From: Lama glama
Taxonomy: Eukaryota
Reading direction: 5' to 3'
DNA length: 64,000 nt
Assembly (NCBI GenBank): GCA_028534125.1
Contig: CM052816.1
Location: forward strand, 101,432,001-101,496,000
Positions 1-64,000 of the stretch are shown here, in pieces (position 1 is the stretch's first letter; the number at the start of each line of letters is the position of its first letter). A model generated the notes under the pieces. It had not been told where the DNA came from, ran no database searches, and was given only the letters and a program-made list of their open reading frames with translations. The translations under genes were made by a program, and so were the position numbers.

Positions 1-1
1 G

Positions 2-160
<159 letters not shown>

Positions 161-596
161 TAAGCGCCCAGAGCCTCCTCATGCCCTTTGGCCCCACGGA
201 ATCTAGGTCACAGAGTCCTAAGATCAGACTTTACCGAGAGGAATCGTCCTCTTCTCCCATCGTCTCGGTTGTTCTGGCATCTGAGCCCATGGTGCATCAG
301 CCTGGGCATGATCAGCGCGTATCTGACTGCCCGGCGATGAGACTTGGCGAGGGTGGAGGTGGGCTCTGCCGGGCCGGGCTGTGGGGGGTCGAGCTGAGCT
401 GACCTAGCGAGGACCTGCTATGGATGGAAGACCCCTGCGAGTCCTCTCACTTCTGGGAGGAAGATGGGGAGGCTTCCCTGAGAAGCTGGGATTTTACCTG
501 CACTGAATGCCCCTCGGCCCTAGAGGTCCTCAGGCACGCGGCCCCGGGAGGGGTCTTGCCTGTCAGTGAGAACGTGGCAACTGCCCCCCCCCGCAG

Positions 597-765
597 GCCC
601 CAGGTGCTTGTGATGTTGAACCTGGACGCAGAGCAGAGCGTGAAGCACCCCCGCCTGCTGTCCTTTACCTCGCAGCTCAAGGCCGGCAAGGGCCTGACCA
701 TCGTGGGCTCCGTGCTGGAGGGCACCTTCCTGGACAAGCACACGGAGGCCCAGCAGGCCGAGGAG
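597..765 (+). CDS. SLC12A7: SLC12A7 coding exon (about exon 17)
   Basis: ccgcag acceptor, gtggga donor; 169 nt; [56 protein letters not shown]; phase matches neighbours. Confidence 0.96.
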
Positions 766-919
766 GTGGGACTGGGTGGCAGGTGAGGGGTGGCAGGGGT
801 GGCACCGGGCCTGGGCTTCGGGGACCAACGCAGGGCTGAGCCTCCGGCCTCCGCGTGTGAGGCTGGGACGTTGGCCAGGGGCCCGCCCACCGCCCGCCCC
901 AACCTGCCTGTGTCCCCAG

Positions 920-1115
920 AACATCCGGGCTCTCATGTGCACCGAGAAGACCAAGGGCTTCTGCCAGCTGGTGGTGTCATCCAGCCTGCGGGACGGCATG
1001 TCCCACCTGATCCAGTCAGCCGGCCTGGGGGCCCTGAAGCACAACACGGTGCTCATGGCCTGGCCCCAGTCCTGGAAGCGGGAGGACAGCCCCTTCTCCT
1101 GGAAGAACTTTGTCG
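920..1115 (+). CDS. SLC12A7: SLC12A7 coding exon (about exon 18)
   Basis: ccccag acceptor, gtgggt donor; 196 nt; NIRALMCTEKTKGFCQLVVSSSLRDGMSHLIQSAGLGALKHNTVLMAWPQSWKREDSPFSWKNFV. Confidence 0.96.
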
Positions 1116-1426
1116 GTGGGTCAGGGCCCTGTGCTGGGTTTCGGGGTCCTGGGCTGAGACCTGCTCCCCGGGGGCCGTCAGAGGCCTCGGCTGTGCTGTT
1201 TCTAGAAAACCAACAGCCGTTCAGTAGCCTGGAGACGGGAGCCCCCTCCCCGGGCCCGACCCGCGTTTGGCGGTTCCCCGGGGGCTCCTTCTCACTGGGC
1301 CAGGGCCATGGAGTGATGAGGGTGTGAGCGAGGGGTGCACCCTGTGTGGGGCTTTGTGGGGACCCCAGGCTCAGCCATTCTGCAGTCCAGGGCCTGTGAC
1401 GTGGTGACATGACCATCTCTCTGCAG

Positions 1427-1596
1427 ACACTGTCCGAGACACCACAGCGGCGCATCAGGCCCTGCTGGTGGCCAAGAATGTGGATCTGTTCCCGCAAAAC
1501 CAGGAGCGCTTCAGCGACGGGAACATCGATGTGTGGTGGATCGTGCATGACGGGGGTCTGCTCATGCTGCTGCCCTTCCTGCTGCGGCAGCATAAG
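1427..1596 (+). CDS. SLC12A7: SLC12A7 coding exon (about exon 19)
   Basis: ctgcag acceptor, gtggag donor; 170 nt; (D)[56 protein letters not shown]. Confidence 0.96.
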
Positions 1597-1822
1597 GTGG
1601 AGTGCTCAGGGAGGTTGTGGGCGGGTCCATGCGGGGGTGGGGGCACAGGGGGCGGGTCCATGTGGGTCGTGGGTAGGGCACGTGGGGCCGGTCCATGCGT
1701 GGAGGGGAGGGTGCATGGGAGTGGGGTCACACGGGGCAGGTCCATGCGGGGTGGGATCACGCTGGGGGTGGCTGGGGGTGGACAGCGGTGGGACTGACCA
1801 CCCCGCCCTGCCTCGCCGCCAG

Positions 1823-1954
1823 GTGTGGCGGAAGTGCCGCATGCGCATCTTCACGGTGGCCCAGGTGGACGACAACAGCATCCAGATGAAGAAGGACCTA
1901 CAGATGTTCCTGTACCACCTGCGGATCAGCGCCGAGGTGGAGGTGGTGGAGATG
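1823..1954 (+). CDS. SLC12A7: SLC12A7 coding exon (about exon 20)
   Basis: cgccag acceptor, gtgagg donor; 132 nt; [44 protein letters not shown]. Confidence 0.96.
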
Positions 1955-2732
1955 GTGAGGGCGCGCCGGCGCTGGGCAGGGCTGCATGTTGCGCCCCAAG
2001 GTGTAGCTCTGATTTGCTGGGTCCCCGGGACACCCACCGCCCAGGGCTGCTGGCTCACCTCCACCCCCAGGCTGTTGGCTTCCGCTTCCCCGAGCCCTTG
2101 TGTGCCGTCTGGCAGTGGCAGCCTCTCAGATTTCTCCCGTTTCTCGTGACCCTGGCAGCTCTGAGGAGGCTCAGGCACCTTGTGCGATGTCGCTCAGTCT
2201 CCGTTTGCCTGGCGTTTTTCCCACGGCTGGACTGGGTGGTGGGTTTGTGGGAGGAAGACCCCAGCGGGACCAAACGTGACTGAGGACCGTGGGATGGTAC
2301 ACTGCGGGTCCGTCCCCGCCAAGCTCGGGCCAGTGGGCGGGGAGTTACAGACTGACCCTGCGCGGCCGAGCGGCTCTCCTGAGCCTAAAAACGCCTCCTG
2401 TCAGCCACGCCTGGCCTGCTTTCCTGGTTCCAGTGGACGGGCTCCGGTCCAGAGCCATGGCTGTGGTGTTTTCCTCTCTGTGTCTCGTGTGTTAGTGAAC
2501 GTGGGTCCTGGGGTGGGCGGAGGGCGTTCCGATTGACAGCCATTCACAGACTCGTGGTTGCCCACGCACACACGTGCACACACAGCCCCCCTCGGGGAGT
2601 TCGGGGCCCGGGGCTCCGAGACCTGCTGAGGGCACTGAGGACGCACGGCACACTCGTTGTGTAACTGGGGTTGCCTGGTGAGAACGCATCAGTTTTGTAC
2701 TGGTGTTTACTTCTGCGCTTTGGAACTTGCAG

Positions 2733-2840
2733 GTTGAGAATGACATTTCAGCGTTCACTTATGAGAAGACGCTGGTGATGGAGCAGAGGTCCCAGATGCT
2801 AAAGCAGATGCAGCTGTCCAAGACGGAGCGCGAGAGGGAG
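2733..2840 (+). CDS. SLC12A7: SLC12A7 coding exon (about exon 21), contains the first inhibitory WNK/SPAK-pathway Thr site (YEKT)
   Basis: ttgcag acceptor, gtgcgt donor; 108 nt; [36 protein letters not shown]. Confidence 0.96.
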
Positions 2841-3832
2841 GTGCGTGTCTGGTTCGTCGCACAGGTGGTCGTCCCGGAGCCTTCGACAAAAGGCTGGCCT
2901 GCCTTTTTCCAGACCCCACGTGACCATGGGGACTGGGATCATTGAGGTCACTGTGAGCCCTTCACCTCCACCTGGTTTGTGAAAAGCTGGCGATGCAGCT
3001 TCTGCTCCACCTCACCTCCCCACTCAGCTCACGTCATGCCCTCCTTGCCACCCAGCCCGGGCTCAGGGGCTCTGCGGCCCTGGGCTCACACGTGAGGTCC
3101 ACACAGAGCCGGCGTCCACCCGGCCATCCTGCTTACGCACAGCCCCCCGGTCTGGAGCCATCTTTTACTGAGCACCACGGCCCCCTCTCCCATGACACCC
3201 CAGTCCCTCCAGTCCCCAAGCCAGCAGCCACACGAGTCCCTCAGGGCCACCTCCTTGCCCCTCTCCCAGCTCCCTTCCACCTCACACGTCACCACCTGAG
3301 AGACCTCACTCTGTCCATCCCCACGGCCTCCCCGACTCCCTCTGGCTGCCGGTCAGCGCTGTCTTCGCCCGCAGCTTCCCAGGGTGCCTGCGTGCTGCTG
3401 CGGCTCCCCCCACCCCAAAACTCTGCAGCTCTTATTGCCCCTCCCCGGGGCCTGGGCTCCCTGGCGGTCTCTGCACTGCAGATGAGTCAGTGGGTGGACA
3501 GGTGGCTGGAAGGCTGAGGGGAGGGTGGACGGGCAGGCGGGTGAGCGGGTCGGGGTGGAGCCCACGCGTCCACGTGGAGCAGCATCGGGTAGAGTCTTGG
3601 GTGTCGTGCCTCCTGCAACGTGGAGGCCAGGGTGCTTTCCTGGGCCTTCAGAGCTGGGGCAGGAGGAGGCAGGAGGAAGCCCGAGTTTGGTCTGGACGCC
3701 CGTGGGGCTGGGAGGGCCAATCCAGGTGTCCCCGGGGCTGTGGGGCCGCCAGCCTCTCTGCCCACTCGCTCCTCCCTGGGGGTTGGTACCTGGCATCACA
3801 GTGAGACTGGCGCTGCCTTGCCCTCCCGCCAG

Positions 3833-4011
3833 GCGCAGCTTATCCACGACAGGCACACCGCGTCCCACTCTGCGGCGGCCGCCAGGACCCAGGCCCCATC
3901 CACACCGGACAGAGTGCAGATGACCTGGACGAAGGAGAAGCTGATTGCCGAGAAGCATCGGAACAAGGATGCTGCTGCGTCCGGGTTCAAGGACCTCTTC
4001 AGCCTGAAGCC
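3833..4011 (+). CDS. SLC12A7: SLC12A7 coding exon (about exon 22), contains the second inhibitory Thr site (QMTWT)
   Basis: cgccag acceptor, gtgagt donor; 179 nt; AQLIHDRHTASHSAAAARTQAPSTPDRVQMTWTKEKLIAEKHRNKDAAASGFKDLFSLK(P); this KCC4-specific segment separates it from KCC1-3. Confidence 0.95.
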
Positions 4012-4474
4012 GTGAGTGTCAGCCCTGTTCTGACCCACAGTGGGGACAGGCCCCTTCGCTGCCCCACGGTCTCCTTTCAGGCCAGTTTGCAGGGAAGCGG
4101 GCGGCAGTGGGTGGCGAGGTGGCAGACAGTGTTCCGGGGGCTTTTGCAGCACCTGGAGGTCGGGGCTGCCCCCTGGGCCGGACTCCCCGCTCTGACCCTC
4201 CAGGCTGCCCATCAGGCTGGCCCATCCGCCTGCCGGGGCTCCGCCCATGGCGTTGAGCTGGGAGCCCAGTGGGCGTGTGGCTGGGCCTGAGGAGGGTCCC
4301 GGGTGGGAGAGTCAGGACGGCATCTCCCGGGTCTTCGGCGTAGCCCGAGTTGTCAGAAGGGCCTGGGGGGCTCTCTGGGCCGAGGGGACAGACGCCCTGG
4401 AGGAGGAGCACAGTCAGCGGGGGCGTCGTGTTTGCTCGGGAAGTAACGTGCATTCTGTCTTCTCTTCCGCATAG

Positions 4475-4489
4475 AGAGTGGGGAAACCT
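4475..4489 (+). CDS. SLC12A7: Candidate alternative 15-nt microexon of SLC12A7 adding EWGNL
   Basis: ttctgtcttctcttccgcatag | AGAGTGGGGAAACCT | gtaagt; frame-preserving; gives [15 protein letters not shown], matching KCC2 [14 protein letters not shown]. Confidence 0.85.
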
Positions 4490-7194
4490 GTAAGTCCTCC
4501 CAGTCCTGGGACCTCATAGACTTGGTTGCCTGGCATGCGCTGCACGCACTGCCCCTCGCGACCCGTGCGTGCACGTCAGAGTGTGTGCACGGCCCTGTGT
4601 GTGTGTGTGCAGGGCCCCGTGTGTGGATGTGCCCGTGAGCACACATGTGTGCAGTCCTGTGCATGCACGGCCCCGTGTGCGCGTGTTCCTTCTCCGTGCC
4701 TGGCCTCGTGTGCGCGTCCGTGTGTCCGTGCTCAGCCCTGCACTGCTTGACTTTGAGGAACTTCCTGTTTAACTCACTCCCTCGCCCGGAGTGGCTCGGG
4801 GCACATACCCGACATTCCTTCTCTGAACAGCGCCTGCGGACGAGGTCTGGGGAGGGTTGGTCCTGAGCGGGCTCCAGAGCGGAGGGCGAGTGTTCTGGTA
4901 GCTGTCAGTTTGATTCACCCACATTCCTCGGGGTCCCGGGGTCCAGATGCACCCAGTCTCGGCTGCGTGGGGACAGCTTTTCCTTCTGTCTCCGCAGCGC
5001 CCAGTGCCTTTTTGCCCTGTAGGAAGCTGCCACGTTTGATCTCATCAGAAGGGATGTGTGTGAATCCTCTTTTGGGGCTGGCCCTGGGGGTTAGGGCCAG
5101 AGATCCAGGGCCTGGAGGGCTGCTGTCTGTCTGTCCATCCGCCCCAGCTCCCCTGTGACTTCCGGGCTATCTTCCCTCCCGGGGTGCCCAGCGGAGCCTC
5201 ATGACTCGGTGGCCAGACTTCCTGTTTCAGCCCCTAGACCCGAGCAGCTCACGCCCCAGGGGCCGCAGGAGTGTGGGTCCCTCGAAGGAGCCCCTGGGGC
5301 GAGTGCACAGGACTCCGTGCTGCCTGCTCTGTTTTTTCATAAACATAAAGTGACCTCCAGATGAAGCATTTGAGTAAGAACGCACAACAAGCCCATAGTG
5401 CAGCAGTAGGTGTCCCCTCCAACTCCCCGTCGAAGGGGCTGCGAGCGGCAGGCCTGGCCCGAGTGCAGCCAGCTGCCACTGTCCCGGGCCTGCGGGAAGC
5501 GGGCAGGAGAGCCAGTCTGGTCTGCCGCGGGGGTTGGGCTGCGGGAAGCTCCCGGAAGGTGGGAGGTTAGCCCACAGGTGACCCCATGGCGGGCACACCG
5601 TGGCTGGCCCCGGGGTGTGTGGTCGTCTGCTGTCAGCAGCCAGGGTCCAGAATCCCGCCCTGCCCGCACGCCGTCCATGGGCCTCCCCCGCCCTCCCCAA
5701 CCCTGGGCAGCCCACCAGCCCGACCGCAGGTCCAGCCTCAGAGAACCTGGCTGGGGAAGCGCTTCTCCACCAGACTCAGCATGTGATGACGCGTTTCCCC
5801 GTTTGGTGGCTTCACGGCTGGCTGTCGGGTAACCAGTGCAAGTGTCTGTTACCTTCTAGACACGTGAGGGCCTCCCGGGCCTCTCTGGCCTCCATGGGCC
5901 CACAGTCCTGGAACCGCGGGTATGTCCAGGCCTGGCCCTTGATTTTAAGATTATATGTGTTGTCAGACTCTTAACCCCAAGGCCCTTTAATATCACAGAC
6001 ACGTTTCTAGAATTGCTGTTGTGTCCCCAAACACACCGATAATAGGGATCCATCCAGGCAACTAATTCTCGGTTCTCGGAACCAAAGGCCCCTGGCTGTG
6101 CCGAGAACAGAGACCCAGCCTGTAATTTTATCAGATGAAACTGGAGCGAGAAAACCAAGGGTTCCATTTCCCCGTTTTCTCCTGGTAATTGGCGGTTGTA
6201 ATTGGATTTATTTGGCTTAAAGTTTGAGCTGATCAAAGGCTGTGGCCCAGGCTCCCGTCCTGCGGGCCTTTCCCGACCATCACGTGGCGGCCTCGTCTGT
6301 CTGTCTGTCTGTCTGCCCAGCCGCCCGCCCCTCTTGTGTCCTGGGCATGGTGAGCTCCTTCCAGCTGCAGCCCCCACACCGGTCCCCCGCTCTGCCGCAC
6401 GTGGCCCCAGCACCGGCAGCTGTGCAGAGGGAGGTGCAGGTGCAGGGGCTTGGGTCCTCCCAGTCGGGGTTTGCTGTGTACTTCCCGGGGTGCAGCTCAT
6501 TGAGGGGCCGATGCAGAGGAGGAGGGCTTGCTGGCGGGCACAGGGTAGCAGCGTCCCCAGTCTTGCGTCCCCGAGAAGCCTCCCTGGGAGGCTGGCTGCC
6601 CAGAGCACCGTGAGAGGCATCAGTGTGCAGCAGGCTGTGGGGTCAGGGCAGTGGGCAAGGACGTGAGGCACAGGATCTGGTCACCGGTGTGGGAGCGGTT
6701 GCTGTCGGCCAGGAGCAGCAGCGTCCGGGCAGGCCACGAGCCGGGGCGGGCCTCGCGGTGGCCACATACTTGGCCAGTGTCCCCAGCTCTGTTAGAGGGG
6801 CTCGGGCCTCAGGCACTGGTGGTGGGCTGGGCCCTCCTTCCTCACCCACTGGGCTAGTGGCCGCAGGTGGTGCTCACTCCGGCAGCAGGTTCCTCATGGG
6901 GCAGCATTTAAGGACGGGCTGGCCGCGGGGCAGGGGTCTCGACGGAGACGCCTCTCAACCTGGAAACGGGCTCGCTGTGTCGTCCGAGGTTCCGCTTCCG
7001 CCCACAGGAGTGGCCTCCGGCTGTTGTCTCTGCCCCACGTGGCATCGCGTCCTGTGGCTTCTCCAGGTGGCGGGTCTGACCTGTCTCCACCTGCCCTTTC
7101 TGATGGGAGCCAAGTGGGCAAGTTGGGGCTCAGACACAGCCTGGTGCCCAGGACTGCATATTGGAGGTGCCGTGTGACTGTCTCCCTCTCACAG

Positions 7195-7328
7195 GAACCA
7201 GTCCAACGTCCGGAGGATGCACACGGCTGTGAAGCTCAATGGTGTCATCCTCGACAAGTCCCAGGATGCCCAGCTGGTCCTGCTCAACATGCCGGGGCCC
7301 CCCAAAAACCGGCAGGGGGACGAGAACT
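7195..7328 (+). CDS. SLC12A7: SLC12A7 penultimate coding exon
   Basis: ctctcacag acceptor; 134 nt; [44 protein letters not shown]; followed by U12 donor GTATCCTTT. Confidence 0.96.
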
Positions 7329-8573
7329 GTATCCTTTCCCAGATGCTGCCCTTGCTGAGGTGGGGGACAGCCGCCATGTGGCGGGAGGGCCCCTCACCCC
7401 GCTGCTGCTCAGGGGAGGCGCCTGGGGCTGGGGTTGGGAGCTGTGGGGCCCTTAGCGTGGGATGTGGGTGACCTGAGGTGCCCGGACCAGAGCTGTATCA
7501 CGGGGGCCGTGTGGGGCTGTGGGCCAGCGAGCGCAGAGGCTGTGAGCAGACCCAGTTCCTGTCGTCTGCCTGGTCCCCACATTTGAGCTATTGATGGCCA
7601 GGGAAGCTGGGCTTGGGGAGTCTCAGAAATCGCCCCTCACTGACTCAGCGTGAGCGCGGGGCCGAGGAGACAGTGTAGACTCGTGGAGGTGAGGAGATAG
7701 AAGACGTGCTTGGTGCTCTGGGTGACAGAGGCCTCCGTGGAGAGCAGGCTGACACCTGGGGAATTCAGGTGATGAGTGGGGTGAACGTGGGCACAGAAAC
7801 CATGTCACTGACCCCAGCCTTCCTGCCTCGGCTCTGGGCTCCAGGCTCTTGCCTTCCCAGCTCCTGTCCCGGCCTCTTCCCAGTCATCTGGGGGACGGGG
7901 CAGAGCCTAGGGGCCCAGTCCACGAGGTTCTGCCAGTAGCTCCGCTCTGAGCCCTTCCCAGCACCAAGTGCCCCCAACTTGTGGAACCCCGTCAGCTGCT
8001 GCGTGGAGCAAGGCTGCCAGGCCTGACCTTGGGGGTCACAGGTCCGCCCCACCCGGGGCCACCCAGGGGGCGTGCAGCCTGGTCATCCTCTGGGTTCAGC
8101 CCCACCCCACCCTGGGGAGCAGCAGGCAGGAAGCTGTAAGGAGGCCAGCAGCTTGGTCCTCGGGCTTTAAGCCTCAGGAGGACCACAAGCCCAGGGATCC
8201 ATGCCTCCTTGGAGCCAGGACTTCCGGTCAGTCTGGGTGTCCTGGTGGTGGACGTGTCTGTTGCATCCTTTCCCTTGGATCTGTGCCCAGAGCCCCTGGG
8301 CGAGGACAGGGGTCCCTCCAGGTTCCTGGTCAGGCAGCTGCAGGTGTAGGCTGACCGCAGCCCTAGCTGAGGTCTCTGTTGGGCGGGGTCAGCACTCCTC
8401 TTCCCCTCGCACAGTCCCTCCCTCCCTCTCCGGGCCTGCCGCCCCCGTCCTCCACCTCTTTCTCAAACCGATCCTGACTGGACACAGGACCGGGGTGAGT
8501 AAAGCTGTCCCCTTCACACTTCTGGCTACTTGCACGGTTGGGCCAGCTGTGTCCTTAACTCAGCGCACCGCAG
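7329..8573 (+). other. SLC12A7: U12-type (minor spliceosome) GT-AG intron, last intron of SLC12A7
   Basis: 5' splice site GTATCCTTT; branch site TCCTTAAC at 8552-8559 about 15 nt before CAG (8571-8573); no polypyrimidine tract. Confidence 0.93.
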
Positions 8574-8665
8574 ATATGGAGTTCCTCGAGGTCCTGACCG
8601 AGGGGCTGAACCGGGTCCTCCTCGTCAGGGGCAGCGGCCGGGAGGTGGTCACCATCTACTCCTAA
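8574..8665 (+). CDS. SLC12A7: SLC12A7 last coding exon with stop codon
   Basis: (Y)[29 protein letters not shown]; TAA at 8663-8665; canonical KCC C-terminus. Confidence 0.97.
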
Positions 8666-10295
8666 CGCTTGGCCACCCTGGGGGTGCACTGGGCAGGTGG
8701 GGACGGTGCTGCAGTGTGCAGTGGCCAGTGCGTGGCGTCCTGTAGAAGTTTCTAGATGGTACCGGGGCTCTCCAGGCCGAGCGCTGACGCGTGACTGAAG
8801 CCTTCCCCACGTCCCAGGGCAGGCTCGACACCCTCAGTGCTCCCCATGCTCCCGGGCTGCTGGCGGCGACCTGGTCTGTGCCCGTCCGTCTCCTGACGGC
8901 AAAGAGAGACAGGGAGCAGCTGGACTCTTGAACTGATCTCCCTGGGCTGGACCTGCAGGCTGTTGTGCAGTCAGGGTCACTCAGACCCCCGGCCCCCGCA
9001 CGGTGCCAGGAGAAGCCCCCAGGCTGAAGCTGACCCGCGGCTGAGGGCTCGTGTCGGCTCCCCGGGCAATGCTGCCCACCTGCCCCTCTCAGTAGCCGGG
9101 CTGGGGTTTCTGAAATGGAGGCAGAGTAAAGACCGTCCCCTCGACGGTGGGCTCATGTGCTGGTTCTTGCGGACCGCAGGGCAGGCGTCTGCGGGTGGGT
9201 GGGCGGGTCCTGGTGGGGTTCGTACCAGGAAGCAGCCGGTGGAAGAGCCAGGCCATGCTCGTGACCAGTTGTCTCCCCGCACTGACGGCCCGGCCGGCAC
9301 CCGAGCTGCTGTACCTGGTGCGGGTGACTGGGAGGCCGGGGGCGACCCTAGAAATGGCGGATGCCGGGAATCCCCCGCTGCAGGCGACAGTGGAAGAGCC
9401 TTCAGGATGGGGAGTGCCACACGGTTCAGCGTCTGACGCACTGGCTCCTGCAACCTCGTTTCCATGCTTCAGGCTCTTGAGAGGGGACGGGGTGCAGCCG
9501 TGGGAGGTCCTGCAGCCACTGCACACGGCTGCCAGCTGAGCCTGTCACCTCCGGATGGGCCTGGGGCATTGTGGCTGTCGGGGTGGGGGTGTTCCCGCCA
9601 CGTTCGGGGCACTGACAGGCACCTTCCCTTGATCCTGGACTGTTTGCACTTTACACGCGCTGTCATGTTCACCGTGTGTTGTTGCAGTAATTTGTGCCTC
9701 ACTTTCTGTATGGGTTATTTATTTATTTAAACGTCCGGGGGAGTTTCAGTGATAAACATCGTCCACAAGGAGGTTGTGTCTGTGAAATGGGCTCCGAACA
9801 GCCAGGCCCTTGGCTTTCTCTGGTTGCCATGGGCTCCCAAGCGAATCGGCCCTGTCCACAGGCTTCAGGTCAGGCAGGGGCTAAGCGTGTTTCCAGATGT
9901 TTCTGAGGGGCAGTCAGGCAGCATGGAGGGTCAGCGTCACCGTCAGGATGACCACGGCCAGAGCGTGTGCCAAACGCCACAGCTGAGCTTGGGGCGGGGA
10001 TCTCAGTTCAGCAGTGACTTGTACCTCCCTCTTCAGGTCCCTCTCCTGGGTCCCGGGTCCCTGTGCACCGGCTGGCAGGTTGGTCAAGGCTGGGAAGCAG
10101 CTGCGCATACAGGACCCCCCACCCTCTGCGACACCCGGCCCGGCCAAGCACCTGCCACGTCTGTCTGCACCCTAGGTCCTTCCTGTTCTGTAAACTGTGG
10201 GACTCTTAACTGTGGCCGTTGGCTTCGTGTTTGCCTTTTCGAGGATCTTTGTATGATTTTGTCAGTAGAATAAAATGAAGATCTGAGTGTGTTGG
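8666..10295 (+). other. SLC12A7: SLC12A7 3'UTR (end approximate)
   Basis: Follows the stop codon; AU-rich element at 9715-9729; AATAAA at 10269-10274 followed by a GT-rich stretch. Confidence 0.7.
10269..10274 (+). terminator. Polyadenylation signal AATAAA of SLC12A7 (second ATTAAA at 10324-10329)
   Basis: Canonical hexamer about 1.6 kb after the stop, preceded by U-rich and TGTA elements. Confidence 0.7.
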
Positions 10296-13200
10296 AGAAC
10301 ACTCTGTCTCATCGAGCATGAAAATTAAACGTGTGGAGAAACGCACCCCCTCCCCGGGTTTATTTCAGGTCTGATCATGTGGCTGGAGAGTTAGCATGTG
10401 AACTGTCTGAAAAAGTCAAACCAAAGCAACAGGCTGATGGAGTCAGTAGGAAGCGGCCCCCTGCCCCCCGGGTACATGTGCAGCGCAGTAAGGAGACGCG
10501 GCTGCTCGCTGGAATTACCAGCCTGTAGTTTCCATATGGGTGGAACCAGCAAAGACTCTGATTAGAGCGGACCCTTTAATCTGATACATGGGCTCACGAG
10601 ACAGCACTTCACACTGACTAGGATGTGGGTGTGACCGAGGAAAAGGAGACGAACCCGTGTTGCAGGCGTGTGGAGGACACCGCCGGTGGGGGCGCAGCTG
10701 GGGCTGCCCTGGGAAGGGAGTGGCGGTTCCTGGGTTTGCTAAACATAGAGTGACCGTGTGACCCCCCACGGCCCCGCCGAGAGATGCTGTCCACAGTCGT
10801 GGAGGTGCATGGCCCTGCGCTCCACGACAGCCGAGCGTGGCAGCAACCTTCGTGCCCCGCTGTCCTGCCCCGCTGGTCCCGTTGCCTGGCCTCGCACCGG
10901 GCCTCGCACACTGACTTAGTTACCGCGGCTCCTGCCCTGTTAGCATCAGCTGATTGACGGCTGCAAAACCGTCCCCTGGAGATTCCGATTGGGCTGCGTC
11001 GCCGCTTCACGTGGGTGTCCTCGGAGCTTAGCTTTTGGGGGAGGGCGCGTATGTCCCCTATTAGACTTACTGGCCGACGCTGATGTTCAGAATGGTAGGA
11101 CGCACCCCGGCAGACGTCAGAGGAGGCGTAATTACGGGGGTCGCCCCACGTCGGGGGCTGAGAGGCCCCGTCACCTGCCCTCAGGCTGGAGGCTCAGGAG
11201 CACGGGCAGCCAGCGGTGTACGCGCCAGTCCTCAGGCCCCAGGCCCAGAACCTGCGACGCCCAGGGCCAGAGGCCACGGCCCGGCTGGAGCAGAGGGAGT
11301 CGGCCCTCCCGTCACAGCTGTGGTCCACGGGTTGGATGGTGCCGCCCACAGCCAGGAGGGTGAATCTTTGTTCAGTTCACTGAGTCAAAGGCTGACCCCT
11401 TCCAGAAGCCCTCACAGACACACCTGGAAGTCACGCTTCACAGAGCACTGGGCCCCTGAGCCAGTCAGGTCGACATGAAATTAACCAACACGGTAACTTT
11501 AAACATTAGCTCCTGACCGGTGGCAGCCCGACAGAAATGCTTTTGGACTTTGAGCACATGTCTGGGGGCTTTGTCGGACTCGCCGAGCCTTCTGTGGGCA
11601 CCTCGGCCCTCCCCCTGCTCAGCCCACGCTCGGGACCCTCAGGTCCCCGTGGCCCCAGTCAGTGTGCATTTGCTGCCTCTCCCGTGATCTGGAATCTTCT
11701 CTGGGGAGCCTTCAGGGCCGAGGGGCTCATGAGCTGTGATTCTGAGCTGCTGACCGTCCTCTGTGGGAGTTCTCGGCACGCCCCACTCCGCCGCCCCCGC
11801 CGTTCCCTCCCCACCTCCACGTTGTCGACCGGGCCCCCCCAGGTTTCCTGGTAAGTGAGGTCTGACCACCACTCCCTCCAGAGCCCCTTCCCATCCCGTC
11901 CCCTAGGACCTGCTCTCCCCAGCCCCGCCGGGTGCACACCCTCACTGCCTGCATCAGCAGTGGCCAGGGGCGCTCACCTGGGCCGCCAGGTGCAGGGAGG
12001 TCAGGGCCCTGGGTGCCCCTTCCTGCACAGGGTTCTGGACCAGCGTCATGGCATCAACTAGCATCTTGCTGGGGACGCAGCCCCACCGGAATCAGCTCCA
12101 GACGGAGGCCCCGGGGTTGCGGCACATCAGAGGGCGAGGAGGGGCTGGGGGCACGCGCTTGTCCATGGTCTGCCCCTCCCCGGGGCAGAGGCCCACATTC
12201 AACGCTAACGGAGGCGTTGAGTGTTTTGCCGGAGCTGTGGCTCATGGAGCCCACGAGAGGCCACTGCCCCCATCTCAGCTGCTGGCTGGAGGTGGGAGCC
12301 TCCCTCCCCACCCTTCAGGCTCAGGCTGGGCGGCTGTCCTACATCTGGTTGTGGGGGTGGGCGGGCCGGGGGCGGGGGGCCCATACGTCCAGTCACTCAG
12401 TGACCCTCAGCTCGCTGGGCCCCTCTGCTGAGGAGCGTGACACCGGGGACAAGCTGTGGGGCCCCAAGGAGCAGGTGGGAACAGGACCCGAGGCAGCGAG
12501 GCCAGCGTGTGGTGGGGGCACAGGGCTCCCCTCAAGTGCAGAGAAGCATGAAGGCTGTGGGCAGAAGAGAGTAAACGAGGCAGAGCGGGGCCTGGGGTGG
12601 GGGTGGCTTGTGGGGGTGGGATGGGCTGCGGGCGGGGGGCCCTGGGCCGGGCCGTCTCTTCCCACATCCTGCACCACGTGCCAGAAATGCAGAGACGTGA
12701 GTGACCCGTGTCCTGCCTGTGCTCAGAGGGACCCGGGACACAGAGGAGAAAGAAGTGTGGATGGGGGTGGGGAGGCTGTGGCCCCACGGCCTGCGTGCTG
12801 TGGACCGGAAAGGCCAGGCTGCGCTGGGCCAGGTCCACAGGGCAGGGTGGCGCCACTCTTTGGACCCACCTCTGGGCTGGGAGGACAGGGATGGGCAGGG
12901 CAGCTGAGACACAGGCCCACGGGTCCAGACAGGTGGGCAGGACTGACCTGGCAGGCCTGGAGCCGCTGAAGGAACAGGACTGGACCCCGAGACCCCAGAC
13001 AAGGCCTCCCCTTCCCTGGGAGGCGGCACAAGAGGGAGACCGGGTGTGTGTGGACGGAGGGTCCGGAGGGGGACTGGGGGGCATGGAGCTGACATGACCG
13101 GCTCTGGGGTCAGCCGGAGACCAGAGACCACGCCCTGGGAGCGCCACAGAGAGCTCCCCTCACTCAGCATCAGGTTTATTTGGCAACACACTCTCCAAGG

Positions 13201-13561
13201 GGCCTTCTTGGGCCTGTAAGATACAGGTTGGTCCACCTTTGAGATGATCCAGTTGCAAAGTCTACACTTAAATCAATGGCAAGACCTGACCGTTCACCAC
13301 ACTTCCGTGGTGCCTTCAAGGAGGGTGGACACAGCGTGGGAAACCGGCTCCCCCACCAGAGCCCCGGGCAGGCACAGTCCTCCTCCATCTCCGCCTCCAG
13401 CCGCACCCCAGCCTTTCTTTCAGGGGGGGCCTCTGCTTCCCCGACACGTGGGTTCCTGTGGGCCCCCAGCCCCAGGGCAGCTACGGCATCCACGGGACGG
13501 GTTCTGCACAGGCGGGTGTTTGGTTAATGTGTCCACATCAATGCTCACAAGCGGTCTTTCT

Positions 13562-14074
13562 TGTTGACCTCGTGAGTGAAAAGTATAGCAGCCGCACCAG
13601 TAAACAAAGGACACTGCGGCCATCAAGTCATCAGACAGTACCCTGGCCCCCAGGGGCCCGCAGGGAACTCGGGATGCGGACAAGCAGGCAGCCCGGCCTC
13701 TGCTGCCGCCCCAGGCGGTGCCCCCGAGGGGACTCGGGCTGGGGAGGCACAGGACCCTGGCCCCGGGCAGCTCAGGTGCACGTCACAGGGGTGGCTTCAG
13801 TGAGCCCAGACGCCTGCATCTTCCCGTGCGTAGAGAAATGCTAAGTTCCCCAACTTGAGACGTCTGGTGTTCCTTAATCCACAGTCACCTTCTGACGTTC
13901 CAGCTACCTGGTCTGTGCTGCAAAAACCCCTGCACGTCCTGGTTTCTCCCTCGCTTCTCCAGAACAGTCCCCTAGAGCACCTGAGAGGCCGTCTCCCGGG
14001 CGCGGGTCCCCACTAAGTCCACCAAATAAAGCGTAACTCAGCTTTTAGGGTGGGCGTCTTTTCTGCAGTCGACA
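13562..14074 (+). mobile_element. Solo LTR, ERV1-like
   Basis: Starts TGTTGAC and ends GTCGACA (near inverted termini); internal AATAAA about 45 nt from the 3' end; 3' motif ctgagaggccgtctcccggg...aataaa...ttttctgcagtcgaca typical of mammalian ERV1 LTRs. Confidence 0.6.
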
Positions 14075-15078
14075 CCCTCAAGTGGTCTTCTGTCCCTATA
14101 GTGCTCGAGTGCACCGTCCTGGGCCCACTGGTGTCGGGGAGCTGGGCTTCCCTGCTTCCCAGCCCCACAAGCAGCATTCCCTCAGCTTCTGGTCTGTTTG
14201 ATGGTGTTTCCGTCACATTTTGTCTTTAAAACCAGGGTCTGGAGTCAAAGAGGCCAGCGCTCAGGCCTCATCACAGCTGCCAGCTGGTCGGCCAGCACGC
14301 TCCCAAGGGCTGAGTGGACAGTCGCAGGGCTGGACGGGTCTGCTGGGGCCAACTGAAAGGTCCCCTCATGTGCGAGAGCTCTCCACGTGGGAAAGGGACC
14401 AGGGGCGGGGGTGATAAGATCTCTGCAAACACCTCTTCGTGCAGTACTCACAGCGAGTGAACAGAATGTGGCCGGAACATGGACCTGTCCAGTCTTCCCG
14501 CCTGGCTGCTGGCCTCTGGCCCCCCAGGCACGGCCTGAATCTGCTTCTGCAACACCCGGAGCACCACGATGTGCGCGTCCCCCAGCCCTCCCAGCACGCG
14601 GGCGCGGCTCACAGAGATGGCAGCTACTCGGAAACCCCGAGGGACTTTCCAGCAGCCACGCACACCCCGTGGAGAGGGCTGAGAGAAGAGGGGAAGGAGC
14701 GCCGGCCCCTCCGGGCGACGTACTCACCAGGAGCCAGCGCCAGCATGGGATCCTTGGTCCACGTGGCCCCCGACGAAGGCGGGAAGTGTCCCCGCGCCAC
14801 GAACCCAGCTTGGGGCTCAGGTGCTTCTGGCTGTGTCTTTAGGGCAGCGAGTGGGGAGGAGTCACCCGTGAGTGTGGAGTGGCGTGTGCTGCACGCGTGT
14901 TAACCCTCCTCCCACCCACGTATCAGCAGACACAGACACGTGTTCCCGCTGCAGCGTGTGCCTGCCCCACCGAGCCGCCTGCTGTCTGTGCTGGTGGCCG
15001 GTGCTGGTGCAGGACGGCCCGGTTCTGTTTGGAAACTCACTTTAAACAAGGTATGACATGTTACAAAACACACATATT

Positions 15079-15084
15079 TTTATT
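15079..15084 (-). terminator. Polyadenylation signal AATAAA of NKD2 (3'UTR about 15055-16046)
   Basis: TTTATT on + strand about 970 nt beyond the NKD2 stop, in an AT-rich patch with GT-rich sequence downstream on -. Confidence 0.7.
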
Positions 15085-16046
15085 ATGACTGGGAAAAACT
15101 CAATCACAAGTCAACCACCAAGTTGCTTTATCCTTGAAAACTGCCGAGGGGCCAAGGACAAAGCCAGCTGCACAAATTCACAAGTCTCATCTCGGACGGA
15201 GCGGCAGCAGTTTCCCACCCCGGGGACGCCCCCGGCCGAGGCCCAGGACCAGCACTGCCTGTGCTCTGGGAAGTCCTGCTGGTCTGCCACCCTCTTCCCG
15301 ACCTCCCGGAGGGACTCAGGCTTGTCCAAAGTTGAAGCTGTGTCCCGAGAACCCGATGGTTCAGATTCGAGTCCACAGAGGAGGGGACACCCACCTACTG
15401 CCCAACTGTCTGCGAGTGGGTTTCAGGAAGAGCCCTCACCTCCCCGGCCCTGCTGACCACCTCTGTGTCCACTTACGATGCTGGCGGTGCTGCCCGGAGG
15501 CCGAGCCCGGCCGGCACCCTCCTCCCAGCTCTGCCTTTCCTGACTGCTCTGCCGCGCTCTGGGGAGCCTCCTAGGCCACCCGCCGCCCGCCCGCACGGCC
15601 CCCTTCTCCTCTGTGATCTGTGCCGGCCTCGTGTGGCGGAACTGGCCACCGCACGTGTGGGCCCGGAGAAGCAGCTGCTCCTCAGGCCACGGCTCCCGGC
15701 TTCAAGAACGATGAGCCCAGAGGGCCTACGAAGCTCCCTGCCCACTCAGGGCTGGCGACAAGTCCACATCCCCGGCCCCACAAGCTGAAGAACCCCGAGC
15801 GCGAGGCCCCAGAGGAAGACACGCCGAGAACGTCTGAGCAGACCCATTGACGCCGCGGGGCTGTACTTTGGTTTCATGACGAAAGCAGGTTCAGGTATCT
15901 CTGTGAGCGCAGGTGTGCTGTTACGATCACACAGAGCAGCATGGTGACGGGGACGTCAGCGGCAGGGATGCGGTCTCTGGATGCCCGTCGGGAAGAGCCG
16001 AGGGAAGAAGGGCCTTTCCGAGCGTCCCTCGGCGCCCGGGGCCGCG

Positions 16047-16627
16047 CTAGGAGGGGGCGTGGTGGTGGTGGTGGTGGTGGTGGTGGTGCTCGTGGTGGTG
16101 GTGGTGCTCATGGCGCTGGACCACGGGCACCGCACAGGCCTCGCCCAGCAGCAGGGGCGGCAGGTCCCGCACCACCTCGTGCTCCAGCACCGCGGGCTGG
16201 CCCAGCGCAGCCCTGAGAGGCGAGGGGCCCTCCCTGCCCTTCTGCCGGCACCGCCTGTGGCCGTAGGGCGGTGGCGGGGGCTGGGGCGGGGGCTGCGGGA
16301 GGTGGTGGCCATCCTGGGGGGCCTGGGATGGGGGTGGTGGCGGGTGGTAGCTGAAGGCTCTCCCGGGCCTCCCCGCCCCGCTGGGCGCCCCGGGTGGCCT
16401 CCCCGCACCCTGGGGGGACTTCAGGAACTGCTTCTCCTGCCCCTTCAGCCGGGGCTGCAGGTCCAGGGCGCGGGGGACAGGCTCTGCGGCCAGCAGGGCA
16501 TGGTCGGCCGGTGCAGGACACCGGCGGTGGTGCGCGGAGTGTGCGTCCGACTCCTGGGAGCGGGACCTGGTCTGGGGGTGCAGGGCCTTGGCCTGGTGCT
16601 CCTGCCTGGCCTGCCCTGGGGGGGACC
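16047..16627 (-). CDS. NKD2: NKD2 exon 10 (last coding exon; Pro-rich region and poly-His tail)
   Basis: cctcag acceptor; (G)SPPGQARQEHQ...EHEVVRDLPP...VVQRHEH5EH10APS*; TAG at 16049-16047. Confidence 0.96.
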
Positions 16628-16759
16628 CTGAGGACACAGGAACCTGTGAGGCCCTCTGCAGGGCCTGGACATCTCACCTGGACCAGGCCCACGCCCACAC
16701 GCCTGTTGAGCCCACCTTTGGAGGCGGCGCAGGGCGGGGGCTGGGTCTCCGGTACCTAC

Positions 16760-16887
16760 CGGGTCCAAACTTAGACGTGTAGTTCTCGATGCCAGCCAGG
16801 TCCAGGTAGTGGTTTCTCCGCTCAGTGTTCTCATCCACGCAGTACGGCCCCCGCTCGGAGCAGGGGCTGGGGTCCGCGCTGGGCCTC
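16760..16887 (-). CDS. NKD2: NKD2 exon 9
   Basis: 128 nt; RPSADPSPCSERGPYCVDENTERRNHYLDLAGIENYTSKFGP, the conserved vertebrate NKD 30-aa motif; cag/gtaggt boundaries. Confidence 0.96.
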
Positions 16888-17346
16888 CTGCGTGGGGCAC
16901 AGGGAGCAATCCTGACTCCTCAGGCTCCGACCAGCACCCCCACCGGGACAAGAGGCTCCCACCACCAGAACCACAGTCGCACCCACTGGCCTGTGCTGTC
17001 TTTGGGCTCACCTGGGACACCTGCTGGGGCTCTGCGGCCGCCACCCCAGTCACCACCACAGCGCAGGAGTGGGACCACAGGGCGCCGGGGCAAGGGCGCC
17101 GGGGCAAGGGCACCGGGCGTCTGCAGGCCAACCCACTGCTCCCCTCCACGCCCCCGGCCTCTCAGCCCCGGCCCGAGCGCTGGCCTCCACCCCAACTGTA
17201 GGGCGTGCCCAGGCTTCCCTGCCGGCGTCCAGGCCTCCGCACCCCGGTGCCCATCCTGGGCAGACGGCCCCTGAGGCCGGTGGGCAGCAAGGACAGGGTG
17301 GGCTGCTCCCATCTGAGGAGGGTGGACCTGGATCCCAGCCCCTCAC

Positions 17347-17431
17347 CTGACGTGCGCAGACAGCCTCTTGTCCGCCACCCTGGGGTCCTCGGTGAGCTCC
17401 CCTTCTGTCCTGCAGCGCGTGGGCTCCCGGT
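17347..17431 (-). CDS. NKD2: NKD2 exon 8
   Basis: 85 nt; (D)REPTRCRTEGELTEDPRVADKRLSAHV(R); ttgcag/gtgagg boundaries; phase consistent. Confidence 0.93.
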
Positions 17432-17810
17432 CTGCAACAGGTGGGCATACGTTCCCTCCCTCCCTCCACCCCTCTTCACTCTTCCCTCACTCACTCACTC
17501 TCTCTCTCCAGTACTCACGCCCTCAGTCATTCCTTCACCAAACAGTTTCGAGGCCCTGCCAGATGCCAAGCCCCGCCTTCCATGTTCAGGAAACCACAGA
17601 GGTTTCTGTCCTGATGGGGACACTGAACAGCAGACACGGTTAACAAGGAGCCCATGGCGCAGTGAGCAGGAGTTAGGAGCGATGGGGAAACGCAGCGTGG
17701 GGGCCGGGGGCAGGAGGGGTGGCTGCAGGGAGTGTGGGCGGCCATTTAGAGCAGGGTCTTCTGGCGTCTGATCTGGGGGGCCGCTGCAGCCCCAGAGCCC
17801 TGGCCCTCAC

Positions 17811-17958
17811 CCTGGCCGGTGGGGGTGCCTTCCTTCCTCTTGCTGGAGGGCTCCGGGCTGACAGTCAGCTTCACACGGAGGGTCTTGCTGCTGCCCGAGG
17901 AGTGGCTGACCGAGGCGTCGACAACCTCGTAGATGGTGTGCATCAGGCTGGACATGTC
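17811..17958 (-). CDS. NKD2: NKD2 exon 7 (C-terminal part of the EFX domain)
   Basis: 148 nt; DMSSLMHTIYEVVDASVSHSSGSSKTLRVKLTVSPEPSSKRKEGTPTGQ; cttag/gtgagg boundaries. Confidence 0.96.
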
Positions 17959-18642
17959 CTAAGGGTGGCATGGGTGTGTCATGGACACAGGCAGACTGAG
18001 GGGACACTGCCCAAGTCATGCTGCCCGCTGCCGCCTCCAGGCTGCCTGCCTGTTTGATTCGCTCAGCATCCTGACAGAGCGCGGCGAGATGGCCGCTCAT
18101 CTGAGCAGCCCTCCTCAGCCTGGTGCGGGCACCGGGAGGCCCGAGTCAGCGGCCCTGCTGGAGGCACATCTCTCTGACTCTGTAAACTTCAAACTGAATC
18201 CATGTTCAAAGAAATTAGCAACCTGGTCAACTATCAACGTTTTGTTTTTAACATAAACACACTTATTTCAGTCATCCTATGTGCCTGTTTCCTTTCCAGG
18301 AGCACCATGTGCCTCCAAGACACACAGCCCAGCAGAACCGAGCACCAGGGACACTCCCAGGACCCTCACCGCCTGGCCAAGGGGCTGCTGGCCAGGGCAG
18401 ATGCAGGCTGCATAGGTGACGGGAGGTGACACGGACTCCAGCCGGCTCCACCCATCACCTGGGTACCATGGTGGCTCCCCTCCCACCCACCCACCCCAGC
18501 CTGCCTCCTGGGAAGTGTCCCGGCCTCTCCTCCCACCCTAGGCAGGCTCAGCCCATCTCCCTATCACAGAGATCCGGCACTGCCATCCGTCTGCTACCAG
18601 TGCCCTTCGCGGGGACGGTCTGATGCAGACAAAGTGAGTCAC

Positions 18643-18738
18643 CTCTCTGGTGGCCTTCCCACTGTGGTCGAAGCCGTACAGGGTGAACGTCCACTCCTGG
18701 TGGCTGTCTTCCTCCACTGAGACATCACACTGGAGCGC
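18643..18738 (-). CDS. NKD2: NKD2 exon 6 (EF-hand loop)
   Basis: 96 nt; ALQCDVSVEEDSHQEWTFTLYGFDHSGKATRE; ccatag/gtgact boundaries. Confidence 0.95.
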
Positions 18739-19121
18739 CTATGGGGGTGCACAGGGGCAGAGGCAGCAGTGTTGGCCTCACCCCTGGGCAGGGACCCCCG
18801 AGCCTCGCCTCACTCCAGGAAAACGGACCCCTCCCCTCCTAAGCGGGTGGGGGAGACGGGATGGTCTGTGAAGTCAGCTTCTGGGTCACTCCCCTGTGCT
18901 GCAGGGACGCCCGGGGACATCGCTCAGTACCTGGCATCACACTGGCTAGCCACGGCGACACCTCCACCCCTGAAGCCTGCCCGCCGGAGCAGCCCAGCCC
19001 AGGGCCCTGTAACTCCCCCAGCCCGCTGAACCTCAGGGGAGCGGCCCAGGCTGCAGGGCGCAGGGACGTCCATCCCGGCCGTCGGCCCCGCCCCACGAGG
19101 GAGGCAGGAGCAAAGACCTAC

Positions 19122-19249
19122 GTCAACGTTCAGGCGCTTCTTGCCCAGGCCTCGGGGGCCCTCGTGGGTTGCCGCTCTTTCTCCATCCTCTGGGCTCAAG
19201 AGCTGCCCCAGGCCCTCTCGGCCCTCAGCCTTCTCAGGCGGCAGCACCA
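19122..19249 (-). CDS. NKD2: NKD2 exon 5
   Basis: 128 nt; (V)VLPPEKAEGREGLGQLLSPEDGERAATHEGPRGLGKKRLNVD; ctgcag/gtaggt boundaries. Confidence 0.94.
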
Positions 19250-19457
19250 CTGCAGCGACAAGACGACAAGACAGGTGAGAAGGGCCGCCCGCCCAGGCCC
19301 AGCCCAGCTGATGCTGCAGGGCAGAGAGCGTGGGAAAGGGTGGCCCGAGAGCCCCAGAGTCCTTGCGGAGCCTCTGGGCCCCTCCAGGACGGTTCTGAGC
19401 CAAGAACCTGGCCTTGCCAGACACTAGGCACCAAGAGACCTGAGCAGCTCTCGCCCA

Positions 19458-19773
19458 GGTGAGCCACGGCCAGGTGTGTCCCCAGCTCCCCCCGCCCCGG
19501 CTGAGCCACGGCCAGGTGTGTCCCCAGATCCCCCCGCCCCGGCTGAGCCACGGCCAGGTGTGTCCCCAGCTCCCCCCGCCCCGGCTGAGCCACGGCCAGG
19601 TGTGTCCCCAGCTCCCTCCACCCTGGCTGAGCCACGACCAGGTGTGTCCCCAGATCCCCCTGCCCCGGCTGAGCCACGGCCAGGTGTGTCCCCAGATCCC
19701 CCCGCCCCGGCTGAGCCACGGCCAGGTGTGTCCCCAGCTCCCTCCACCCTGGCTGAGTCACGGTCAGGTGTGT
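19458..19773. repeat. 42-bp minisatellite (VNTR), about 7.5 copies, in NKD2 intron 4
   Basis: Unit gagccacggccaggtgtgtccccag(c/a)tccccccgccccggct starting at 19461, 19503, 19545, 19587, 19629, 19671, 19713, plus a partial copy at 19755. Confidence 0.95.
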
Positions 19774-20378
19774 TCTCTGCCTCTGCCCCACCTGGCCAGC
19801 AGTCGCTTCGAAGCACAGGGCCGGGAGAAGGCAGGCCTGCAGGCCCACAAGGAGGTCCCTGCCCGCGGGGCCCCCAGGAGAATCACGGCATCGTCTGGCT
19901 TCCCCTGCCCAGCGACACGGCCCGGTCGCCCAACAACCCTCAACCCGAGTCCACGGAGGCCTGTGCACTGGGCAGCGCCCTCCCTGACCTCTGGGTGAGG
20001 GTGGACCATGAGCTCTTGCTCCCGGGCGCACTTGCTCCCCAGGGTGGGCGCCCGGGTGTGCTCCTCTCGCACCTGCCGATGGCACTCGTCCAGCTGCCGG
20101 GAGGATGCTCGGTGCCCGAGCTCCTGACTAGGGCTCTCAGGGCCCCTCTGAAGCAGCCCTGCTGGTTGGCCTCCTGGCACCCGGAGCGACTCCTTGCCCA
20201 CACGATAGGGACACTCACCCTGGGACCCGTCCCCCAGAGAAGCCTGGTGACCATCTGCCGTGCCGCACAGAAGACCCTCCACCGCGGACGCCCGTGCATG
20301 GGGGCCACTCAGGGCGGCTGCATTTCACATGCTGACCATTGGGACAGCCTGACACTAACACAGCATGCTGGGCCTTAC

Positions 20379-20439
20379 CCTCTAGTGGGCCCTGGTCCTC
20401 CCGGAAATGTCCTTCCTTGGGGTCCCCGCTGGGCAGCTC
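20379..20439 (-). CDS. NKD2: NKD2 exon 4
   Basis: 61 nt; ELPSGDPKEGHFREDQGPLE; ttctttctccctgcag/gtaagg boundaries. Confidence 0.94.
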
Positions 20440-23400
20440 CTGCAGGGAGAAAGAACAGGGCAGACTGTGGACGTTCCAGTACGAGATCTGGGAACCGAAC
20501 CGAACCCCATGCCCTGGGGTGTCAGGCAATCACGATCCAGAAACGCCAACCTCCCCACACCTCACTAAGCCTTGGGTTTTTTAAAGTAAAACAAACGCAC
20601 GTCCCACGGTGTTGTCCGGTTCTATCAGAACTGTCTCCAGGACTAGATAGGGCGCCTGCAACAGTGCCCACAACTGCGCGGCCACCCTGAGAACAAGGCT
20701 CACTGCCAGTCTTTGCCAGGAGAGGCGGTGCCGAACAAGACAGCAGGCTGCGAGCAGACCCACCCGCCCTCTGCTCCCCAGCCCGCCCGTGGCACCCCCT
20801 GCCGGAGCCCGACAAGAACTGGGCTGAGCTGCCCCATGTACTCGTGAACCCGGGGGCCGGCACCTCCCCCGGGCGGCCGAGGGCCCAGATGGAAGGCCCC
20901 CGCTTCCACAGCCGCCCCAAGAGCAGTTATGGAAAAATGGGACCAGACTTCCAACAAATCCAAAGGACAATTCCGCCGGGAAACTACAGGACAGACGTTC
21001 ACGTGGTCCTCGGGGACAGGCCACAAAAGTAAGAGCACGGACACAGGAGGCGGGTGCAGCGTGGCCAGGCCGCTTCCCGGTCCCTGGTAGGCGGTCGCAG
21101 GGCAGCGCCCCGGGAACCGGGCAGGCCTCGGTTCCCAGCATTTCCGTTTCTGCTGCCGAGGGTGTGGAGCTGCTGAGAGCACGGCCAGGGGTGCACAGGG
21201 GAGGCTGTGTGCATGTGGACGTGGGCCCCCACAGCTGCCCGCCCGCCAGCCCTCCAGGCCCCGGGGCACTATCGCAGCCGGGTCACAGGGTCTCTCCTCT
21301 CTCCCGCGGGCTCAGGCCCTGGCCCGGGCCCAGCACGGCAGGAGGCCCAGTGGGGTCACCCCACAAGGTCACCTGACATCCCGGGTGCTCTGGGACCTTG
21401 GTCAGAGTCCCTGCAGTGCCTGCTGGACGGCTCTGATCAGCTGCCACCCTGGTTACAGGCAGTGGGGAGGGGACTGGCTCCCACCCTGTCCACAGAAGGG
21501 CCTGACGCCACCTCCACGGTTTGGTACTGTCTCAGATCATCCTGCTGGCATTCCTTGTCATCTGGACAAACCGGGAGCATTCTCACCAAGAGGTTGAGTC
21601 CAGGACCGGCTGGCCCAGACCTTGGAGGGCGTGCCCAGGTGTTCAGGCCCACCCAGAAGGGACCACGTCCAGGGACTAGCTGGCGTCAGGGAGACCACAC
21701 GTGGAGGGGCCTCCGCCTTCACGGCTCATCGGGCGCATGTGACCCCATGTGTGGCCTGGCGGCACCCTCACTCTGGCCTGCGGTGCCCCACTCACTGCAG
21801 GAAACAGGAGGCTCCATGTGGCCGTGACGCTGTCACCACTCCCAGGTTCTCACCGGGGCCGGTGGCACCAGCCGGACCCAGCACCCTCGCACCAGGCCCG
21901 CCAGCCCCCTCGAGGGGGCCATGTCCACTGGCAGGAGAGAAGGGACACAGGCCGCCCTCAAATGCAGCACTGCGCCTCCAGCTCATTCTGTCTGAGGCTT
22001 GAGCACAAATGAGGTGAAGCCCAACCATGGAAACCCCGTAACGTTTTGGCCCAGATGTACAAACCAGTCCTTTTGAAGGACGAGGTTCCTTGACAACAAA
22101 CACAAAACACCCTGAAGTACCTGAATGTGGGAACGAGGAGACGAACACACGCCTGTGACTGTGGGCGCACGCTGCCCAGTGTGCTGAGGACCAGCCCAGC
22201 GGCCCTCTGTGTCGGGAAGGGAACCCTGACAGGCTCGCTGGGGCTGCAGCAAGGGCGGAGCCGGGGGCAGAGACAGGCTTGTCTGCACGAGATGCCCCCT
22301 GGGCCAGGGGACCCCGTGCACGTCGCGGGAAAGAAGCCGGCCAGTCGAGGGCCACTGCGGGAGGACCTGGATCGTTCAGGAAGCATTGCCGTGCCGACGG
22401 AGCTTCGAGGGGATGAGTGGGTGGAGCTGGCATCGCCGGGCCCAGGAAGGAGGGGGACCCCTGCTGTCTGTCTCCGGAGCTCCCACAGCCCCCCCCCCGC
22501 ATCCTCCTCCCTCCTAATCCCTGCCCTGAACCGCCACGTGCGTCACCCCCTCAGAACAAGGCTGCCTCTGTGGTTTCTTAGGGTGCCAGGTGGGAAATGG
22601 GCTGGAGTTTGTTTTAATAAGAAATAAAACTCCTGATCACTAAGAGACCTCCACCGCGTGCCCTCTCCAGGCGTCCAGCCGGGCTCCGGGGGTCAGACGC
22701 CCAGACCCTGCACAGTTCCAGAGGATCCCAGCCCAGCCCGAGCCTCCCACACCCATCTGGTTACAATCACAGAAGTAAACATATCGGCGGTAGCCGCCCA
22801 CTCTGGATGGAAGGATCTGAGGCCGGGCGGAGCACAGCATTTCTTGCGGAAAGAGCCAACGTCACGGGTGAAACGGCCGGAGCCCGGAGACCAGCTCCCG
22901 CAGGGCTCGGCAGCAGGCAGCCCGAGCGGCGGGCTGCAGCCTGGGAGTCTCAGTCGCTCCCATGATGCAGCCGAGATGCCAAAGGGAGACAGGCACAGCC
23001 AGGCACCCTAACACGCAAGGCTGAATTAGCTGAAAGTTCAAAAATACGTTCCAATCTTGTTTTTAAAATAATGTGAGCACTTGCTTTTGGCGATTGTGTT
23101 AGTTACAGACAAGGGTATAAACGCTTTGGGCCGGCGGAAGGTTCAAGACAGAAAGTCTGCACAGACCCTTGGTGGGACCCTGAGACGCTCCCAACACCAC
23201 AGTAACAAAAAGCACAGTAATGCTACAATTACACAATAATGACACAGCGACACAAAGCCGACGGCCCGGGATGACCCCGGGGTCGCAGCGATCACGACGG
23301 CCAGCCGTGACGGTCCCTGAGGCGGCGGAAGCGTGGGGCATCTGAGGAAACGTTCACCCACACTCAGCCCGACGTCAGACGGCGCAGCGTGGACCCCAGT

Positions 23401-25504
23401 CAGCAGCAACCTCTGAGGCGCAGGGCGGGGCCCGTGCGGGAAAAGAGGGCGTCTGTGGGAGAAGCAACCCTGCTCGTCCCTGTGACTGGTGACTTCAGTC
23501 GAATCCATCCTGGTCACACAGAAATGCCCGTTAATCCGTTCTGCTTTGGAGACACAGAAGGGCCGAGAGCTTTAATTGCAACGTCGGAGACCCACTGCAG
23601 GGCTGCTGGCCAGGAGTGCGGCCGCTCCCCAGGAGTGCGGCCGCTCCCTGCCGGGTGACCTCCCAAGCGTCCAGATAGCCAGGGCCCTCAAGCCAGACTG
23701 GGGTGCACACGGAAGCCCATCTCTAACGTCCCCAGGCAAGGCCCCCTCCCGTAGCAGCACCTCCCCTGGGGCGGGGCCCACCCCACCCCTCTTGGGATGC
23801 CCCAGCCGTGCTAACCGTGCACCCGGCCCTGCTCTGAGCCCCTCCTGCTGCAGAACCCCCCCAGCGCCAACCTCCCTCCTCATGCCCTTTGCCCCCCGAG
23901 AAAGGAGCCCCAGTCTCCTGCATATAAAACCCTCCAACCCCGCCTGTCACTCCGTTCTGGCCCCCACCCTCGCCCCTCCCTCCTGCCTGGAGAGGGTCCT
24001 TGGCACCGTATGTGATGTCGGCTCTGCTGACCCCTGGGCCCGGCCTGGGCTGCTGTCCCCTCGCCTCCTGGCTCCCACCTCCTGCAGCCCTGCAGCATCG
24101 TGCGTTCACTCTCCAGCGCCTGCCGGGCGCCCTGCTGGCCCCGGGGATGGGATCAGGGCCCCCATGGTCCCATCCCTGCCCCTCTCACCCTGCAGGGGCT
24201 CTCGGGGAGACCCCAGGCTCGTGGGTCACTGCCCCCAGAGGCCACCACCCACACAGCCTGCCATGACTCTGTCCTAAACTCAGACTCCCGAGGCCGTCTG
24301 CTTCACGAGCCACAGCACAGAACTGAGTTCTCTGTCCTCCCGGGAGGTGGCCCCTGACCTGGATAGGTCCTGCTCTGAGGCCCAGTACAGCCCATCTGTC
24401 CAGGTCAGGCCCACCAGACGTTTCCCACCGCTGCCCATGGGCACGGAGACGTCAGAGATTTCCCCCGAGATCTCAGTTCCCGGCCTCCCAGGTGGTCCAG
24501 GGGTCCCCACCCTGCATCGGCGCTGGGCTGTCCACCCTGTGGTGCCAGGTCTGGGGGGGCCACACACACCCTGGTCGAGGCGCAGGAGATGGACTCCTGT
24601 TTCAGGCCACATGGGCGTGGGGATGTCCCGGTGATCGGAGGGGAAACCTTCGGCGACACAAATAACCACCTCCTGAATGCATCTGCTTTTCCACTGTCAA
24701 CGTTCACATATTCCTTCAGACTTTGGTGCATCTGTGATCACCTTCCTGGGTCTTCAGGGCCGCCTGCTGACCTTGGAAACCCCACACTCTTGACAGAGCA
24801 AAAGCTCTCCGTTTCCCATCTCCTGGCTCCCGGGAAGTCCTCCAGGAAACCGGGGCGGCCGGAGTTACTGCTGCCCCCATGGAGACCTGGGCCAGGCGAG
24901 TGCCGTGAGAAGACCCGCTCCATCGTCTGCCTGCTACAGTCTGGTTAAAAACCTCTGAGTGCCCTGGCCCAACCTTATGGTCTGTTGGAAACATGAGGCC
25001 CCAGGGAGGGGACACCCCTGTGAAAACCCCACGGGCTGGCCCCCCCTTTCCTCTGGCTGCATGGCGTGTGATCATGCCTCCAAGCAGAGCCAGCTGGGCA
25101 GCCCTGGACACGGGCTGGGAGTGTGTCCGGCATCCACTGGGGGCTCGGCTTCTGAACTCAGGATCCACCCGAGGTCCTGGCGTGGACACGGGTCTGTGGC
25201 AGGTGCTCAGTGGCTAACGGGCCTGGGGCTCACATTCTGACCCCCAAGAGCTTCTGTCACACCCCCCAGAAGCTCCAGGAGAACGAAAGGCCTCCAGGCG
25301 GCAGCCCTCGCGGTTAGTCCAGGCCTGGGTTTGTCCCAAGAAGGGTGGGCATCTCTTCTTTCTGAACAGATGAAACCTGCCCTGAGCTTCCCTTTGAAGA
25401 CCCAGCATAGTTCAATCTAGGTGCTCCGTGCAAGTAAGCACAGGGGTGCGGGGGGCCTGGGCTTCAGTAAGCAGGAGCTATCAGGGATAGAGCGCCTGGG
25501 GGAC

Positions 25505-25930
25505 AGCAGGTCAGCGTCTGGGCTGCTGTGACAAACGGCCACAAACGGGGCAGCTTCAAACAAAAGGAATTTACCCTCTTCCAATTCCGGGGCCAGAAGC
25601 CTGGTATCCAGGTGTCACGGGAGCTCCTTTTGGAGGCTCCGGGGAGGCTCCTTCCTGCCTTCTCAGGCTCCCAGGGGCCCTGGTGTCCCTGGGCCTGTGG
25701 CCGCGTCCCTCCAACCTCAGCTGGTGGTCGCAGTCTCTCCCATGTGGTCCATCGGAGCCCCACAGCCTCGCCCTCACAGAGAGACGTGGGGGCAGTCAGT
25801 GCCACCAGGACAACTTCCGTCTCAAGATCCCTCTCTTAATCCCGTCTGCCAAGACCCCTTTTCTGTCGGGTGTCAGTCATAGGCTCCAGGAAGGCGTATG
25901 AGCACGTGTTCAGGGCTGCTATTCAGTCCA
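25505..25930 (-). mobile_element. MaLR LTR relic (MLT1-like)
   Basis: gggctgctgtgacaaacggccacaaac...aggaatttaccctcttccaattccgggggccagaagcc resembles the reverse complement of the MLT1 3' end. Confidence 0.7.
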
Positions 25931-28419
25931 GCGTCGTCCAGAAGCTGTGACTGGTCTCCAGTCCGGAACCAGCTGCCTGGCCACACGGCCTCCACGTCCT
26001 TCAAGGGAGCAAAGCTGGGACGCAGGAGCGGTTCTTACCATGCACATGCTCGAGGGGGGCTACACCCCGAAACCGGGCGGGAGACAAATGCAGAAATATA
26101 TTGGCCATGAACCCCAGCTCAACGACCAGCTCCTCTGGCTTGAGGGGGCAGAGAGACTGCGGCCTGGCTTCAAAGCCACGGTCACAGCTGGAGACGCGAG
26201 GAGAGATGCAAGGAGGAGAGACGCATGTCCGCTCCACAGGTGGACCCTTCACAGACCCCTAAGAACAGGGAGCTTCGGCTGGCGCATCCGGTATTGACTC
26301 CGCTCAGAATTCCAGTGGGTGTTGAGTCCAGAGGACCAAGAGCGCAGTTTCCTTTCTGTGAACAGCCTCAAGGATGTGTTGCTGTGACAAGTCTCCAGGG
26401 CGTCCCCCATGGAGAGCGGGGCTGTGCCGCCAACCACGTGGGGATGACCATTGTCCCCCTGCCACTGCTCCTGGAACCGCCTCCTTTCCCCGAAAACAGG
26501 GTGTGACCCCCTCCACGGGGGCTGCAGCTGCCTTGTGCCTCATGTGCAAAACCTCTAGGGATCTGGAAATCCTGGCTCCGTGACGGCCGCCCCCGCGGAC
26601 TGGGGGAATTCCCGAGTCCCGAGATGAGGGGCACTGAGTGGGGCAGAAGGGGACTCAGTGTGGATGGGAGTCCAAGTGAGGGTCGAGGAGGAGGAAGACA
26701 GAGGGGGAGAGAGAGGGGAGAGGGGCTCCTCTGGGGGAGGGCGGGGATGCTCCCCAGGTCCCCCAGGAGAGGCTGGTCTCTATGCTGGGCAGATGTCTGG
26801 GGCCACAGGGCCTGCAGGTCCCATGCCCAGAGCCACGTATATGATCTAGAAGGTGCCATCACCAGGTGTCTCCCCAAAGTCAGAAACAAGCTGGACCTCT
26901 CCTCCGACACCCCATCACCAGCAAACGTGCTCCCAGGCGCCCAGGCGCCTCTCTGCAGCCGCACCAGCTGCTCCCCCGTGGGCTGCCCCCTGCGCGGCAA
27001 AGGGGCACGGCCAGGGGAGGCAGTTTAGGAGGCGCCTGGGGCTGGGCGGGGAGCAGGGGACAATGTGACATTCAGGCCAGGATGACCTGGGCCGGGGTCG
27101 GGGGCACCTGAACTCCTGCTCAGGGCTGTCAGGACACTGGACGTGGACAGGACTGGTGTGGGGTGAGGGGTGGGGGAGGCTTGCGGTCATCACGCACTGG
27201 ACAGAACTGGACCATGCGGGAAAAGGCAAGGGGTGGGACTTGAGAAACCCCAAGGCGGGGAGAGGGAGAAGCACCAGGGTCAAGGGTCAAAGGTCAAGCG
27301 TGCTGCAGGGTGATGGCAGTGAGGGCTGGGGGGAAGAAGAGGAAGGAGGCAGGTGGGGCAGCAGGTGGAGGGGGAACAGTGGCCTCAGGTGGCAGAGAAC
27401 GCCGGGGCCTCTTTTACCAAGTCGGGGGTGGGGCTTCTGGCAATGCAGGACCGAGGGCTGGCGGGGGCGCACCTGCCCCGGGCTCCTTCTCATCAGAAGC
27501 ACCGCGAGGGAGATGGAGGCACTTTCCGCCTGGGCTGCCGGCAGAGCGGACTGGAAGGCGCTGGGGCAGCGCGTCTGTCTGCGACGCCAGGGCGGCTTGG
27601 CGGTGGGAGTCCCGGCTGCGGCGGCTGAACAGTTTCAAATGTGACGTGCTGTTTTATGGGCTCAGTAGTCCCGGCACAGTGAGGCCCACGGAGGGTTTCC
27701 ATTCAGGGGCCACTGTGCACGTGGCTGTGAATTTCTGATTTTAAAGCGAAAGAGTAAGGACCACGCAGCATCCGGGCGCGGCTTCTGCACAACACACACA
27801 GGCTTTCAGCCTCCTCCTTCCAAGCTCACACCAGGCTTCCAGATCCCTGGGCTTCGCCCATCGGTGCTTCCGGGTCAGGGCCGTGTACCCAGGCTGAGTA
27901 ACCAAATGTGGAATTTACATCTAGAAACTCAGTCGTTGGGGATCAAAGGTTCTCCTGAAATAAACATCTGTAGACCTCCCGCGGCAGCACGCTGCCATAA
28001 CCTGCTTCCTGTGTCAGGCCAGAAAGCGAAAATGGCTCCTGTCTCCATGCTCACCTCCATCCTCACCTCACCCCACCACAGCGGTTCATAGTTCTGCTAT
28101 CACACACCACGTGCCCTGGTCTATGGAGGTTTATTTGTTGGCAGTCACCCCCAAAAACACCCTGACCCCTGAGAGGGTCCCCAAGGACCTGCACTCGGAC
28201 CTTGCCGCAGAAAGGCTGCTATGCCCGTGCAGGGGGCCTGGAAACACACATCAGGGCGACACACCACGGGCAGCTCAGCCAGTGGCAGGCCTGCAGGGCA
28301 CGGTTATGAATGAGTTCCTGGGGGGGGATCCAGGCCACCTGCTGGGGAAATGACTCCACCATGAGACCCGTGCAGGGAAAGCATAACCAAGGGGAGGCCA
28401 GTGAGAAGATATATAAACA

Positions 28420-28695
28420 CCTTACATATGTGTACACACACTCACGCACACACGCACGAGCACATACACACACGTGCACGAACACACATGTACACAGACA
28501 CGTGCGTGTACACTGAACACACGTGAGTGCACACACATACACATAGATGCATATGCACAAACATGTATACACATGCACGAACATACACATGTGTGCACAC
28601 GTGTGGGCCCATAGATACCTATTGTGAACATATATACACATGCATGCACACATACATACCCGTGAACACACACGTGCATGCACGCACACACACAA
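28420..28695. repeat. Compound (CA/TA/CG)n alternating purine-pyrimidine low-complexity tract
   Basis: acatatgtgtacacacactcacgcacacacgcacg... over about 270 bp. Confidence 0.9.
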
Positions 28696-29639
28696 TCTCC
28701 ACCCCAGAAAACTGAGAAGTGGCCATAAAGTACGCCAGGAACTTCCTCAGTGACTTCAGTTCTCAGCACCCTGGAATTCTGGTTTTAGCTTAACACTAGA
28801 TCATTTTGCCGCTCATCTGCAGACCTGACTTTCTCCCAGTCACGCCTGCTACTGGTTCTGTCTTCAGAGCTAGCAGTGAGTAACTTCACAGAACAAGGCA
28901 AATCATGGGTGATCGAGCTTCCAAATTCTGCCGCTGCCCTCGGAGCTTCCCGGCCGCAGAGGTCACAGCACAGACACCACTGACAGGACCCATGCCCCAT
29001 GCGCCTGAACCATCGCACCCGCCATCGTTCTGTTTAGACGAAGTTTAACGCCCCTGGGTGTTAAATGCAAACCCAGATTCATCTTCCTCCATCTGAATTA
29101 TTTCTCAGGAAAAAACACTGGACTTTGTTTTCTTGCATTCATATTAAAGCCTCATGTCTCCTATTTCAAAGGAAGAGTAATTTCAAAGAACTCCATGCAT
29201 TTTATGGTTTTTTTTTTCAGTTTAGAAGGCTCCGTGCGTTCACACGTGACGTCCGGGCCGCAGCAGAGATAAACAGACTGGAAAAGTCACGGGTGTGTAT
29301 GTGATTACAGCCCCAGGACCCAGTGGGCTGAACCACACGAAGAAAAGTAATAAGGGTTTCCCTTCCGTTGAAAGCTCCCCCCGTAGCGTCAGGTAGAAAC
29401 ACTCCCTGGAGGTAATCACCCTCCAACCAGCTCTGCTGCTGCTTCCAGGCCCCTGGGGTCAAAGGGGAGTGCAGTCTGCCCCACCCTCACCCCAGCCACA
29501 GCCGGGTCTTAAAGGAGCAGGGACGGAACCGTAGCTGCTTTTACAGGCAGAAACCAAAGTCCACCCTTAACGCGATTTAGTTGAGACCCCACGTGTGAAA
29601 GTTAAAAAGTGTTCTGAGGAGACCCACACGTGCCCTTTT

Positions 29640-30310
29640 AAACCCTTTGACCCCCTTCGCCCACTTCTCCTACCCACCCCCCACCTCCAGCAACCAGCAA
29701 CGCGCTCTCTGTACCTATGAGCTCGACTTCGTCTGCTTTATTCTACGTTTAGGAGGATCATGTGGCATTTGTCTTTCTCTGAGTTATTTCACTTGGCTTA
29801 AGGCCCTCCACATCCATTCCTTGGTCACAAGGGCGCGATCTCACCCATTTTACGGCTGAAAGGCGTTCCGCTGTGTGCGTGTTCCGTGTCTTCCTTGTCC
29901 CGCCATCCGTCGCTGGGCACTCGGGCTGCCTCCACGTCCTGGCTGCTGTCAGCAGAGCCGCCGTGAACACCGAGGCGCACGCGCCTTTTCTGACTGGTGT
30001 CTTCATTTGCTCTGGATACACACCCAGCTGCGGGACTGCTGGGTCACACGGTAGCTCTGTTTTTAGTTTTTTGAGGAACCTCATGCTGTACCCATTTACG
30101 TTCCCGCCAACAGTGCATGAGGGCCCCCTTTCGTCAGCACACTTGCCAGCACTTGTCATTTGCTGTCTTTTTGATGATGGCCATTCTGACAGGTGGGAGT
30201 CGGTATCTCACTGTGGTTTGGTTTGCATTTCCCTGATGATCAGTGAAGTTGAGCACCTTTCCATGTACCCGTTGGCCATCTGTAGGTGTCTGGAAAAACG
30301 TCTTTGTTAA
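29640..30310 (-). mobile_element. L1 (L1MA/MB-like) 3' fragment: ORF2 end and 3'UTR
   Basis: Minus-strand translation RFLKKLKTELPCDPAVPQLGVYP resembles the L1 ORF2 C-terminus; typical ttttgaggaacctc...gatggccattctgacagg. Confidence 0.85.
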
Positions 30311-31599
30311 ATGATGCTCTTGTCTCAAAAGCGGTGCCAGGCCTGGGCAGTTGTGTGGTTCTGGACACCCTGGGGAGCACAGGCTGAAGCCCAGGAGCAA
30401 GAGACCCGCCAGGCCCTGCAGCCCTGCTCCGGGTGGTCCCCGCGAAGCCTCGCATCAGGCATGATGTGCCTCTGTCCCAGGACCCGGAGGACGGGCACCG
30501 TCCTTCTCCAGGACAGGCCATAGGACGGGAAATGAGGGCCGGGCCCCTGAGCACCAGGCCAGGCACTTCTAGGTGGTTCCATCTCACCACAGCCGGCAGG
30601 CCAGCGTTGCCTGAGCTCCCTCCCTGGAGGGTGGCCACTCTGGCCAGAGACAGGTCGGCACAGGTCCGCAGAGCCCCAGGTGAGGCCTTTCAGCCGGGCG
30701 GGCTCAGCCCGTGGGGAGAGCACCTGCCGCCTTGCCCCCCACCACCCCAGGGACAAGGGGCCATGGCATCACTGCTTTGGCACGAGGACCCCAGACACAG
30801 CTGACTTCGCACCTCAATCCTCCCTGAGCTCTGGAAGAAGCCAGAAACACATCTCAGGCCTCAGGGGAGACATTGAGAAACACCAAAAAGCATGTCTTTC
30901 CTGAAGGCCAAGCCAGCTCTGGTTTAGAGAAACTTAAATTGTTTCAGACAAACCAATGGAAGGAGAGAAAGGGCTCCAACCTGTCTCCCCAAAGCTGGGA
31001 AGACGCGGGGCTGGGAGTCCCCGAGAGGCAGCAGGTGGCTGGGTGTGGGATACTCCTCCCCAGCGCACTGCCGCTCCCCCAGTGGGTGACGCCGTCTCAG
31101 ACCCTCCTTGAGCCGTGCAAGGTCTGGAAAGCAGCCATGTGGACACTGGGAGAAGGGAGCATGGGTGTGGGCCTCGGTCATTCTTCCTCCCTCCCCTATT
31201 TTCACAAGTCCCCTGCACGTGCCACCTCAGCTGAGAGCCGGGGGCATCTCCCTGACCCTCCCCAGGTCAGGCCTTCTGTCAGGGCCACCTCCCCGCTGTA
31301 CTCAGGCCACCATGTCAGCGGAGGACATCCCCTCCGGCTTCTCTCATGCACCGATGCGCCACCTGACTGTTCCTCCCGGCATGTGAGCCACAGATGCCTG
31401 GACAGCAGGACCGGGAGTCTGCTGAGGGGGGCAGTCTCGGCCCCACAGTCCCTCGTGCTCTGACCTTGGGCACATCACCTAAGCCCTCCATGAAAGGAGG
31501 CACCAGTGAACAGCATCACTCTCCTGGGTGGACGGCTGGAGGCCGCAGGGCTCCCCCCCCGTGACCAGGGCCACACAGCAAGGCTGACACCCTCCTGCC

Positions 31600-32110
31600 C
31601 ACCTGCGTCCCGGCCTCTCTCTTGATCCGGCTTCCAGGTCACTCATCTTTTCTTCCGCTGTGTCGCTTGCTGTCCGCGGACTGCTCATTCAGATATGGTT
31701 CTCTCACCTCCAGACGCCCCCTCTGGGTTTCCAGCGCCCTCTCCCCCTTCTCACCTCCCGTGGCCACATCTCCTCCTCCTCCCGGAGCACATGCAGTGCG
31801 TCTGTCCCTGCTGTCCTGACGCCCTCTGCTAGTTCCATCGCCACGGCCGTGGTTCAGTCTGTTTCTACGCAATGCTCCTCTTCCAGTGATGGATCACAAC
31901 TTCTCTGCTCTTCTCATGCCTGGAAAATTTCGATTGTGTGCTGGACATTGTGACTTCTGCTGTCTGTGCCGGATTGGGTCATATTCCTTCAAATAATGTT
32001 GTATTTTGTCACTGAGTGCGGATTTTTGGCCTTAGGTTTGCTTTTAAGCCCGTAGTCTAGGTGCTCAGCCACACTGCGAAGGTGACGCCTTCCGAGGACC
32101 TGCCTGCTCT
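31600..32110 (-). mobile_element. Ancient L1 5'-region relic
   Basis: aattttcgattgtgtgctggacattgtgact...atattccttcaaataatgttg resembles antisense L1M 5' sequence. Confidence 0.4.
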
Positions 32111-34829
32111 GCTCTGATTGATGGAAGCAAAGCGTTCGCCCCCGCCCCCCACCCCCCGAGCCCCAGGGCTTGTGGTGCCACCCCTTCCCAGCGGTTCTTT
32201 CCCGACCTCTCACACACCAGCAGAGCAGCCCCCAGCAGGGACCTGGGTGCTCCCCGACTCTCTGCAAACCCCTCCCCTCCAGTGGGTCGCCAGGGCCCTC
32301 AGGAGCTGTCTGGTTCCCCTGTTCCACACCACGGCCTCCAGGCTGCAGCTTTAATCTGGGCACCTGGCTGGGTTCCTTCCTCCGGGGAATCGCCACCTGG
32401 CACTAACTCGCGTCTGAAAATCACACACACAGCCCCCCAGCTTGGCTGGGTTAAACACCCCTCAGCATCAGCTTTTCAGGCAGCTCGGGCAGGACCCCCC
32501 ACCAGCCCATTCCCAGGCACACATGGCCCGTCAGCACCGATGCCTGTGGAGTCCGGACCCAGGACTTTACCTCCCACGACATCCTTTCACTGCCCTCCCT
32601 CCTCACCCACAAACCAGCACTTCTGATCTCACACGTCAGTGGGAAGACCCAAGGCACTGACTGTCCCTCCCACACTCCCTGCAGCAGAGTCCACTGCAGA
32701 TTACAAATCAGGGCCTCACAGTGTCCTGGCCAATTTCATCTGTGGTGCGAGGTGGCTTCCCGGCAGCCCTCCTGCTGCTCTGCCAACAAACCTCTGTGCG
32801 CGAGAAGCAGGTGGCGGTGGGTCTCCTGGGCCCCAGGAGCACCAAGAGTGGCCTCCCCCTGCTCGTGGCCCTGGCAAGGAAGGAGGTGGTCGGTGCCCCC
32901 GAATGCCTCCACACGTGCACGTCTGGGTGCGTCACCTGCCGCGCAAAAGCAGGAACTGCAGAACCCTAGTGCTACAATCTGCTTGGCTTTCTTACATCTG
33001 AAAAGCCTCCTGCCAATTTAAAAACCAAAGCCTCTAGAGTGTTCAAAAATGAGCAGGGTTTGCACATGCCCTCAGGACACTCATTGTGCCCACCTCGGTG
33101 ATGAGGCCTTGACAGGAGTGACACCCGCCAAGATGGCCTGGGCTCTCCGCCTCCAAACTCCAGCCACAGAGGAAGGAGACATGGGGCTTGCTGGATGCCA
33201 AATGGTGCTTTCTGGAGCCGTGCTGTCCACGTGGCATGCATTTACATTTATTAAAGTGAGACCACATTAGAAATCGGCTCCCTGCCACACTAGCCATGTT
33301 CCAAGCACAGACGTGGCCAGCGGTGACTGTCGAGGGCATGGTGGATATAGGCCACGCCCGGTCCCGCTGGACAGCGCCTCCCAGGAGCATCCGTTCCACC
33401 TCCCAGCTACCAGCAGGGACGCTGGGCCTTGAGACACACAGACTGGCCGAGGCCACAGAGATTGCTGGCTGGGCTGCAGCCCCACAGCAGGGCTCCCCCC
33501 ACCAACACCCTGCCTGCAGCTCACAGGATGGCACCTGCAACAGCTTCTGGGAGGGACCACGGCAGTCCAACCTCCCCCAGGTTCCTGGCCAGAGGCAGTA
33601 AGGTCAAGATTGCTTCCAAATACAGAGGCCCTGATGTCTGACCTGCTACTTGGCAAAAAGGTGCTGGAAGCCCGCTGGGAGTGGACCAGCGTTGGCCACA
33701 GTGCTCTCAGCAGGCGCTGTCCAGGTCCTGGCCGTCCACCGTGGTGTGGAGCCCACCCTGCACCCCATCTCAACCTCCAGGAGGGGGCTATCGATGCACG
33801 GAGCCCACCTGGGCTGCTCGGGAGGCAGTGGGGGGACCGCAGGCTCCGGACAAGTGACTGTGAGCTGACCAAGGGTGAACTGCGGCCGGCAGGGAAGGTG
33901 CCCACACCCATCAGGAGCAAGTTCCTCCAGTGAAGAGAGGACATTTATCTGCAGCTTGCATGGGGCTGGCGGCTCAGGAGGCTTCTGGGTTCCCAGAGGA
34001 CTTACGGGCCAAGTGCAGTTGTGTCCCAGTCTTCATGGGCCCCTGCAGTGTGGAACCCTGCTCCGCACCACGAAAACAGGTTCCAGACTCTCAGGCACAC
34101 GAAAGGCCAGTCCTGAAGCCCCCAGAGCAAGCAGGTCCACCCCAACGGGCAAGGCCTTGCTGAGCAAGGCCCAGGAAGGTCTGCAGCCCAGCCCACCCGG
34201 GGCCTTGCAGCTGTGTCTGCTTGGAGCCTCACCCAGCCGAGACCTTCATAACCCGCCTGGTTGAGCAGCTTACTCAGCCTACAGCAGACCCCCAAGGTCT
34301 CCTTCTCAAGCGAAGTAATTCAATGCTCTTAAAATGGCTGCAAGCTAATCAAATTGTTTCAAATGCAGACACAGCCACATCCACAACCCGGCTTTTAACA
34401 ACCTGGGTGTGGACTGAGCTGGGCTGGGCTGGGCTCTCGGCGAGGCCCTGCCAGCCACCTTCCCCTCCAGGCCGGCTGCACAGAATCAGGAATCCGTCTC
34501 AGAGAGGCGACAGGCTGGGAGCCGTGACTGGGAGCTAAACGGTGACTGTCCCTGAGTTGCTGCCATGACATAGAACTTATCTTCATGCTACAAGTGTGGG
34601 GCCGGTTTCCTGGGCCTAGAAGTCGATCCAGAGATACAGTCGTAAATCAGCAAATACTAAAATGGAGCAACTCTGCCGCTCGTGGGGACACTTGGGGCGG
34701 CCTCAGAATAAGGATCTCAGATGGACGCATCACCTGAAGATGCACAGATCCGGTCAGAAGAGCCTTGCTGCCGGCGCTCCTTGTCCAAGCCCCTTCCACG
34801 TCTGAGTGGAATCCCGGTGCCAGACACCA

Positions 34830-35229
34830 TTCTCCCAGTGCCCCGCAAACCCACACCCACCCGGAACCTCAGAGTGTGGCCTCACCTGGAGACGGGCTGG
34901 CCTCTGTAGCTGTGATTGGCTGAGTACAGGCCCCTGATCCAATGATGGGGTCCCCGTAAGGAGAGGAGAGACACAGAAATGCAAAGGAGAAGCCACATAG
35001 AGACGGAGGCAGAGACCACAGAGATGTGGCCACACATCCAGGGACGCCTGGAACCCGGCAGCTGGAAGAGGCAGGAAGGACCCTCCCCCGGGGCCTCGGA
35101 GGGAGTGCGGCCCTGCCGACAGCTTGATGTCGGGCTTCTGGCCCCCAGAACCAAGAGACAGGAAGGAGCTGCTGCCTTAGGCCACCCAGTTCGTGGTTTC
35201 CGTCACAGCTGCCCCAGGACCTCAAAACA
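34830..35229 (+). mobile_element. MaLR LTR relic (MLT1-like)
   Basis: ggaacctcagagtgtggcc...ggagggagtgcggccctgccgacagcttgat...cttctggcccccagaac...cacagctgccccagg. Confidence 0.75.
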
Positions 35230-38200
35230 GGGAGCCTGAGGCTGCTTTTTCACATAATTACTTCAAAACATTTAATTTTAAGGCATTCCTAACCTTGATT
35301 AGCTATCAAAGTCCCAGAAACTCCAGGATAATCTACCTTCAAACGTCCAGTGTCTTCTGACCACAAGTGAGACCAGGGGTCCAGCTCCCCGCAGGAGGAA
35401 TCACCCAAAGCCTCCAGGAGGAAGCGGCAAGCCCTGGGACGGCCAGGGCCCCCGGCCTCCGGGCGGGGTTGGCCAACCTCCCACAGGTCTGGACATAAAG
35501 GAGAGGAGCTGGGGAGAAGGGGGAGGGGGAGGGGAGAGGCCAGGAGCTGCAGAGAGACCCCAGCAGGCACGGCGAGGCCGTGGGTGTGGGAAGCACCCAG
35601 CCCGCGGGCTCTCTGCCTTCCAGTCAGGGCAGGAACTCAGGGCTCAGAGGGAGCTTCTGGGGGGTGGGGGCCTTCACGAGCGCTGCTGGAGGGGGCAGGG
35701 GAATGGCGCAGAGGCAGCCGCCCTTCTCCAGGCACAGCAGCCAGCAGGATTACAGCCAGCTCTAGCTCTGGACACTGGAACCAGAAAGCCAGGCACGCGG
35801 CCCCTCCCCGGCCCCACCTCCCAGAAGCCCTTCCAGGGGGACCTCCGGGAAGCAGGGGACCCTGGCGGGGAGCAGCGACGCTCAGGCAGCTCCCGCAGCC
35901 GGGGTGCAGCGGCCGCCTGGCCGGGGTGGAGGAGCGTTTGGTCAGAGTGGCTGTGGGAGCCCCTGATGTTTGCGGACCAGGCCTTCCTCAGTCCTCTCTC
36001 CCCAGGAGACCCCATCCTGGGGACGCACTGGTTCAGGGACTCAAGCCACTGGCCTGGTCTGGACAGCAGAGCCAAGAACGCCAGGTGACACTGGGGTGAG
36101 CGATGTGGAGAGAGTGCATCTCGGGGTGGACAAACAGACAGCCCAAGTGTCGGGACCAGGGGATGTGGAGGGGCCTGAGGAGGGGTGGAGCCTGGAGAAA
36201 AGCACAGCGAAATGGTTGTTAATAAAGTGCCAGGAAAAGGAGCCCAGGGGCCGAGGCCGAGAGCGGGCATGGCCTCGTGTTCTCAGGCCACACGGACACC
36301 TCACGCTCGGCTGTCACAGAGGGACAGCCCAGCAGCGGTGGGGCCGGTACGGGGTGGACGTGGAGGGGGCCAGGGTAGGGGGAGGTGGAAGCCAGTTCTG
36401 AGCTGAGAAAACCTTGTGGCCTGTTAGGGCTGCTGTGCCCCGAGTTCCTGAGGACGTGGCCGTGTGTGGGGTTGGGATCACTGCAGAGGTCCTCACTTAG
36501 GACAAGGTCACGAGGGTGGACCCTGCTCCGCAGGCTGTTCTGACAAAGAGGACATCACGTCTCGGGAACGACCCTGTGCGGACGGCCCGGCAGGAGGGCC
36601 TGGACCCCTGGATCCCCAGCCCCCAGGACCGGGACGAGGAGTTCCTGCTGTGACTGTGGCCCCAGGAAACCCAGACACAGCCGGACGCCAAGGCCACCTC
36701 CCCTGGGAAGCTCACACCAGCCGGGTTTTCTGCTGTGACACTGGCAGCCCCACCCCCACACGCAGAGTGTCCACGGGCGCCTTGCTGGATGGAAAGGGCA
36801 CTGGGCCCGCTGAGGAGAGCACACCCACGCATGGTCCTGGGCTGTCACCAGCACGACGGCCAGGCAGGGCTGGGCCCTCCCCCTCCTCGGGGCCACCCAG
36901 ACGGCCAGGACCTACGCCCAGGAGAGGGCTCCACAGGGATCCACATGCCAGGCCTGCCTCGGGCTGGGGGAGGTTCCTGGAGAACTTCCAGATGCCACAG
37001 GCTTTTCTTCCAAACCCAGCGAGTTTCTGATGCGGGCGTCGCCGACGGCGACACTGTGCAGCCAACCCAGATGGCTCCCCTCGAGCCTCGGCCGCCGCAC
37101 AGACTCGTGAGCGGGACTGCACTCTGGCCCGGCCGGGACTGGTGTCGGCAAACCCAGCCTCTGCTAAGGCTGCGGCTGCCACAGCTTCCTTTCTTCAGGG
37201 AGGAGGAGGGGCAGGGGCCCCTGCGACCTCACGCCTGCCATGTCTGCTTGGGCACCTGGCTCCTTGGGGGCTGCCAACCCCAGGGGGTGGGCACAGCGCC
37301 CTCTGGCCTGGAGCGCCTGGTGTGAGAGCCGAGACGGTGCCTGGCTGCACGCCGCGCTGACACCTGCGTCTGGATCTGCGCTCACACCCCCTTAACAGCG
37401 GGCATGGTTGGCCAGACAGCTCCCAGGGCCGAGGGCTGACTTCTGAAGACTGCAAACCAGCATCGATTGTTAAAGGAAACATCAACAGAACCCCCCAAAG
37501 TCATCCAAACGCCTTTTCCCCACATAAAGATGAGGAGAGAAGGGACAGGCACTGCCTGGACGCATCCCCGGGTGTCCTCACGTGGCCAGTCACATCCCTG
37601 ACGAGAGCAGGGTGACGTCAGGTCTCTCCTTTTACTTCGGGAAGTCGAACTCTCCGCTCACCCAGCAGCAAAGTCGGCTGTTACAGAGCCCGGCTTCAGT
37701 CCCACGGGCCCCTCCTCTCGCCGTGTGAGCTCCCGGCTCCAGAACTACGTCACCAGGGCAGGTGTCCCTGCGCTCCCGCATCCTCCTTCCATGAACAGCC
37801 CCTCACCTGCACCCGGGGCTCCTCGGGAGCAGCCCCCAAGTGCACACGCAGACGTGGAGGGCCCGTATCACGCAAGGCCTGCCCAGGAGAAAGCACGCCT
37901 TCACGTGCCGAAGCGACCCTGGCCACCAGGAAAGCATCTCGAGAGACCAGCATCTGGGGAGGAGCCCCCTCCAACCACCCTCCTACCGTGGGAGCCGGGC
38001 TCTGCCACCCGGCCTCTGCCCCCCACAGCCAGCGTGGGTCCACTGCCCCTGCCTGAGGTCGGGGTGCCCGGCAGCCTCTCCTGGTCCATGTCCCTGCACA
38101 CTCCTCACAGGCACCCCGGCGGGGCGGGGCTGCACACATGGTCTGGCCCGTCCACTTGCCCTCAGGCCCTCCTGGGCGTCAGATGCTCCTGGCTGCATGG

Positions 38201-40284
38201 CCACAGACGGCCCCACCTCCTGTACCCCCGCAACCCGGGGGTCTCTTCCCCGCAGACAGCAGCCACCCAGGTCTGCAGGTGCAGACACGAGGCAAAGGTC
38301 AGCCACTCGCCCTTGGAGACAGAGCAGCCGCCTCCCCCACGGGGTCCTCACCTCCAGGGGACCTCGTGGCTCTAGGGTCCCCCGCAGGCAGCCCCTATGG
38401 GCTAGTTGGGACAGCTTGGCGCATCCTCGGTCTAGTGGGTGCAGTGCGGCCATGGGCAGTTCCTAAAGCAGGGGTGGGGTGAGGGCACGGATGCCGCCCG
38501 ACCTTGGGAAGGACTCCCTGGCCTGATGTCAGTGCCCCCAAATCCAGATGAGCCCCCAGCCTCCGTGTGTGTCCATGTCAGCCTCGCTCATGACTGGGCC
38601 AAACAGGGCTGCCAGTACCCAAGGACCAGTGCATAGTGGGCTCCTAAGAGAAAATGACGCTCTCTGGCAGGTCCTGGCATGGCGTCCAGACACCCTACAC
38701 GGGCTGGGACTCTAGAGGTCACAGCGTCCCCAGAGCGCAGGTCGTGGAAGATCAGGGGCCAGCCTGTGGAGCCGCACTGTGGCCACAGTGCTCACTGCCT
38801 GCCTGCTGAATGCCACACAGGCAACATCACTCCTTCCGAGCGGCGGCCAGACGGCATCTAGAAGGCAGGACACGCACACGCACACGCTGTCCCGCCCTGT
38901 GCCTCCTGCCAGCGCGTGGTCACTCCCCGCACCACGGCTCTGTGCTGACTGGGGACTGGGTGGCGTCCGGGCCATGTGTGAAGCCACGGGGAGTCCCACC
39001 CCCAACTCAAGTCTCAGTTGAAACGAGCCTCCAGAGTTGGCTGGAAGGTCCCCTTTTCAGGCTTACTTAACAGAAATCTGTTCTATTCACAACAAAATCT
39101 CAATTGTTACTGGTGACTCCTGTTTTCTGAACTATCCCGCCCCTCAGGGAGTGCTGGAGAAATCAGACGGGGACGTGGGGAGCGAGTGTGTGCGGAGAAG
39201 GACGAACTCCCAGGACAGGGACAGCCAACCTCCACAGAGCCTCGCCAGGACCCCCGCTGCTCGGTGCCGACCCCACCAGTAACCCTGACCCCGGCTGCTC
39301 CGCTGCCATGAGCCCGCCCCGCGCTCCTCATAAGTTTAGTGCAGCACAAGTGCCAGGTCAGGCACGCCGCTTCCTAGACCCTGGGCCACTCCTGCCACCA
39401 TCCTCATCACCCCCACACCCGGCACAGTGCTGACCCTCTGGGGGTACCTGGCAATGGAGTGATACGGCGCAGCTCAGGATCGACAAGGACTCCTCCAGGT
39501 GGTGAGGCAGGCAGTCCACCCACCCAGAAAACACCAACACCGATCAGAGATTGCTTCAGACGTGCGCCAAGCCGGCACCGGGAGCCAGCACCAACAACCA
39601 TGGGCAAAACCAGCCTCATCTCCTCTATTCCTGGGGGCGCGGGCGAGGGCAGGCGAGAGCCAGTTACCTGCTGGACACTCACGTGACCTCCGCCAGGTCA
39701 CTTGCCACAGTTCTTGTGCCAACGCCACCCACCAGGGTTGACCTGCAGGGAAGCACCTTCAGGAGAGGAGGATGTGTCCCCTCTTGGGCCCCAGGCAGAC
39801 GGCACTGGGTGCTGGCCTTCCCCAAGCATCACCTGGGGAGGCAGGGACAGTGGACGGGGCTCTGGACACCACACGAAGAGCAGGGCCAGAAGAGGGAGGG
39901 AGGGAAGACGCGACAGCCCAGTGTCCTCTGACTGAGCACCAGGGCAGAACCAGGGGTGGCGGGCAAGGGAGGGGACAGGGACACAGCAGCGAGGTGCCTG
40001 TGTGTGCTGGGGTGAGGGGCACCTGGGCCAGGAGTTCTAAACCACAGCCCCGTGCCCAAATGAGGGAAAGATGGGAGAAGGTGGAAAAAGAAAAAATGTA
40101 TTTTACTTAAAGGACCATCTATTGTTCTGAGATTTGGCCTTCCTACATCATGGTGTTAGAAGAACCTGTCACCAGCCGGGGCTGTCTCACTTCGCCGGCG
40201 GCCCAAACAACCCAGACTGACTCACGCCTGGTAAGCCCCTTTCTGACCCAGAGGCTGCCTTCTGGCTATGACCTCTCGTGGCGA

Positions 40285-40445
40285 CAGGACAAGGGAGCCC
40301 TTTGGGGTCTTCATTGGGCACGCAGCCCAACATGAGGGCTCTTCCCTCAGGTCCCAACACCTCCTGGAAGGACCCCCCGACACCATGACACTGGGGGTTT
40401 CCAACATGAATTTTGGGGGAAAACACACATTCAGACCACAGCAGA
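40285..40445 (-). mobile_element. MaLR LTR fragment (MLT1A/MST-like)
   Basis: tttccaacatgaattttgggggaaaacacacattcagaccacagca matches the reverse complement of a MaLR LTR start. Confidence 0.65.
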
Positions 40446-41752
40446 GAACAGAATAATAAGGGAAAAACCCAAGCCACACGCCTCACCACTCCCGAAAAAG
40501 CCCCAAGCGGGCGGTCCCCGTGGGCCTAGAAGAACAGCACAGCCCCGTCCCTGCCACCTCGCAGTTTCCAAGGGCGTGCTCTCCGTGAGCCCGCCGCCCT
40601 AGGGAAGCCCTGCCTTGGTGCGGGGGCCGCCCCGCTGCACCGCGGCCAGACTCCCGTTCACAAGCACGCTGCCCGCGATTCCAGGGCCTGAATGGACAGT
40701 GCAGGCCATGGTGCTCACGCCTCCCAAGAAGGCCGCAGGCCCACGGCTGGCAGAACAGGGCCAGCCTACGCCGCTGACCACTGAATTCCTCGTAGCAGGA
40801 GGACCGAGCTGTAGGAGACACGCGCTGTTACCAACACCCACCTCCCAGGCAAACTGCATCAGTCAGAGGTCCCGCCCGATCCCAGGGGATGAGAAGCGCA
40901 AGTCTGTCCAACCTCACTAGATGGACCCAGCAAGTACTTTAAAACGTAGTTCCTACCTTCACACATGTGGGATTAAAACTCCACTCCCAGAAAGCAAGAA
41001 TCAACTCTAGTATGTGGTTTCAGGGCATATCTGGGCCCCTTCTCAGAATGCCACACCAGTGTTTACAGATACACTCAAAACTTATCATTTATCAGCTGGC
41101 CAGTAGAGTGTCCTTCTGTAAAGGGAGTGGACACGCCTGTGAGCTGGTGCTTTGTGGACTCCAGGGGTGGGTGGGGAGCAAGCAGTGGGCGAGGAGGGTC
41201 TCAGCCGTCTGTGTGGCCACCTACTTGAGCCCCATCTGACGTCCCCTTTTCTCCTCGTGGCCAGTGTGTGCAGTCTAGTTTCCCCAGGGCCCCTCTGGCA
41301 CCCCAGGCCGGGGCATTCTCTGCTTCTGGACAGACCACTTGAATGGGACCCCTGTGGCCCCTGCCGGCCCTGCTGTTTGGGTGGCCTCGGCTGTTCGTTT
41401 GGAGCCTGGCTTTCCCAGGAGCCTCCCTGCAGGCCAGCGGTCACCCACACGGCACATGAGCAGCAGGGTGGCCTTTAACTCTGCCTGACGTTGCTGTGCA
41501 GGACATCCATCCTAAAGGAAAGCAGGACTCAGCCCTGCTGTCCATTGTGCCAGAGGGGGATACTGAGGCCTGTGCCACTGGACCCCCGCCCGGGACCTGA
41601 AGGTGGGAAGGGACCGGCTCTCTTGGCCCAGCAGGAGTCACTCCCTCTCGGCCATCTGGGCCTTTGCCTTCTCAACCCAGGGTCCCAGCCAGGGGGGCAA
41701 CTGTGGTACTCACATCCACTGGCCTCAGTGGGGCCAGGCCCACCACGCCTAC

Positions 41753-41853
41753 CTGCTTGTCCCTCGCACTGTGCTCTGCGCAGCCGCCGCGCTGCTCCAC
41801 CTCCTCCATGCCTCTGCGGCCACTCCTGTACGCAGACACCACAAAGCTGTCTC
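41753..41853 (-). CDS. NKD2: NKD2 exon 3
   Basis: 101 nt; (G)DSFVVSAYRSGRRGMEEVEQRGGCAEHSARDKQ; ccgcag/gtaggc boundaries; followed by a 21.3-kb intron. Confidence 0.93.
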
Positions 41854-42153
41854 CTGCGGCCCCGTGGGCGGACGCGCGGGAAACAGGGCACCGAGAAGGG
41901 AAGGAGACGCGCAGTGAGGCCCGGGGGCGCTGCGACTTGGCGATGCCCCACCGCCCAGCGCGCCCACCCGTCTCCGCGGGGGCCTGGGACGCAGGGCTCA
42001 GGCGTGCGCCGGGGTCGGGGTCTGGGACCGGAGCGGCGCAGGCTGCGCGCTCCCAGAGGCCCCGCGGCACCGTCCCCCAACCCGAGGGCTCGAGGGCAGG
42101 GCCCGCGTCGTGCTCTGGCCCCGGGTCCCGCCCGGGCCGCCCGGCGCGCTCAC

Positions 42154-42189
42154 CTTCGGGGCTCTCTCTCCGCTTGAAGGCTGCGGCGG
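42154..42189 (-). CDS. NKD2: NKD2 exon 2
   Basis: 36 nt; (A)AAAFKRRESPE(G); ccgcag/gtgagc boundaries. Confidence 0.92.
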
Positions 42190-42287
42190 CTGCGGCGCGG
42201 CCGGACGGCAGGGGGAGAGGGGAAGGGACAGTGAGTGGCCGGCGCCCGCCGCCCGCCCGCCCTCCCGCCCGCCGGCCCGCATCTCAC

Positions 42288-42312
42288 CGTGCTTGGACTG
42301 GAATTTCCCCAT
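42288..42312 (-). CDS. NKD2: NKD2 exon 1 coding part; N-myristoylation motif MGKFQSKH
   Basis: GAC ATG G Kozak context at 42312; donor gtgaga; the 10 exons sum to 1389 nt = 462 aa + stop. Confidence 0.95.
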
Positions 42313-42472
42313 GTCTCCCCCGGGCCCCGGCCCGCCCGCGCTCCCGGCGCCGCGCTCAGGTGCGGGTCTGGGGTCCAGCGCGGGGGCCAGGCGTCCGCGG
42401 CGGCCGCAGGGACCCGGCGGGCGCGGGTCGGGTGCAGCCGCGGGGCGCGGGGCGGGCGGGCCGGCGGGCGGG

Positions 42473-42553
<81 letters not shown>
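42473..42553. repeat. Pure (GGC)27 / (GCC)27 trinucleotide repeat, 160 nt upstream of the NKD2 ATG
   Basis: 81 bp of uninterrupted GGC. Confidence 0.97.
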
Positions 42554-43506
42554 CCTGCTCCCTCTGTGCGCGCGCGCCCGTGCCTGGGCTTTAACCGCGG
42601 CCCCCGCAGCGCCCCCCGCGGCCGCCGCCCGCAGCGCACCGGCCCCCCGGACTCGCGCCCGCCTCCAGCCCGGCCCGCCCACCTCCGCAGGGGAGCCCTG
42701 CCCAGTCCGGGCCCCCGCTGGGGCGCATGCCAAGCCGGGGACGTAGAGGGGACGGCGCCCGCCAACGACAAGGACCCGGGAAAAGCCGCCTATAAGGATG
42801 TTGGGGGCTGCAGTGGACTCCGCGGTCCTGCGCGGATGCTTTCAGGGGCAGCTCCCCACCCCCTCCCCCTCTCACCCCAGGTCAGGCACCCGCATCCTAC
42901 AGGAGCCCAAGGGCCCTCTGCAGGAGAGAACCCTGGGGCACCGCATCCCTGTCTGGCGGTGATGGTAGTGGGTCTCCTGGGGGGTGGGGGATGGGAGCCC
43001 ACGGGAGGCCCGTGGGGGAGAGTCGGCTGGAGGGACAGAGGACGGAAGAGGGGGTCTGTGGGAAAAACCAACTGCTACCCCTGGTCCGGCTAACGTCGAA
43101 CCGCTGGCTCCTTCCCGGAAGGTCCAGCTCCAGCCTCTCTACCTCACGTCAATCAAGGACAGGAAGGGACTGGGGTGGGACCCCAGGGTGGGTTTCCCCC
43201 TGCACTCCCTCTTCTTGGCCTTGGCTGAACTCCTGGGCAGTGGGGGGAGGGTGTCAGCCAAGCTGGGAGCCCCAGGCCTGGTCACCTGCCCTCGGCCTCC
43301 TCCACATGAGGGACGGGTGCACATTTCCTGAGTCTGCCTCCCTCCGGGAGTCCAGCTGCTCCGACCCCTCCCGCAGCTCCCTCTCAGCTCCTTCCCCTGC
43401 GATGGCCCCTACCTTCTCCGATCGCCTTGGGAGAAACCACCCCTTCTCACCTCCTCCTTGAACCCCAGCTTGCTACGCCCCTCACTTCACCTGAACACCC
43501 CCCACA

Positions 43507-43533
43507 ACACACACACACACACACACACACGCA
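43507..43533. repeat. (CA)n microsatellite
   Basis: acacacacacacacacacacacacgcac. Confidence 0.9.
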
Positions 43534-44759
43534 CCTGAATCTCCTGCAGCAGCTTTGACTCCGCAGATGCCGGTGACCCCGTGGTCACTCCCACATCTCC
43601 AGCTTTTTGGATGGCTCGCAGCCCTGGAGGTGGGCTGCCTGGGCCAAGGGCACACCCCACCCAGGCGTGGCCCGCCCCCTCCGTGGAGCTGGGCTTCCCC
43701 TGCTCACCGCTGCAGCCCCGCAGCTCACATCTAGCCAAGTCTGGGACCCAGGCGATTCACACACACCATCTGTCCAGCTTTCAGGCCATCAAGTTGCAGG
43801 TGTTGCTGTCAATTTTACTGCTGTCCAAAGTGCCATGTGATTCTCCCAGGTGCACCGCTGGCAGTGACAGACTGGAGACTGAGCTGGAGTCCTGTGCTGA
43901 CCCCCACCCTGGAACCAAGCCGCACACAGAGGCGTGAACTCAGGGCGTGGGAACAGTGCTATGGGCAGCCCAGCCTGCCAGCCCTTCCCACCATCCCTTC
44001 TGAAGGACCCAGCCACACTGTGGGCACTCTGGGCAAGCAGACCTCCCAGCACTGGGAGGCAGGGGTCTTGGGTGGACCTGCAGCCAGCCCAGTCTCTGAC
44101 CCTGGGGACAGCCGCCTTCCCCGTGGCACCCAACTCCAGGGTGAGATCCAAGACCCTCTCTCCCGGCCACGCTCCCATGCCCTTCCAGCCCTCTCTCGCT
44201 GCCTCCAACCCCCATGTGGCCTTTAACCCCCAATTTAGGATGTGATGGTTTGTCATCTTGTGGTTTCCTGGGTCCTATCCGTGTTTTTGTGACAATAATA
44301 GTAACAATGCCATTGTGCGTTATGGAAAGTGACAGCTGGGAGATTACAGCCCTTCCGAATGCAGTTTATATCCACGCCAGGCAGCAACTCAGCGATGGGC
44401 TTGCGACCCCGTGTGCGGATATATTCCTGGACAGAGCCGTGCGAGACGCCTGTGTGCTCACTGGTGCAGATGCTGTGAAGCCGGGTACCCCATGCCCCAC
44501 AGAGGGCTTGTTGGCTGGGACGCCCGTCCAGGTGTGTTAGCCGGACTGCTGAGTCTCATTCCTTCTGGCAGAGGCTCTGTGGATGTCAGGAGGTCTGGAG
44601 AAGGGGGACAGGAGAGCAACGGTCCTGGGATGGCGAGCAGAGTGAGGCTGGCCTGCCCTGAGCTGCTGGGCATCTGTCCTCACGTCCACCCGGTCACACA
44701 GCACTGGGTGGCAGAAACCTCACCCATGTTCCACATTGACCTGATACCTGTGACTGTTT

Positions 44760-45750
44760 TAAATTTATTCTTTAACAGCTTTATTGAGTTCACATGCCCT
44801 GCATTCACCCACTTGGCCTGCTCAGTTCATGATTTTTAGGGTTCTCACAGATGTGTGCAGCCACCACTGGCAATTTCAGAACACCTTTGTCGCCTCAGAA
44901 AGAAACCCATCACCCCTAGCCTTCCCATCACCCCCGTCCCAGGGAGCCACAGCCTGCGGTCAGTCTCTGAGAGACACCCGGTTTGGACATTTCCGGGACT
45001 CGTGTGATGCATGGCCTTTCGTGTCCGGCTTCTTCGCTCAGTGTGAGGTGCCCTAGGTTCACCAGGTCGCAGTATCGCTGCTTCACTGTCTTCATGCCTG
45101 AATAGAGTTCCGTGGTGTGGAGGGACCCTGTTTGTTTTTCTGTCCATCTGCTGGTGGACATCTGGGTGGTTTCCACCCTCAGGCGACTGTGAACCTTCGT
45201 GCACACACCCACGTAGACAGATTTCCAGTCTCGTGGGTTCCCACCTGCAGGGGGTTCGGGTCACATGGGGCGTCTGTCTCACATGTGAGGAACGACCTCC
45301 CTGAGGCCCTGATGCTCTTCCCAGTGGCCACTCCATCTCCCCACCACGTCCCAGCCCGCCAGCCAAATGGGAGGCTCCATGCCCTCGCCGACTCTCGTTG
45401 CTCTCGAATGTTTTGATTCTGGTCGTTCTGGTGGGTGTGACGTGGTGTCTCACGTGGTCTGGGTTTGCGTTTCCCTGATGGGTGATGATGTCCAGTGTCT
45501 TTTCATGTCCTTGTCCTTTGCTCGCCTTCTCAGAAGAATTGACTATTAAAATCTTTGTCCTTTTTATTATTGGCCGTTAAAGCTCTTTACATATTGTGGA
45601 TACGAGTTCCTTATTGAGTATACGATTTCCAAATATTTTTTCCATACTGCAGCTTGTCTTCACTTCTTTGATGGTGTCCATTTAATTTTGATATTTCCAG
45701 TGTGTCTGTTTTATCTTTGGTTGTTTGTGCTTTTGGTGGCGTACCTCTAG
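44760..45750 (-). mobile_element. L1 (L1MB/ME-like) 3' fragment
   Basis: tttaacagctttattgag...tgtgcagccaccact...caatttcagaacacc...ggtggacatctgggtggtttccac...ctctttacatattgtggatac, typical antisense L1M. Confidence 0.75.
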
Positions 45751-48700
45751 TTTCTTTGGGTCCTAATTTTTGACTTTCGGCCCATGTGGCTGCAGCCAAG
45801 AGGCAGGGCACAGCCAGTTGTCCTGGGAACTCCCTCGAGGTTATTGGTGCCAGGAATTCTTGACTGCAAGAAACACAGCTCAGACTCACTAAACCCCACA
45901 CAGGTTCGTGTACCGGAGCCCCAGGTGGGCAGAGGTGGGACTTGCCTGGGGCAACAGGACCGGGAACTCACCCACCAAGAACTCTGGGGCCTCTCTCTGC
46001 CAGAGACTCTGGACTTCCTCCGGGTGTAGACATGGCCTTGGCAGCCCCACCCACACACAGAAACCGGGGAAGAAGCAAGGACAGTCCGATCAGCTCTTCG
46101 GTGGTGGCCGGCCTGCTCTATGTCCACCCCTGTGCTTGGGGGGATGGGGGCAGAGGGGGTTGTGCTGGGCTGACGTGGACGGCAGCCACCTCAGAGTCCA
46201 AACCCAGCGTGGGTCTCAGCCAGGACAGAGGCACCGTGTGCCCTCACCTGTGTCTTGTGCCCAGGAGTACGGACCAGAAATCCTGAATCACCTTCAAGGA
46301 GGCCAGGCAGACATGCTGACTGTTTGTAATGTCCTGAGTCCTCCACTTGGTCCTGTTTGGATGCAGAGTGGCCCGTGGCTTCCCAGCCTCACGGAGCAGG
46401 GCCGCCAGGTGTCCCACATGGGCACAAAAAACGGCATGGATGGACGTTTCCGGAGAATGGCCACCGCCACCCCCTCCCTTCGGCTGAGGGCTGCCATCAG
46501 CTGGACAGACAGGTGAGTGCCATGAGAGGACAGGCAGCAGACCGTGCCCCCATTCAGACCCTGAACCGTCCCCCAGGATCCCTTGTCTGGGGTGCTGACT
46601 TTGGAGATGCCGCCTGGGGCACCATGCTTCCCGCTGGGCAAGCCTGCAGCGGTGTCCCTACCGGGCACCCTGCACAGTCCGCCTGCCCCGGGCAGGGCAC
46701 TAGCCCCCTCTGCTGGGCTCTCTGGGCTCAAGGTGGCATCTTGGCGCCTCGAGGAGCAGCAGGGTCCCCATACCTCAGCTCAGGCCTCTGGGGCCCAGGT
46801 GCAAGCCACACCCTGGTGCCTCCCAGGCGGGTGAGTCCGGCCCCCACAATGTGCACTCCCCTTCACTCCACTGAACCCTCATCGTCCATGCAAGATCAAG
46901 GGCGTTCTGAGTGTCCATCGAGTCCCCCGGCCTCAGCAACAGCCCGGAAGGGGCCGGGAGGGAACGGGAGCTCAGGGAAGGACCTTCACTGCGGAGCCCT
47001 GACTGCCAGATCTCGGGTGCACTCGCTGCTTGAGCTCAGGAAGGAGGGCCTGGAGCACCGGCTTGGGAAGTGCGGGCATCCGTCCAGCGGTCGGGCTCAC
47101 CAGCCAGACCTGGCACTTTAGCCTCCAAAGCCCTTTCCTCCATAAAAAACACTGAAGGTTTTATCTTCCAACTGCACCATCCTGGTCCTCAGCTTGTCAG
47201 CTTCCTCGGCGTCCCGACCAAAGGGCTGGGTCCACCCCTCCCAGCCAGCTTGAGCAACTGTGCCCGCGGTGCCCTGGGGGCCAAGGCTGCATCCACCATC
47301 CGGCTGGGCCTGGGCCCTTTGTCGGGAGCCGGTCCGAGCTGAGTTCCACCCACCTGTCGGCTGGCCTTGTCTCCATCCGGCCGCCTGGGGAGCGGGGAGC
47401 GCGGACGCAGGAAAGGCAAGTCCTCTGCTCCCAGCTTGCAGCAGTCACTTAACTTCTCGGGAAGAACCTCCAAGCTCAGAGTCTTTGGGTTGCTCCCTGG
47501 TGATGCTCACCTGTGATCTCAGCTGCAACACACACGTTAGCAGCAGTGCCCGGTCTGACCAGCGCTGCGGGGCACAGCTTTGACTGAGCACTGGCCACAC
47601 CCCGACACTGCCGAGGTGTAAAGGCCCCTCCCCCTGAAGAGGGCATCCCCATGAGCAAGGAACCCCCGAGAGTGGGCGGAGGGGTGGGGCTCTGACCCAG
47701 AGCCAGCCCACTCCTCCCCAGGCCCCAGAGACAAGGGTGCTCCTGCCAGGGGAGGGGCCGGATCCCTGGGCCTGGGAGATGGGCACCCTACCTGAGTCCA
47801 GACTCTTCCCCAACCCCGCCTGCAATCCCAGCTCAAGAGTGACCAGGGACGCAGCGACCTCAATCCCTGCTGGACCCTCCCCTCCCTGGCCAGCCTCCAA
47901 GGGGGGCCTTCTGGACCCTGTCACCACCAGCTCCAGGCCCCGCAGAGACGCCGGCTTGCACACTCCAGAGACTCGGGCCTGGAGCCCACTGTGACCACTC
48001 ACGACACAACGTGGCCTTGCCCCTTTGTCATTTTGTGGGTGGGAATGGGCTGGGGGTGCTCTGTGACACTCCAGTCCCGGACAGTCCGCTCTCTGGACAG
48101 CCTCTCCCTGTCACCAGCCTTGTGCAATGGGCGTCTGTCTGCATCAGTGCTGTGCTGCGATGTGACCCTGTGAGGCTGCGTGGCCCCTCCCTTGGCACCG
48201 GCTGGCGTGTCCTGGCCACGGCCCTTGTGGGACGCCATTCGCCTCCTGCCTTCAAGGCGGGTATTCTGCCCGGGACTCTACTTTCCTGCTGAGGCCCCTC
48301 TCCCTCTGCTGAGCTCAGTCCCTCTTCGTGTCCTGGTCCCCCGGGAGGGCCAGTGCAGGCAGGAGCACTGGCAGTGCCCTGTCCACTGCAGGTAGAGGAG
48401 CCGGGACCTACCGGAAGCTGTGACTGGCTCAGGCTCCCGGCAGCTGCGCCCTGAGCCCCGCCTGGAGGCTCCTGCCGCCCTGCACGTCCGGGCATCGAGG
48501 TGGCCCCGAGGGAGCTGGGAGGGCAGAGGCAGCAGGAGGCGGGGCCTGTGGGGGCCCCTTCCAGGTCATGGAGCCTTCAGGACAGCTTTGCTGTTGATAA
48601 AGCCAGTCCTCAGCACTTTCAGGGAGAAGGGCTGTGTTGACGCGTCTTCAGTCACTAGTCTGCGCCCTGCAGACTCTGAAAGCACCTTGTCCTCGTCACA

Positions 48701-49439
48701 CCCGCTCCCAGGAACCCCGCTGACGGGTTGCGAGGGCCCGTGCAGGCCATGCGGTGGACAGCAGCCCCAAGCCACACATCTGTGAAGTCTCGATGCCAAC
48801 GTGCTGAGAGGACCCCAGCCCTCGCCCTGGGGGCCCCCCAGTTGTCACCTTCCAGCACCCCAACCTGTGCCTCCCCCAGGGCCCCCAGGGAGTGTCCACG
48901 TGGTCTCTGCCCTCAGTGGCAGTCGCAGGTCTGAGGGCTTTCAGAGTCAGTGCCGACATGGGTTTTTTCCCAAAACCCGTGGAACCGGACGGGAAACTGC
49001 CGTTCGCTGCCCTCACGCATCAGGACGCGCACAGGTGTTCATTCCCGTCTCCTCAAGCGGGCAGTGTGGGCTGGATCTCTGCTCAGAGCAGCCCGCAAAG
49101 GGAGGGCTTCTCCCCACAGCCTCCAGGCCCTCCTGGTGGGAACTGAGCCCGCCAGCTCCCTGACCCCAAAGGACCCCTGCGAAGGAGGCAGGAGGTTTCC
49201 TGGGCCCAGGCGGGGAGTGGGCTGGGGGCTCAAGCTCCCTCTTCCTCCCCCAGAGATGGGACGCTGCCACACAGAGGTCCTGGAGAGGGAAGGCGAGCCA
49301 GCCTGGCCTTGCGAGGGGGCCCGGGACATCCCGCTCACATGCTGGCCGCCCCGCGTCCTCGCTCAGGTGGCCGCCGGGAGGCCGTCCTCCCCTGTGTGTG
49401 TGTGTTTGTGGCCTCTGGCCACTCTAAGGTCCGTGGAGC

Positions 49440-49525
49440 CTGGGAATGTGAGTGCTTGGGCCACTGCCCGGCACAGGACAGTTGCTCAGAAATTACTTGC
49501 TGTGTGGATGAATGAGTGAATGAAA
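49440..49525 (+). mobile_element. L2 3' terminus relic
   Basis: tgcccggcacag...tgctcagaaattacttgctg...gatgaatgagtgaatgaa tail. Confidence 0.55.
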
Positions 49526-49619
49526 AGTGCCCGGGAGTTCAGGGGGAGTCACCTAAACTTGCCTTGCAGATGAAAGCCAGAGAATCACTTCTTTGCAGAA
49601 CTGACACGGACCCTTGGAG

Positions 49620-49942
49620 GTTGTGTGTCTCAGCCACAGACCGGGCAGTTTATACACGACGGACATTTATTTCTCACAGTCCTGAAGGCCGGAGGCCAGA
49701 AATCAGGAGGCCGGCTGGGGCGGGTTCCGGAGAGGCCTCATCCGGGTGCAGATGGCACCTGCTCATTGGGCCCGCCCCCGGCAGAGAGCAGAGCCAAGGG
49801 AGCCGGCGCCCTGGTGACTCTTACACAGGCACTGACCCCAGACGAAGGCTCCACTCTCCTGAATCACCTCTAAACGCCATTGCTCAGTGGGGCAGGGCTT
49901 CAATGTACGAATTTGGGGGGATGGAACATTCAGTCAATATCA
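49620..49942 (-). mobile_element. MaLR LTR relic (MLT1A-like)
   Basis: acatttatttctcacagtcctgaaggccgg...gcttcaatgtacgaatttggggggatggaacattcagtc. Confidence 0.75.
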
Positions 49943-51645
49943 TGTGGCCAATAGAAAAGTCATGAACTGAATATTTTAAATGCTCAGGGATGCCTTGGAC
50001 CAAGGGGACCTGAGGCTCCTCTAAGAAGATGAGTTTTTGCCGCATCATGAATATACCCCCACGTGACTGCCTGGTGGGAACTGGACGTGTTGGGCTCACT
50101 CGAGTCAGGTCAGGGAGCTGTCGGGCGATTTGCAAGTGGACGTCAGCCTCTGGGGAGGAGAGGCGTGTGGGAAGTGCTTCTGACAGTCGCGGGCTGATGC
50201 GTTCTCTCAGGAGACACAAGGGGTGGCCAGAGCCACGCCCTCCTGTGCTAGTTTCTCCATTGGGGCTGACGGCACAGGGACCCGGGGGAGGGGGCTCCAA
50301 GTGCCACATCCCCTCCTTAGGACACCAGAACGTTTTGGGGAAGCTCTCGGCGTGTCCCGGGGAAAGTGGGGCTTTCCTGGCCTGGCCCCGAGGTCGGGTG
50401 GGTCCCTGTGCTGCCTTCTGTCCTCTGAGGCTGTCAGATGCCCGTGGTGAAGGGGAGGGACGGGCCGCCCCGTGGTGGGTGGAGGCTCCAGGGGTCCCAT
50501 GCCCTGGACTGCCCCGGGGACGCCCCCCCATGTGCGGTGCAGAGTCGCTGCGGCCACTCAGTGCCCTGGAGAGAGTAGAACCGTCTCAGAATGAGGGACA
50601 GCATCTCCGTGATGCCCTCGGACCTTCACAAGGAGCCTTCTTCCTCTGGGCCCTTTTCCCGTCGTCAGCAGATGGAGGACAACTTGGTTATGGGCTCCCC
50701 CTGCCTGGGGGCCAGTTTCTGGGAACCACTGGGCAAGGCTGCCCTGGAAGAACTTGCAAATAGAGGCAGAAAAGAGGGAGGGATGACCACAAGGCTGGCG
50801 TGGCCGCGCTGATTCCCGCGCGGCCAAAACGTCCTGGCAAGCAGGCTGCGGGAACCGCCCCCTCCCTCCTGCGAGCAGCAGGGAGACAAGTGACACCCGG
50901 TCTAGTCCGCGCGGGCCGCGGCCCAGCTCCACACCCTGCAGGCCACGTGGGCTGCTGGATGGTCACAGGAACGGGTCCTGCCAGCACCGCCTCGAGGAGT
51001 TCCCAGTGCGTGGCCCACGGAGGGCCCTGAGCCTCCCCATTTCAAAGCCTCCTGACCTGGCCGTGTGGCCAGGGCCTGCCCCTGAGACCTGCTGGGTCCA
51101 TCCCAGGCCAGGGTGATCGTGGTCACCATGCCATCCTGACGGAGACTGGGACCTGCTGCCCGGAATGAACTTGCATGGAATTTGGCCAGCAGGTTGAGGT
51201 CCGACGGCTGGCGTCGCGAAGTCATCGGCCCCGTGGGATCTGAGCCCTGGCTGGAGCCGGGCTGGGCCTCACGCTCACCTGCCTCTTGGAGACCAGCGCC
51301 CTCAGCCTGGCTCTGAACTCTGACGACCGTGGATGCCGGTGGTGGGTGAGGCTGAGTGCCCCGCTCCCAGGCACTTTGTTGATTGTGGAGCGAGCTCTAC
51401 AGATAGACAGGTAACAAAGCCTGGAGCCTTGGGCTGGCGCCGGACAAGACGTGAAGGAGAAAGAAGGCGCCCTGGGCTCGGCGGCCACTTCTCTCAGTGG
51501 GCAGGCTTGTCCCAGGGGACGTTTGAGTGGGGCCCAGATGACCTCGTCAGGCCCAAGACTCAACACAGAGAGGCCGGGGCTGGTCCCTGGGGCAGGTGTG
51601 CCGCTCATGGGAGCCTCTCCTGCAGACGCCTCGGGGATGAGCACA

Positions 51646-51735
51646 GGTGTGTGTGTGCGCATACGTGTACATGTGTGCATGTGTGCACATTTGTGTGTGC
51701 GTGCGAGTGTGTGCACGTGTGCACGTGTGCACATG
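51646..51735. repeat. TG/CA alternating low-complexity tract with (GTGCACGT)n
   Basis: gtgtgtgtgtgcgcatacgtgtacatgtgtgc...gtgcacgtgtgcacgtgtgcacatg. Confidence 0.85.
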
Positions 51736-51774
51736 GTGGGGGTTGTGGCCTCATCACAGCCCTGCTTTTAAATA

Positions 51775-52125
51775 GATAAAATAATTGGAAACAGCCTCAC
51801 GTCCCCCAGCGGGAACGAGGACAGTCACCACTCCCGCCTGGGGGATGCCGCGCAGCCTTCAAGTGGCCAGGACCCGAGCAGACTTGGAGGAAGAACGTCC
51901 GCCCCAGACTTACTGTTGAGAGAGAGACGTAGCCAGTTTCAGAACATATTTTTGCTATGATCCTATCTGTACAAAAGTAATTCTATCTGATTTGCATGGG
52001 GTGTGTCTGGAAAGACGCATATTAAATTGTTAACAGAAGTTACTTCTATTAGAAGAAGGATGAGAGGCTTTTTTTCAGTTCTGAACTTAAAAAAATTTTT
52101 TTTACAATAAACACATGTTTTTTAA
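51775..52125 (+). mobile_element. Ancient L1ME-like 3'UTR relic
   Basis: aaataattggaaacagcct...tatgatccta...tctggaaag...aaattgttaacag. Confidence 0.5.
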
Positions 52126-52877
52126 TAGATGGGAAAAATTTTTAAAAAGTACAAGTTTAAGGGGAGGCGGATGGTAGCACCCCTCCCCCGGGGATCGTTG
52201 GCTCCAAGAAATCAGCCTAGGGTTGATTGCAGACCAGAGTCCCTTGGCAGCAGAGTCTCACTCCCAGGACTGGTTAGCTGGCTAACTAGTCCTCAACGCT
52301 TTGGTTCTAAGGTAACTGACTAGCTCTACCGGGCAGCCCCCAGCAGGGAGGGCAGAGGAAAGGGGGGCTCCGAGGAGAGGGGCACTAGGGAGCTGCCGGG
52401 AGGGGCCTTGTTCTTTGCAGACTAGTCCGGGAAGCTGAGCTGGGTGGCCTGGGCGGGGGCGGGGTGCGGTTTGGTCGCTCATTTAGCTTCAGAGGTAAAA
52501 GGGAGTGAGCACCAGACTTCTTCGCCGAAGTCCGATGGTTGGGGCTGGTGTTCCTCATCAGTGCTGGGCACCGGGTCGACCCCGCCGTCTGGCAGCTGCA
52601 CCCCCAGCGCTGGGCTGCTTCTCTGACCGCTGGGGACTGGACCCGGGCCCCAGCTCCAGCGCTGCCCCCGAGACGCACGGAGCTGGGGAGGGGGCTCTGC
52701 TGGGACATCAGCCGGGAGCAGACCTCTCTCTCCTGGGTGGGGCTCCTCCTGCTGGACCTCATCCCCGTTCTCACCTCACCCGCACCTGCACTGTGGATCC
52801 CGGAGCAGTCAGTCCTGCCCAGCGTCTCCGGAAAGGTGTGTGAGTGGCTGTGGCGAGTCAGGGGTCAGGTGGGTCCT

Positions 52878-52990
52878 GGAGAGACAGAGTCAGAGACAGT
52901 GACAGAGGGAGAGGCAGAGACAGAGTGACAGAGAGACAGAGCAACAGAGAGACAGAGCGACAGAGTCAGAGGGAGAGACGAGACAGTGGC
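52878..52990. repeat. (GACAGA)n-like purine-rich simple repeat
   Basis: gagacagagtcagagacagtgacagagggagaggcagagacagagtgacagagagacagagc... Confidence 0.85.
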
Positions 52991-55900
52991 GAGGGCCAGT
53001 GCGGGCCCACTGCAGGCTAGCCGTGTGGGCTGAGCCATCCTTCGGCGGAAGGCTCCTTCAGCACAGACACGGGGACACTGCACGGAGCTCTGGGGCACCT
53101 GGGCACACTGGTCAGGCTGTCACTTGGTCACCTGCGTCCCTTGAAGCCCAGATCTGGGAATGGTAGTTGAGTGTGTGCCCCTGAGAACGTTTTCGCCTGG
53201 TGTTTTATTTCCCAATCTCTCTTAACCCGAGGGAGTGAATCGGAGCCAGGAGCAGCCCACGCCCTCTGTGGGGCACCGGCCTCACCCAGACACACCTGTG
53301 GTTTTGGCTCCGGGAGTGGACGTGCTACTCACTTCGGAGAAGGACCGGCAAACAATGTGTGTCTGTTTATCCTTTGAAACTGCAGTGTAAACGTTCAGAA
53401 GCAAGGGGGCTCCAACTGCAGTTTGATTAAACTGAAAAGGACCACGGTGCCAGCCACCCCGGAGGCCCCTCCCAGCCAGTGCCCACTAGACCCCTCGGGG
53501 CCCAGGCACCCTGCAGATTTGGTGCTGCTGCCCCCGCATGCGTCCTGCATGCGTCTTGCATGCGTCCTGCATGTGTCCTGCATTCTTGCTCCAGTTTCCA
53601 GCTGGCGCTGTTGTCAGTGCTGCTTCCAGACCCCGCGAGCCGGTCTGAGGGCGCCCTCTGAACTCCCCGCTGAGGCTGCCAGCCGTGGGCGGGAGCAGGG
53701 CCGCGGGGAGGGCGTGCAGGGAGCAGGGCAGACGCCACCAGGCAGCCTCCCGCTGGAGCGGCTCTCCGCCTCCCTCCTGCGGCCCTGCGTCCTCGCCCCT
53801 TGGATCCCCCAGCCACGCGGCCTCTGCAGAGTCGGCTGTCACAGGTTGAGCTGTGTCTACCTGCGTATCAGCCCACTGAGCCCCTTCCTGTTGCTGGAAA
53901 GCCCCCTTGGGAAGTGCTGGTTCGGGCCCTTGGCCCGGTTTCCAGCATCTGTCTGCCCAGCTCTGGAGCGAGCGTCCCTGGTGGCCCCGGGCACTGCCCC
54001 ACGTCGTACCCGCGTGTCCCTGCCGCGTCTCCCGGGCTGGGGCTGGACATTCCCCTGGTGTCTCGGATGGACAGACAGACGCTCTCAACCTTACTGAGGC
54101 CCGGTTGACCCCTCCCTTCTTTCATGAACACAGCTCCTCTGCCCTGGTTGAGAAGTCTGCCTCCGGGTCATGAGGACACGTCCCTGTTTCCTCCAGAGGT
54201 TTGTTTCTCGAGTCCCCATGTAGGCCTGTGATCCACTGTAAATTTTTGTTTCTGACAGCAGCGCGGGTCAGGGTTCCCGTTCCCTCCCACGTGGGTACTC
54301 CGGGAACCATTCGCACCAGCTACTGGAAAGTCTCCACTATCTGCAGACCTCATGCGCTCTGTTCTGGGTCACTGTCCCTGCTGCCCGGCCGCAGCCACCC
54401 AGGCGGGCAGAGCTGAAGGTGCCGGGGCCTGGAGGCTGCCCCGAGGGCCCGGGCCACCCAGCCACCATGCAGTGAGAGTCAGGGCCAGACACACGGGCCG
54501 GCAGGGTCTGTGAGAGAGCCCGGGAAGACTGGGCCCGGCGGCTGCCCCTCCCACGGGCCTCCCGCCCCCGCCCCCACCCACAGGCTCCACAGAGGGCCCT
54601 TTCTGAGCCACGGGGACGTCCGGAGTGCTCTGGGAGAGAAGAATGCATTGTTTTCCAGGAAAGCGTTTGACGAGGCTCACCAGCCAAGGCAGCACAAGAG
54701 AAATAAATGAGACACAATCGAATCTATTCGAAGACGTTCCCGACTCCGCTGCTCCTGCAGATGCGTCCGGCGCGACCTCCCTCCCCAGAGCCGCAGCCCC
54801 ACGGGAGCAGCAGCCTTTCCCTTGGCTGAGGGTGTTTATTAGATCTCGACTGCAGTCACGAGAAACGGTTCCTACAAAAGTCAAGAGGAAAAGGAAACAC
54901 GTCAAGGAAACAGGACTGTTCAGCTCATCTCGTCTTCAGGGGCGGCCGGGGCCCTGCAGCACTGAGGCCGCACCCACACAGAGCAGAGGCTAGACGTGCA
55001 GGCCAGGCGCCCCCAGCGCCTTGCAGACAGACATTCGGGGGAAGTGGACGACGGTCGGAGCCGTGCGTCTGTCACACTCGCTGCGGGAGGCAGCGCCTGC
55101 CCTTTGATGACTGTGTGAGCAATAAGCAAGTGCGGGAGAGAAGTCTGCCCGGGAGCCGCCCGTGGGGCCCCGTGGGCCCTGGGACCCGGCGGGTCCATGG
55201 CGTCTGGCCCTGCAGCCTGTTACCTGGTCCGCGTTGTCCACCAGGAGTGGGCGGCTGAGCTGAGCCAACTTTGCCTGTGGCCTCGGCCTGGCCACCCGGG
55301 AGGGTGCTTCTGCCCCACGCTGGGGCCCCGACAGCTACACCTGGTCCCTGCAACCGACAGGTGCCTCCCGAGAGGGGAGTGTGGGCTCCTCATTTCTGAG
55401 TCTGAGTCCCTCTCACCACCACCCAGGTGCCCAGCCAACCTGAGCGAGAGTTTGGTGTCCCCTCCTGCCCTTGGCCCAGGGACCTCATGGACAAAGAGTC
55501 TCGAAGAGATGTGATGCCCCGAACACCTCGCAGTGTGAAACGCACAGGCCTTCGCTTGTGTGTGATGAGGTCCTGGGGGAATGTGACTTGTCAGACGTGC
55601 AGCGAAGACCCTGTCATAAGGGCTCTGAAGGCTCACGGTGCCCAGCTTTATAAACCGTTCAGTAAGACAAACACGACAAATGCTCCGAGGCCACAGGAGA
55701 GGGTGGAGCACTTTGTCCAGCTGAGCATCCTTCAAGCTGGTCCATAAAGTAAGTCCCAGCGGTCATTTCTGGAAACTTGTGAAAACATAATTCTTTAGTT
55801 TATCTGGAAAAGAGAATCCAGTAGTAGCCAGGGAAGCCCTAGAAAGGAAGAGCAAGAAGGCACAGCTTGCCCTCAGGGGTGTTAGCTGTAAGGATCGTGC

Positions 55901-56999
55901 GCGCCCCTGCAGACCTCGCCCCGCGGCCCTCTTTGCGGTGCTGTGAGGGCACCGACAGGCCGAGCAGCTCGCACACGGCTCCCGGGGCCCAGCGCCCCCC
56001 TTCTGGCACGTGGCTGGTCCCCGGCCTGGGGCCGCGGCCTGGCCTCCCTGCCCATCCACGCAAACCACCTCCCCGTCCTCGGGCCGCGCCTGGCCGCGGG
56101 GGGCGGTGTCAGCGAGGACACCCCTCTTCCGGTCCGTTCGGGCAGTTTTTCCCTGCTCTCTCTCGTGTGTGGAAGGCTGGTGCTGGCGTGGCGGGCCACA
56201 CCGTCAGCCTGACTTTGGCCTGGGCGAGGCCAGCTTGTCGACTGACCCCGAGGTGTCTCTGCAGACGATTCTACGTCCACACACTCCCAACGGCTTGCCC
56301 TGCTCTTTGGGGGCAGGACCCTGCAAAGCCCGTTCGACACCAGGCGGGGATGGGGGCCGCCTGCCTTTCCTCCTGGTCCCGCGGGAGCACGCTGCCTCTG
56401 TGCGGCGTCCCACAGAAGAGGCACCTGATCCGGGCGGTGGGCTGGGGCTGCAGGGCTCCAGCTCTCGGCGAGTCCCGGGTGATTCCGTTCCCTGTGCCTT
56501 CTTGCACTGATTTTGGCGTCCCCTAGTTTTCCAGGAACGTCCCTCTTCTACTTCAGTTCTTGAGCGTGTCGGCGTCTAACCTCCGCTTTCTCAGCTGCAC
56601 AGGCGGCAGAGGTTGGTGTGGCTATTATTTGTTTAGGTAACAATTTTGAGTAAGTAACATGTCCGTGTGGTTTAGCAAATATACAGAGAGGTGTAGAGTG
56701 GAACCCCCCCCCACCCTGGTCTCTCCCAGGCCCACGCCTTCTAGAGGCGACAGGCGTGTGCTTCTGGGTGGGGGGGGTCCTTCTCAGTCACATATGAGGA
56801 AACACAAGTCTGCCCCCATTTTTACAAAAAAGACAAGTTGTCCCTGAAAGATGCCAGACGGGGTTCCAGCCCTTGAGCACGTGTGGCGGCGTTTACAGGC
56901 CCCGACGTCCGGTCGTCGGGGAGAAAGCCCTGTCTGGCCGGCAGCTGTCGCTCTCCGACGTGCTGTTGGATCCTGTCACCCCAGATGTTAGACAGACTT

Positions 57000-59900
57000 C
57001 CGCATCAGCATTCATGGTGCGAGGTTGGCCTATTCCTTTGTGTTTGGTGCATTCTGGGTTTTGGCATTGATGTTCTAAGCAATTCATAAAGAGAATCCAG
57101 AATTTTCTATTCCTAGTCTCGCTCTGAAACCATTTAAAGAGCAGGTCTGGTGACCTTTTTCAGATGCAGGTCTTTGACAAATTCCACTAATTTTTCTATG
57201 GAAAGCAGTTTAATTAAAGTTTATATGTCTTCAATTTCCTTTGGGTAAAGTACTCTTTCCTATAAAGGTTTCCATGTGACAGAGGCTTACACTGATTTAG
57301 ATGGAAAAGGAATCAAGCCTGATTTTTACGTATTTCCTCTCCTTCCATAGCTATTTCCCCTTATTTTTTCCGATTAAAAATATTGTGGTAAAATACACAT
57401 AACAAAATTTACCATCTTAACAACATCAAGTGTATGTTTAGTGGCATTAAGTATATGCCAAATGCTGGCAACAGTCACCACCATCCATCTCCATAACTCT
57501 CCTCCGCCTGCGAAGCTGACACCCAACTCCATTGCATAGTAAGTCCCCATCCCCTCCCGCGGGCCCCGACACCCCCTCCTGCCTTCTGTCTCCGGGGCTC
57601 TGATGCCCTGCGCAGCTCGTGTCAGCGTGGCCACACGGTGTCAGCATGATGTCCTCAGGGCTCGCCCGCGTGCAGCGTGTCTTGCTTGTATCCGATTGCC
57701 CGTGGCCTATGCTGGTTTACTCGTCGATGCTTTGCTGTCTTGCGAGTCTCGAGTGTCTTTCTCCACCCTGTTGATTGTGCCCTCCCGAGTTCACGCACAC
57801 ATCCGTGTCCGCGCTCGTGTCAGAGACTGCCGCCCTGTCACCTACTTACAGAGGTCGGTGCTGGGGCCATTCTGTTCTCTTAAATCACGCTGTGAAGCCT
57901 CACCTCCTTTCTTCTCCCCCGGAAGAGAGTATGTAGGACCGATGTCATTTCTTCCACAACATTTGGAAGAATTTACTGGCAAAGTCAACTGGATGTGGAG
58001 TTTTTGTGGGAACGTGTTTAGTAGGGCTATTCAGACTTAAATTTTTTCCTGTATTAGTTTTGGCAAGTTGCATTTTTCAGAATTTGCTCAGTGCGTCTAA
58101 GTTGTCACCATTATTGGCAGAAATTGTTCAGCGTATCCTTCCATGAATGGGTGTCTGTGGGGTCCCTAGTGATGTCTCAGCCTCATTTGTGACGTTGTTA
58201 ATTGTGCCTCCCGATAGTCCACTTGATCAAACTTTCTAGGAATTTATTATTTTATTTTTATTATTCCATTTCAAACAAATAGCCGTTGGCTATTGATTTT
58301 TTTCTCGTGTATGCTTTACAGTTTATTAATGACTGATTTTATCATGACTTCATTCTAATTTATTGAGTGTACTTGTTTAATTTTCTGTCCTTTTTCCAGA
58401 TTCTTGAGTCAAGTACTTAGCTCTTTGATATTCAGTATTTCCCCTAATATTTGTACTGAAACTCACGCATTTTCTTCTCAGTGCAGCTGTAACCACGTCA
58501 CACAAGTGTTTATACTTCATATTCTCATCATCATCCAATTCAAAGCACTTCCTAATTTCCACTGAGACGTCTCCTGGACTAATGGATCACTTATAAGTTT
58601 ACGACTTTGTTTTCAAGCATTTGGAAATTTCCCCCATGTATCTTTTTGTCCCAGTTTTGTGCACTTGTAACAAAGTGCCCACTGCAGTCGCCTGTTAGAA
58701 GCAGGGTCTGTGCCTGTCACTCAGCTCAAATCTATTTATCATGTTTTTAAAATCCTCAGCATTTCTGCCAGGTTTTGTCTCTGTGTGGTGCAGCGTTCCC
58801 CGTCCTTTCACGATTGTGTGTGAGCATGTGTGTGTCATTTGGAGGAACGTTGGTTTGATTTTTGTGTGTAACTCAGCCTGAAACCTTCATCTTCTAATTA
58901 GAGAATTACTACACTGTACTGACTTAACGAAATCACGAGGACATTATTCTGGTGTAGCTTATGGCTCACTTGTGTCAAACTTACCACGCTACACTTGGCT
59001 TTCCAGTGGTCTCCTCTATTCCTCTAAAACCTCTCTCTGCTTGACTTTGACTCATCAGCTATCTCTTATGATTTCCCCCAAAGCTGTTTTCTGTTATTCT
59101 CTTAACACCTCTCCACACGCGCCTTTGGTACAGGAGCGTCAGTGCTCACTCGCAGGTGGGGTAAGGCAAGCAGGCGTCAGCCCTCGAGCCCACCGGCCTG
59201 TGCCGTGGCTCTGCAGCCCGGCTTCAGGTGCAGTGAGTTCTGTAAGAGGCGTTATTGTTGCTGCTGCAGTCAGTAGCCATCTGGGTTTCTCCACTCACTT
59301 TTCCCTGTCTATTTTTCTTCCCCCAGTTTCCTCATTTTCTTGCTTTAAAAAACCAAGATTTATCTTCTGCCTGAAAAGTTTTCTCTCACATTTATTTTGG
59401 TGAAAATCGCTGTTGACAAATGCTCCCACTTTTTTGTTCATTTGAATACAACCTGACTTCATGTTTACTTTCCAAAAGCACTTTAACTGGACAGAGAATT
59501 CTAGGTGAGCTGTTATTTCCCCAGGATTTTAAATAAATCCACTGGGGTGGGGGGTATAGCTCAGTGGTGGAGTGCATGCCTGGCATGCAGGAGGTCCTGC
59601 CATCAAGTCCTGCTACCTCCATTAAATAAGTAGATGAATAAAATTAATGACCAACCCCCCAAACAATGGAAAAAAAAAAGATCCTTCAGTTGTCTCCCAG
59701 CTCCCATCATTTCTGCGGGGAAGTCAGCTGCATGTCACGTAGTTCACGATTTTCCTCAGCTTTTATTTTCGACCCTTGGGCGCCGGTGCGCCCAGGTGCC
59801 GTTTCCTTTGTGTCTGTTTTGCTTCACGTTTGTAGATTTTCACGAACAGACAGTCTGATGCCCTTTCCTGGCTTGGGAAGCTTCTCGGCAAGTGCTTCCC

Positions 59901-60480
59901 CCAGCACTGCTCGCCCCTCACGCTCTCCTCTCTGGGGCTCCCTTGTGCCACAGCTTCGCACCGTGTCTCCTGCGCCCTCTGTGCAGGTACCCCGTTTCCG
60001 TCCTTTCAGCGCTCACCCCGCTGTTCGTGGTGTTTTCTGCTGACTCTGCTGGTCCCGTGGCCTCTGCTCTGCGCCCTGACCCGTCCCCAAACCCATCCGT
60101 CAAGGGCTTAGCCTCAGTTGACGCAGATTTTAGTTCTAGTGTTTCCACTGAGTTAAAGAATCTTTTTAGTTCTCCTGTGGAATTGTCCATCTTGTCACAT
60201 TTCTGTGTACATATTACCAGTTAATTTAATTGTTAAAAACTGGCAGAGAAGGCCTGAGAACAGTTCATTTAACACCCATGCCTGGGGAGCTCGATGTCTG
60301 CTCACGTCTGACTCTGTTTACACGGCCTCTTTGTTTCTTGGTGCTCGGCCACTTCGTCCTTGGAAATTCTGAGTGCGTTCTGGATGCCGTGCGTGGAGAC
60401 TGAGGCTTTCGATGGCATGTTTCCCTCCAGAGCCTGCTTATTTCACTTCTCGGGGGAGGCAAGCTCTGAGTCAAGGAATC
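57000..60480 (-). mobile_element. Fragmented ancient L1 (ORF2 and ORF1 relics) with nested insertions, including an L1MB-like 3' end at about 57375-57620
   Basis: AT-rich island; minus translations EIRKCFELDDDENMKYKHLCDVVTAALRRK (L1 ORF2-like) and PRILCPVKVLLESKHEVRLYSNEQK (L1 ORF1-like). Confidence 0.75.
59544..59679 (+). mobile_element. tRNA-derived SINE, camelid Vic-1-like
   Basis: ggggtatagctcagtggtggagtgcatgcctggcatgcaggaggtcctg...tacctccattaaataa...cccccc...A-tail; intact A box, degenerate B box. Confidence 0.8.
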
Positions 60481-63400
60481 TAAACGCCAGAAAGTTTAAA
60501 AATCACCAAAGAAAAAGCCACAAGCTAGGGCACTTGTAGCACCTGAGGCAGAGGTGTTAGCGGAGACAAGGTAGTTGAAATAAACACGGCAGCCGCCCTT
60601 CAGATTAAGGGAAGACATCGCCAGCTGGGAAAAGAAGCAACAAGGAGAAAGCAGAGCTAGCGGGTGCACAGCGGCTGAAAGAGCGAACTGCTCTTACAAG
60701 GTTTCAAAAGATTTGCCCCCAAAACCCACAACGAAAACCTCAGAATAAAAAGGAACAAACCCCAGAAAAGGTGTGACATATGAAGAGAGAAAAGAAAGAC
60801 TTAAGCTGTATCTTGATAAAGTTTGTTGTTGTCTTAAGAAAACACTAAGGCCAAGAAAAGAAACACACACACACACGTACACAGGGTAAAACTCCAGTGC
60901 TGTCGACAGGGGGCCGGGACGGGCAGACCAGGGTCGGCCCAGGCTGAGTGTGTCTGTCCGCGCGAGCGCAGGCAGACACAAGGACGGGGCAGGGGAGGGC
61001 GGAGCGAGCGGACGACCGAGAGGCGCCAGGACGCATCCTGACACATTGGAAGTCTCTGAAGACCTGAGGGGCTGATGGGTGCGGGCCCCCGGGCTGGCTG
61101 GACGCCCCTCTTCTCGCTCCCCTCCTCCTTGCTGACCGTTACTCCTTGTCCCCAGCCGCAGCGCCCACATGCCCAGGCCTTTGCTCTGGGGTTGTGGGGG
61201 GTGGGTCCAGGGACAGGTGCCATCCTCCTGGCCCACAGGTCACGTGACACCCCTGGCTCCTCTTGCTGGGACCACAGACGTGAGTTCCCAGGACACCCGC
61301 CCTGGTGTCCCCCCAGCACGTCCACCACCGCGTCTCCCTGCCCGCGGCAGCAGCCTCCCCCTCCAGACGACGTCCTGGGATTCGTCCTGGCCGTCCCCTC
61401 ACGCTCCGTCCAAGCTGTCGACAGTCCTCTCAGCTCTGCCTTCGAAGCCCGCCGGGCCCGGGCCCCTCACTGCAGCCCCCTCCAGGCCCCGACAGCTGCC
61501 CTGGGCTCTTACGCCCCCACACAGGGTGTCTTCCACAGGAACCAAGGGGCCTTGAAACTGAGAGCCAGGCCCAGACACCCCCGACCAAACCCCGAGGCTC
61601 CTCCCCGCTCCCAGTAAGAGCTGGAGCCTGGGCTCGCAGCCCTGGCTCGCCGCCCACCCGCCCCAGCTCCCTCCAGCCCACCCAGCTGGTCCTGCTCAGG
61701 ACAGGGCTTCTCTGCCCAAGAAGCCCACGGGCCGGGTCCCACAGGCCTTCGGTTTCTGCTCAGGGGCTGTAATGCGGATGCACCCCCTCCCCTGGCCCTG
61801 CTTTCCCGGCCGCTGCACAGACGCTGCACACGTAGACATGCTCAGCATCGCCAGACAGCTGTGCCCCAGCCCAGGGCAGCGTGGCCCCACAGTGCAGGTC
61901 AGCGGCCCCAGGGCAGAGACGATGAAGACCCCCTCCTGTCCTTGCTGGGACACCCAGACCCCTGCTGCTTCTGGGGCCGCCTCCCGGATGCGTCCTGTAT
62001 GTCCTGGGGTCTGCATGGGGGGATCACCCCCTGCTCCCCTCCTCCAGCCCACGTGGGCCTCGGCCAGCACCCAGGACGCGGTCTGCGCTCACTGTGTCCC
62101 CCGGAGGACGGCCACTCTTGAGGGCAGGGCCTTTATCTGCCTGCTGGGCCCTCAGGGCCTGGAAGAAGCACCCCCAAGCAGGCGCCCCAGGAACCGCTGA
62201 GAGAGGAGCAAAGAAAGGAGCCAGACAGAGGAGTGAGCGGGCGAGAGGGCTGCTCTGTGCAGGCCCGGGAGGCGTCCGCAGTGAGGGCGGCGGGGGGACT
62301 GGGCTCCGACCCGGCCCCGCTGGGGTGGGGGGCTGCCATTATGGCCACCCTGTGACCCGGGTGAGGGGCGTGCTCTGCACACGCCCCCGGCCAGGTGGCA
62401 GTCGGAGAGGACACAAACCAAAGACAGCTGTCACTGGTCTTGGAAAACCAGGGCCGGCCCTGCCGGGAGTCCGAAGCCCCGTCCTTCCAGTTCTGCCCCT
62501 TCATATGGAAGTAACACGGGGCCTCGCTCAAGACCCAGGCTCTTGTCTCAAACTAGGAATCAGACATTCTCCTCGGAAAATGCCACGTCAAGCGTGAGCG
62601 AGGCTTTGAACTCCAGCTTCAAGGGGAGGTTAAATTAGCTCTAAACCATAGCGTGCGAGTTTGTCAAAAGCTGACACCACATTCTGTTGCCAATTGAAAG
62701 TGACTGTTGGACCCGCTCCTCTGAGTTGTCTGACTCTACGGGTATGTCGGGCCCTTTGCAAAGCCTTAAAGGCAAGGACAGAAGCACAGAGCTCAAAAAT
62801 AATTAATGCAATTTGAGGACAATGAATAAACCCCAAAGCCCCACAAAACAGCAGAACTTCATCAAAGCAGAAACAACAAATCTGTTTCCAGTTCAGATTT
62901 GAAACCCTACCAGTGGCCCAGGGTCTAATCTTGAGGAAGAGGCTTGCGAAACACTTTGGAATGAGGGCCGGTCCTGCCCACTCCGCCCCACAGGCTCGAC
63001 ACAGCCTCGGGCCCAGAGGGACGGCCTGTCCTCGGTGTTCCGGGGAGACACGCGCAGGGCGCCCGCAGACGCGGGGAGCCGCCGTCCGGAGGCCGGGCCG
63101 CGCTCACGCGCTTCCCGGCGTCCGACCAGGCGGCACTCGAACGAACGTCTGCTTTAGGGAACCTGACTTTTGGGAAAAACCCCCTTTTCTGGCAAGTTCG
63201 ACTCAGGGCCTTGCTGCCAACACACTTGCCTCCCCAAACGCCTTTGGAAACAGGAGACAGGAGGAGGGTTAACCGAAAGCCCGTCTGTGAAGACGATGAG
63301 GGCCCGTCCTCAGCTCGCGTCCAAACACACAGGCTCCTCTCAGTGTTTGTCGCAGGGACCCGCCACCGCGGGACGCGAGCTCGTGGTGACTCGGGAAGGC

Positions 63401-63664
63401 ACGAAGGCCCTTTAAAGCGTGCACGTAGATGCTGCGTTTCTTTCAGCAATGTGGGCGGCCCAGGGGGCTGCGCCTCCCAGGCTGAGGGCTCCCAGAGCGC
63501 CTTCCCGCATCCGTCCGCGCAGACCCGAGCCCGAGGCGCCGAGCTCCGGGGAGGAGCCCACCGCAGGCCTCCCTGGGGACCCGCTCTCTCCTGAAAGTCC
63601 CGTCAGAAGCCCCTCTCTCCATGTGTATGCGTTACCGTGTTATCAGTTCCTTTTCACTCTGGTT

Positions 63665-63759
63665 GAGGGGGTGAGCAGGTTTATTTTCAGGGGCGGTACC
63701 GGGGATCGAACCCAGGACCTCTGCCTCGCGCCTCTGCCTCTTGGGCTGCACCCTCCCCC
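63665..63759 (-). mobile_element. Second Vic-1-like SINE, degenerate
   Basis: Reverse complement ggggagggtgcagcccaagaggcagag...gaggtcctgggttcgatccccggtacc...aaataaacct; B box GGTTCGATCCC. Confidence 0.7.
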
Positions 63760-64000
63760 GAGGAAGTCACTCTTTGCAGGGTCTCCATGGCACCAGTACA
63801 TTAGGTCAGTTAAGGCACAAATGGAGTCCCTGGTCCCCGAGTTCTGTCCACAGGGGCTGAGCTGGCCGGATGCCTTGACGTCACTGCGGCCCCAGACATT
63901 CTGTCTCAGCCCGCATTCCTTTGAATCGTTTAGACTGGTGTTTCTCTTCCTGTTTTCATTAGTGCTCAGGAGATGGCGTTTTGCTCCTAGAAGCCTCCTC

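Follow-up and report, generated by a model that had tools for sequence, protein, structure and literature searches.

The 15-nt exon at positions 4475..4489 of the window, a stretch of 64,000 nt of Lama glama DNA, is a real and ancient microexon of SLC12A7 (KCC4). It is the orthologue of an exon already known in human and mouse (HsaEX0058620 and MmuEX0042595), of which it represents the camelid copy, and a paralogue of exon 24/25 of KCC2 (SLC12A5). On balance, we favour the explanation that this counterpart of the KCC2 exon is a conserved cassette microexon, mostly skipped and partly included in several human and mouse tissues, whose inclusion is promoted by RBFOX/CELF-type proteins, opposed by QKI and independent of SRRM4. 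As the exon is already catalogued, the finding contributes no more than a corrected annotation in a single species.

The window starts inside the camelid SLC12A7 gene, whose exons are near-identical to those of the camel and alpaca KCC4 models; the exons flanking the microexon match camelid SLC12A7 models, and the Pfam SLC12 family was found on the camel ones. All features described here are located on the + strand. The constitutive upstream exon (3833..4011) contains the QMTWT motif (codons 3917-3931, Thr980 being 3923-3925) and ends in phase 2 at a GTGAGT donor, which is used in RNA contigs from a relative. The constitutive downstream exon (7195..7328, NQSNVRRMH...) begins helix alpha7 of the C-terminal domain, and its best PDB matches are the KCC4 chains 7D99 and 6UKN. 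The microexon itself is preceded by a branch-point-like GTAAC (4443..4447, with an A at -30/-29), a TGC (4449..4451, at -26, i.e. 26 nt before the exon) and a pyrimidine tract ending in a TAG acceptor (4452..4474, TAG at 4472-4474; 84% C/T over the 19 nt scored), and it is followed by a consensus GTAAGT donor (4490..4495). From GTAAC to the acceptor, 29 nt are free of AG, and GTAAC is the putative branch point. Splicing of 4011 to 4475 and of 4489 to 7195 leads to ...LSLKP-EWGNL-NQSNV in an open frame (phase 2/2), and skipping (4011^7195) leads to ...LSLKP-NQSNV. All motifs and coordinates given in an earlier note on this DNA (GTAAC, TGC, TAG, exon, GTAAGT, GCATG and TGCATG) were confirmed, as was its description of a frame-keeping 15-nt exon adding EWGNL.

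With its length and its canonical AG/GT borders, the exon falls within the definition of a cassette microexon (3-27 nt, canonical AG/GT). Of the five GTAAGT on the + strand of the window, only the one at 4490 closes a YAG-(3n<=30 nt)-GTAAGT cassette; the - strand has six, with one weaker cassette case. Moreover, a degenerate pattern combining an acceptor, EW(G/E)xL and a donor had a single match in the 2.35-Gb genome, at 4475..4489, and controls had 0. The uniqueness of the cassette on this strand and of the pattern in the genome indicates that the exon did not arise from a chance arrangement of signals.

To this we can add the conservation of the exon. Two homology searches, the second one seeded with the insert, and one cluster look-up gave 267 proteins, most of them predicted models. 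The five-residue insert was present in 118 and skipped in 108, and neither pattern was seen in 41, although these numbers are not frequencies because the second search was seeded with the insert itself. The last group consists mostly of fragments that read the intron into one exon, and in six of its members the insert is present but followed by a diverged or otherwise non-matching sequence. Among the 118 carriers, the insert reads EWGNL in 93, EWENL in 14, EWGSL in 7, EWGHL in 3 and EWESL in 1. Named KCC4 models with the insert were found in skates, sharks, ray-finned fish, coelacanth, lizards, turtle, birds, echidna, marsupials and placentals, including human (XP_054184637.1), Camelus bactrianus (XP_074211731.1) and dromedary (KAB1280835.1); the insert thus occurs in protein models from sharks to mammals. 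Included and skipped forms coexist within one species, both in Camelus bactrianus (XP_074211731.1 and XP_074211734.1) and in human (XP_054184637.1 and NP_006589.2), and the two forms are also represented among further models and assembly proteins. The insert is also encoded by short intron-free assembly contigs (P0005, whose 395 aa come from a contig of 1,304 bases, and P0109). Finally, a scan of metagenome contigs detected five host-derived loci with the exon (L001-L005), each followed by the GTAAGT donor; the same hexamer lies 3' of the exon in Lama glama KCC2. The acceptor and this donor are kept in fish and mammals. Two other candidates were discarded: a second acceptor/donor pair at 4998-5018, present in 0 of the 267 proteins, and three hits of an EWENL pattern in the genome, which lie on contigs different from those of the KCC paralogues and were put down to chance.

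The KCC4 EWGNL aligns with the EWENL of KCC2 in the PDB chains 6M23, 7D8Z and 9RNJ, and the Lama glama KCC2 locus (L016) has the twin exon. The proposal that KCC4 carries a KCC2-like insert at the same position is therefore borne out. No such exon was found when the KCC1 (L014) and KCC3 (L015) loci of Lama glama were searched.

The exon had been presented as hidden, a description that does not hold: it is found in RefSeq models, it has VastDB identifiers, it belongs to a list of micro-exons published in 2015 and the literature already identifies it as homologous to the KCC2 exon. The look-up of the orthologous event in VastDB was successful, with HsaEX0058620 at chr5:1056582-1056596 in human (PMC7935315) and MmuEX0042595 at chr13:73810694-73810708 in mouse (PMC8797185). 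In Li et al. 2015 (PMC4317164), the 310 micro-exons that were new at the time include a 15-nt one of SLC12A7. According to Hartmann and Nothwang 2015 (PMC4301019), 'exon 24' is present in KCC2, KCC4 and chicken KCC1, and their legend and text conflict over the KCC4s in which exon 22 is retained. Mouse KCC4 exon 27 was named as the homologue of the KCC2 exon by Kursan et al. 2017 (PMC5431760); the seven cloned mouse KCC4 cDNAs that they list are without it, and they call its function undetermined. The insert is also missing from both solved KCC4 chains. In the open-access text searched, we found neither a study devoted to the KCC4 microexon nor a functional test of the insert in KCC4 or KCC2, and EWGNL is not named among the matches listed. 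PMC4053824, considered as a source on the microexon, concerns the first exons of Slc12a7 instead.

Compared with the human and mouse SLC12A7 microexon, the Lama glama exon has the same gene, length, position and EWGNL peptide, lies behind a similarly short upstream intron (463 nt, against about 610 nt in mouse) and shows no difference of substance. Four contig runs of RNA from the relative were available; two of them gave a joint, in both cases the skip 4011^7195, and the other two cover only the intron. No inclusion joint was seen in these runs, where the downstream exon was compared up to 7250, but RNA contigs drop rare forms and cannot show absence. As both joints obtained are skips, inclusion of the microexon in Lama glama is inferred from its orthologues. 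The one alpaca model among eight cluster members (XP_072814996.1) skips the exon, which may thus be unannotated in this species.

Inclusion levels are available for human and mouse. In the S3 Data of Head et al. 2021 (PMC7935315), the exon is listed for two of nine tumour/normal tissues, with a PSI of 14.4 in normal prostate versus 3.9 in tumour, and of 7.8 in normal uterus versus 1.9 in tumour. The same work gives SLC12A7 mRNA levels decreasing from 12.2 in progenitors to 2.6 in neurons; its S9 Data were matched by gene name only. In Table S2 of Hayakawa-Yano and Yano 2019 (PMC6429586), inclusion in E14.5 mouse cortex increases from 0.17 in controls to 0.40 in the Qk cKO (FDR 8.9e-4, two replicates), and the coordinates given there lead to a 15-nt exon located 609 nt past the upstream exon, matching MmuEX0042595. 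The isoform had been proposed as tissue-restricted within a neural programme. Regulation by tissue stands, whereas neural specificity fails, with a PSI of 14 in prostate, 8 in uterus and 17 in embryonic cortex.

The intron downstream of the exon contains elements that could account for this regulation. A GCATG is present 44 nt downstream (4533..4537, +44), a TGCATG at +171 (4660..4665), and a UG/GC-rich tract (4542..4724) contains 17 TGTG and 4 GCACG (at 4542, 4571, 4587 and 4665). RBFOX, CELF, RBPMS and MBNL proteins each recognize characteristic RNA motifs. We take GCATG 4533 to be an RBFOX-type motif and the tract to be a candidate CELF/RBFOX enhancer. In the 250 nt past the donor, 2 GCATG, 4 GCACG and 17 TGTG were counted, numbers reached by 0 of 200 overlapping windows of the other introns of the gene. 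When the whole window is cut into 255 tiles, the tract itself included, 0.8% and 0.4% of them reach the TGTG and GCACG counts, respectively. These motifs are not independent, since the tract is a single alternating purine-pyrimidine repeat. Folding of 4490-4745 revealed no special structure (z = -1.41), and no enrichment of RBPMS (tandem CAC), MBNL (YGCY), NOVA, PTB or QKI motifs was found downstream, tandem CAC and YGCY counts being reached by 53% and 30% of the intron windows.

Control by RBFOX through downstream (U)GCAUG, as suggested in the earlier note, is in agreement with the motif enrichment but not with the conservation of the distal site: in the relative, which is ~95% alike, TGCATG 4660 has become TGTGTG (C4662T and A4663G, 4/4 runs). 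GCATG 4533 shows no change among the 40 of 142 substitutions listed for this relative. None of these 40 falls within 4454-4515 either; we do not count this as evidence, because it would occur with a chance of ~0.07 at ~4% divergence (calculated by hand) and only 40 of the 142 substitutions are listed. For the fish comparison, one KCC4-like locus and three KCC2-like ones, with two near-identical among them, could be used. The fish locus L004 is KCC4-like to judge from the exons on either side; TGCATG is present there at +27 and +33 and an upstream TGC is not, and the KCC2-like loci L001, L003 and L005 have a TGC at -5 to -13 and a downstream intron without GCATG. L002, which has an EWGN-type exon from an unconfirmed gene with no flanking exon in view, lacks GCATG within 250 nt downstream. 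No knockdown or CLIP row of RBFOX or CELF for this exon was found in the supplements searched, and no Slc12a7 row in those of PMC7821500, PMC12064062 and PMC6613909.

Concerning QKI, the increase of inclusion upon its loss is what a directly repressed exon would show, but the other marks of direct repression are missing. The CLIP columns for the Slc12a7 event are empty in the table of PMC6429586, the source from which the meaning of ACUAAC as QKI motif was taken, and ACTAAY is absent downstream in the window, the upstream side having only GTAAC. For these reasons, the effect of QKI may be indirect and pass through an early differentiation of neurons, in which case a neuron-type exon would be favoured. 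In the mechanism that we propose, RBFOX/CELF-type proteins would bind the downstream GCAUG/GCACG/UG tract and promote inclusion, QKI would oppose it directly or not, and SRRM4 would not be needed.

The closest alternative, which we regard as unlikely, places the exon mainly in smooth and heart muscle under the control of RBPMS, RBFOX2 and MBNL, the drop in tumours reflecting a dilution of muscle cells. Prostate and uterus, the only tissues of the nine for which the exon is listed, are both rich in smooth muscle, and the downstream UG and GCAUG motifs would fit muscle activators. However, tandem CAC and YGCY, the motifs looked for in the case of RBPMS and MBNL, are not enriched, no Slc12a7 row was found in seven supplementary files accompanying the RBPMS paper (PMC6613909), and embryonic cortex also includes the exon (PMC6429586).

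The proposal of the earlier note, a canonical neural microexon that SRRM3/SRRM4 activate via the upstream UGC, seems quite unlikely to us. As in the SRRM3/4 (eMIC) neural programme, the exon is shorter than 28 nt, frame-keeping and deeply conserved, with a strong donor, an AG-free zone of 29 nt and an upstream UGC, whose meaning as a splicing motif we took from PMC8797185. Embryonic cortex includes the KCC4 exon, and does so more without the progenitor factor QKI (PMC6429586). Brain includes the counterpart exon of KCC2, whereas beta cells and adrenal medulla skip it (PMC5431760), and it is classed as Neural (PMC8797185). However, this class is defined as not eMIC-regulated, and in the same table (Torres-Mendez et al. 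2022) the mouse Slc12a7 exon is 'ASE', neither eMIC-dependent nor Neural; the human identifier HsaEX0058620 is not in that table. Moreover, SLC12A7 is absent from the 314 exons induced by SRRM4 in HEK293 cells (PMC7935315; S4 Data, with a column of gene names), an absence that low coverage could explain, the exon is outside the 145 brain-specific micro-exons of PMC4317164, and it is included in prostate and uterus (PMC7935315). The TGC at 4449 is not diagnostic of SRRM4 control, since six of the eight constitutive acceptors of SLC12A7 in the window have a TGC in -30..-4. This element is also far from the acceptor in Lama glama KCC4 (-26) and is found at -23 and -17 in L002 and nowhere upstream in the fish orthologue L004. 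Thus, the KCC4 exon fails the look-up tests for SRRM3/4 dependence and for neural enrichment, and its membership of this family is not supported.

Very unlikely, finally, is that the exon is a leftover of the duplication that gave rise to KCC2 and KCC4, spliced leakily and adding five residues without effect: this would agree with the low inclusion (8-17%) in tissues with data (PMC7935315, PMC6429586), with the cloned mouse cDNAs (PMC5431760) and solved chains without the insert, with Lama glama KCC1 and KCC3 doing without the exon and with the lack of a functional test in the open-access text, but not with the invariance of E, W and L in 58/58 included rows of alignment A2, from sharks to primates, next to an upstream linker that varies (28-66% at five positions), with the splice sites kept in fish and mammals or with the altered inclusion upon QKI loss (PMC6429586).

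In the protein, the insert corresponds to residues 1010-1014 of KCC4. The earlier note placed it close to the QMTWT phosphosite; the position is right, the distance being 30 residues past Thr980. This residue is regulatory, and KCC4-T926A/T980A is fully active in isotonic medium (PMC3814743). The beta8-alpha7 fragment that carries the phosphosites is not resolved in the KCC2 maps described in PMC7732191. In an AlphaFold model built with 72 KCC4 rows (mean pLDDT 44), the insert falls within a low-confidence stretch that immediately precedes helix 404-424, the long helix that starts from QSNV, and a model from one sequence reached a mean pLDDT of 40; as both models are weak, we make no claim on the structure of the insert. 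Its place suggests that the insert forms the end of the flexible linker of phospho-regulation, immediately in front of helix alpha7, where EWGNL may have a modulating role. Under the favoured explanation of a regulated cassette exon, the five residues would tune WNK-SPAK-dependent regulation or dimer contacts, and not ion transport itself. KCC2 owes its basal activity to the ISO segment, for which the preceding exon codes and not the microexon (PMC4301019); this makes it less probable that EWGNL alone renders KCC4 constitutively active.

The two paralogous exons resemble each other in length (15 nt), position, phase, GTAAGT donor and four of five residues, the KCC2 one being exon 24, or exon 25 in KCC2a numbering, with the skipped form known as KCC2a-S25 (PMC5431760, PMC4301019). 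However, inclusion of the KCC2 exon in brain is complete and its class is Neural, whereas the KCC4 exon is mostly skipped and belongs to a generic alternative class. Their downstream introns also differ: in the first 250 nt, GCATG, GCACG and TGTG number 0, 0 and 1 in Lama glama KCC2, compared with 2, 4 and 17 in KCC4. A more speculative scenario, to which we attach a low probability, is that the twin microexons have been kept since before sharks and rewired, KCC2 to an upstream neural code and KCC4 to downstream RBFOX/UG elements acting against QKI. EWGNL/EWENL would then be a regulatory switch: KCC4 with the insert would be KCC2-like, i.e. active without swelling or less easily silenced via Thr980, in cells of a type that includes the exon at a high level, and KCC2-S25 would be KCC4-like.

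The interest of the exon lies in its function, as three residues unchanged from sharks to humans stand at the end of the linker with the WNK-SPAK sites. Should the insert change the basal activity, K-Cl transport would be controlled at the level of splicing in kidney, inner ear, muscle and tumour cells, and the reciprocal KCC2-S25 form would be explained. The KCC2/KCC4 pair also constitutes a test case for changes of the splicing code in duplicated microexons.

The KCC4 intron that bears the 15-nt microexon (4475-4489, forward strand, encoding EWGNL) was mostly or wholly covered by contigs in two RNA runs of a relative about 95% alike. Over this intron (4012-7194, forward strand) the depth was 20-25, compared with 30-94 in the same runs for the joint 4011^7195, which leaves the microexon out. 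Two readings fit such coverage: the intron with the microexon is spliced slowly, or the libraries contain DNA. In the fold predicted for positions 4492-4523 of the forward strand, AAGUC of the microexon donor is paired with GACUU at ∼4519-4523, enclosing a CCCAG/CUGGG hairpin. This pairing could lower the use of the perfect donor. The fold stability of the whole folded region (4490-4745) was no greater than that of shuffled sequences (z -1.41).

The downstream partner exon of the mouse Slc12a7 microexon differs between the VastDB row (MmuEX0042595) in the supplement of PMC8797185 and the Quantas row (Qk knockout cortex) in that of PMC6429586, and the sequence following EWGNL diverges in marmot and langur protein models (P0139, P0174 and P0178). 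Therefore, additional rare splice choices may be present in the microexon-bearing intron. In the window, this intron also contains a second acceptor/donor pair at 4998-5018 (forward strand), with a strong acceptor (84% pyrimidine, CAG) and, 21 nt on, a weak GTAGGA donor; its peptide was found in none of the 267 homologous proteins gathered.

The intron at 2841-3832 (forward strand) occupies the position at which KCC2 and some non-placental KCC4s have an 'exon 22' (PMC4301019). No remnant of this exon was recognised by eye in the three forward frames. The flanking exons were directly joined in one RNA contig of the relative, with a loose end at 3831.

At 7329, the last KCC4 intron (7329-8573, forward strand) opens with the donor GTATCCTTT, and TCCTTAAC lies at 8552-8559 ahead of CAG. 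Judged by these two sequence elements against the U12 consensus, it looks like a minor-spliceosome intron. This U12-like character is conserved, because GTATCC is present at the matching position in the same genome's KCC1, KCC2 and KCC3 genes, as well as in four fish loci; it is probably already known. Finally, in a fish KCC2-like gene on a host-derived metagenome contig (L003, ∼923-1054, reverse strand), the microexon is intact and the next exon is divergent, reading NQIDVRRMH instead of NQSNVRRMH.
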